The position numbers and the translations under genes are program-made. From NCBI GenBank assembly GCA_036514355.1, contig DATBXI010000063.1, positions 1-24,119 of the forward strand: DNA of 24,119 nt, in the 5' to 3' direction. The notes below the pieces were generated by a model. It saw only the letters and a program-made list of their open reading frames with translations, was not told the DNA's origin and searched no databases. Numbering within the stretch: position 1 is the first letter of the stretch; the number at the start of each line of letters is the position of its first letter. This document shows, in pieces, positions 1 through 24,119 of this stretch. The stretch is from Desulfuromonadaceae bacterium (GTDB taxonomy: Bacteria > Desulfobacterota > Desulfuromonadia > Geobacterales > Pseudopelobacteraceae).

Positions 1-1
1 G

Positions 2-685
2 CCGGACACCCTGACGAATGCCGCGGGCGAGCCCCTGGGGAACATCATCGCGCCGGCCGGACTGCCGCTGGTGCGCATCGAGGTCAGGGCCCGGCCAGCG
101 GATGCGGATACGGTCTTTTTCCTGGAGTTGTCCGATACCCAGTTCCACCAGATGGAGCTCTGTTTCTGCATCATCTGCGATCCCGATGCGGAACGGTTCG
201 ACGTGGACCGGGACGAACAGGGGAGGATCAACTGGTTTGCCTCCCACGGCCGCAATATCCCCGAGGAGGTGCGTGCCATGCGTGCCGGCCTGTTCCCCAA
301 CCAGACGCGCCGGGGGCTCGGGTTGTTCGCCGATTTTTTCCCGCTTCTGGAGCGGTTCACCGATAGCCTGGGCATGGAGATGATCGTGGCCGAGCCGTTG
401 ACCTACGACAATGCCATCCGCTACGAGCGGCACGGTTTCGATTACCTGCAGGGGCGCCGCCTGATGCTGGAGATCGACCGGGAGTTCCAGCCCGGCGGCC
501 GCTATTTCGCCCGGCTGGACGGCTCCACCCCCTTCCGCGTGCCGGGGATGGAGCGCACCGTGCGGGGCAGGAGCTGGGCCATCCACGACGGCATCATGGA
601 CGAGCCGTGGGACGAGGTGCAGATCTACAAGATGATCGGACAGCACGCCGGCATCAATACCTTTCCGGGCAGGGCCGCGGAATGA
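2..685 (+). CDS. 5'-truncated conserved hypothetical protein, possibly GNAT-fold
   Basis: Frame is open from base 2 (PDTLTNAAGEPLGNIIAPAGLPLVRIEVR...) to TGA 683-685, so the track start at 71 is internal. GC3-rich codons. NQTRRGLG and NAIRYERHGF resemble GNAT motifs A and B. Confidence 0.6.
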   Translation, partial: PDTLTNAAGEPLGNIIAPAGLPLVRIEVRARPADADTVFFLELSDTQFHQMELCFCIICDPDAERFDVDRDEQGRINWFASHGRNIPEEVRAMRAGLFPNQTRRGLGLFADFFPLLERFTDSLGMEMIVAEPLTYDNAIRYERHGFDYLQGRRLMLEIDREFQPGGRYFARLDGSTPFRVPGMERTVRGRSWAIHDGIMDEPWDEVQIYKMIGQHAGINTFPGRAAE

Positions 686-753
686 ATGATGAGAGATGAG
701 AGATGAGATGAAGAAGCGGTTATTTCGTCCCTCATCTCTCATCCCTCATCATT
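685..753. repeat. Hairpin built from tandem GATGAGA-type heptamers and their complements
   Basis: 685-707 pairs with 731-753 (23 bp, one A/C mismatch at 694/744); the stem extends imperfectly to about 713/723. It fills most of the 686-777 intergenic gap. Confidence 0.85.
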
Positions 754-777
754 TCTTTAGAAATACCGGAGCACTAC

Positions 778-1686
778 ATGAACACGACTGCAGTCATAAA
801 CCTCACTCCCCTTGACGGCATCCGCTATTTCACGCCCCCTGCCGGCTATGTGCTGACCGGCCGCGACGGCCGGGTCAGTATCCCCTGGGAGGGGAAGCCT
901 CCTATTCCGCTCCAGGAGCAGGATTGTGCCGCAGCCGAGGAGAGCGGCACGGCGGACTACGACATGGTGGGGCGCGGCATCTACCAGGCCCTGCGCCTCA
1001 ACCCGGAGTGCGTCTTTGCGGCCGACTACGCAGTGGTGCTGAAAGAGGCCTATCCCCACATCATTTCCGAGCTGGGGGGGCAGATCATCATGCTGGATGC
1101 CCGCGACGTGGATACCCCCTACCTGGACCGCAAGATCAACTTTCTCAAGATCATGGCCCTGCTGGAACCGGCCAACGCGGGGCTCTGCCTCGAAATTGCC
1201 CGTACCTACATCGAGCGCGGGTCCAGGCTCTCTACTCTGCACCATGCTGTGGCCAGCTGGTACGGGGCCGAGCGGTTTCTGAAGCGGGCCCTGGAGTTGG
1301 ATCCCAAGGATCGCCACTGCGCCTACGAATACGGCGAAGCGCTCTACGTGCTGGGGCGGTACGACCAGGCTGCCGAGACGTGGGCCGCCGCTCTGCCGCT
1401 GCTGGAGGGGGGCGAGCGGGCGCGGGTCGAGGGGCGCGTTGCCGCCATTCTGTCGGGCCGGCTGCCCCTGGTGCCCCCCCTGGACTATCTGACCGCCTTG
1501 TCGGTGGCGGTGGAGGCGCATCACGGCGGGCGCAGCGACGAGGCGGCCGCCATCATCGAGGACGTGCTCGCCGATCCGGTCTTCAGCGAGCAGTTCCCGG
1601 TGAATGAGATCTATTACCTGTTGGGCACCTGTTATCAGGAAATGGGGATGGCAGGGGAAGCCGCCGAAGCGTTCAAGAGGAGTTAG
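778..1686 (+). CDS. TPR-repeat protein
   Basis: 302 aa with GGAG RBS. Helical repeats with TPR signatures (AERFLKRALELDPKD, YEYGEALYVLGRYDQAAETW, YYLLGTCYQEMGMAGEAAEAF). Confidence 0.85.
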   Translation: MNTTAVINLTPLDGIRYFTPPAGYVLTGRDGRVSIPWEGKPPIPLQEQDCAAAEESGTADYDMVGRGIYQALRLNPECVFAADYAVVLKEAYPHIISELGGQIIMLDARDVDTPYLDRKINFLKIMALLEPANAGLCLEIARTYIERGSRLSTLHHAVASWYGAERFLKRALELDPKDRHCAYEYGEALYVLGRYDQAAETWAAALPLLEGGERARVEGRVAAILSGRLPLVPPLDYLTALSVAVEAHHGGRSDEAAAIIEDVLADPVFSEQFPVNEIYYLLGTCYQEMGMAGEAAEAFKRS

Positions 1687-1698
1687 AGAGAGGGGAAT

Positions 1699-1800
1699 AT
1701 GTTCGGATTCAGTATCGCCGATTGGCTGTTTATCGGGTTTATCCTGGTCGTCATCTTCGTGTGCGTTGCCATCAGCGACATGCGCAAGAAAAAGGGATGA
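1699..1800 (+). CDS. 33-aa single-pass membrane peptide (not in the ORF track)
   Basis: MFGFSIADWLFIGFILVVIFVCVAISDMRKKKG. RBS-like GAGGGG 4 nt before the ATG, 12 nt after the TPR stop, with a hydrophobic helix and basic tail. Confidence 0.75.
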   Translation: MFGFSIADWLFIGFILVVIFVCVAISDMRKKKG

Positions 1801-1844
1801 GGGAGCCAGTGGCGTGGTTCCCTATCACGTGATTCGAGGTGGGT

Positions 1845-2291
1845 ATGGAAGAACTGGAGCACGAAAATGATCGTCGCCGCCCCCTGGGAATGGTCCTCCT
1901 GGGAGGCTTGTACCTGTTTTTCTTCATGTTGACCATGTCAACCTTCGGCCATCCGTTCCCGTTCCTGGGCGTCATCCACGAGGGGAAAGCCGCCGAGGTA
2001 CTGGTGTTCGTCGACAGCATGATCTGTCTGTATCTTTTTCTGGGGCTCATGAAACAGCAGCGGCTGACCTGGTACCTTCTTATCGGTTATAACACTTTTG
2101 AAGTGGTGAATACCCTCGTCAATTTACGGTATATCACCGATGCAGAGCTGGAAAAACTGATGGGGCAGCCCATCGATTCCCGGGGATTGGTGGTTAACAA
2201 TATCTCGGTCATAGTGGCGCTCATCCTGCTGACAGCCTTTATTTACCGTCATCGTGGATGTTTCACCAACCGGTCGAAGTATCTGTTTTAA
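1845..2291 (+). CDS. Hypothetical membrane protein (about 4 TM)
   Basis: ATG 1845 follows GAGGTGG. Four hydrophobic segments. No family recognised. Confidence 0.75.
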   Translation: MEELEHENDRRRPLGMVLLGGLYLFFFMLTMSTFGHPFPFLGVIHEGKAAEVLVFVDSMICLYLFLGLMKQQRLTWYLLIGYNTFEVVNTLVNLRYITDAELEKLMGQPIDSRGLVVNNISVIVALILLTAFIYRHRGCFTNRSKYLF

Positions 2292-2302
2292 AAGTGGACG
2301 GC

Positions 2303-3088
2303 ATGGATACTGCATTGCAAAACAACTCGGGTGACCCGGCCAAGGGCGTTTCCGTTCATATCGAACGGCTCAACAAGTCGTTTGGCCCCCATCATGTCCT
2401 CAAGGATATCACGCTGGATGTGCGGGCCGGAGAAACCTTTTCCATTATCGGCCCCTCCGGCACCGGCAAAAGTATCCTGTTGCGGCACATCATACGTCTG
2501 GAGACTCCCGACAGCGGCCAAATCGTTATCAACGGCGAACCGCTTTTTGTCGAAGGTGCTCCACCCCCCAGGTCGTACCGCAGCAGCATGGTGTTTCAAT
2601 CGTCGGCTCTGTTCAATTCCCTGACCGTCGGCGAGAACGTGGGGCTCTGGCTGCGTGAACATCGCATCTGCCCCGAGCAGCGCATTGGCGCGATCATAGC
2701 CGAGAAACTGGCCATCGTGGGGTTGGAGGGGAAGGAACGGTTGGCTACGTCGGAGCTGTCCGGCGGCATGAGAAAGCGCGTGGCCATTGCCCGCTCCCTG
2801 GCCATGGAGCCGGACCTGGTGCTCTACGACGAGCCGACCGCTGAGCTGGACCCGATCAGCACCGATGAACTGGCCGAGACCATCGCTTCTCTGAGGGCAC
2901 GAACCGGCAACACCACGATCATCGTCACCCATGACCTGAATTTTGCCCTGTACCTGTCGGACCGCATTGCCATGATGCATCAGGGGGAAATCGTCGAGAT
3001 CGGCACCCCCGCAGAAATCAGAGGAAGCGCAAATCCGATCGTGCAGCGCTTCATCCGCACGACTACCAAAGGCATCCACGGGGGCTGA
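2303..3088 (+). CDS. ABC transporter ATP-binding protein, MlaF/Mkl-like
   Basis: Walker A GPSGTGKS, Q-loop MVFQSSALFNSLTVGENV, signature LSGGMRKRVAIARSL, Walker B LYDEPT, H-loop IVTHD. GGM.KR and LDPI are typical of MlaF. Start is 2303 (ATG) or 2294 (GTG). Confidence 0.85.
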   Translation: MDTALQNNSGDPAKGVSVHIERLNKSFGPHHVLKDITLDVRAGETFSIIGPSGTGKSILLRHIIRLETPDSGQIVINGEPLFVEGAPPPRSYRSSMVFQSSALFNSLTVGENVGLWLREHRICPEQRIGAIIAEKLAIVGLEGKERLATSELSGGMRKRVAIARSLAMEPDLVLYDEPTAELDPISTDELAETIASLRARTGNTTIIVTHDLNFALYLSDRIAMMHQGEIVEIGTPAEIRGSANPIVQRFIRTTTKGIHGG

Positions 3089-3115
3089 CGCTTCGTTGTT
3101 ATAGGAGGGGTGGAA

Positions 3116-4138
3116 GTGAAAGGCGTTCATAGACCTGTCAAGCTTCCGGCAGCCCGATTGGCTGCAGCCCTTTCCGATGCGCTTTCCGGTCGGTCGGCGG
3201 CGAGACGGTCTTGCGCCTTCCTGGTCATGGTACTGGCCTTGCTCTCGCTGTCTCTCCCGGCAACATACGCAGGCGATGCCACGGTTATCGCAGCCGTGAT
3301 GAGCAGCGACCAGCCGCGGTACCGCGAGGCGCACCGAGCCTTCGTCAAATCGCTGGCAGCGCGCGGTTATGCGGCGCCAGCCATAGAAATTTCCCTCACC
3401 TGTCCCAACCAGGACTCCCCCTCCCTGAGTTCCGCAATCCGCAAGATCACCAGCACCCATCCCGACCTGATCGTGGCCTATGGCTCCTCGGCGTCCCAGG
3501 TGGTCACGAAAGAGGCCGAAGGGGTGCCCATCGTGTCGGTCGACACGTTTGCTGCCGATCCTCCGCCGAGCGGCACCAGCGGCGTCAGTTCGCGGGTTCC
3601 GATGATAACCCTGCTCAAGACGCTTCAGGATATTGGCCCCTACCGTCGGATCGGCGTCATCCTCAGTGCCCGCGACATCGGATCACAGCGCCAGTTGGAG
3701 GATATCAGGAAGTGCGCCGTTCAACTCGGACTGAGCGTTGTTGAGGGGAATGTGACGTCGGTGGCCTCCGTGGACAATGTCCTGACAACCTTGCTGGACA
3801 GGGTGGATGTGATTGTCGCTGCCACCGAAAGCCCTGCTGTTTTCAAACAGTTCGACCGGATCATCGCCCGGGCCAAGTCTCGCAAGGTTCCGGTGGTTGC
3901 GACCATGCCCAAGTCTGCCGAACGGGGCGCGCTGGTTTCTCTGGAGATCCATCCCCAGGAACAGGGGCATCTGGCGGCGGAGATAGCCACACGCATACTG
4001 GAAGGTGCGCGTGCCGAGCACCTTTCGCTGCTCACCCCCCGGCAGATCGACCTTGTCCTTAATGTGCGGGTTGCCCGTGAGCTGGGGATCAGCATGCCGA
4101 ACTCGGTGGTCAGCGCTGCGACCCGGATCGTGAAGTAG
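3116..4138 (+). CDS. ABC-type substrate-binding protein (ABC_sub_bind/PF04392-like)
   Basis: N-terminal signal-like segment. PDLIVAYG, GALVSL...EQGHLAAEIATRILEG and LVLNVRVARELGI match the family. GTG 3116 is well spaced from AGGAG at 3103-3107. Confidence 0.8.
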   Translation: MKGVHRPVKLPAARLAAALSDALSGRSAARRSCAFLVMVLALLSLSLPATYAGDATVIAAVMSSDQPRYREAHRAFVKSLAARGYAAPAIEISLTCPNQDSPSLSSAIRKITSTHPDLIVAYGSSASQVVTKEAEGVPIVSVDTFAADPPPSGTSGVSSRVPMITLLKTLQDIGPYRRIGVILSARDIGSQRQLEDIRKCAVQLGLSVVEGNVTSVASVDNVLTTLLDRVDVIVAATESPAVFKQFDRIIARAKSRKVPVVATMPKSAERGALVSLEIHPQEQGHLAAEIATRILEGARAEHLSLLTPRQIDLVLNVRVARELGISMPNSVVSAATRIVK

Positions 4139-4215
4139 TTTGTCGTCCGGGGTTTCCGGTTGCATAGTGTTTTTTTATTTCATGGCAACGGTGAATTCGG
4201 TTATAGTTGCAACTT

Positions 4216-4602
4216 ATGGGCAGAATACTGCTAATTGATGACGATCCGGCCTTCACCGACTTCCTGTCGGCCTATATCCGGGACACCTACCCGCTTTTGC
4301 AGGTGGAGATTTGCAATAATCCCATCATCGCCCTGCAGAACATCAAAACCGGCACATACGACCTGATGCTGATCGATCTGGAGATGCCGACCATGGACGG
4401 GCTCAAGCTGTTGGGCTTTGCCATCCAGAGCGGGATCAACAAGAACCGGATCGTCATCCTTTCGGGGCGGGAGGCCGATGTCCTGCACAAGCTCTGCCCC
4501 ATGGGAACCTGCCTGGCGGTGCTCAACAAGTTTGAGGCGCGCCAGAAGGCGGTGCTTGACATGATCTTCAGCTCGCTGCACAAAAAGGCCGGCGGCAGCT
4601 AA
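4216..4602 (+). CDS. Stand-alone response regulator receiver (CheY-like)
   Basis: ILLIDDD acidic pocket, DLMLIDLEMPTMDG phosphoacceptor loop, ILSG, conserved Lys in LNKF. No output domain. Confidence 0.85.
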   Translation: MGRILLIDDDPAFTDFLSAYIRDTYPLLQVEICNNPIIALQNIKTGTYDLMLIDLEMPTMDGLKLLGFAIQSGINKNRIVILSGREADVLHKLCPMGTCLAVLNKFEARQKAVLDMIFSSLHKKAGGS

Positions 4603-4623
4603 CCCCTTCACAGCTCTGCTCCA

Positions 4624-5331
4624 ATGGGAAAAAAAAGACAACAATCATCCTCCCAAAAACAGCCGTCATTCAAGAGCACCCCGTTCAGTGCCCTGAAAGG
4701 TGTCTCTGTTCCTTCATCATCCCCGCAGACACAGCAGGAACCTCCGCGCCCGACCACGCTGCTGACTGCAACGGCCGACACGGACAACGACCTGTTTCTC
4801 CAAGCTATGGGCGGCGTGACGCGGCTTGAGGGCGTGACGCCGACAACGGCCCGTCTCGGAACACGGCCCCATGCGCCGGAGCGCTCTGCCGGCGCCCATC
4901 CGGGCCGCGCGGAGGTCGATCCGGCGGATACCGAGGCCTTTAGCCGGGCAATCGGCCAGATGCGGCTGGATGTGACCTTTAGTGACAAGTTTCCCGAGGA
5001 CGACGAGCTCAAACCGCTCGGCGCCAACCGTCTGCGCCAGTTGAAGCGGGGGATCATCCGGGTGGATCGCCAGCTTGACCTGCACGGCCTGACCCGCGAC
5101 GAGGCGCTGGAAGCGATGCCCCGCTTTTTGCGCAACGCCCGTGTTCACGGGGAAAAGGCGGTGCTCATTATCACCGGCAAGGGGATCAACTCGCCGGGTG
5201 AGCCGGTCTTGCAGCAGGCGGTGGCCGCTTGGTTGCGCGATGCGGGCAGGGAGTTCATCCTGGAGTTCGCCCCGGCTCCGCGGGAGATGGGGGGCGGCGG
5301 GGCGTTCGTGGTGTTCTTGCGGGAACGCTGA
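4624..5331 (+). CDS. Smr-domain protein (small MutS-related endonuclease family)
   Basis: C-terminal LDLHGLTRDEA...VLIITGKG.NS...MGGGGAFVVFLR Smr signature, with a low-complexity N-terminal extension. Confidence 0.9.
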   Translation: MGKKRQQSSSQKQPSFKSTPFSALKGVSVPSSSPQTQQEPPRPTTLLTATADTDNDLFLQAMGGVTRLEGVTPTTARLGTRPHAPERSAGAHPGRAEVDPADTEAFSRAIGQMRLDVTFSDKFPEDDELKPLGANRLRQLKRGIIRVDRQLDLHGLTRDEALEAMPRFLRNARVHGEKAVLIITGKGINSPGEPVLQQAVAAWLRDAGREFILEFAPAPREMGGGGAFVVFLRER

Positions 5332-5375
5332 TTCGGCGGAGCGTCGTGTCTGCCTCCAGCAACGGCAGAGTGTTG

Positions 5376-5409
5376 AAAAGCCCCGGCGGATTGCCACCGG
5401 GGCTTTTTT
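5376..5409. terminator. Bidirectional intrinsic terminator between convergent smr and DUF4124 genes
   Basis: AAAAGCCCCGG (5376-5386) pairs with CCGGGGCTTTT (5397-5407), with A/T tracts on both sides. Confidence 0.85.
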
Positions 5410-5445
5410 ATGGACTACGTCTTCCCGGGAGTGGTTTCCGCGTTG

Positions 5446-5742
5446 TTACTCGGCGCCGGGGTCTGATTCTCTATGGCGCCTCCTGGGGGGGGGTGTCGGT
5501 TCTGCCGGCTTCGCCGGAGGGGGCGCCGGAGTTACCTGGTGCCCCTGGTCGGTCTGTTGGGCAGGGGCCACATCCCCCTGCTCGGGATAGAGGGCTTTTG
5601 TCTTTGCCCGATACGGGGCAGGAATCTCGTACTCCTTGTTGGTATAGTGGGTGATTCCACGCGTATCGGTCCAGGAATAGACCAGCCCCCAGGCAGATGA
5701 AGAAGCGCAGGTCAGCACAAGCGTCAGCAGCATTATTCTCAT
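5446..5742 (-). CDS. DUF4124-type exported protein
   Basis: Signal peptide ending SAWG, then the VYSWTDTRGITHYTN motif and a Pro/Gln-rich tail. Confidence 0.8.
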   Translation of the reverse strand: MRIMLLTLVLTCASSSAWGLVYSWTDTRGITHYTNKEYEIPAPYRAKTKALYPEQGDVAPAQQTDQGHQVTPAPPPAKPAEPTPPPRRRHRESDPGAE

Positions 5743-5785
5743 AAATCAGAGACCTCACTGGTTGGTGGGATGCACCCGCAACCTC

Positions 5786-5794
5786 ACTATAGCA
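5786..5794 (-). promoter_or_regulatory. Possible extended -10 element for the DUF4124 gene
   Basis: The minus strand reads TGCTATAGT (TGn-TATAGT), 44 nt upstream of the start. No convincing -35. Confidence 0.3.
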
Positions 5795-5932
5795 CGGACA
5801 ACGGTGAAGAAAAGCATACATTGCAAACTCGTCGTGTCGCTTGCTCCCCGCCTGCTCCCGGCGATATGCCAGAAGCTGCCTGGTAGTGCGGAACCGGTGG
5901 CGGCTAAATCGCGTAAACAACATCTCCGATCT

Positions 5933-5991
5933 CGCCAAATGACTTGGCGGTTCATGTGATAAATTTGATGACATAGTAACTGGAACTATGT
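5933..5991. promoter_or_regulatory. Two short inverted repeats, candidate activator sites
   Basis: CGCCAA-N5-TTGGCG (5933-5949) and ACATAGT-N7-ACTATGT (5971-5991), upstream of the sigma-54-like site. Confidence 0.4.
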
Positions 5992-6035
5992 AAATGTATT
6001 GCACTTGCTCCCTGTCTCTCCGCCGACTTTTTGCC

Positions 6036-6052
6036 TTGGCACATTTGTAGCA
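6036..6052 (+). promoter_or_regulatory. Putative sigma-54 (-24/-12) promoter of the porin-cytochrome operon
   Basis: TTGGCACATTTGTAGCA has GG at 6038-6039 and GC at 6050-6051 with exact 10-nt spacing and a perfect TGGCAC. It lies about 97 nt upstream of the porin ATG. Confidence 0.65.
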
Positions 6053-6148
6053 ATAAAAAAAAGGATTTATGTTGAATTGATATGTAACTGACAGTTTAAC
6101 GCATTGCTACGTGTTAATACGTGTTACTTGACAGGACAGGAGGCTTCA

Positions 6149-7474
6149 ATGAAAAAACTGCTTTACCGATTCTTCCCAGCACTATTCCTGCTGGCCCTGC
6201 CCGCCGTTGGTCAGGCGGACACCGCGGTCGATTCATCCACCCTGTTACGTTTTTCCCAAGACAGCCGGCCCGGCTTCTCCACAAAGACGTTTGTGCCAGC
6301 TACCCAGTTTTTGGGCCTCGATGTTGACAAGCTGGGGGATGGCAAGCTTTCCGTGCACCTCTACGGATGGGGACGTGTGGATCTGGCTGACAAGAGCTTC
6401 AACGACAAGCAGACGGGTGGCAGCCTGACCTACGCCTATGCCCAGTACCGCTTGGACCAGGCCAACGGTCAGGTCCGGGTCGGCCGTTTCTTTGTCAATG
6501 AAGGGATAGTCAACGAGCAGGTGGACGGTCTGCATGTGCGCACCGACCTGCCGATGGGGTTCGGCATCTCCACGTTCGGTGGCGCCACGGTCCACACCGC
6601 GCACCAGCTGGGCCTGGGGACCGACGGCAAGGGGGACGGCATCGTGGGTGGCCGTCTGAACTACCGCTACAAAGGGATGCTGGAATTGGGGTTGTCGGGT
6701 GTCTATGAAAGCAACGCGCCCACCGTCAATGATCCCCGAGTGTCCAGTATATTCAGCAGCCACAGGCTCATCGGCGGCGATGTCTGGCTCTCCCCGCACC
6801 GCATGGTGGAGATCATGGGGCACACCAGCTACAACACGGAGACCGACGGTGTTGCCGAACACAGCTACATGCTCAATATCAAGCCAATCGCGCACTTGGT
6901 CCTGACCGGCGAATTCAACGAGCACCGCGAAGCGAACCTGTTCTCCAGTTCGCTCCTCTTCGCCACGTTCGTTCAAAATCTGAACGAACGGTCCCGCTCG
7001 GCAGGGGGCAGCGCTTCCTACGAGTTGAACAAGATGACGGAGGTCGCGGCTGATTACAAACATTACAGCCGTGACATAGGGGAGGCCGACCGCTTCGGTG
7101 GAGATGTGCGCTTCGCGCTGATGGACAAGCAGGTGCGCACCGGCGTCGGTTATCACTATCTGAGGGCAGGTACGAATTTCGCGATAGCCGGCACGGCTTC
7201 CGGCTCGTTCCATGAGGTCCACGGCTACGCCCTGCAGGATACCAAGACCTATATGGCCTCCCTGGACGCCATCGCCTATATCTTTAAAGAAAATATCAAC
7301 AATAAATCAAGCGCCTGGGAGTTTACCGGGTCCCTGGGCTGGCATATTTCCCCGGCCCTGATCCTGTCCGGCGATCTCGGCTACGGGAAGAACCCGCAGT
7401 TTGTTGACGATCTGAAAGGATTGTTACGCCTTACCTACAACATGAATTACACCGGAAAAGGAGGCACGAAATGA
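6149..7474 (+). CDS. Outer-membrane beta-barrel porin of a porin-cytochrome conduit (ExtB-like)
   Basis: AGGAGG RBS and ATG 6149 (track start 6104 is too far upstream). Signal peptide ending GQA-D, many amphipathic aromatic-rich beta strands, and an ATGA overlap with the cytochrome gene. Confidence 0.85.
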   Translation: MKKLLYRFFPALFLLALPAVGQADTAVDSSTLLRFSQDSRPGFSTKTFVPATQFLGLDVDKLGDGKLSVHLYGWGRVDLADKSFNDKQTGGSLTYAYAQYRLDQANGQVRVGRFFVNEGIVNEQVDGLHVRTDLPMGFGISTFGGATVHTAHQLGLGTDGKGDGIVGGRLNYRYKGMLELGLSGVYESNAPTVNDPRVSSIFSSHRLIGGDVWLSPHRMVEIMGHTSYNTETDGVAEHSYMLNIKPIAHLVLTGEFNEHREANLFSSSLLFATFVQNLNERSRSAGGSASYELNKMTEVAADYKHYSRDIGEADRFGGDVRFALMDKQVRTGVGYHYLRAGTNFAIAGTASGSFHEVHGYALQDTKTYMASLDAIAYIFKENINNKSSAWEFTGSLGWHISPALILSGDLGYGKNPQFVDDLKGLLRLTYNMNYTGKGGTK

Positions 7475-7944
7475 AACGCTTCACCCTGATCTTTCCCATC
7501 CTGGCGTTGGCCGGGTTGATTGCCATACTCGGGGCGTGTGCCCAGATGAAGAGCCTCCCGAACCTTCCGGCCTGGCATCCCGAGGAGTTGGCCGCCGGAC
7601 CGGTGAGTTGCGCCGAATGCCACGAGGACCAGCAGAAAGGGACCATGAAGCCCTTTGCCGCCTTCAACCACACTCCGTCGTTTGTGAAGAACCATCGCTT
7701 CTACGCCTCGTCGGACGCCCTGCTCTGCGCCACTTGCCACAAGGAATCGTTCTGCAACGATTGCCACACCAACCAGGTGGAGATCAAGCCCTCCATAAAG
7801 TTCGGCAACCGCCCCGACCGGGAGCTGCCGCACCGTGGGGACTACATAACGATGCACAAGATAGAAGGCAAGCTTGACCCGGCGAGTTGCTATCGCTGCC
7901 ACGGCAGAGCCAACAACGAGCGCTGCATAGTCTGCCACCGATAG
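7471..7944 (+). CDS. Pentaheme c-type cytochrome lipoprotein (ExtC-like)
   Basis: Lipobox LGA-C23 and five CXXCH motifs (CAECH, CATCH, CNDCH, CYRCH, CIVCH). Confidence 0.92.
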   Translation: MKRFTLIFPILALAGLIAILGACAQMKSLPNLPAWHPEELAAGPVSCAECHEDQQKGTMKPFAAFNHTPSFVKNHRFYASSDALLCATCHKESFCNDCHTNQVEIKPSIKFGNRPDRELPHRGDYITMHKIEGKLDPASCYRCHGRANNERCIVCHR

Positions 7945-7954
7945 GAGAGAACCC

Positions 7955-8983
7955 ATGCGCATATCAAATTCATTGATCAATATAGTTGCAATCGCCGTAC
8001 TGTCCGCGGCGCTCTTCGCGTGCAGCAATGGCAACAGCGGCGACGTGGCGCCGGTGGACAACAACGGCAACCATCCTGCCGACTGGGTTCACAAGCATCC
8101 TGCGTATGCCGCACAAACCCAGCTTGCCGCCTGCACCGGCTGCCACGGCGACAATCTGGACGGCGGCAAGGCCAACGTGAGCTGTTTTGGTGCGGGTTAT
8201 CAACGCAGCGGGTTCCAATGCCACACCAACAACCCGAAAAATTATGCGGTTGACGACTGCGGTTCGTGCCACAACGGGCCGCCGAACGGTCCCAACGGCG
8301 CACTCTTTCCCAACAACCAGGGCGCCCACGATTCACACACCAACGTTCCCAGCGTGACCTGCAGCGCATGCCATAACGGACTCGGCTCGGGCACCGCCCA
8401 CCATGGCGACGGCACCCAGGTCGTCAGCCTGGCGCCCGGCTTCCAGGCGGAAACGGTCACCACCGATTTCAACTATCACCCCGTCAACCCGAACGACCAG
8501 ACCAAGGGCGGTACCTGCTCCGGGGTCAGCTGCCACGGCGGCCAGGTGTCCCCCGAATGGTTGACCGGCAAGTGGAGCAACGGGAACGACTTCAACCTTG
8601 CGACGGATTGCTTGAAATGTCACGAAGAAGCCACCGCTGCGCCAGGGCCGGGTAAGCCGACGAAGCCGCAGTACAACAGCTACTACTCCGGAGTTGATGC
8701 GACCTACACTGGGGTGCCGGCGAGCAATACGTTGCATCATTTTCACGTGAGCGGATTAGGGAAAGACTGCACAGAATGCCATAACATCAACAGACTGAGT
8801 GACAGCCAGACGCACTTCAGCGGGGTCACCACCAATACCTTCACGGATCCCGGCGCCACCGTCGGCTCTGCACCGACCAAAATCGGCACCTACGACAAGG
8901 CAACGAAAACCTGTTTCAACACAAACCTCAACAATAGCAACCCAGGTTGCCACATAGCGAACTTCGTTGGGCACTGGCAGTAA
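7955..8983 (+). CDS. Multiheme c-type cytochrome lipoprotein (ExtD position), 5 canonical plus 3 atypical motifs
   Basis: Lipobox LFA-C23. CXXCH x5 (CTGCH, CGSCH, CSACH, CLKCH, CTECH), CX4CH (CSGVSCH), CX11CH x2. Rich in N, T, G and S. Confidence 0.9.
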   Translation: MRISNSLINIVAIAVLSAALFACSNGNSGDVAPVDNNGNHPADWVHKHPAYAAQTQLAACTGCHGDNLDGGKANVSCFGAGYQRSGFQCHTNNPKNYAVDDCGSCHNGPPNGPNGALFPNNQGAHDSHTNVPSVTCSACHNGLGSGTAHHGDGTQVVSLAPGFQAETVTTDFNYHPVNPNDQTKGGTCSGVSCHGGQVSPEWLTGKWSNGNDFNLATDCLKCHEEATAAPGPGKPTKPQYNSYYSGVDATYTGVPASNTLHHFHVSGLGKDCTECHNINRLSDSQTHFSGVTTNTFTDPGATVGSAPTKIGTYDKATKTCFNTNLNNSNPGCHIANFVGHWQ

Positions 8984-8996
8984 GTAGAGTACTCGA

Positions 8997-9044
8997 TGAA
9001 ACAGGAAAGCCCCTCCCGGCAACGGGAGGGGCTTTCCTGTTTCA
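8997..9044. terminator. Perfect 22-bp hairpin with GCAA loop; terminator of the cytochrome operon
   Basis: TGAAACAGGAAAGCCCCTCCCG (8997-9018), GCAA, then the exact reverse complement (9023-9044). Confidence 0.9.
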
Positions 9045-9090
9045 GTAAAAGCTTTTGCATCATCCAGCCTGTTTTACTATGAATTGGAAA

Positions 9091-9124
9091 TTAAAAATGG
9101 GACCGCAAAGGGTCCCATTTTTAA
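9091..9124. terminator. 14-bp hairpin; terminator of the minus-strand lipoprotein gene (symmetric)
   Basis: TTAAAAATGGGACC, 6-nt loop, GGTCCCATTTTTAA. Confidence 0.85.
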
Positions 9125-9145
9125 TCCATAAGCCAGGAGTTCTAT

Positions 9146-9544
9146 TTACTTTTCAACCCGTATGCCCGGAATAAAATGTATCGCTGCAAAGGTCTTGTTG
9201 AGCGTTTTACTGGTGAAGTTCACCATCGGCGGTGTGTCCGGATATTCGATCTTATCGCCTACCGCGACCTTCATCTGAGGCATGGCCAGCCACGTTTTCT
9301 CCCCTTTGTCGTCGGCTGCCTCCACATAGGTGTACCCCGCGGCGTTCATGGTCTGGGTGATCTTGCCTTTTTTGCCGGCACCTGCAGGGATCTCCTGGGC
9401 TTTCATGCCTGCATGGGGATCTCCCACGCCGGGTTGTGCAGGGGCCGCGGCGGGTTTCTGAGGTGCCTCAGCCGCAGGTTTGTTCTGGCAACCGGCAAGG
9501 GCGATCGCAGCGATCGAAAGAAGCGTCAATATGGTGTTTCGCAC
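9146..9544 (-). CDS. Lipoprotein, NrfJ-related / OB-fold-like
   Basis: GTG 9544 with AGGAGG RBS (track start 9643 is too long). Lipobox LAG-C, Pro/Ala linker, and the domain GKITQTMNAAGYTYVE...TWLA...MVNFTSKTLNKTF, which I recall from NrfJ-related proteins. Confidence 0.65.
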   Translation of the reverse strand: MRNTILTLLSIAAIALAGCQNKPAAEAPQKPAAAPAQPGVGDPHAGMKAQEIPAGAGKKGKITQTMNAAGYTYVEAADDKGEKTWLAMPQMKVAVGDKIEYPDTPPMVNFTSKTLNKTFAAIHFIPGIRVEK

Positions 9545-9863
9545 GGAGAACCTCCTGATTTTTGATTGTATACAAATACCATAAAAGCACTTGAATATCC
9601 AAGGAAAAAGTACGGCCCTCTCCGGGCCTGAACGCTCTCCCATTGCCGTTTTTCAGCTACAGGTAAATGCTTCGCCATGCAATAAAGTGAGTGAAAAAAA
9701 TGATGGTTTTATCGTATGATGGTTTAATTGGTGAGCATGTGGTGAAACTCCAATGGTTAGCTGTGGGTAACTATACTGTACACCCCGTTTCCGGCGTCCA
9801 TAGCGCTGGCATTTCCCTCGTACCTGCAGTTGTATGAAATGTCTGTTTGATGGTCGAGTCACA

Positions 9864-11042
9864 ATGAACACATATTTTCGCAAAATACGCCTGTTGACCA
9901 TCTGCCTCGTGTGCTCAATTCTGGCGCATATCTTTGTTGTGTACGCGCTGAGGCTGTTCGGGACCTACGATTTCAGCGCACCTGTGAGTCAGCCCCCGGG
10001 AGTGACCGTCGAATTGGCCAAATCAACCGATGCCGCTCCCGCAGAAGAGAATGCCGAGAAACAAGAAAACGACGCAGTCCAGGAAGACGACACCAGCGTG
10101 AAACGTCCGCTCCCGGTCCAGGAAGATGACGGCAGCACGGTGTCCGAGTCCGAACCGGAACCGGCGGAGATGCCGATCGTGAGAAGGGATAAGGTTGTCT
10201 CCCCACAGGCCGAAAAAGCAACCGCCGGCGCTCTGCCAGCCGGAGCATCTCTTTCCAAAGCCGCGAGTCAAACTCCCCCTCCATTGAAGGCAGGGGACTT
10301 TCTGGGGGCGCAATTCGAAAAGCTCACCTACCAGATAACCATGCTTGGCATACCCATAGGAAACGCCGAACTTGAAGCGAAGTACGAGAACGGAGAGACT
10401 TCGATCACGCTGAGAGTCAAATCAAATGCCGCAATCTCTAGTGTTTTTCCGGTTGACGATGTTGTCGAAACCCGTCATCTCGACGGCAGGTTCATCATGA
10501 CGAATGTAAAACAGCGAGAGGGCGACTTCAGGAGTGATGAGATGTTTGCCATCAACCCAGGGAAAAAATCGGTGTCCTGGATGGACAACATCAGGGGGCG
10601 CAGCCTGAAAATGCCGCTTCCCACCGACGATGTGCTCGACACTCTATCGGGTATCTATTACCTCAGGAAACGTCAGCTGCAGGTTGGCCGGACGGAAACT
10701 CTCCACATCTACGACAGTGAGACATATGCGGATGTGCCGGTTGAAATCCTGTCCCGGGAGGAAATGCGCCTTCCTAATCTCACGAAGGTCAATGCGCTGG
10801 TTGTCCGCCCGCTCCAAAAGACGGCGGGCATTTTCAGGCGAACAGGGGATGTCCTGATCTGGATGACTGACGATGATCACAAAGTGCCGGTAAAAATCGT
10901 CACCTCCATCGCTCTCGGCAAGGTGACGGCCGATCTTGTGTCAGCCGAATCGAAACCCTTTGATGCAGAGCCCAAGGACACATCCCGGTTGATGCAACAT
11001 GCTGACACCACACCACCACGGAATGGAACCGCCCGCCGGTGA
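9864..11042 (+). CDS. Membrane-anchored DUF3108-domain protein
   Basis: N-terminal TM, acidic/Pro linker, and a C-terminal EKLTYQITMLGIPIG...DTLSGIYYLR...IWMTDDDHKVPVKI domain. Likely start ATG 9864 with a weak RBS. Confidence 0.75.
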   Translation: MNTYFRKIRLLTICLVCSILAHIFVVYALRLFGTYDFSAPVSQPPGVTVELAKSTDAAPAEENAEKQENDAVQEDDTSVKRPLPVQEDDGSTVSESEPEPAEMPIVRRDKVVSPQAEKATAGALPAGASLSKAASQTPPPLKAGDFLGAQFEKLTYQITMLGIPIGNAELEAKYENGETSITLRVKSNAAISSVFPVDDVVETRHLDGRFIMTNVKQREGDFRSDEMFAINPGKKSVSWMDNIRGRSLKMPLPTDDVLDTLSGIYYLRKRQLQVGRTETLHIYDSETYADVPVEILSREEMRLPNLTKVNALVVRPLQKTAGIFRRTGDVLIWMTDDDHKVPVKIVTSIALGKVTADLVSAESKPFDAEPKDTSRLMQHADTTPPRNGTARR

Positions 11043-11075
11043 ATGGCACAAGCCCCATCTCCTGAAGGATTCCCC

Positions 11076-11615
11076 ATGCTTCACAATAATTCACTACGCA
11101 GAATACTGGTGGTGCTCATCGCCCTCATTGTCTCTGGGTGTGATACAAAACAGGACTTGCAAACAGGGGATTCCGCCCCAGAATTTTCAGTATCGGACAT
11201 GCGTGGCGAACGGATTCGTTTGAGCCAGTTCAAGGGCAAAATCGTTGTCCTGTATTTCTGGCGGAATTCGTGCTGTAGTGATGGCTTGAAACGTATCGAA
11301 CCGCTGTATCGCGCAAACAGACACAATAATTTCGAGATAGTGGCGGTAAATGGCGGCGACACCAAAGAGGCTGTTGCAGCGTATGCGAAGAGCAACGGAT
11401 TGACGTTTGCTATGGTGCCGGATGAACAGTTGATGCTGGTGAATCAGTATCACGTCATCGGGTTTCCGACGATTTTCATACTGGACAAGCATGGTCTTAT
11501 CCGCGAAAAAATCATGGGCGCGGTACAAACCGAGCAACTGGAGAAATTACTCCAACGCCAGTTCGGCATCCAGAAAGCGGCTGAGGCTGCATATGAGAAG
11601 ACCCATGTCCATTAG
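11076..11615 (+). CDS. TlpA/ResA-like thioredoxin-fold lipoprotein with vicinal CC instead of CXXC
   Basis: Lipobox VSG-C. APEFSVSDMRGERIRLSQFKGKIVVLYFW, cis-Pro loop GFPT, FILDKHGLIR. The active-site region reads FWRNSCCSDG. ATG 11076 follows GAAGGA. Confidence 0.85.
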   Translation: MLHNNSLRRILVVLIALIVSGCDTKQDLQTGDSAPEFSVSDMRGERIRLSQFKGKIVVLYFWRNSCCSDGLKRIEPLYRANRHNNFEIVAVNGGDTKEAVAAYAKSNGLTFAMVPDEQLMLVNQYHVIGFPTIFILDKHGLIREKIMGAVQTEQLEKLLQRQFGIQKAAEAAYEKTHVH

Positions 11616-11697
11616 ATCCTTTATGTGGCCGGCACGTGCGGATGTGGGTCTGAAACGCTGCTGCGATGGACGAATACACGTACAAGGGGATGAGTAA

Positions 11698-12075
11698 ATG
11701 CTGCTGCAAGCTGTAATCTGGATGAATCTCGCGCTTGTTTTCTACACGTGGGCCGTGTTCAGCGGGCGAAAACAGGGATTGCACCGGAAGCATCTGATTA
11801 TTTTCGGCATCGGCCTGGCGTGCGATTATCTTGGTACCCACCAGATGAACCTGTTCGCCCATACCTACGGCAAGGCGCCCGAATGGCACAACATCACCGG
11901 CATCGCTTCGTTGGGTGGGATGGCTTTTCACTTTATGCTGGCGCTCGTCGCTTCCCTGGCGAACAAAGCGGAAGCGGTCAACCGCATTTTTCACCGCGTC
12001 AGCCTGAGCATCTATACCTGCTGGCTGATTGCCTTTTTCAGCGGGGCCATCTCCGGCATGATGCGCATGCGGTAA
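11698..12075 (+). CDS. HsmA-like (TIGR03987-type) 4-TM membrane protein
   Basis: LALVFYTWAV, HLIIFGIGLACDYLGT, HNITGIASL, FHF.LA and FHRVSLSIY.CW match the HsmA pattern, including the conserved His residues. Confidence 0.7.
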   Translation: MLLQAVIWMNLALVFYTWAVFSGRKQGLHRKHLIIFGIGLACDYLGTHQMNLFAHTYGKAPEWHNITGIASLGGMAFHFMLALVASLANKAEAVNRIFHRVSLSIYTCWLIAFFSGAISGMMRMR

Positions 12076-12098
12076 GCCGATAACCTGTCCCACAACGC

Positions 12099-12133
12099 AC
12101 ATCGGCCCGGCGATATCTTCGCCGGGCCGATGT
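12099..12133. terminator. 15-bp hairpin between convergent hsmA-like and radical SAM genes
   Basis: ACATCGGCCCGGCGA, TATCT loop, TCGCCGGGCCGATGT, followed by T-rich sequence on the + strand. Confidence 0.8.
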
Positions 12134-12156
12134 TGTTTGCGTTCTTTCCTGAAATA

Positions 12157-13632
12157 TCAGTAGCTCTTGAACACGTCCGTGGTGAAGTGCATCGGCATCT
12201 CGGAGCCGGAGAAATCGAAATGCTCGCCATGATCCTTCATCATCAGTCTGAATGCGCTGAGCATGTAGCGCCGCTTGAATCCATCCTCCAGCGCAACGAT
12301 CTCCTGCACCTTCTCGCTATAGAATTTCATGTAGCAGGTCCCCAACGCCTGGGTGATCTCATCCATGGACATTTCGTGGGGTTCCACAATGGGTGTTACC
12401 AGGTTGTATTTCGAGTAATCCCACACCCTGATGCGGTCCTTCATCTCCTTGAAGAGCGGCGTGAAGGGCATGGGAGTCACCACCGGGAAGACGGCGATGT
12501 CCGGGTTCAGGTATTTCGCCGACTCGATGGTGCTGTCTATGGAGTCCCACGTTTCGTTGGGGAAGCCGATCATGAACGACGCCTCGGTGATGATACCTGC
12601 ATCACGGCACAGGTCCAGGGCCTGTTTGTTCTGTTCGAAACTGGTTCCTTTGTTGAGGCTGTTCAGGGTGTCCTTATCGGCGCTCTCTGCGCCGATATAG
12701 ATGTGGATGATGCCGGCATCCCGGTATTTATGCAGGATATCCGCATCCCTGATGATATCCTCGACCCGCGTCTCGATAAGGAGGCGGACGCCGAAGTTCC
12801 GCTCGATCAGAAGATCCAGGAACAGTTCCCAGCGATCCCGGTGTTTTGTCGGATAGGCATCGATAAGGGTGAAATAGCTGATGTTGTAGGTTTCGATCAG
12901 GTGAGCCATTTCTTCGATGACGTTTTCCGGTTTTCGGCAGCGCCAGTCTTCGCGCCAGAACATCCGCTGGCTGCAAAACGCGCATCCCATGTCGCAGCCG
13001 CGGGAGGTGAGGATGGAGGCCATCCTGCCGTTCGGCTCGACAAGATACCGGTAGTCCTCCCAGTCCAGCAGGTGCCAGGCCGGTTTCAATGAATCCAGCT
13101 CCACGATGTGCGCCTGGTTTTCGTTGCTGATGACCTCCGTCCCCTCACGGTAGGCGATCCCTTTGACGCTTTTCCCCGTCCCCTCCGGGATCGCGGTGAG
13201 CAGTTGCTTCAGGGTATGCTCCGGCTCTCCCTTGATGATGAAATCCACGTTGCTTTTCTCATCTCCCGGGGTTTCCAGAATCTCCTGGTACATGAACGTC
13301 GGGTGCGGTCCGCCCAGCAGCGTCACGATGGCGGGATTCACCTGTTTGGCAACGTCGAGGATCTTGAGGGCATCGGGCACCGTCGCGGTGCTGATGGCCC
13401 CGGTAACGGGGAGATAGTCGAGCGTCATGACGAAGTCGGGCTGGTACCGCTCTATTTCGGCGCGGATATCCTTAAACGAGAGCTTCTTGTTCATGGCATC
13501 GAAGATCCGTGCCTCGTGGCCGGCTTCAAGCGCCGCACCGGCCAGGTACGCCAGATGCAGCGGAGGCCAGGTTCCGACGACCTGCACGCCCCAGCAATGG
13601 TATGGCGCTGTTACGAAAAGAATCTTGCTCAT
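12157..13632 (-). CDS. B12-binding radical SAM protein, BchE-like (paralog 1)
   Basis: N-terminal cobalamin-binding-type domain (WPPLHLAYLAG, LGGPHPTFMY). CxxxCxxC RGCDMGCAFC at 12973-12996. TRVEDIIRDADILHKYRDAG and DYSKYNLVTPI match the BchE family. Confidence 0.9.
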   Translation of the reverse strand: MSKILFVTAPYHCWGVQVVGTWPPLHLAYLAGAALEAGHEARIFDAMNKKLSFKDIRAEIERYQPDFVMTLDYLPVTGAISTATVPDALKILDVAKQVNPAIVTLLGGPHPTFMYQEILETPGDEKSNVDFIIKGEPEHTLKQLLTAIPEGTGKSVKGIAYREGTEVISNENQAHIVELDSLKPAWHLLDWEDYRYLVEPNGRMASILTSRGCDMGCAFCSQRMFWREDWRCRKPENVIEEMAHLIETYNISYFTLIDAYPTKHRDRWELFLDLLIERNFGVRLLIETRVEDIIRDADILHKYRDAGIIHIYIGAESADKDTLNSLNKGTSFEQNKQALDLCRDAGIITEASFMIGFPNETWDSIDSTIESAKYLNPDIAVFPVVTPMPFTPLFKEMKDRIRVWDYSKYNLVTPIVEPHEMSMDEITQALGTCYMKFYSEKVQEIVALEDGFKRRYMLSAFRLMMKDHGEHFDFSGSEMPMHFTTDVFKSY

Positions 13633-13669
13633 TACCTTCTCCCCTGCGTTATGAGATTTTACAGAATAT

Positions 13670-13695
13670 GAGGACCCCGGTGCAGCAGGGTCCTC
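13670..13695 (-). promoter_or_regulatory. Hairpin in the 5' region of radical SAM paralog 1
   Basis: GAGGACCC-N10-GGGTCCTC, 38 nt upstream of ATG 13632. No long U-tract follows on the minus strand. Confidence 0.45.
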
Positions 13696-13796
13696 GAATT
13701 TCTTTGCCGTACTTTAGCAGGGAAACCGGCAAATGGTCATGTAAAGATTTAGTAAAGAACGCAATGGTTGGAAGATGACAGCGGGGTAAGGGCAGC

Positions 13797-14888
13797 TTAT
13801 CCCATCACTCGATCGTCACCCTTACAGGGGAGGTGGAACCAGACCCGTGTCCCGCTCTCGTCACTCTCCGCGCCCACTGTTCCGCCATGCGCCTCGATCA
13901 GTTCCTTGACGATCGCCAGCCCGATGCCCGCTCCACCCGCATCCCGTGAGCGCGACCGGTCGGCCCGGAAGAACCGCTCGAACAGGTACGGGATATCCTT
14001 ATCCGCGATCAGGGCGCCGCTGTTGCTGAAGATGGTTCTTATGCCGTCCGGGGTGCTCTGCACCGCAATCGTAACGCTTCCACCCCGGGGAGTGTATTTC
14101 CAGGCATTGTCGGCCAGGTTGCGAATCGCCTGCAGCAACTTGTCGCGATCCGCCGTCACCAGGTCGCTTCCCGGATCGATCTGCCACTGCACATCGATCC
14201 CCTTTTCCTGGAAATTCGGCTGATACAGGGTCATGATCTGATCGAGCAGTTCGTGGAGGGAGAGTTCCTCGCAATCGAGAAAGGCCTTGGCGGCATCGGC
14301 CCGGGCCAGTTGCTGGAGGTCCTCGACCAGGTGGACCAGGCGCAGGACCTCCTGCTCAAGCATCTGGAAGGTTTCGCGGCTCGGCGGTATGACGGAGTCG
14401 CTCAACCCCTCCAGGTACCCGCGCAGATTGGTCAGCGGGGTGCGCAACTCGTGGGCGATGTCGGCCACCATGTTCTTGCGCAGCCGTTCGACCGCTTCCA
14501 GGTTGTCGGCCATGTGGTTGAAGGCATCGGCAAGCTGGCCTCCTTCATAGCGGGATGCCGCGTTGACCCGCTCGGAGTAATTCCCGTCGGCAACCTTTTT
14601 GGTTATGGCGGTGATCTGCAGCAGGGGGTGCAGGACCCATTTGGTCAGGAGGTACGTGAAGAGCAGGGTAAAGGTCAACGCAGCGAAAACGCCCCAGAAC
14701 AGGTGGTGGTGGATGGCCTCAAGGAACCGGGCATGGGCCTCAATCGGCGAGACGTGGAAACGTCCCGTCAGCTCCTTGTAATACTCTACCGCTTGCCGAT
14801 CCACGGCCTGCCAGACCACCAGTGAAAAGATCGCAAAGATCGGGACTATGTGGCCGATCAATAACTTCCAGAGTAGCCGTTGTCGCAT
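13797..14888 (-). CDS. Sensor histidine kinase, HAMP-HisKA-HATPase (BaeS-like)
   Basis: Two TMs, HAMP, H-box VADIAHELRTPLTNL, N-box NLADNAWKY, G-box GAGIGLAI. ATG 14888 with AGGGGG RBS. Confidence 0.92.
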   Translation of the reverse strand: MRQRLLWKLLIGHIVPIFAIFSLVVWQAVDRQAVEYYKELTGRFHVSPIEAHARFLEAIHHHLFWGVFAALTFTLLFTYLLTKWVLHPLLQITAITKKVADGNYSERVNAASRYEGGQLADAFNHMADNLEAVERLRKNMVADIAHELRTPLTNLRGYLEGLSDSVIPPSRETFQMLEQEVLRLVHLVEDLQQLARADAAKAFLDCEELSLHELLDQIMTLYQPNFQEKGIDVQWQIDPGSDLVTADRDKLLQAIRNLADNAWKYTPRGGSVTIAVQSTPDGIRTIFSNSGALIADKDIPYLFERFFRADRSRSRDAGGAGIGLAIVKELIEAHGGTVGAESDESGTRVWFHLPCKGDDRVMG

Positions 14889-14898
14889 CGTATTCCCC

Positions 14899-15609
14899 CT
14901 AGATGCCGCCGTCGCTGAAGGAATAACCATGGCCGCGCACGGTCAGGATGAAGCAGGGGCGGGAAGGATCGTCCTCGATTTTTTGGCGGAGTTTTCCGAT
15001 ATGAACGTCGATGACCCGGTCAATGACCGCCTCGCTGTTCTGATAGCACTGGCTGAGGAGTTCTTCGCGGGAAAAGGCCCTCCCCGGGGAACTCATCAGG
15101 GTGTGCAACAGCTTGTATTCCCACGACGTCAGGGGAACGAGTCTCCCATCGCGGGTTACCCTGTGCTTCTCGGAGTCCAGCTCCAGTCCGGCAAACGCAA
15201 GGACGGGCGCAGCGGATGAAACCGGCCTGCTGCGGCGCAGGATCGCTTTGACCCGCTCCACCAGCTCGCGGGGGCTGAACGGTTTGACCACGTAATCATC
15301 GGCGCCCATCGCCAGCCCCGCTACCCGGTCAACCTCTTCTTCCCGCGCCGTAAGGATCAGGACCGGAATGTTGGAACGCTCCCGCAGAGCCCGGCAAATC
15401 GCCCAGCCGTCCAGATTGGGCAGCATGATGTCGAGGATGACGAAGACAGGATCACAGGTGCCGGCGGTTTCGATCGCCTGTCCCCCATCGTGGACCATCA
15501 CCGTCGAAAAACCTTCCCGCTCCAGGTACGTTGCAACCAGTGCGGCCGTGTTGCGGTCGTCTTCTACTATCAGCACCGTGCCCTGTTTGGCTGCTATGGA
15601 TTGGGACAT
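14899..15609 (-). CDS. OmpR-family response regulator
   Basis: LIVEDD, ILDIMLP, GADDYVVKPFSPREL and winged-helix RVIDVHIGKLRQKIE. ATG 15609 has a GGAG RBS; the alternative start is 15624. Confidence 0.92.
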   Translation of the reverse strand: MSQSIAAKQGTVLIVEDDRNTAALVATYLEREGFSTVMVHDGGQAIETAGTCDPVFVILDIMLPNLDGWAICRALRERSNIPVLILTAREEEVDRVAGLAMGADDYVVKPFSPRELVERVKAILRRSRPVSSAAPVLAFAGLELDSEKHRVTRDGRLVPLTSWEYKLLHTLMSSPGRAFSREELLSQCYQNSEAVIDRVIDVHIGKLRQKIEDDPSRPCFILTVRGHGYSFSDGGI

Positions 15610-15624
15610 GACATTCTCCGACAT

Positions 15625-15655
15625 GGGGGATGAGGACCATGCATCCTCATCTCCC
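15625..15655. repeat. GATGAG/CTCATC-type hairpin between rhodanese stop and response regulator start
   Basis: GATGAGGA (15629-15636) and TCCTCATC (15644-15651) pair perfectly; the stem extends to 12 bp (15625-15655) with one G-T pair. Confidence 0.6.
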
Positions 15656-15964
15656 GGGCTTCTCCAGGGGAAAGCCTGAACGACGCCAGGCGGCCATATG
15701 GCCGGTAAGGAGTGTAACGTTGCGATACCCGAACAGGCCGAGTAACGCCCTGGCCATCACGGCACGGGGACCAAGTTCGCACAGGGCAACCATCTCGGTA
15801 CGCTTGTCCGCAGGAAGCGCCGCCAGCAGCAGCATGATTTTCCAGATGGGCGCGTGTATCGCCCCGGGTATATGGCCGGCCCTGAATTCAAAACCGGTGC
15901 GGACGTCCACCACGGCGGGGGATTGGCCCCGTGCCATTTTTTCTGCAAGCTCCCTGGGGTGCAT
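15647..15964 (-). CDS. Single-domain rhodanese-like sulfurtransferase
   Basis: VVDVRTGFEFRAGHIPGA, active-site loop CELGPRA, LTGHMAAW. ATG 15964 is best spaced from GAGGA. Confidence 0.85.
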   Translation of the reverse strand: MHPRELAEKMARGQSPAVVDVRTGFEFRAGHIPGAIHAPIWKIMLLLAALPADKRTEMVALCELGPRAVMARALLGLFGYRNVTLLTGHMAAWRRSGFPLEKPGR

Positions 15965-16022
15965 GATCATTCCTCTTGCAAAGCCTCGTTGAGAGGTGAA
16001 TCCTGGAAAGGACTGCCGGCTT

Positions 16023-17570
16023 TCAGCCTTTGTCCCTCCTCATTTCTTGCATCTTTGCCGGTATCTTGCCGAGCATGCCGATTCCCAGTTTTTTCATGAC
16101 AAAGGGGCTTCCCATGAACAGCTTGGTGATGCGCATCAGATAGTCACGCCTGAAGGTCGCTTTCATGGTCATGAATTCTATGATCTTGCCCATGTAAAAG
16201 CGGCGGTAGCAGTCCGCCTGTGCCACTTCGACCTGAAGCATGCTCATGCCGTGGGGTTCGAGGACGGGATCGACCATGTTGTATTTCCCGTAATCGTTGA
16301 TCCGGATATGGGGCTTTAGCTCTGCGTACTCGTCAGAATAGGGCCACGGGGTGTAGATCAGGAAGTTGGCGATATCCGGGCCGTACTGCTGGACCAGCTG
16401 CATGGTCCTCTTGATGCTCGCAGGGGTCTCGTCGGGAAACCCCAGCATGAACGATGCCTCGGATACGATCTCCTGCTCGTGGAGGAGCTCGAAGACCTGT
16501 TTGACGTCTTCTATGACGATCCCTTTTCTCATCGCGTCGAGGAACGCCTGGTCTGCGGCCTCGACCCCGATGGAAATATAGATGATCCCTGCCTTGCGAT
16601 ACTTCCCGAGGATGTCCTTGTCCCGGAGTATGTCCGACCCCCTGGTTTCCATCAAAAGATGAACAGGTATCTCCCTGGCGATGATTGCGTCGAGTAGGGC
16701 CTCCCAATGCTCCCGGTTTCTGGTGGGGTATTCATCGGTAATCAGGAAGGCATTGACGCCGTACCGGGAATACAGGTGCTCCAGTTCGTCGGCCACCTTC
16801 CGGGGGTCACGGGCGCGCCAGGACTTCTCCCAGAACCGTTGCTGGGAGCAGAATACGCAGTCATGGTCGCAGCCGCGGGAGGTGCTGATGGCTCCCAGGC
16901 GGGAACCGGGGATCGCCAGGCAGGTGTAGGTGCTCCACTCGAGGAGATCCCATGCCGCCGGCAGATCGTCGATGCATTCCAGCAGGGGACGCCGGGCGGT
17001 CGTCATTACCGCTCCATCGCGGTTGCGGAAGGCAAGCCCCGGAACCGCGGCAGGATCGCCGCCGGCTTCCAGGACCTCCAACAGGTGCCGGAGGGTGGCC
17101 TCCCCCTCACCGACAACGATGTAGTCGATGGCGGATGACTGCCCCAAGACCTCTTCATACATGAAGGTGGGGTGCACCCCCCCCAGAATGGTGACGGTGT
17201 CCGGCCTGACGCTCTTGGCAAGCTCCAGGGTTTTGGCGGCGTCGTTGATGGTGGCGGTCATGGCGGTGGTGGCGACATAATCTACCCGGGATTCACGCAG
17301 GCGGCGCTCAATGTCCGGATATCCATGCCCCATGGCCATGGCGTCGTAGATCTCGGCGCCCACGTTCGCCTGGCGGGCGGCGCCGGCAAGATAGACCATG
17401 CCGAGCGGTATCCAGCGGCCGGCAACTTCATCGATGCCGCTATGATAGGGGGGAGTCACAAAGAGGATTCTGCTGGGGGGGGCTGTCGTTCCTGTCCGGG
17501 TTTTTCCTGAAGGGGTACTAGTTGTCATCGGTATCCAAATATTACCGTATAATTTTACACACTTTACCAT
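16023..17570 (-). CDS. B12-binding radical SAM protein, BchE-like (paralog 2)
   Basis: PPYHSGIDEVAGRWIPLG, LGGVHPTFMYEEVL, DYIVVGEGE, CxxxCxxC RGCDHDCVFC at 16848-16871, YTPWPYS. Start is 17570 (AGGGG RBS) or 17528. Confidence 0.9.
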   Translation of the reverse strand: MVKCVKLYGNIWIPMTTSTPSGKTRTGTTAPPSRILFVTPPYHSGIDEVAGRWIPLGMVYLAGAARQANVGAEIYDAMAMGHGYPDIERRLRESRVDYVATTAMTATINDAAKTLELAKSVRPDTVTILGGVHPTFMYEEVLGQSSAIDYIVVGEGEATLRHLLEVLEAGGDPAAVPGLAFRNRDGAVMTTARRPLLECIDDLPAAWDLLEWSTYTCLAIPGSRLGAISTSRGCDHDCVFCSQQRFWEKSWRARDPRKVADELEHLYSRYGVNAFLITDEYPTRNREHWEALLDAIIAREIPVHLLMETRGSDILRDKDILGKYRKAGIIYISIGVEAADQAFLDAMRKGIVIEDVKQVFELLHEQEIVSEASFMLGFPDETPASIKRTMQLVQQYGPDIANFLIYTPWPYSDEYAELKPHIRINDYGKYNMVDPVLEPHGMSMLQVEVAQADCYRRFYMGKIIEFMTMKATFRRDYLMRITKLFMGSPFVMKKLGIGMLGKIPAKMQEMRRDKG

Positions 17571-17730
17571 GTCGCCCCTAAATGTTCCATAAAAATGTCG
17601 GCCGGTTGCTTGTGGGTGGCGTGCTATGAAATTACTGGGAACTCCCGTGGTTTGATGATAAACTACCCCCGTTTTTTTGCTTCACAGCAGGTGCAGGAGG
17701 GGAAATCGCGCAGCGGCAAGGCGGAACGAC

Positions 17731-18474
17731 GTGATAAACGGACAGAAGATTGTTGTGGTTTTCCCGGCCTACAATGCCGAGAAGACGCTGGTCAACACCT
17801 GGCAGGAGATCCCGCCCGAAGTGGATGAGATGGTGTTGGTCGATGATTGCAGTAGCGATAAGACGGCGGAGTTGGCCCGACAGCTGGGCATTACCACGGT
17901 GGTGCATGAAGCCAATACCGGCTATGGGGGCAATCAGAAGACCTGCTACCGGACCGCACTGGAATTGGGTGCCGACATCGTGGTGATGGTTCATCCGGAT
18001 TATCAGTACACTCCCCGCCTGGTTACGGCCATGGCTGCCATGATTGCGTACGGTGAGTTCGACGCCGTGCTCGCTTCCCGCATTCTCGGGACCGGTGCCC
18101 TTAAAGGCGGCATGCCCCTCTACAAGTACATTGCCAACCGTTTTCTGACCTTTGCGGAAAACATCCTGCTCGGCCAGAAGTTCTCCGAATATCATACCGG
18201 CTACCGCGCCTTTTCCCGCCATGTGCTGGAGCGGCTGCCGCTGGACGCCAATTCTGATGACTTCGTTTTTGACAACCAGATGATCGCCCAGTTGGTCTGG
18301 TTCGATTTCAGGGTCGGCGAGCTGTCCTGCCCCACCAAGTATTTCAGGGAAGCGTCCTCCATCAATTTCCGCCGCAGCGTCATCTACGGTTTCGGTGTGC
18401 TCGGCACGGCAATCACATTCCGGCTCAACAAATGGGGATTGGCGTCAACGCCCCACTACCGGCGGAACGGATGA
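17731..18474 (+). CDS. Glycosyltransferase family 2 (DPM1-like)
   Basis: [38 protein letters not shown] start at 17731. Confidence 0.88.
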
Positions 18475-19463
18475 AGCTCATCATCCAGATACCATGCTTC
18501 AACGAGGCGGAGACACTGCCGGTCACCCTTGCGGAGCTCCCCCGCGCAGTGCCCGGCTTCGATGCCGTGGAATGGCTGATCATCAACGACGGCAGCACCG
18601 ACGACACCCTCGGGGTTGCGCGGAAACACGGCGTCGATCATGTTATCAGCTTTACAAAGAACCAGGGGCTGGCGGGGGCCTTTCTCGCCGGGCTGGATGG
18701 ATGCGTCAAGCTGGGCGCCGATGTCATTGTCAATACGGATGCCGATAACCAGTACCTGGCGGCCGATATTCCCGCGCTGATCGCCCCCATCCTGGCGGGC
18801 AAAGCGGATGTGGTCATCGGTGCCCGCCCCATCAACGAAATCCGGTCCTTTTCGCTGGTGAAGAAGCTGTTGCAAAAGGCCGGCAGCTCGGTGGTGCGCT
18901 TCGTCAGCAAGACAGGCATCCCCGATGCCCCCAGCGGCTTTCGGGCCATGACCCGGGAAGCGGCCATGCGTTTGAATGTGTTTAACGACTACACCTACAC
19001 CCTGGAAACAGTCATCCAGGCCGGGCAGAAAAACATCGCCATCACCTCCGTGCCGGTGCGGGTCAACAACGCTCTGCGCCCCTCACGGCTGGTAAAAAGC
19101 ATATCCTCGTATATCAGGAAATCGCTGGTCACGATCGTCAGAATTTTCGTCGTGTACAAGGCCTTCAGATTCTTCATGTCGGTGGGGGTGACGGTATTGT
19201 CCCTCGGGTTGCTGGGAGGGATCAGGTACCTGTACTACTACGCCACGGGCGCTGGCGCTGGACATGTGCAATCGCTGATTCTGGCTTCCATACTCGTCGG
19301 CGTTGGTTTCCAGACCATGCTGACCGCGTTTCTCGCCGATCTTCTGGCGGTCAACCGCCGGCTCATGGAGGATATCCAGTATAGAGTCAAGAAGCTGGAG
19401 TTTCCCGGAGCCGCGGACAGACATCCGGATAACGTCATCCTGGAAATGAGAGAGCGCCCGTGA
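18471..19463 (+). CDS. Glycosyltransferase family 2 with C-terminal TM helices
   Basis: [33 protein letters not shown] and two C-terminal TMs. ATGA overlap with the previous gene. Confidence 0.88.
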
Positions 19464-20494
19464 TGACCCATTGTCCAGATATGTCGACCTCTGCTCAAAA
19501 ACGGGCATTGATTTGCGGGATATCCGGCCAGGACGGGGCATACCTGGCCCGTCTGCTGCTTGGCAAGGGCTATGAGGTATTCGGGACGGCACGAGATGCC
19601 CAGATGTCGTTGTTCTCAAACCTGCATGCGCTGGGCATACGAGATCGCATTACGGTCATCTCCATGGCGCCGAACGATTTCAGAAGCGTATTGCAGGTGC
19701 TCACGAAGGTAAAGCCAGACGAAATATATAACCTGTCAGGCCAGAGTTCCGTCAGCCTGTCGTTCGATCAGCCGGTGGAGACCCTTGAGAGCATAAGCAT
19801 CGGGGCCCTCAATCTGCTGGAAGCCATGCGGTTCATAGGTCTCCCCATCAGGTTGTACAATGCGGGTTCCAGCGAATGTTTCGGAAACACAAACGGCGTG
19901 CCGGCTGATGAGAATACTCCTTTTCGCCCCCGCAGTCCCTATGCGGTAGCCAAGGCCACGGCATACTGGGAAGTGGCAAACTACCGTGACGCGTATAACC
20001 TTTTCGCATGCACGGGTATACTCTTCAACCACGAATCTCCGCTCCGCCCGGAACGATTCGTCACCCGGAAGATCGTAGCTACTGCCCGCAGGATTGCTGC
20101 CGGCAGTCCGGAAAAACTCCATTTGGGGAATATCGGCATTGCGCGCGACTGGGGATGGGCGCCTGAGTACGTTGAAGCCATGTGGTTGATGCTCCAGCAG
20201 GATACGCCGGAGGATTATGTCATTGCCACCGGTGAAACCAACACCCTGGAAGACTTCATTTTCGAAGCATTTTCCCGCATGGGGCTGGATTGGAGGGATT
20301 TTGTGGTCCATGATCCCGCCCTGCTGCGCCCATCCGAAATAACAACCAGCCAGGCCAACCCGGAAGTTGCGGCGACAAGGTTGGGGTGGCGCGCACAGTA
20401 CAAGATGCGGGATGTGGTCTCCATGATGCTGAACTCCGCCGATGTCGTGCACCATTCATCTAGCGTCTCAGAGACGATCCCCCTTGATGCGTGA
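19460..20494 (+). CDS. gmd: GDP-mannose 4,6-dehydratase
   Basis: GISGQDGAYLA, PDEIYNLSGQSSV, SSECFG, PRSPYAVAK, GILFNHESP.R...FVTRKI, RDWG.A. Start could be 19460, 19463 or 19481. Confidence 0.9.
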   Translation: MMTHCPDMSTSAQKRALICGISGQDGAYLARLLLGKGYEVFGTARDAQMSLFSNLHALGIRDRITVISMAPNDFRSVLQVLTKVKPDEIYNLSGQSSVSLSFDQPVETLESISIGALNLLEAMRFIGLPIRLYNAGSSECFGNTNGVPADENTPFRPRSPYAVAKATAYWEVANYRDAYNLFACTGILFNHESPLRPERFVTRKIVATARRIAAGSPEKLHLGNIGIARDWGWAPEYVEAMWLMLQQDTPEDYVIATGETNTLEDFIFEAFSRMGLDWRDFVVHDPALLRPSEITTSQANPEVAATRLGWRAQYKMRDVVSMMLNSADVVHHSSSVSETIPLDA

Positions 20495-20551
20495 TCCTTT
20501 CCACAGCAGTAGTTATTGCAGTCCGATCCCGACGTGTGGCAGCCATAGTCT

Positions 20552-21604
20552 ATGAGAACGGGAGTCATTACCTATGATTTCTTCCCGCTGATCGGCGGCA
20601 TCGGCAGGCTCACCTATACGATGTATTGCGAGCTGAAGCAGAGGGATGTCCTGTTTTTTTCTCCTGCCGACAATGGGTTGCCCGGCCATGTTCGCGTGAA
20701 TTTCTGGGCGATCCGCCTTTTCAAGCAGGTAGGGGTTTCGCTCTGGCTCTACGTTAATGCCCATCGAATCATTGCCTCCCACAACCTGGGCAAATTGAAC
20801 ATCCATGCCGGTCCAGGCGGGGTCTTTCTCCTCCGCAGGCTGCCGATCCCGGTAATCGTCACCTGTCACCATACCTATTGGCAGCAATATACCTACATCA
20901 AATCACAATTCTGGAAACGTATCTTCCTGCCGTTCGAAAAGCTGACCTTCCGCCTTGCCGATTCAATAGTAAGCGACTGCGAGGATACGAAACGGGTGCT
21001 GATCGAGCGGTATGCCATTCCTGCAGAGAAAATTTCCGTCATCCAGTGTGCCGTGGATACGGGGAAATTCCATTTCATGGATCTGCCCAAAAACAAGAAC
21101 TCCGTCCTCTATATCGGCCGCATCGCCAAGAGAAAAGGGATCGATTTTCTCATCCGCAGCATGCCGCTCGTTGTCCAACAGATTCCGGATGTCCAGCTTC
21201 TCGTGGGTGGCAAAGGGGCCTATCTGGAAAGGATGAAATCCCTGGTCGGTCGATTGGGGTTGGAAGGCAATGTCACCTTTCTCGGCTTTGTTCCCGATGA
21301 GCAGTTGAATGAGCTCTACAATCGGGCCCAGTGCGTGGTCGTCCCGTCTGTATTCGAAGGGTTCGGCATCACCGTCATCGAAGCCCTGGCAGCCGGGACC
21401 CGCGTGGTGGGTACCGATACGGACGGCATCCGGGAAATCCTGCAGAGCGGCGACTATGGCAGACTGGCGCCCTATGGCGACCACCGCGCCCTGGCGGAGG
21501 CCATTGTCGCCGAGCTGCGGTCCCCTCGAAAGGCCGGCGAACTGCATCCGGCATACCGGATCGAGACGCTCAGGCGACGCTACCTGGAAGTGCTGGAAGG
21601 GTGA
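20552..21604 (+). CDS. Glycosyltransferase family 4
   Basis: YIGRIAKRKGIDFLI, VPSVFEGFGITVIEALAAG (EX7E), GIREIL. Confidence 0.9.
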   Translation: MRTGVITYDFFPLIGGIGRLTYTMYCELKQRDVLFFSPADNGLPGHVRVNFWAIRLFKQVGVSLWLYVNAHRIIASHNLGKLNIHAGPGGVFLLRRLPIPVIVTCHHTYWQQYTYIKSQFWKRIFLPFEKLTFRLADSIVSDCEDTKRVLIERYAIPAEKISVIQCAVDTGKFHFMDLPKNKNSVLYIGRIAKRKGIDFLIRSMPLVVQQIPDVQLLVGGKGAYLERMKSLVGRLGLEGNVTFLGFVPDEQLNELYNRAQCVVVPSVFEGFGITVIEALAAGTRVVGTDTDGIREILQSGDYGRLAPYGDHRALAEAIVAELRSPRKAGELHPAYRIETLRRRYLEVLEG

Positions 21605-21644
21605 GTTATTCCTCGTTTTTATTTGGCCTTTCTCCATTTTTTCA

Positions 21645-21653
21645 TGATAAAAT
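21645..21653 (+). promoter_or_regulatory. Possible internal extended -10 promoter for wzm-wzt
   Basis: TG-A-TAAAAT in an AT-rich 109-nt gap before wzm. Confidence 0.35.
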
Positions 21654-21713
21654 CAATCGGTTCAGTCCCGTCACCACCGTGGTGCGGTTACCACTTTCGC
21701 CGGAAAGTCGCCA

Positions 21714-22577
21714 ATGAACGAAACCGACACACCCGACACAGGCCGGTGGACCACCATCCTCACGTCGCGCAGCGGCTGGCTGGACCTGCGCCTGAAGGAC
21801 CTCTGGGAGTACCGGGATCTTATCCGCCTGTTCGTCCGTCGCGATTTCGTCTCCATCTACAAACAGACCATCCTCGGACCAGCCTGGTTCCTGCTGCAGC
21901 CGCTCGTGTCGACCATCATCTTCACCATCATCTTCGGCAACATCGCCCATATCCCGACAGACGGCATACCGCAACCGCTCTTCTACCTGGGCGGGATCGT
22001 TGCCTGGAACTATTTTGCCGGCTGTCTGAACCGCACCTCCGACACCTTTGTCGCCAATGCGGGGATCTTCGGCAAGGTCTACTTTCCGCGGCTTGCGGTC
22101 CCCGTGTCGATAGTCATCATCAACCTGCTCACCTTTGCCATCCAATTCGCCCTGTTTCTCGCCATCATGGGATTTTTCATGGTCAGAGGGGCGGATGTCC
22201 ACCCGAACGGCTGGGTGCTGCTCACCCCCCTGCTGCTCCTGCAAATGGGGGCGCTTGGGCTCGGCCTGGGCATCCTGATCTCCTCGCTCACCACCAAATA
22301 CCGTGATCTGACGTTCGTTACCGGCTTCGGCGTGCAACTCTGGATGTACGCAAGCCCCATCGTCTACCCCATGTCCCAGGTCCCGGCCAAATGGCAGTGG
22401 CTCTATGCCGTGAATCCGGTGGCGGCCATAGTCGAGACGTTCCGCCACGCCTTTCTCGGGGCAGGGTCAGTCGACCTCTGGCGCCTCGGTCTCAGCGCTG
22501 GGATCACGTTACTGCTTCTCCTGTGCGGAATCGTTACCTTCAGCCGTGTGGAGAAAACATTTATGGACACGGTCTGA
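21714..22577 (+). CDS. wzm: Polysaccharide ABC-2 transporter permease
   Basis: RDFVSIYKQTILGPAWFLLQP, KVYFPR, YRDL, WMYASPIVYP, NPVAAIVETFR. Confidence 0.9.
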   Translation: MNETDTPDTGRWTTILTSRSGWLDLRLKDLWEYRDLIRLFVRRDFVSIYKQTILGPAWFLLQPLVSTIIFTIIFGNIAHIPTDGIPQPLFYLGGIVAWNYFAGCLNRTSDTFVANAGIFGKVYFPRLAVPVSIVIINLLTFAIQFALFLAIMGFFMVRGADVHPNGWVLLTPLLLLQMGALGLGLGILISSLTTKYRDLTFVTGFGVQLWMYASPIVYPMSQVPAKWQWLYAVNPVAAIVETFRHAFLGAGSVDLWRLGLSAGITLLLLLCGIVTFSRVEKTFMDTV

Positions 22578-22581
22578 TTGC

Positions 22582-23862
22582 ATGGGCGACATCGTAATCC
22601 GCGTGGAAAACCTGACAAAAGAATACCGCCTCGGCACCATCAGCCACGGTACCCTGAAGGAAGACCTGCAGAGCTGGTGGGCACGGCTGTGGGGCAAGGA
22701 GGATCCCAACTCCATTGTCTCCCATCCCTCCACACCCCGTTACTCCCAACCGGATCAGAATCCCCGTTTCCTTGCCCTGGACGACGTCTCCTTCGACGTC
22801 ACGCAAGGTGAGGCGATCGGGATCATCGGACGTAACGGCGCCGGTAAATCGACCCTGCTCAAGATCCTTTCCCGTGTGACGGCCCCCACCAGTGGAGTGG
22901 TGAAGATTAGAGGGAGGGTGGCGAGCCTGCTGGAGGTCGGGACCGGTTTTCACCCGGAGTTGACAGGGCGGGAGAACATTTTTCTCAACGGCACAATCCT
23001 CGGCATGAAGCGGCCGGAGATTGTGCGGAAATTCGACGAGATCGTCGCCTTTGCCGAGATTGACCAGTTCATCGACACGCCGGTGAAACGCTATTCCTCG
23101 GGGATGTACGTACGGCTCGCGTTTGCGGTGGCAGCACATCTGGAGCCGGAGATACTCATTGTTGACGAGGTGCTGGCGGTAGGAGATGCGTCATTTCAGA
23201 AGAAGTGCCTGGGCAAGATGGGAGAGGTGGGCAAGCAAGGCCGGACAGTACTGTTCGTCAGCCACAATATGGGTGCCGTTGTCAGGTTATGTCAAACAAG
23301 TATCTGGCTCGATGCCGGCAAGATAATGGGGGTGGGTGAGTCAACCGAGGTTGTTCAGCACTATCAGTCTCAAAATGTGAGAGCTTGTGCAAGTTGGACG
23401 CGGCCGGCTCAGATGGAGAGTAATAACAGCTTGATTTTTGAATCCATTGAAATCAAAAAGAACAATGGTCCTGTTGCTGCCGTCTTCGAAGCCGACGAAC
23501 CGGTGCTTGTTGCAATAACATATCTAGTCAAAACAGATCTTGTAGGATGTCAAATTGGGGTTCGCGTTTACAATTCCGAAGGGGTGGTTGTGTTTTCCAC
23601 AGCAGACTCAGATGATACTGATGTGTCGGCTTTGCCGAAAGATAAGGGTGAATATTTGACTCGCTTTACGATACCTGCTGACTATCTGATGCCGGGAAGT
23701 TACTATCTCTCAGTCAGTGCTCACCTTCCGCATAGAACACTATACGAAACGGTAGAGCAACCTGTAACTTTTAATATATCGACGGCTGGTTGGATTGGAG
23801 CGTATGACGGGAGGCTCGGGGTGGTTTCTCCCAAAATTATTTGGGAAGTTTATAGGCAATAA
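22582..23862 (+). CDS. wzt: Polysaccharide ABC transporter ATPase with C-terminal carbohydrate-binding domain
   Basis: GRNGAGKSTLLK, GTGFHPELTGRENI, PVKRYSSGMYVRLAFA, DEVLAVGD, FVSH, then a beta-rich Wzt_C-type domain. ATG 22582. Confidence 0.92.
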   Translation: MGDIVIRVENLTKEYRLGTISHGTLKEDLQSWWARLWGKEDPNSIVSHPSTPRYSQPDQNPRFLALDDVSFDVTQGEAIGIIGRNGAGKSTLLKILSRVTAPTSGVVKIRGRVASLLEVGTGFHPELTGRENIFLNGTILGMKRPEIVRKFDEIVAFAEIDQFIDTPVKRYSSGMYVRLAFAVAAHLEPEILIVDEVLAVGDASFQKKCLGKMGEVGKQGRTVLFVSHNMGAVVRLCQTSIWLDAGKIMGVGESTEVVQHYQSQNVRACASWTRPAQMESNNSLIFESIEIKKNNGPVAAVFEADEPVLVAITYLVKTDLVGCQIGVRVYNSEGVVVFSTADSDDTDVSALPKDKGEYLTRFTIPADYLMPGSYYLSVSAHLPHRTLYETVEQPVTFNISTAGWIGAYDGRLGVVSPKIIWEVYRQ

Positions 23863-23933
23863 GCAATGCTATCTGTATTGTTCAGAGCGTATACCATGCC
23901 TGGGCAAAGGCAAACAAAATATAGCGATATCTC

Positions 23934-24119
23934 ATGAAAAAAATCCTTATCTTTCGCCCGGACAATATCGGCGACGTGGTTTTGTTCAGCGGCGCGTTGA
24001 AACACATCCGCAGTCTCTATCCCGATGCCTGCATTACGATTGCCGTGCAGCCGCATATCATTGATCTGATCGCGCTCTGCCCGTACGTGGACGCCTGCAT
24101 ATCGATTGACCGGATCAAC
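23934..24119 (+). CDS. 3'-truncated glycosyltransferase family 9 (heptosyltransferase-like)
   Basis: MKKILIFRPDNIGDVVL...LKHIRSLYPDACIT...LCPYVD is a GT9 N-terminal signature. The frame runs off the window end and is absent from the ORF track. Confidence 0.8.
   Translation, partial: MKKILIFRPDNIGDVVLFSGALKHIRSLYPDACITIAVQPHIIDLIALCPYVDACISIDRIN

Follow-up and report, generated by a model that had tools for sequence, protein, structure and literature searches.

A conserved gene module in Geobacteraceae, containing two BchE-like, cobalamin-binding radical SAM paralogs (rSAM1 and rSAM2) and an HsmA-family membrane protein, is linked, both within its order and across phyla, to genes for System II cytochrome c synthases and for multiheme cytochromes. 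The window analysed here is the whole stretch of 24,119 nt from Desulfuromonadaceae bacterium (GCA_036514355.1 DATBXI010000063.1:1-24119), belonging to a fragmented MAG with a completeness of 87.7%. A first-pass annotation of positions 6149-17570 had treated nearly every gene in these 11 kb as part of one system around an extracellular electron-transfer conduit. The 11 kb are not one unit, and the functional unit is narrower: it comprises the minus-strand operon rSAM2-rhodanese-response regulator-histidine kinase-rSAM1 (17570-12157) and the converging HsmA-family gene. In 27 related Geobacteraceae loci, each flanked on both sides by 6 kb or more, the radical SAM, HsmA, regulator and rhodanese genes recur in 17 to 25, whereas the porin with its cytochromes and the TlpA-like gene are each found in a single locus (Table 1). 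As an entity, the neighbourhood exceeds chance only in part. With little more than even confidence, we favour the module being an accessory of a dedicated System II synthase, the short ResB-like/CcsA pair that this genome carries on contig C270, acting in an undescribed step of multiheme-cytochrome maturation.

Table 1 Features of the window, their evidence and their presence in the 27 Geobacteraceae loci
Feature	Position	Strand	Evidence	Loci (of 27)
Porin-cytochrome operon	6149..8983	+	heme motifs, lipoboxes, structure match	1 (L024 only)
Porin-like barrel	6149-7474	+	Atlas structure, TM 0.93 to 'Porin family protein' cluster	
5-heme lipoprotein cytochrome	7471-7944	+	translation motifs	
Lipoprotein cytochrome, up to 8 hemes	7955-8983	+	5 CXXCH, 1 CX4CH, 2 CX11CH	
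Small lipoprotein, unnamed family (earlier 'NrfJ-like'), variable neighbour	9146..9643	-		8
Membrane-anchored DUF3108 protein	9834..11042	+	PF11306, 83 bits	9
TlpA/ResA-like thioredoxin-fold lipoprotein, CC replacing CxxC	11043..11615	+	AhpC-TSA and Redoxin domains	1
HsmA-family four-helix membrane protein	11698..12075	+	TIGR03987, 91.7 bits	18
GC-rich hairpin, 15-bp stem, between converging HsmA-gene and rSAM1 ends	12099..12133	.	sequence	
rSAM1, cobalamin-binding radical SAM, BchE-like paralog	12157..13632	-	PF02310, PF04055	
HAMP/HisKA histidine kinase, two transmembrane segments, short outer loop	13797..14930	-	PF00672, PF00512, PF02518	22
OmpR-type response regulator, between both radical SAM genes	14899..15624	-	PF00072, PF00486	22
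Single-domain rhodanese, active-site Cys loop CELGPR	15647..15970	-	PF00581, 57.9 bits	17
rSAM2, cobalamin-binding radical SAM, BchE-like paralog	16023..17570	-	PF02310, PF04055	25
GT2 glycosyltransferase GT2b	18432-19463			18

Apart from the NrfJ likeness of a small lipoprotein, translations together with Pfam and NCBIfam profile scans recovered the gene content listed earlier, arranged in at least four transcription units as had been described. The two radical SAM proteins, 45% identical to each other, belong to class B of the superfamily, with B12-binding and radical SAM domains and the CX3CX2C motif present as CDMGCAFC and CDHDCVFC. In public collections, the recorded start of rSAM2 probably stands about 37 codons further in (478 aa). 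Their proposed likeness to BchE is borne out by TIGR02026, the top model for both (402.2 bits for rSAM1 and 403.1 for rSAM2, below the cut-off of 481.35), with alignments spanning about 458 of 497 positions; other NCBIfam families reach at most 146 bits. True BchE representatives (P0286 and P0288), which share 36-38% identity with rSAM1 and rSAM2, score 769.5 and 760.9 bits on the same model. In the phylogeny, each paralog falls in its own clade (support 100/100), and both lie within a 41-row cytochrome-linked clade that stands apart from the BchE clade (split support 92/93). Both proteins lack a signal peptide in their sequence, therefore their substrate must be accessible from the cytoplasm.

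True BchE identity was rejected for both proteins, given their scores below the cut-off, their position outside the BchE clade and the failure to find BchM in the genome. The best TIGR02021 (BchM/ChlM) match in the source genome, an 87.7% complete MAG, reaches 50.2 bits vs a cut-off of 158.9, and an above-cut-off TIGR02026 match occurs in 0 of the 151 genomes of the order.

Within Geobacteraceae, orthologs share 76-88% identity with rSAM1, and those of Coriobacteriia, Bacillota, Pseudomonadota and Myxococcota share 62-71%. Outside the phylum they adjoin ResB/CcsA, multiheme cytochromes, a LuxE-like ligase and small His-bearing membrane proteins. A coriobacterial neighbourhood (L046) holds a 2-His membrane protein, CcsA, ResB and a 912-aa cytochrome, while that of Motiliproteus (L051) contains a 2-His membrane protein, a LuxE-like protein, the radical SAM enzyme, NnrU, an NHL protein, an 11-heme cytochrome and a ResB-like protein. 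In L061, an NHL protein, a 2-His membrane protein, LuxE, the radical SAM enzyme, a HemJ-like UPF0093 protein, a cytochrome, ResB and CcsA occur together, and CcsA and ResB also adjoin the ortholog in L044, L045, L047 and L049. The rSAM2 clade (100/100) also includes P0275, its nearest relative outside the lineage (63% to rSAM2), set in the order CcsA-HsmA-radical SAM-two giant cytochromes, with an HsmA 88% identical to that of the window. P0275, P0277, P0278 and P0283 represent further 50%-identity clusters of the wider cytochrome-linked clade; P0278 occurs as ResB-CcsA-radical SAM, P0277 as NHL-2-His membrane protein-radical SAM, and P0283 is a radical SAM-LuxE fusion. Altogether, linkage of ResB/CcsA to the radical SAM genes recurs in four phyla, in four or more operon types of differing arrangement.

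The HsmA-family product matches TIGR03987 over model positions 1-120 of 120, above the cut-off of 78.2 bits, and at least 95% of 34 orthologs keep its His32, His63, His79 and His99, in line with the His-containing HsmA-like protein seen at first. Heme binding is known only for its counterpart in C. difficile, which sequesters heme (PMC12541388). No MarR-type HsmR was detected among the scanned open reading frames of the window, where the gene is flanked by the TlpA-like gene and rSAM1; the hairpin between the converging genes is a probable two-way terminator. Across the 151 genomes of the order, HsmA and BchE-like genes are both found in 67, HsmA only in 8, BchE-like only in 13 and neither in 63. 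In about 35 genomes, no more than 4 kb separates the two. Speaking against the favoured reading, they do not adjoin in about half of the genomes with both, and in one genome of the order the HsmA gene sits amid housekeeping genes. Within the operon, the rhodanese assignment agrees with the PF00581 match and a loop, LCELGPR, retained in at least 95% of 25 orthologs, and Pfam likewise identifies the two-component system as a HAMP/HisKA kinase with an OmpR-type regulator.

As the first-pass annotation had observed for CcsA/NrfI, no ResB or CcsA gene is present in the window. Synthase genes are encoded elsewhere in the source genome, on contigs C249 (ResB and CcsA), C270 (short ResB-like and CcsA) and C307 (CcsA). 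Orthologs of the C270-type CcsA directly abut the module in Geobacteraceae loci L026-28, L033, L053, L055 and L076; in L028 the order rSAM2-response regulator-histidine kinase-rSAM1-CcsA runs on one strand with a 6-nt gap. Four close relatives carry this CcsA 22-35 kb from the module. HsmA, BchE-like and C270-type CcsA genes associate across the order: this CcsA occurs in 39 of the 46 genomes with at least two BchE-like hits, in 0 of 34 with one and in 1 of 71 with none, counts inflated by the non-independence of 151 genomes from a single order. In both inheritance and genomic position, the module goes with the synthase paralog. Because its linkage to synthase and cytochrome genes is conserved, the lack of linkage that would speak against the earlier proposal is not found for the radical SAM and HsmA genes. 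For the two radical SAM genes, the heme/cytochrome reading stands on firmer ground than in the first-pass annotation. Roughly one fifth of Geobacteraceae loci have multiheme cytochromes at most about 10 kb from the module, approximately what their density would predict by a rough estimate. Against the synthase-accessory reading, no synthase gene adjoins the module in the source window. No cytochrome gene lies inside its operon there.

The porin-cytochrome operon qualifies as a conduit, with an outer-membrane barrel and multiheme lipoprotein cytochromes encoded in one operon; the barrel has no Pfam match. Both cytochromes carry lipoboxes, there is no third cytochrome gene within 6149-8983, and a periplasmic cytochrome partner is not encoded in the operon. 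It resembles the Geobacter Pcc/Ext conduits in its barrel gene followed by lipoprotein multiheme cytochromes, and differs from them in having no periplasmic cytochrome gene and in not being a conserved module partner. The operon is a lineage-specific neighbour outside the module. Non-canonical Cys spacing, previously attributed to cytochromes in the plural, applies to the one at 7955-8983 and not to the other. The small lipoprotein has no Pfam, NCBIfam or PDB match, and its Atlas neighbours are clusters of unnamed lipoproteins. The DUF3108 gene, the first of a DUF3108-TlpA-HsmA unit, lies immediately upstream of the HsmA gene in about eight loci and is an occasional HsmA companion. The TlpA-like protein has a thioredoxin fold (ResA structure match, E 1.8e-20) and the altered dithiol that had been noted, its CxxC being reduced to CC, as FWRNSC--CSDG aligns to ResA FWGTWCKPCEKE with a two-residue gap; six orthologs retain SCC[GSL]D. 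On the favoured reading, the conduit, the lipoprotein first called NrfJ-like and this CC-TlpA are bystanders acquired in this lineage.

Readings other than synthase accessory were weighed against these data. That the whole 11 kb, with conduit, NrfJ-like lipoprotein and CC-TlpA included, serves as one heme-tailoring system for the CX4CH/CX11CH cytochrome next door seems very improbable to us. This lipoprotein cytochrome does carry both unusual motifs, L024 keeps the conduit near the module, and, in a comparison restricted to module-adjacent cytochromes, CX4CH is common beside BchE-like/CcsA modules in L076, L046, L044 and L057. Against this, CX4CH is absent from the module-adjacent cytochromes of L051, L061 and L059, conduit and TlpA-like gene are each confined to 1 of 27 loci, and four of the six CC-TlpA orthologs adjoin an ABC ATPase. 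We grant equally little to the idea that the enzymes, jointly with the adjacent glycosyltransferase/O-antigen genes, act on a lipid or an envelope glycan, the cytochrome links being coincidental in cytochrome-rich genomes. GT2b is a neighbour as frequently as HsmA, at 77-85% identity, and hopanoid and lipid radical SAM enzymes come next after BchE in the NCBIfam ranking; however, searches with the window's glycosyltransferase genes as queries found no such linkage outside Geobacteraceae, whereas ResB/CcsA linkage extends to four phyla and the CcsA paralog follows the paired BchE-like genes closely (39/46 vs 0/34 and 1/71).

Somewhat less improbable, and still unlikely, are two explanations closer to heme and cytochrome. 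The radical SAM enzymes could modify the cytochrome polypeptide instead of heme: while still in the cytoplasm and not yet exported by Sec, the unfolded apocytochrome would receive a RiPP-like methylation or crosslink, and HsmA would be unrelated or only a heme buffer. Peptide methylation is common among class B radical SAM enzymes, RiPP C-methyltransferases are among the weaker NCBIfam hits, and the radical SAM genes often directly adjoin very large cytochromes. On the other hand, the tetrapyrrole enzyme BchE is by far the top model (402 bits vs at most 146 for any other family), the recurrent companions are membrane proteins of heme or tetrapyrrole type (HsmA, HemJ-like, NnrU) and the heme exporter/lyase, not peptidases or leader-binding domains, and the window operon is without a cytochrome gene. 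A comparably small share goes to bulk anaerobic heme supply or turnover in high-cytochrome cells, as an O2-independent synthesis step or as breakdown for iron recovery. Precedents exist in the radical SAM enzymes HemN, AhbD and ChuW, which either target the propionates of porphyrins or open heme anaerobically. One ortholog adjoins Fur and ferritin (L059), another the HemJ-like protein (L061), and heme is sequestered by C. difficile HsmA (PMC12541388). This is countered by the tight and specific coupling to paralogous CcsA/ResB and particular giant cytochromes, not to hem genes. Also, about half of the order is without these genes, though its bacteria are generally cytochrome-rich.

The synthase-accessory reading has its closest parallel in dedicated System II synthases. 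Wolinella succinogenes has NrfI for CXXCK and CcsA1 for CX15CH, and Geobacter has multiple ResB/CcsA pairs. The likeness lies in an additional CcsA paralog, paired with a short ResB-like protein, that is co-inherited with accessory genes and located beside particular large cytochromes; the module differs by adding radical SAM and HsmA-type genes, neither of which the searched literature assigns to any System II variant. rSAM1 and rSAM2 share with BchE the class B layout, in which an N-terminal cobalamin-binding domain precedes the radical SAM core, but their context is cytochrome c synthase instead of bacteriochlorophyll genes, and their clade is separate. With C. difficile HsmA, of the HsmRA heme-sensing/detoxification system, the HsmA-type protein shares the TIGR03987 family, small size, four helices and conserved His; it differs in the absence of a MarR-type HsmR, in having BchE-like radical SAM genes and CcsA as partners, and in its host, a free-living anaerobe. 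HemN, AhbD and ChuW/HutW are functional analogues for the proposed step, acting by radical SAM chemistry on the side chains or ring of tetrapyrroles in the cytoplasm under anoxic conditions, but they are not cobalamin-dependent class B enzymes nor close relatives (HemN scores only 22.7 bits).

What the data establish is which families the proteins belong to, that the module is conserved and that it is coupled in genomes to CcsA/ResB and multiheme cytochromes; the substrate, the chemistry and the parts played by HsmA, the rhodanese and the regulator we infer. The His-rich four-helix HsmA may keep heme b, or else a late tetrapyrrole, at the inner membrane. The two cytoplasmic radical SAM paralogs would each modify side chains of the macrocycle by a radical reaction, for which BchE, with its attack on a propionate side chain, is the model. 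The dedicated CcsA/ResB pair would then attach the exported product to particular large multiheme cytochromes. As guesses, the embedded two-component system might set expression and the rhodanese might supply or relay sulfur, for example for Fe-S clusters. The modified or unusually attached heme envisaged by the first-pass annotation is likewise putative. No paper on the module, or on a link between radical SAM enzymes and cytochrome synthases, was found in the searched literature, and we know of no report of a modified heme in Geobacter cytochrome structures.

More tentatively, relatives of Geobacter and, extending the idea, many bacteria of several phyla that respire metals may chemically alter heme before its attachment to certain giant multiheme cytochromes, with two distinct cobalamin radical SAM enzymes acting on heme held by an HsmA-type protein and passing it to a dedicated CcsA/ResB synthase, a possibility to which we assign a minority likelihood. 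If true, some of the 'heme c' of extracellular electron-transfer proteins would be a new cofactor, tailored so that its redox or stacking properties are tuned.

Gene calling by ORF listing and Pfam/NCBIfam scans bore out the gene inventory of the first-pass annotation as a largely correct observation, with four transcription units between 6149 and 17570. That annotation had spoken of cytochromes with non-canonical cysteine spacing; a single one, the larger lipoprotein cytochrome, carries unusual motifs. The small lipoprotein that it had likened to NrfJ has no Pfam or NCBIfam model and no PDB relative, and matches unnamed lipoprotein clusters only; cluster look-ups for the unnamed proteins returned no informative names. 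The shorter of two hairpins lies in the 164 nt that separate rSAM1 from the kinase gene; as an internal attenuator or a processing site, it may uncouple rSAM1 expression from the upstream genes. From 17677 on, the window holds envelope polysaccharide genes (glycosyltransferases, a GDP-mannose dehydratase and an ABC-2/Wzt exporter).

Features of the window and their occurrence among the 27 loci from Geobacteraceae that extend 6 kb or more to each side
Feature	Position	Strand	Loci
Porin-like barrel	6149-7474	+	1/27
5-heme lipoprotein cytochrome	7471-7944	+	1/27
Lipoprotein cytochrome, 5 CXXCH, one CX4CH, two CX11CH	7955-8983	+	1/27
Small lipoprotein (NrfJ-like)	9146-9643	-	8/27
DUF3108 protein	9834-11042	+	9/27
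TlpA/ResA-like protein	11043-11615	+	1/27
HsmA-family protein	11698-12075	+	18/27
Hairpin, 15-bp stem, between converging HsmA gene and rSAM1	12099-12133
rSAM1, B12-radical SAM	12157-13632	-
Hairpin, 10-bp stem	13670-13695
HAMP histidine kinase	13797-14930	-	22/27
OmpR-type regulator	14899-15624	-	22/27
Rhodanese	15647-15970	-	17/27
rSAM2, B12-radical SAM	16023-17570	-	25/27
GT2 glycosyltransferase	17677-18474
GT2 glycosyltransferase	18432-19463		18/27

A scan of species-representative genomes with rSAM1 yielded 58 loci, onto which all window proteins were mapped. The conserved module consists of two distinct cytoplasmic class B radical SAM enzymes, an HsmA-family protein, a rhodanese and a two-component system. 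The HsmA gene adjoins either radical SAM gene, with copies flanking both in some genomes, and the rhodanese is catalytically intact by sequence, its CELGPR loop being conserved. Cytochromes with at least three hemes occur in about one in five of the 27 Geobacteraceae loci, by rough estimate the chance level expected from the cytochrome density of these genomes; the porin-cytochrome conduit is therefore a bystander of the module. The whole 11 kb had been proposed to form one heme-tailoring or cytochrome-maturation system around this conduit. This proposal is supported in part: it finds support for the radical SAM and HsmA genes and errs in including the conduit and the TlpA-like gene. The conserved linkage that it had named as a check was found for the radical SAM and HsmA genes within the order and across phyla. 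The GT2 glycosyltransferase at 18432-19463, with C-terminal membrane helices and 77-85% identity across Geobacteraceae, adjoins the module in the loci counted in the table and lies directly beside the CcsA paralog in two loci (L053, L055); either shared ancestry or shared function could account for this association.

Both radical SAM proteins contain cobalamin and radical SAM domains and are 45% identical to each other. BchE is by far the best model for both, at 402 and 403 bits, under the 481-bit equivalog cut-off; none of the 151 genomes of the order has a BchE match over the cut-off, and no BchM above cut-off was found in this genome, a MAG of 2.79 Mb in 517 contigs that is 87.7% complete. 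In a maximum-likelihood tree, true BchE (P0286 and P0288; 770 and 761 bits) forms a separate clade, rSAM2 falls in its own distinct clade (100/100), and the rSAM1 clade (100/100) has as its sister half the ResB/CcsA-linked genes of other phyla. Judged by these separate, supported clades, rSAM1 and rSAM2 are old paralogs in a cytochrome-synthase-linked family, neither recent duplicates nor BchE. Selenocysteine, considered for BchE-like genes flagged with one TGA, was rejected because the model alignment extends past the stop codon.

When 50%-identity representatives were searched exhaustively with rSAM2, only about ten close clusters emerged, and every one whose context was read fits the same cytochrome-synthase-linked pattern. 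The representative P0275 (63% identical to rSAM2) lies in a CcsA-HsmA-rSAM-two giant cytochromes arrangement, whose HsmA is 88% identical to that of the window; P0278 is found in the order ResB-CcsA-rSAM, and P0277 in the order NHL-2-His membrane protein-rSAM. Two further representatives are fusions, one of a BchE-like enzyme with a LuxE-like adenylating domain (P0283, 975 aa) and one of the radical SAM protein with an SRPBCC/polyketide-cyclase-like ligand-binding domain (P0276, 657 aa). A BchE-like protein of 1075 aa (P0279) has a C-terminal half with no family assignment. A free-standing SRPBCC gene lies 3′ of the CcsA paralog in locus L028 (12342-12809).

The first-pass caveat that no CcsA/NrfI synthase is encoded in the window is true of the window; in the same genome, ResB and CcsA genes lie on contigs C249, C270 and C307, and on C270 a CcsA gene for 278 aa comes after a short ResB-like one of 384 aa. 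Orthologs of the C270 CcsA (66-80% identity) directly flank the module in L026-28, L033, L053, L055 and L076. One of these loci, L028, has the five genes rSAM2-RR-HK-rSAM1-CcsA on one strand (RR, response regulator; HK, histidine kinase), rSAM1 and CcsA being 6 nt apart. Four close relatives carry the C270-type CcsA on the module's replicon at a distance of 22-35 kb; between the two, Geobacter sp. AOG1 additionally has two cytochromes, a 2-His membrane protein and a second CcsA paralog. The 40 kb upstream of the AOG1 module (L083, G037:C1:1846000-1865999) contain two cytochromes with 8 and 9 hemes, this second CcsA paralog, the 2-His membrane protein, a full-length ResB, a short ResB-like gene and the C270-type CcsA, and look like a loose island of cytochrome-maturation paralogs.

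Across the order, the C270-type CcsA is present in 40 of 151 genomes: 39 of the 46 with at least two BchE-like hits, none of the 34 with a single hit, and one of the 71 with none. HsmA and BchE-like genes occur together in 67 genomes, HsmA alone in 8, BchE-like genes alone in 13 and neither in 63; because the related genomes behind both sets of counts are not independent, their significance is overstated. The same pattern is seen in four of the order's families and under several gene arrangements. Inheritance of the module goes along with that of a dedicated CcsA/ResB-like pair and of large multiheme cytochromes, and the genes are often placed together.

Similar linkage was observed in other phyla, across which rSAM1 is unusually well conserved (62-71% identity). 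A Coriobacteriia locus (L046) encodes, in order, the rSAM1 ortholog, a 126-aa three-helix 2-His membrane protein, CcsA, ResB, a lipoprotein and a 912-aa multiheme cytochrome, and CcsA and ResB are present in the same way in L044, L045, L047 and L049. In Motiliproteus (L051), the 2-His membrane protein is accompanied by a LuxE-like adenylating enzyme, rSAM, NnrU, an NHL propeller, an 11-heme cytochrome and a ResB-like protein, and a metagenome contig (L061) adds a HemJ-like UPF0093 protein and CcsA to this set; L059 has a 9-heme cytochrome, Fur and ferritin. Searches of this genome with the L051 and L061 proteins (tblastn, E 1e-3) found no LuxE-like ligase, NnrU, NHL propeller or HemJ-like gene; in the window, the companions of the first radical SAM gene are a second radical SAM paralog, the rhodanese and the regulator. 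A homolog of the 2-His membrane protein (44% identical; L062) is encoded at 2363-2713 of contig C10, a contig of 3.8 kb, in the unrelated context of an FtsX-type permease and a WG-repeat protein.

The HsmA-family assignment lies above the curated cut-off (91.7 vs 78.2 bits), and HsmA and BchE-like genes are at most 4 kb apart in about 35 genomes. Interface prediction for rSAM2 with HsmA gave no answer (score 0.00), which counts neither for nor against binding. In about eight loci (e.g. L006, L012, L017, L020, L022, L023), a DUF3108 gene immediately precedes the HsmA gene and shares its strand, which suggests that DUF3108-HsmA (9834-12075) is a recurrent operon. The single-sequence AlphaFold model of the DUF3108 domain was unusable (mean pLDDT 37.8), and an Atlas search returned DUF3108 clusters only. 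Aligned to ResA structures, the TlpA-like protein shows a two-residue gap that turns CxxC into CC, giving vicinal cysteines (SCCSD). CC-TlpA is a real, conserved subfamily: six orthologs (L016, L066-L070; 44-56% identity) all keep SCC[GSL]D, and more distant paralogs have CGC. Four of the six orthologs have an ABC ATPase as neighbour instead of the radical SAM genes; in L016 the gene lies between the DUF3108 and HsmA genes on the opposite strand. The extended heme-motif spacings of the larger lipoprotein cytochrome look like a family trait; a 31%-identical homolog (L024, 15634-17115) has two CX9CH, one CX11CH and one CX4CH.

A simpler, single-copy version was found in G040, a complete genome of the same order (3,814,128 bp) that is probably G. 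sulfurreducens PCA, judging by its size and a 27-CXXCH gene. Genetics is established in G. sulfurreducens PCA, and this operon offers a genetically tractable test of the hypothesis. On one strand (L085, G040:C1:3164000-3183999), LuxE-like, ResB-like, CcsA, 2-His membrane protein and BchE-like genes, the last 44% identical to rSAM2, lie directly upstream of the 27-CXXCH cytochrome gene, followed by further multiheme cytochromes. This cytochrome gene matches GSU2887, which encodes a 27-heme cytochrome (bioRxiv 10.1101/2022.05.22.492868). The G040 HsmA homolog (67% identical) lies elsewhere amid housekeeping genes, an uninformative context.

At its core lies a real, previously undescribed module, accessory to System II cytochrome maturation, whose chemistry we infer. 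We propose that heme, or one of its late precursors, would be retained at the membrane's inner face and modified there by the BchE-like enzymes, prior to export and attachment by the dedicated synthase. This proposal draws on the nearest characterised enzyme, which acts on a tetrapyrrole propionate, on the recurrent small partners, which are heme- or tetrapyrrole-type membrane proteins (HsmA, the CopD/HemJ-like 2-His protein, HemJ-like, NnrU), and on the carboxylate-activating LuxE-like enzyme adjacent or fused in other lineages. A functional tie of the module to cytochrome c maturation is probable; that the tetrapyrrole itself is the substrate is a tentative reading, at a little under an even chance. 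The radical SAM enzymes might instead modify the apocytochrome polypeptide, or the module might serve to supply heme in bulk under anaerobic conditions or to turn it over. A further alternative, suggested by the conserved GT2 neighbour, is a role in envelope lipid or glycan metabolism.

Our literature search found no paper linking BchE-like enzymes, radical SAM or HsmA with ResB/CcsA cytochrome maturation. What is new here is that the regulator and the rhodanese sit between two paralogs, that an HsmA-family protein replaces the 2-His protein, and that one CcsA paralog is tied to the module in numbers. Metal-respiring bacteria export electrons through multiheme cytochromes, which also build conductive filaments; the current view is that heme export, thiol reduction and a lyase suffice for the maturation of these proteins. 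The full module is present in cultured isolates (Geobacter sp. OR-1, AOG1 and SVR, Geomobilimonas luticola JCM 17780 and Geomonas species), and the hypothesis is directly testable. The BchE-like pair, the heme-binding-type membrane protein and the co-inherited CcsA paralog imply an additional, undescribed maturation step, in which heme could be tailored, loaded onto specific clients or checked for quality.

Follow-up and report, generated by a model that had tools for sequence, protein, structure and literature searches.

What might explain why a TlpA-like lipoprotein of a Geobacterales bacterium carries two adjacent cysteines in the position of the CXXC motif? Nearly all thioredoxin-fold oxidoreductases have CXXC, and the effect of loop length on their chemistry has been studied mostly with engineered mutants. 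A first-pass annotation of the DNA analysed here (the window, 24,119 nucleotides from a Desulfuromonadaceae bacterium) had pointed to a thioredoxin-fold protein with a vicinal CC site and an intact GFPT loop, and the positions and letters that it gave proved exact when the sequence was re-read. The protein, referred to below as CC-TlpA, is an undescribed natural variant and not a broken gene. Our literature search returned neither a description of a CC subfamily nor one of a thioredoxin-fold oxidoreductase with vicinal cysteines, no paper joining the term vicinal disulfide with thioredoxin fold, and none on NosL together with FtsX and a thioredoxin in this sense.

The features of the gene and its neighbors are collected in Table 1. 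The CC-TlpA coding sequence is an uninterrupted ORF that translates into 179 amino acids, and the equivalent methionine is the start in homologs (alignment A1); use of a second in-frame ATG at 11043 would merely extend the signal peptide. From its signal peptide and lipobox the product is an extracytoplasmic protein tethered to the membrane, and Cys22 with the surrounding GCDTKQ is nearly invariant (alignments A1 and A4). By the E. coli rule, the aspartate at position +2 would retain the lipoprotein in the inner membrane. The Cys66-Cys67 pair is embedded in FWRNS-CC-SDGLKRIEPLY. Residues P131 and T132 of the GFPT loop, which is termed cis-Pro from the sequence, are invariant in A1, and in the C-terminal tail Y173 is invariant and H177 nearly so. 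This tail is missing in many other members of the CC clade and is therefore not tied to the CC motif.

Table 1. Features of the CC-TlpA gene and its immediate neighbors, in window positions
Feature	Position	Strand	Basis
DUF3108 protein, upstream neighbor on the same strand, 33 nt before the CDS	9834..11042	+	Pfam DUF3108, 3.2e-23
Likely ribosome-binding site GAAGGA, 8 nt before the ATG at 11076	11063..11068	+	sequence
CDS, CC-type TlpA/ResA-like lipoprotein P0001, stop codon included	11076..11615	+	ORF, translation, Pfam
Signal peptide and lipobox V-S-G-C (Cys22 = TGT 11139-11141), Asp at +2	11076..11141	+	sequence
Vicinal Cys66-Cys67 (TGC 11271-11273, TGT 11274-11276) in the CXXC position	11271..11276	+	sequence, alignments
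cis-Pro loop G129-F130-P131-T132 (GGG TTT CCG ACG)	11460..11471	+	sequence, alignment to the ResA 'lPT' loop
Long C-terminal helix, conserved tail QKxAExxYEKxHxR	11529..11612	+	AF2 helix 152-176
125-aa HsmA-family membrane protein, downstream neighbor, 83 nt away	11698..12075	+	NCBIfam TIGR03987, 91.7 bits against a cut-off of 78.2

The fold is that of a TlpA/ResA-like redoxin. Residues 31-144 match Pfam AhpC-TSA at 1.9e-21 (76.7 bits against a cut-off of 26), Redoxin (51.9 bits, cut-off 26.6) and Thioredoxin_8 (44.3 bits, cut-off 27) also pass, and Thioredoxin_2 is likewise above threshold. In HMMER searches against solved structures the best relatives are ResA proteins (4nmu at 1.6e-20, Bacillus subtilis ResA at about 2e-17), and in the alignment of residues 24-160 with residues 5-143 of 4nmu the sole gap is the two residues between both cysteines, 'nsC..Csdg' against 'twCkpCeke'. 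The identical two-residue gap was found in a MAFFT alignment of 85 single-domain relatives, in which the hydrophobic register of helix 1 (I74, L77, Y78) is kept. We built an AlphaFold2 model of the 179-residue protein from 14 homologs (mean pLDDT 83.8), and Foldseek superimposed it on ResA structures 4nmu and 1st9 with TM scores of 0.87-0.90 (by target) and rmsd values of 1.6-2.0 Å. Residues 64-67 are modeled as a short helical turn that a break separates from helix 70-81; residues 61-70 have a moderate mean pLDDT of 80, against more than 90 in the flanks. The protein therefore has a domain above the curated threshold, a ResA-type thioredoxin fold and the conserved GFPT loop that characterize TlpA/ResA-like redoxins, but has adjacent Cys66-Cys67 where these have CkpC or CepC. 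Both structural claims of the first-pass annotation are borne out: the placement of a single two-residue gap by HMMER and MAFFT bespeaks a clean in-frame loss with the flanks in register, and the model and its superposition on ResA agree with an intact fold and cis-Pro loop.

Close relatives share the vicinal pair. A word-indexed search found 13 homologs of 51-89% identity, all but one of which contain YFWxNSCC[GSA][DE]xLK; the exception, metagenome protein P0010, has Cys-Phe and keeps the first cysteine only. Correspondingly, C66 is invariant in A1 and C67 is present in 13 of the 14 close homologs. An exhaustive search of representatives recovered numerous additional single-domain proteins with the two-residue-deleted CC form, at identities as low as about 33%, then a few CXC forms, and then ordinary FWATWCxPCxxEMP proteins; the multi-domain matches were all CXXC. 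We sampled 201 genomes of the window's order, the Geobacterales, 75 of which had a match at 1e-25, and read 50 loci. The CC pair is present in 40 of the 41 Geobacterales genome loci with a profile E-value of 1e-45 or below, and the one exception, with Ser-Ser (L047), is a second copy in a genome that also keeps a CC copy. Around 1e-35 the matches are CXXC paralogs of the usual kind (FWATGCxACVAGMP type), and Geobacterales genomes retain ordinary CXXC TlpA paralogs as separate genes. When 401 genomes from elsewhere in the phylum were sampled, only CXXC relatives came up at 1e-30.

Phylogenetic analysis places the CC proteins in a robustly supported clade, with SH-aLRT values of 95, 99, and 98 in three tree builds. 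The cysteine pair (C67 and C68 in P0003 numbering) is invariant in all 25 aligned clade members, and these two cysteines are the sole clade-specific invariant residues. Compared with ten orthologs, synonymous sites of the window's gene are saturated, dN is 0.23-0.40, and the two estimable dN/dS values are 0.08 and 0.10. Conservation of CC in one clade, over saturated synonymous and low nonsynonymous divergence, means that it is old and selected, and not a strain lesion or an assembly error. At the level of alignments and trees, CC is shown to be the defining conserved trait of one Geobacterales clade. The earlier view that the in-frame loss does not represent decay is thus upheld by purifying selection (dN/dS 0.08-0.10), the intact fold and the CC clade, and the contrary prospect, that close homologs all carry CXXC, falls away, as the close homologs carry CC as a conserved subfamily (40/41 loci; clade SH-aLRT 95-99).

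To judge from the alignments, TlpA-like lipoproteins have evolved vicinal CC on two or more further occasions. The small P0049 group represents a separate vicinal origin, likewise by deletion, and in a third group (P0091, P0110 and P0153, 'CCxx') the tryptophan before the first cysteine has become a cysteine and the second cysteine has been lost. Selenocysteine (CU) forms, which a remark by Haft on a redoxin family had suggested, were considered and rejected: all loci read have CC, and in L032, the one locus checked for this, the TGA codon in the match is a natural stop.

About one third of the CC orthologs are found directly upstream of a gene module encoding, in order, NosL (one or two copies), a single-pass protein of about 104 amino acids, an FtsX permease, an ABC ATPase and a 333-aa protein; about two thirds do not adjoin it. 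NosL is a Cu(I) chaperone family. CC-TlpA is followed by NosL, usually with an overlap of about 22 nt, in four of five metagenome or genome contigs, and NosL is located directly 3' of CC-TlpA in 13 of 40 other CC genome loci, and of the CXC gene at the CGC locus L057. The NosL genes fall into two subtypes with a common invariant CxxCGM. The 333-aa protein is polytopic, with invariant GAMCxVGT, S-C-C-G and H-C-P-F, and by virtue of the invariant S-C-C-G it has a vicinal cysteine pair of its own. It matches no Pfam or NCBIfam model, and NCBIfam has no specific model for CC-TlpA, the ~104-aa protein or the NosL genes either; in the Atlas it is represented solely by hypothetical proteins of anaerobes. 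Among the sampled Geobacterales genomes it is encoded in 115 of 201. Its co-occurrence with CC-TlpA, 32 of 38 against 83 of 163 genomes, is a hand count that is uncorrected for relatedness and gives a hint only.

Distant CC members extend this picture. Clustered with P0030 are a TonB receptor, another CC-TlpA, three NosL genes, the module and CbiM. P0049 is preceded by a FetA-like protein (FtrD-like plus YHS), a pair of FtsX permeases and an ABC ATPase; after it, the small protein, FtsX, ABC and the membrane protein are encoded a second time, with FeoAB next. A periplasmic CIPC thioredoxin is encoded upstream of the CC copies in L003, L018 and L020, and CcdA upstream in L003 and L026, and, by blastp clustering alone, in L018 and L020; neither CcdA nor a CIPC thioredoxin is encoded in the window. 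A complex prediction for CC-TlpA (residues 24-180) with the adjacent NosL (residues 24-152) gave a score of 0.00, which, in a run without controls, is evidence neither way.

Is the module specific to the CC form? We fetched 13 regions in which a lower-scoring TlpA match sits within a few kb of the membrane protein, and all 13 hold the same NosL/FtsX/ABC/membrane-protein module. A CXC TlpA-like protein occurs in the module at seven loci (L057, L097 and L103-L107; example YFWTDACGCAEQL), and a CXXC protein at eight (L060, L098-L102, L108 and L109; example FWAGGCSSCKEEMPAM), the CXXC TlpA genes often being convergent with the membrane protein gene. The three forms constitute separate clades, CC (SH-aLRT 98), CXC (100) and CSSC (97; 88 with L108), all of them module-linked. 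Genome G101 has both a stand-alone CC copy and a CXC copy in the module, and elsewhere in the phylum CXXC TlpA-like proteins also neighbor NosL. Evidently a TlpA-like thiol protein is required by the module, in any of three cysteine spacings. Because the same slot holds CXC or CXXC elsewhere, CC looks like the end of a natural CXXC, CXC, CC series.

The window's own copy is outside the module, with DUF3108 and HsmA genes as its neighbors. Beyond the HsmA gene, a two-component system stands between two B12 radical SAM genes, of which the nearer (B12-binding) is convergent, and 2 kb upstream of the CC gene is a multiheme cytochrome with a weak CxxxxCH-type Pfam match. A conserved operon with DUF3108 and HsmA was considered and rejected, since this neighborhood recurs in L040 only, with the TlpA gene there on the opposite strand. 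L040 is the only other genome with DUF3108, HsmA and a radical SAM gene around CC-TlpA; its HsmA is 93.6% identical and its CC-TlpA 43% identical to the window's, and its DUF3108 gene is also on the opposite strand. Flanks are otherwise heterogeneous across 29 ortholog loci. In the window's genome (G000, 87.7% complete) the CC gene is single-copy, NosL genes of a different subtype are located on two other contigs beside cytochrome-like genes, and the module's 333-aa membrane protein was not found. A truncated second CC-TlpA upstream of NosL was considered for one of these contigs (C155), but the NosL gene is at the contig start there, with 12 nt before its start codon. With NosL on other contigs and no membrane protein found, the window's copy is a stand-alone one, like about two thirds of the clade.

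How does CC-TlpA compare with known systems? It resembles ResA, TlpA and CcmG (PDB 4nmu, 1st9, 1jfu) in its fold, including the ResA-type insert, in 30-34% identity, in being membrane-anchored and periplasm-facing, and in the FW...C start of helix 1 and the cis-Pro loop. Unlike these, it has CC via a two-residue deletion, an L-K-x-x-E-P rather than an E-M-P stretch, a score of 102.1 bits against a cut-off of 170 for the ResA subfamily model NF002854, and no conserved link to cytochrome maturation genes. Adjacent cysteines are soft-metal or metalloid ligands in ArsD, which has a thioredoxin-like fold, in MerT and in the C-terminal tail of MerA. However, no ArsD or Mer family is among the Pfam matches of the CC protein at E-values up to 0.01, the third nearby cysteine of ArsD (Cys12-Cys13-Cys18) has no equivalent, and no mer or ars genes were seen near the CC gene. 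The NosDFY-NosL system for copper delivery to nitrous oxide reductase likewise combines NosL with a mechanotransducing ABC system in the envelope, but the CC-linked permease is of the FtsX/MacB type and not NosY, no NosD or NosZ was seen in the loci read, and a Cys-rich membrane protein and a TlpA-like protein are additional components of the CC-linked module. Peroxiredoxins of the BCP/PrxQ type differ in having PxxxTxxC, which the CC protein lacks (NF006960, 39.7 bits against a cut-off of 140), and Sco/SenC copper chaperones differ in their CxxxC with a distal histidine: the CC protein has the vicinal motif, no SCO1-SenC Pfam match, and a His-bearing tail that is not clade-wide.

Two further systems are closer in organization or in loop length. 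In the fet cluster of Campylobacter jejuni, as described in PMC10783030, the genes for the TlpA-like, membrane-associated FetE and FetF follow those for an ABC transporter of the FtsX type and a membrane protein with a YHS domain; FetE reduces poorly, and FetE/FetF promote oxidation in extracts. CC member P0049 is in exactly the FetE/FetF position, and FetE matches P0001 at 1.9e-9. Unlike the window's protein, which is outside any such cluster, the Fet cluster serves FetMP iron uptake, and the paper mentions CXXC. The CXC oxidoreductases treated in PMC3173608 (a thioredoxin CGC mutant, YphP and CsgC) have a shortened dithiol loop, in some cases a thioredoxin fold, and an oxidizing potential, and natural CXC TlpA-like proteins fill the module slot of the CC proteins. 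They differ in that one residue still separates the cysteines, and none of those treated there is a TlpA-type lipoprotein. According to values cited in that paper, CXC motifs, whether or not they are part of a thioredoxin fold, are redox-active at -130 to -200 mV, and deletion of one residue from the thioredoxin loop raises the potential.

The recurrent NosL/ABC/Cys-rich membrane context favors both redox chemistry and metal binding. By analogy with the CXC proteins, we propose that CC-TlpA may be a thiol-disulfide exchange protein with a destabilized vicinal disulfide, a reading that we put a little short of an even chance. It would be a functional periplasm-facing lipoprotein with a TlpA/ResA thioredoxin fold and a CXXC shortened to Cys66-Cys67, in which Cys66, at the N-terminus of helix 1 and opposite the cis-Pro loop, would be the attacking thiolate. 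Cys67 would resolve the mixed disulfide, giving a strained, eight-membered vicinal disulfide. Since CXC is oxidizing and a shorter loop raises the potential, further contraction should give an even less stable disulfide, extending the CXXC-to-CXC trend toward more oxidizing potentials; its resting form would be the dithiol, and the protein would serve as an isomerase-like exchanger or an oxidant rather than as a strong reductant. Its clients would probably be the cysteine sites of metal-handling partners, e.g., NosL or the 333-aa membrane protein. We think that exchange has been retained because classical CXXC and redox-active CXC spacings fill the same slot, and this reading is favored by the CcdA and CIPC thioredoxin near some copies and by the independent CC lineage of P0049 in the FetE/FetF position of a Fet-like cluster. 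It is weakened by the lack of precedent for a vicinal disulfide at this position and the moderate confidence with which residues 61-70 are modeled, by the natural loss of one or both cysteines (Cys-Phe in P0010, Ser-Ser in L047), and by the approximately two thirds of orthologs, the window's copy included, that are not beside the module.

NosL, YHS and the S-C-C-G membrane protein would fit a metal relay equally well. The adjacent thiolates could bind Cu(I) or another thiophilic metal or metalloid and pass it between the NosL-type CxxCGM proteins and the S-C-C-G / H-C-P-F-C site of the membrane protein, in the manner of the vicinal cysteines of MerT, the MerA tail and ArsD. NosL is translationally coupled downstream in many orthologs, the invariant cysteine motifs of the membrane protein offer a receiving site, distant CC members are beside YHS/FtrD-like, FeoAB, TonB-receptor and CbiM genes, and the repeated evolution of vicinal CC in TlpA-like lipoproteins points the same way, as do the repeated CC/CU motifs across a system that have been taken to mark heavy-metal handling (Haft preprint, 10.1101/2022.07.06.499078). 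We nevertheless lean against the relay, which is possible but doubtful: a single slot that accepts CXXC, CXC and CC accommodates exchange more easily than a fixed metal geometry, no third ligand is conserved across the clade and the His-bearing tail is dispensable, and the CcdA and CXXC thioredoxin that adjoin some copies point to redox cycling. A more specific proposal, that vicinal CC is a distinct selected catalytic device, is tentative, and we think it unlikely to hold in full; the pair would act either as a disulfide switch, strained and of high potential, or as a bidentate site that hands off Cu(I) and matches the S-C-C-G of the membrane partner, and it would be the endpoint of CXXC, CXC, CC tuning within one envelope metal-handling module.

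The remaining readings fit the conservation pattern or the gene context poorly. Single-cysteine chemistry, with Cys66 as a persulfide or sulfenate carrier or a peroxidase-like thiol and Cys67 as an accessory that protects or tunes it, could account for the AhpC-TSA best match and the 'peroxiredoxin' label that one source gives to a homolog, for P0010 with its first cysteine only, and for the rhodanese genes that flank two orthologs; it is improbable, as all 25 clade representatives have the second cysteine, FWRNSCC does not contain the PxxxTxxC signature of peroxiredoxins, and the module relatives carry two cysteines in CXC or CXXC spacing. Slightly less probable still is a redox-inert descendant, in which CC-TlpA would be a scaffold or binding protein, or the stand-alone copy here a relic of the module. 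Strong purifying selection, with both cysteines invariant over saturated synonymous divergence and the cis-Pro loop invariant too, speaks against inertness; the Ser-Ser and Cys-Phe copies, the widely varying surroundings of stand-alone copies and a module not found in this genome, as far as it is searchable, speak for it, but the genome with the Ser-Ser copy also keeps a CC one. Very improbable, finally, is a specialized cytochrome c maturation reductase for heme motifs with unusual cysteine spacing. The multiheme cytochrome 2 kb away in the window, the adjoining membrane protein of the heme-linked HsmA family and ResA, a cytochrome maturation reductase, as the closest solved relative all invite this reading, yet the cytochrome context is repeated at none of the other ortholog loci examined, no Ccm/Ccs family is among the 25 most frequent in a tally of 99 flanking ORFs, and ordinary CXXC TlpA paralogs able to serve maturation coexist in the order; the shortened loop should also weaken reducing power, judging from CXC potentials. 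The suggestion in the first-pass annotation of a reductase for widely spaced heme-motif cysteines is not sustained, given that the cytochrome surroundings are not conserved and separate CXXC TlpA paralogs are present.

The closest statement that we found in the literature is that additional cysteines inside CXXC, which are rare, suggest a changed function (Haft, 10.1101/2022.07.06.499078). With three natural spacings in related lipoproteins of the same operon slot and a conserved CC clade, loop-length tuning becomes directly testable with natural proteins. CC-TlpA also gives a handle on the uncharacterized module of NosL, FtsX/ABC and Cys-rich membrane protein, in an order whose metal physiology is of wide interest, and if vicinal CC were indeed a distinct catalytic device, it would define a new functional class of TlpA-like proteins. 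Source databases label the relatives 'TlpA family protein disulfide reductase' or 'peroxiredoxin', and unless qualified, neither name is suitable for the CC proteins.

Two natural cases of cysteine loss occur within the CC clade, the Geobacterales orthologs that share the vicinal Cys66-Cys67 pair: the Ser-Ser protein at L047, a locus in another genome, and the Cys-Phe protein P0010. Three homologs, P0091, P0110 and P0153, form a separate small clade with an FWxxCC motif that is not followed by the second cysteine of CXXC. Their vicinal pair arose by replacement of the Trp preceding the first Cys with Cys, with no deletion, an independent route to such a pair.

The conserved module encoded downstream of about a third of the CC orthologs consists of NosL, a single-pass protein of ~104 amino acids, FtsX, an ABC ATPase and a 333-amino acid polytopic membrane protein. 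NosL is present in one or two copies, belongs to two subtypes and carries CxxCGM. The 333-amino acid protein matched no curated family; GAMCxVGT, S-C-C-G and H-C-P-F are invariant in it, and it was found in 115 of the 201 sampled Geobacterales genomes. The CC member P0049 is located within a Fet-like iron or metal cluster (L065), where a 344-amino acid membrane protein has the motifs S-S-C-C-G and H-C-P-F. In the genome from which the window derives, the NosL-family genes (L008 and L009) do not have the FtsX/ABC module beside them; their neighbours encode exported proteins that contain an LGERxYREG stretch and are taken to be cytochrome-like.

In E. coli, an Asp following the lipidated Cys keeps a lipoprotein in the inner membrane. 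P0001, the CC-type lipoprotein of the window, has Asp23 in this position, as do most CC-clade members (GCDTKQ), and by analogy this residue would retain P0001 in the inner membrane, beside ABC or CcdA-type partners.

Features of the window and of related loci
Feature	Location	Strand	Remarks
Ser-Ser variant	L047:1420-1992		second copy; same genome also has a CC copy
Cys-Phe variant	P0010		from a 663-nt metagenome contig
Envelope module	L006:5687-9806; also L003, L004, L067, L097-L109
P0049 cluster, up to CC-TlpA	within L065:1-10501		FtrD-like plus YHS protein, two FtsX, ABC, CC-TlpA (P0049)
P0049 cluster, past CC-TlpA	within L065:1-10501		114-aa protein, FtsX, ABC, 344-aa membrane protein, FeoA, FeoA, FeoB
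Own-genome NosL family	C155:1-2526 (L008); C229:1777-5109 (L009)		CxxCGM plus CSLHC
Asp23 of P0001	window 11142-11144		directly after lipidated Cys
456-aa ORF	window 6104-7474	+	below threshold for every Pfam and NCBIfam family
Predicted lipoprotein, 165 aa	window 9146-9643	-	below threshold for every Pfam and NCBIfam family
HsmA-family membrane protein (TIGR03987)	window 11698-12075	+	adjoins two B12-binding radical SAM genes
First B12-binding radical SAM	window 12157-13632	-
Second B12-binding radical SAM	window 16023-17570	-

The HsmA family takes its name from the heme-sensing membrane protein of C. difficile. At L040, in genome G124, the counterparts of HsmA and of the first radical SAM gene are 94% and 89% identical to those of the window. 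There, a CC-TlpA of another subclade, 43% identical and on the opposite strand, lies between DUF3108 and HsmA (L040:1450-1983; the corresponding region of the window is 9834-12075). Because this CC-TlpA is diverged and oppositely oriented, whereas the flanking HsmA is nearly identical, the arrangement suggests replacement or inversion at this site.

What the first reader, a model, noticed from the sequence alone, without database searches (positions are those of the whole stretch)
12157..17570. Two BchE-like B12 radical SAM paralogs in an apparent non-phototroph
Seen: two co-oriented proteins of about 500 aa share motifs along their length (ILFVTxPYH, WxPLxxxYLAGAA, GGxHPTFMY, TSRGCxxxCxFCSQ, ETRxxDIxRDxDILxKYRxAG, DYxKYNxVxP). 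Both keep CxxxCxxC but are clearly diverged, so the duplication is not recent. Established: these motifs match the anaerobic Mg-protoporphyrin IX monomethyl ester cyclase BchE family more closely than generic class B methylases, yet no bch, puf or psc gene is in the window. Inference: sequential or heterodimeric enzymes acting on a non-chlorophyll substrate, plausibly a heme or other tetrapyrrole.
Basis: partly seen in the sequence, partly recalled or inferred. Interest (0 to 1): 0.75.

Follow-up and report, generated by a model that had tools for sequence, protein, structure and literature searches.

The report
BchE-like enzyme pair in haem-handling neighbourhood
Two diverged copies of a vitamin-B12 radical enzyme related to, but distinct from, the chlorophyll ring-closing enzyme BchE sit in a regulated operon beside a haem-binding membrane protein in a non-photosynthetic Geobacter-type soil bacterium. 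Their wider family recurs next to cytochrome-c assembly genes in several phyla, which points to an undescribed step in haem or cytochrome handling.

Summary
Two co-oriented genes on the minus strand (12157-13632, 16023-17570) encode 43%-identical B12-binding radical SAM proteins carrying all the quoted motifs.

They are not BchE:
- They score 402-403 bits on TIGR02026 (cut-off 481; a true BchE scores 770).
- They form a well-supported sister clade to context-verified BchE.
- The 88%-complete Geobacteraceae MAG shows no BchH, BchM or reaction-centre gene.

The result is a five-gene operon that converges on an HsmA-family (haem-sequestering) membrane protein gene.

Across Geobacterales the family has at least three old paralog groups (A, B, C).
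- It occurs in exactly the same 20 of 31 sampled genera as HsmA, and is adjacent to it in 27 genomes.
- Group C (GSU2888-type) and distant members in Thermincola, Coriobacteriia and Motiliproteus lie in operons with ResB/ResC cytochrome-c synthetase paralogs, NHL proteins, LuxE-like ligases and giant multihaem cytochromes.

A haem-type substrate is therefore the best-supported reading (about 0.55). The chemistry is unknown, and an obligate A-B heterodimer is unlikely.

I found no published function. This scan had already noted the ResBC-linked cassette on other DNA (e1-1222969, e1-3153016). The HsmA-linked, two-component-regulated pair is a new variant of it.

The parts
16023..17570 (-). rSAM-A: class B (B12-binding) radical SAM protein, BchE-like, paralog group A (alternative start at 17528)
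   Evidence: TIGR02026 403.1 bits, below the 481.35 cut-off; falls in clade A in the trees; start region read.
15647..15970 (-). Single-domain rhodanese, 107 aa, no signal peptide evident
   Evidence: PF00581 at 57.9 bits. Found in the same position in 24 of 58 related loci.
14899..15624 (-). OmpR-family response regulator
   Evidence: PF00072 plus PF00486. Found in 34 of 58 related loci.
13797..14888 (-). HAMP/HisKA/HATPase sensor kinase with two transmembrane segments and a short outer loop (about 35 aa) carrying invariant His66 and His74; the true start is probably M15 of the ORF that opens at 14930
   Evidence: alignment of five orthologs.
12157..13632 (-). rSAM-B: class B radical SAM protein, BchE-like, paralog group B, with an 8-residue insertion in the B12 domain relative to A and C
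   Evidence: 402.2 bits; alignment; AF2 model with pLDDT 91.5; Foldseek matches to AprD4, TsrM, MgmA, CysS, TokK and OxsB.
13670..13695 (-). 10-bp hairpin in the 164-nt gap between the kinase gene and rSAM-B, without a good T-run; a possible processing or attenuation site
   Evidence: pattern match only.
12099..12133 (.). 15-bp, GC-rich hairpin between the convergent hsmA-like gene and rSAM-B; probably a bidirectional terminator
11698..12075 (+). HsmA-family small membrane protein, 125 aa, about four transmembrane segments, conserved His residues
   Evidence: TIGR03987 at 91.7 bits, above the 78.2 cut-off. 87-94% identical in most near-relative loci and 65-81% in more distant ones. Adjacent to a family rSAM in 27 genomes.
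9834..11042 (+). DUF3108 protein; a recurrent neighbour of the cassette
   Evidence: PF11306. Found in 16 of 58 related loci.
11043..11615 (+). ResA/TlpA-like thioredoxin-fold lipoprotein with vicinal CC in place of CxxC; seen in this position only in this genome and L068
   Evidence: (NF002854 at 101.9 bits, below cut-off).
17677..18474 (+). Divergently transcribed GT2 glycosyltransferase; local synteny within Geobacterales only
   Evidence: Found in 12 of 58 loci, and not in loci from other phyla.

Best explanation
The two genes encode paralogous cobalamin-dependent (class B) radical SAM enzymes. They belong to a distinct, uncharacterised sister family of the anaerobic Mg-protoporphyrin cyclase BchE. 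In this window they bracket a rhodanese and an OmpR/HAMP two-component pair in a single minus-strand operon, which converges on an HsmA-family haem-binding membrane protein gene.

Shown: family placement, operon anatomy, conserved linkage to HsmA, and the wider family's linkage to ResB/ResC (System II cytochrome-c synthetase) paralogs, NHL proteins, LuxE-like adenylating enzymes and giant multihaem cytochromes.

Inferred:
- Each enzyme uses a 5'-deoxyadenosyl radical plus cobalamin to functionalise a C-H bond of a haem-type tetrapyrrole (haem b or a late precursor) at the cytoplasmic face of the membrane. The chemistry would be either C-methylation, as in BchQ/BchR, or BchE-like oxidation of a propionate side chain.
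- The small His-rich membrane protein holds or hands on the porphyrin.
- The embedded two-component system switches the operon on in response to an envelope signal.
- A and B act on different positions or in successive steps, not as an obligate heterodimer.

Whether the product feeds dedicated cytochrome maturation or haem detoxification and turnover is open.
For: - Sister to BchE but outside it. TIGR02026 gives 402/403 bits against a cut-off of 481, while a true BchE representative scores 769.5. Clade (A, B, C) has 99/97 support as sister to four BchE proteins verified by puh/bchJ/ppsR context. In the 67-row tree the family (35 rows, SH-aLRT 99) is separate from BchE (7 rows, 100).
- Shared residues. 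56 alignment columns are invariant and shared with BchE, many of them aromatic or Arg/Asp; only 8 columns are family-specific switches. This is consistent with a similar large planar substrate (inference).
- HsmA link. P0127 passes TIGR03987. C. difficile HsmA sequesters haem (PMC12541388). In 121 Geobacterales genomes the rSAM family and HsmA occur in the same 20 genera and are absent from the same 11. By genome: both 56, rSAM only 12, HsmA only 5, neither 48. They lie less than 600 bp apart in 27 genomes. HsmA is present in 31 of 58 B-type loci.
- ResB/ResC link. Group C sits in the order resB-resC-(LuxE-like)-(CopD-like small membrane protein)-rSAM. By gene order this is GSU2891-2888 / Gmet_0592-0597, next to a 27-haem cytochrome (PMC2700814 Table S5).
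- The same arrangement occurs elsewhere: Thermincola ferriacetica (2108-aa cytochrome-ResB-ResC-rSAM::LuxE fusion-NHL-cytochrome-ResB-ResC-sirohaem/hemA genes), two metagenome contigs, and Coriobacteriia and Eubacteriales MAGs. In Motiliproteus the order is CopD-like-LuxE-rSAM-NnrU-NHL-902-aa multihaem cytochrome.
- ResC-family matches average 5.3 per genome in rSAM-positive Geobacterales and 2.9 in rSAM-negative ones, and the trend also holds within genera g3 and g21 (hand count).
- Cofactor supply. CobQ is present in the genome.
- Fold. The AF2 model has pLDDT 91.5 and matches solved class B radical SAM enzymes at TM 0.64-0.71.
Against: - There is no biochemical or genetic evidence for any member, and no paper was found.
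- This window has no resB/resC or LuxE gene next to the pair, and no LuxE was found in the genome.
- Neighbouring GT2 and LPS-type genes, a LuxE-family partner (classically a fatty-acid activator) and an SRPBCC fusion (P0132) fit a lipid-like substrate equally well.
- One family member (P0138) has no cytochrome context.
- HsmA is not adjacent in about half of the genomes that have both genes.
- Related genomes are not independent, so the co-occurrence counts overstate the signal.
- No modified haem has, to my knowledge, been reported in the Geobacter cytochrome structures solved so far.
- The predicted A+HsmA complex gave no answer.
Confidence: 0.55

Rival explanations
1. The enzymes modify a hydrophobic non-tetrapyrrole molecule of the envelope, such as an isoprenoid quinone, a hopanoid-like lipid, an acyl chain or a glycolipid. 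The link to cytochrome genes would then reflect co-regulation of the membrane with electron-transfer machinery.
For: LuxE-family acyl-activating enzymes are adjacent or fused. There is an SRPBCC (lipid or quinone-binding fold) fusion in P0132. GT2, GT4 and Wzm/Wzt genes are divergently adjacent in the window and in many Geobacterales loci. Many class B radical SAM enzymes act on lipids (HpnP, HpnR, the ladderane model; established knowledge).
Against: Scores on the lipid and hopanoid models are far below their cut-offs: HpnR 135-146 against 650, HpnJ 113-129 against 578, the ladderane model 117-124 against 360. The nearest characterised relative acts on a tetrapyrrole. The GT2 linkage is confined to closely related Geobacterales synteny and is absent from the loci of other phyla, whereas cytochrome, ResBC and NHL links recur across phyla.
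Confidence: 0.2
2. The enzymes act on haem, but for anaerobic haem breakdown, iron salvage or detoxification rather than for tailoring. HsmA would act as a haem sink and the two-component system as a haem-stress sensor.
For: HsmA's only characterised role is haem sequestration and tolerance. The operon carries its own envelope-type sensor kinase with invariant His residues in the outer loop and a rhodanese, which is common in stress operons. Anaerobic haem degradation is known to need radical SAM chemistry (ChuW/HutW; established knowledge, and a different radical SAM class).
Against: Group C and distant members sit inside operons with the cytochrome-c synthetase and structural cytochrome genes. 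That fits biogenesis better than catabolism. No haem uptake, haem oxygenase-like or anaerobilin reductase gene was seen in the loci examined.
Confidence: 0.12
3. The substrate is a polypeptide: a cytochrome apoprotein, an NHL protein or a small peptide that is modified before export, as with B12 radical SAM enzymes of RiPP pathways.
For: Several class B enzymes modify peptides or proteins, including MgmA, the seventh-ranked structural hit (9ccb), Mmp10 and PoyC (the last two from established knowledge). ApyD and rSAM_ocin models give weak hits. Cytochrome and NHL genes recur next to family members.
Against: No precursor-peptide gene, RiPP recognition element or SPASM partner lies in the operon. 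Similarity to the peptide-modifying models is much lower than to BchE. In the window the nearest cytochrome genes are more than 3 kb away on the other strand.
Confidence: 0.08
4. They are genuine BchE cyclases of a cryptic or lost phototrophy pathway.
For: BchE is the best-scoring model, and JGI annotation pipelines name relatives 'anaerobic Mg-protoporphyrin IX monomethyl ester cyclase'.
Against: The scores are below the equivalog cut-off. The proteins form a separate clade from verified BchE. No BchH, no BchM above cut-off and no reaction-centre gene was found in the genome. The family is widespread in Geobacterales and in Thermincola, which are known as non-phototrophs (established knowledge).
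Confidence: 0.01

Closest known systems
BchE, anaerobic Mg-protoporphyrin IX monomethyl ester oxidative cyclase (TIGR02026)
   Same: Same two-domain architecture (N-terminal B12-binding domain plus radical SAM core with CxxxCxxC). 35-39% identity. 56 invariant columns are shared. It is the sister clade in both trees.
   Different: The proteins score 402-403 bits against a cut-off of 481, while true BchE scores 770. They lack the roughly 60-90-residue C-terminal extension of the verified BchE proteins (548-562 aa against 470-505 aa). There are eight family-specific residue switches. The context is never a photosynthesis gene cluster. The hosts are non-phototrophs.
GSU2888 / Gmet_0597 'radical SAM iron-sulfur oxidoreductase' in cytochrome-c biogenesis gene cluster #3 of Geobacter (PMC2700814, Table S5)
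   Same: Same family (paralog group C, about 40-44% identical to B and A; assigned by matching gene order). Uncharacterised.
   Different: Group C lies in a resB-resC-LuxE-small membrane protein operon beside giant cytochromes. The window's A/B pair instead carries rhodanese and a two-component system and pairs with HsmA. No group C copy was found in this incomplete genome.
BchQ / BchR, the C8(2) and C12(1) methyltransferases of bacteriochlorophyll c/d/e biosynthesis (from established knowledge; not tested here)
   Same: BchE-related class B radical SAM paralogs that act in pairs on different positions of one tetrapyrrole. This is a precedent for 'two paralogs, two sites'.
   Different: They are chlorosome-pigment enzymes of green sulfur bacteria. 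I could not obtain verified sequences, so their position relative to this family is untested.
HsmA of Clostridioides difficile (TIGR03987 family)
   Same: The neighbour P0127 passes the family cut-off at 91.7 bits against 78.2. It is a small membrane protein with about four transmembrane segments and conserved His residues.
   Different: In C. difficile the gene is controlled by the MarR-type haem sensor HsmR and has no radical SAM partner. Here it is linked to BchE-like enzymes and, in this window, to an OmpR/HAMP system.
Dedicated System II cytochrome-c synthetase isoenzymes, e.g. Wolinella NrfI and CcsA1 for CX2CK and CX15CH sites (from established knowledge)
   Same: They are extra ResC/CcsA paralogs encoded next to the special cytochromes they serve. 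The rSAM family co-varies with extra ResC copies.
   Different: Those systems have no radical SAM or B12 component.

Membership tests
BchE (TIGR02026 equivalog) | Whole-protein score at or above the curated cut-off of 481.35 bits | tested here: not met
   402.2 bits (B) and 403.1 bits (A). A true BchE representative, P0141, scores 769.5.
BchE (TIGR02026 equivalog) | Falls inside the clade of BchE proteins encoded in photosynthesis gene clusters | tested here: not met
   It is a sister clade, not nested: 99/97 support, and SH-aLRT 99 against 100 in the larger tree. The references were verified by puhABCE, hemN, bchJ, ppsR and chlG neighbours.
BchE (TIGR02026 equivalog) | Host encodes the substrate-forming steps (Mg-chelatase BchH, methyltransferase BchM) and reaction centres | tested here: not met
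   No BchH, no BchM above cut-off (best 50 bits against 158.9) and no Photo_RC. The genome is only 87.7% complete.
BchE (TIGR02026 equivalog) | Cyclase activity on Mg-protoporphyrin IX monomethyl ester | not testable with these tools
   Needs complementation of a bchE mutant or an enzyme assay.
Class B (cobalamin-dependent) radical SAM enzymes | N-terminal B12-binding domain plus a radical SAM core with CxxxCxxC | tested here: met
   PF02310 at 70.6/93.1 bits and PF04055 at 90.1/88.7 bits. C213, C217 and C220 are conserved.
Class B (cobalamin-dependent) radical SAM enzymes | Fold like solved members of the class | tested here: met
   AF2 model with pLDDT 91.5. Foldseek matches AprD4, TsrM, MgmA, CysS, TokK and OxsB with E between 1e-25 and 1e-17 and TM 0.64-0.71.
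Class B (cobalamin-dependent) radical SAM enzymes | Binds cobalamin and a [4Fe-4S] cluster | not testable with these tools
   The genome encodes CobQ. CobS was not found.
Hopanoid and lipid B12 radical SAM enzymes (HpnR, HpnJ, rSAM_ladder_B12) | Score at or above each model's cut-off | tested here: not met
   HpnR 145.6/134.9 against 650; HpnJ 128.9/113.3 against 577.6; ladderane model 116.9/123.5 against 360.
Uncharacterised 'cytochrome/haem-neighbourhood BchE-like' family (GSU2888-type; no curated model) | Monophyly with members encoded in resB-resC operons | tested here: met
   A and B group with group C and with P0134, P0136 and P0137 (all adjacent to ResBC) in a clade with SH-aLRT 99.
Uncharacterised 'cytochrome/haem-neighbourhood BchE-like' family (GSU2888-type; no curated model) | Adjacent haem-handling partner (ResB/ResC, or an HsmA, CopD-like or NnrU small membrane protein) | tested here: met
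   An HsmA-family gene lies 82 bp from the stop of B, convergent. There is no resB/resC in the window.
HsmA family (TIGR03987), for the neighbour at 11698-12075 | Score at or above the 78.2-bit cut-off | tested here: met
   91.7 bits over positions 1-120 of 120.
HsmA family (TIGR03987), for the neighbour at 11698-12075 | Binds haem | not testable with these tools
   Known only for the C. difficile protein (PMC12541388).

The most novel reading that the evidence does not exclude
BchE-like B12 radical SAM enzymes make a chemically modified haem, for example C-methylated or carrying an oxidised or cyclised propionate. Dedicated ResB/ResC synthetase paralogs then attach this haem to particular (giant) multihaem cytochromes of metal-respiring bacteria. 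The A/B pair here would be a regulated two-step version that works through an HsmA-type membrane haem carrier. This would be a new branch of haem biosynthesis, and the chlorophyll cyclase would be a relative of a haem-tailoring enzyme family.
Probability: 0.25. Interest if true: 0.9.

Novelty: new variant of a known kind. Interest (0 to 1): 0.68.

Why it matters
Extracellular electron transfer in Geobacter, Thermincola and their relatives depends on dozens of multihaem cytochromes. Their maturation is assumed to need only the ResB/ResC machinery and ordinary haem b.

A conserved B12 radical enzyme family wired into these loci in at least three phyla implies a missing chemical step: haem tailoring, haem quality control, or a new cofactor. 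It also offers an evolutionary link between haem handling and the anaerobic chlorophyll cyclase.

The hypothesis can be tested directly: mutants of GSU2888 in G. sulfurreducens, or of the A/B pair in cultured Geomonas, Geomobilimonas or Geobacter sp. AOG1, combined with haem mass spectrometry.

It also corrects a widespread mis-annotation: many relatives are labelled 'anaerobic Mg-protoporphyrin IX monomethyl ester cyclase'.

Tried and rejected
- Complex prediction on rSAM-A plus HsmA gave 'no answer' (score 0.00). This is neither support nor evidence against binding.
- The A+B heterodimer was not folded, because only one job is allowed. Distribution data were used instead.
- The Rfam scan of the window found no cobalamin riboswitch or any other family.
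- No RNA sequencing run holds the locus; only soil-metagenome DNA runs do. Expression could not be checked.
- Seven literature searches (BchE+Geobacter; Mg-protoporphyrin cyclase+G. sulfurreducens; BchE-like+non-phototrophic; ResB+radical SAM; GSU2888/2889/2890/Gmet_0597; Thermincola+radical SAM; radical SAM+multihaem+CcsA+NHL) found no functional study. The only mention is the gene-cluster table of PMC2700814.
- Contexts of the unknown sister clade ii (P0173, P0152) were uninformative.
- P0138, a relative of group C, has no cytochrome context.
- PDB sequence search found no solved BchE, so a comparison of the substrate pocket with BchE was not possible. Model coordinates are also not exposed to scripts.
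- CobS was not found in the genome, but CobQ was.
- I rejected the idea that the long ORFs 11512-12102(-) and 17632-18222(-) are genes. They are low-complexity antisense frames over hsmA and the GT2 gene.

Full report
**1. What is there**

The window is contig C63 of a 2.79-Mb MAG in 517 contigs, 87.7% complete. Close homologs come from Geobacter, Geobacteraceae and Desulfuromonadaceae records, and soil metagenome runs hold the DNA.

On the minus strand lies a compact run of five genes:

| Gene | Coordinates | Notes |
|---|---|---|
| rSAM-A | 16023-17570 | alternative start at 17528 |
| rhodanese | 15647-15970 | single domain |
| OmpR-type response regulator | 14899-15624 | |
| HAMP/HisKA sensor kinase | 13797-14888 | |
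| rSAM-B | 12157-13632 | |

These assignments rest.

- A 15-bp GC-rich hairpin at 12099-12133 separates rSAM-B from a convergent 125-aa membrane-protein gene at 11698-12075.
- A and B are 43% identical.
The correction is that three genes lie between the paralogs.

**2. BchE-like, but not BchE**

- TIGR02026 is by far the best model for both proteins, at 402-403 bits. HpnR, the next model, gives 135-146 bits. The equivalog cut-off is 481, and a genuine BchE representative scores 769.5.
- I took reference BchE proteins from plasmid records. Their identity is verified by neighbours: puhABCE-bchE-hemN-bchJ in Thiodictyon, ppsR-bchE-bchJ-chlG in Roseinatronobacter, and bchE-bchJ in Skermanella. They are 35-39% identical to A and B.
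- In a maximum-likelihood tree the Geobacterales sequences form three clades: A (97/95), B (100/100) and C (100/100). Together they form one clade (99/97) that is sister to BchE.
- In a 67-row tree that adds cluster representatives from a profile search of 1.8 billion proteins, the family (35 rows, SH-aLRT 99), BchE (7 rows, 100) and a third unknown clade form a trichotomy.
- The genome has no BchH, no BchM above cut-off and no reaction-centre protein.
- An AF2 model of B (pLDDT 91.5) matches solved class B radical SAM enzymes: AprD4, TsrM, MgmA, CysS, TokK and OxsB. No BchE structure exists for comparison.
- 56 alignment columns are invariant and shared with BchE. Eight are family-specific switches.

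**3. Distribution of the paralogs**

In 121 sampled Geobacterales genomes, 68 carry at least one family member.

- B orthologs (72-89% identity) occur in 29 genomes, and always together with an A-type copy.
- A-type copies occur without B, for example in G018 and G057.
- Group C (about 40% identical to B and 44% to A) is single-copy at another locus in many genomes.
- The one same-genus genome sampled has two C copies and no A or B.
- The gene order varies:
  - A-rhodanese-RR-HK-B is the commonest order; among the 58 B-type loci, HK occurs in 36, RR in 34 and rhodanese in 24.
  - A-rhodanese-B also occurs.
  - A-B directly adjacent also occurs.
  - A and B lie on separate contigs in two genomes.
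- B-type proteins at 62-69% identity occur in Coriobacteriia, Eubacteriales, Sulfuritalea and Motiliproteus records. In three of those genomes the B-type protein is the only family member.

An obligate A-B heterodimer is therefore unlikely. Successive or parallel action remains possible.

**4. The haem-handling context**

(a) *HsmA.*
- The convergent 125-aa gene passes the HsmA-family model, at 91.7 bits against a cut-off of 78.2.
- The gene is 87-94% identical in most near-relative loci and 65-81% in more distant ones. It sits immediately upstream of A or downstream of B in 31 of 58 B-type loci.
- Comparing coordinates, HsmA lies less than 600 bp from a family rSAM (A, B or C) in 27 genomes.
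- The two genes are present in exactly the same 20, and absent from the same 11, of the 31 genera. By genome: both 56, rSAM only 12, HsmA only 5, neither 48. Related genomes are not independent, so this is descriptive only.

(b) *ResB/ResC in Geobacterales.*
- Group C lies in the order resB-resC-(LuxE-like)-(CopD-like 116-123-aa membrane protein)-rSAM.
- This order matches Gmet_0592-0597 and, with the acyl-protein synthetase gene rearranged, GSU2893-2888. These are listed as 'cytochrome c biogenesis gene cluster #3', next to a 27-haem cytochrome (PMC2700814 Table S5).

(c) *Outside the order.*
- Thermincola ferriacetica (LGTE01; identity of the record confirmed by PMC4582578) has 2108-aa cytochrome-ResB-ResC-rSAM::LuxE fusion-NHL-cytochrome-ResB-ResC-sirohaem/hemA genes.
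- Two metagenome contigs have ResB-ResC-(110 aa)-rSAM.
- Another contig has NHL-CopD-like-rSAM.
- Coriobacteriia and Eubacteriales loci have ResC and ResB within about 2 kb.
- Motiliproteus has CopD-like-LuxE-rSAM-NnrU-NHL-902-aa multihaem cytochrome.

(d) *ResC copy number.* ResC-family matches average 5.3 per genome in rSAM-positive Geobacterales and 2.9 in rSAM-negative ones. The same trend is seen inside genera g3 and g21 (hand count).

(e) *In the window itself.* Nearby genes include a ResA-like thioredoxin-fold lipoprotein, DUF3108 and a porin plus multihaem cytochrome cluster.

**5. Interpretation**

- The nearest characterised enzyme acts on a tetrapyrrole, and the recurrent partners handle haem or are haem proteins.
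- The best-supported reading is therefore that A and B functionalise a haem-type tetrapyrrole on the cytoplasmic side, with the small His-rich membrane protein as carrier.
- The LuxE-like adenylating partner, which is fused to the enzyme in Thermincola, could activate a propionate carboxylate. In bacteriochlorophyll synthesis BchM esterifies the propionate on which BchE then acts. This analogy is inference only, and no LuxE gene accompanies the pair in this window or was found in this genome.
- The embedded kinase has a short outer loop with invariant His66 and His74. The signal it senses is unknown.
- The rivals are a lipid, quinone or other envelope substrate (LuxE, SRPBCC fusion, GT2 neighbours), haem catabolism or detoxification, a polypeptide substrate, and true BchE (effectively excluded).

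**6. Novelty**

- I found no functional study. Many relatives are auto-annotated as the chlorophyll cyclase.
- This scan has already reported the ResBC-linked BchE-like cassette on other DNA (e1-1222969, e1-3153016). I reached the same association independently here, before reading those notes.
- What this window adds is a second, regulated architecture: two old paralogs with rhodanese and a two-component system, paired with HsmA. It also adds the genus-level co-distribution with HsmA.

**7. Limits**

- All functional statements rest on homology and gene neighbourhood.
- The genomes are related to one another, and the counts of adjacency and of ResC copies were made by hand from tool tables.
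- The MAG is incomplete.
- BchQ/BchR and BchE from other phototroph phyla were not available as verified sequences.
- The complex prediction gave no answer.

Noticed in passing
L030:4029-5444 (+) (genome G094): The A-type copy in this complete genome reads CDQDNGFGSQ where the others have CxxxCxxC. Two of the three radical SAM cysteines are lost while the rest of the protein stays conserved. It may be an inactive partner or a sequencing error.
   Followed up: no
window 11043-11615 (+): A ResA/TlpA-like thioredoxin-fold lipoprotein has vicinal Cys-Cys (FWRNSCCSDG) in place of CxxC. Its best model is ResA at 101.9 bits, below the cut-off. It sits between DUF3108 and hsmA only in this genome and L068.
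   Followed up: partly
P0137 (L048:7001-9928), P0132, P0136 (L049:7001-10228): Natural fusions of the BchE-like enzyme exist: with a LuxE-like adenylating domain (Thermincola, 975 aa), with an SRPBCC/polyketide-cyclase-like domain (657 aa), and with about 580 residues of unknown fold (1075 aa).
   Followed up: partly
P0143 and L014:2998-5043: The cyanobacterial 'BchE' (680-681 aa; Pseudanabaena plasmid) carries a C-terminal response-regulator receiver domain fused to the cyclase-like enzyme.
   Followed up: no
window 13797-14888 (-): The short extracytoplasmic loop of the sensor kinase has two invariant histidines (His66, His74) and a Tyr-Tyr pair across five orthologs. This could be a metal or haem sensing site.
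   Followed up: no
L096-L099, L101-L103: B-type enzymes at 62-69% identity occur in Coriobacteriia, Eubacteriales, Sulfuritalea and Motiliproteus, nested as sister to the Geobacterales B clade. This suggests horizontal transfer of the module between phyla.
   Followed up: partly
L103:7533-8207: In Motiliproteus an NnrU-family membrane protein follows the rSAM gene. To my knowledge the plant Z-ISO haem protein belongs to this family. That makes a third kind of small His-rich membrane protein (with HsmA and CopD-like) found beside family members.
   Followed up: no
window 6104-8983 (+): A 456-aa ORF with no Pfam match is followed by two multihaem cytochrome genes (c7/MtrC-like hits) about 3 kb from the cassette. 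Similar porin and cytochrome genes lie next to the cassette in L056 and L076.
   Followed up: no
G017 (same genus) versus G000: The nearest sampled relative has two group C copies next to resB-resC and no A/B pair. This genome has A/B and no detected C copy. Paralog content turns over quickly within a genus, although the MAG is incomplete.
   Followed up: partly
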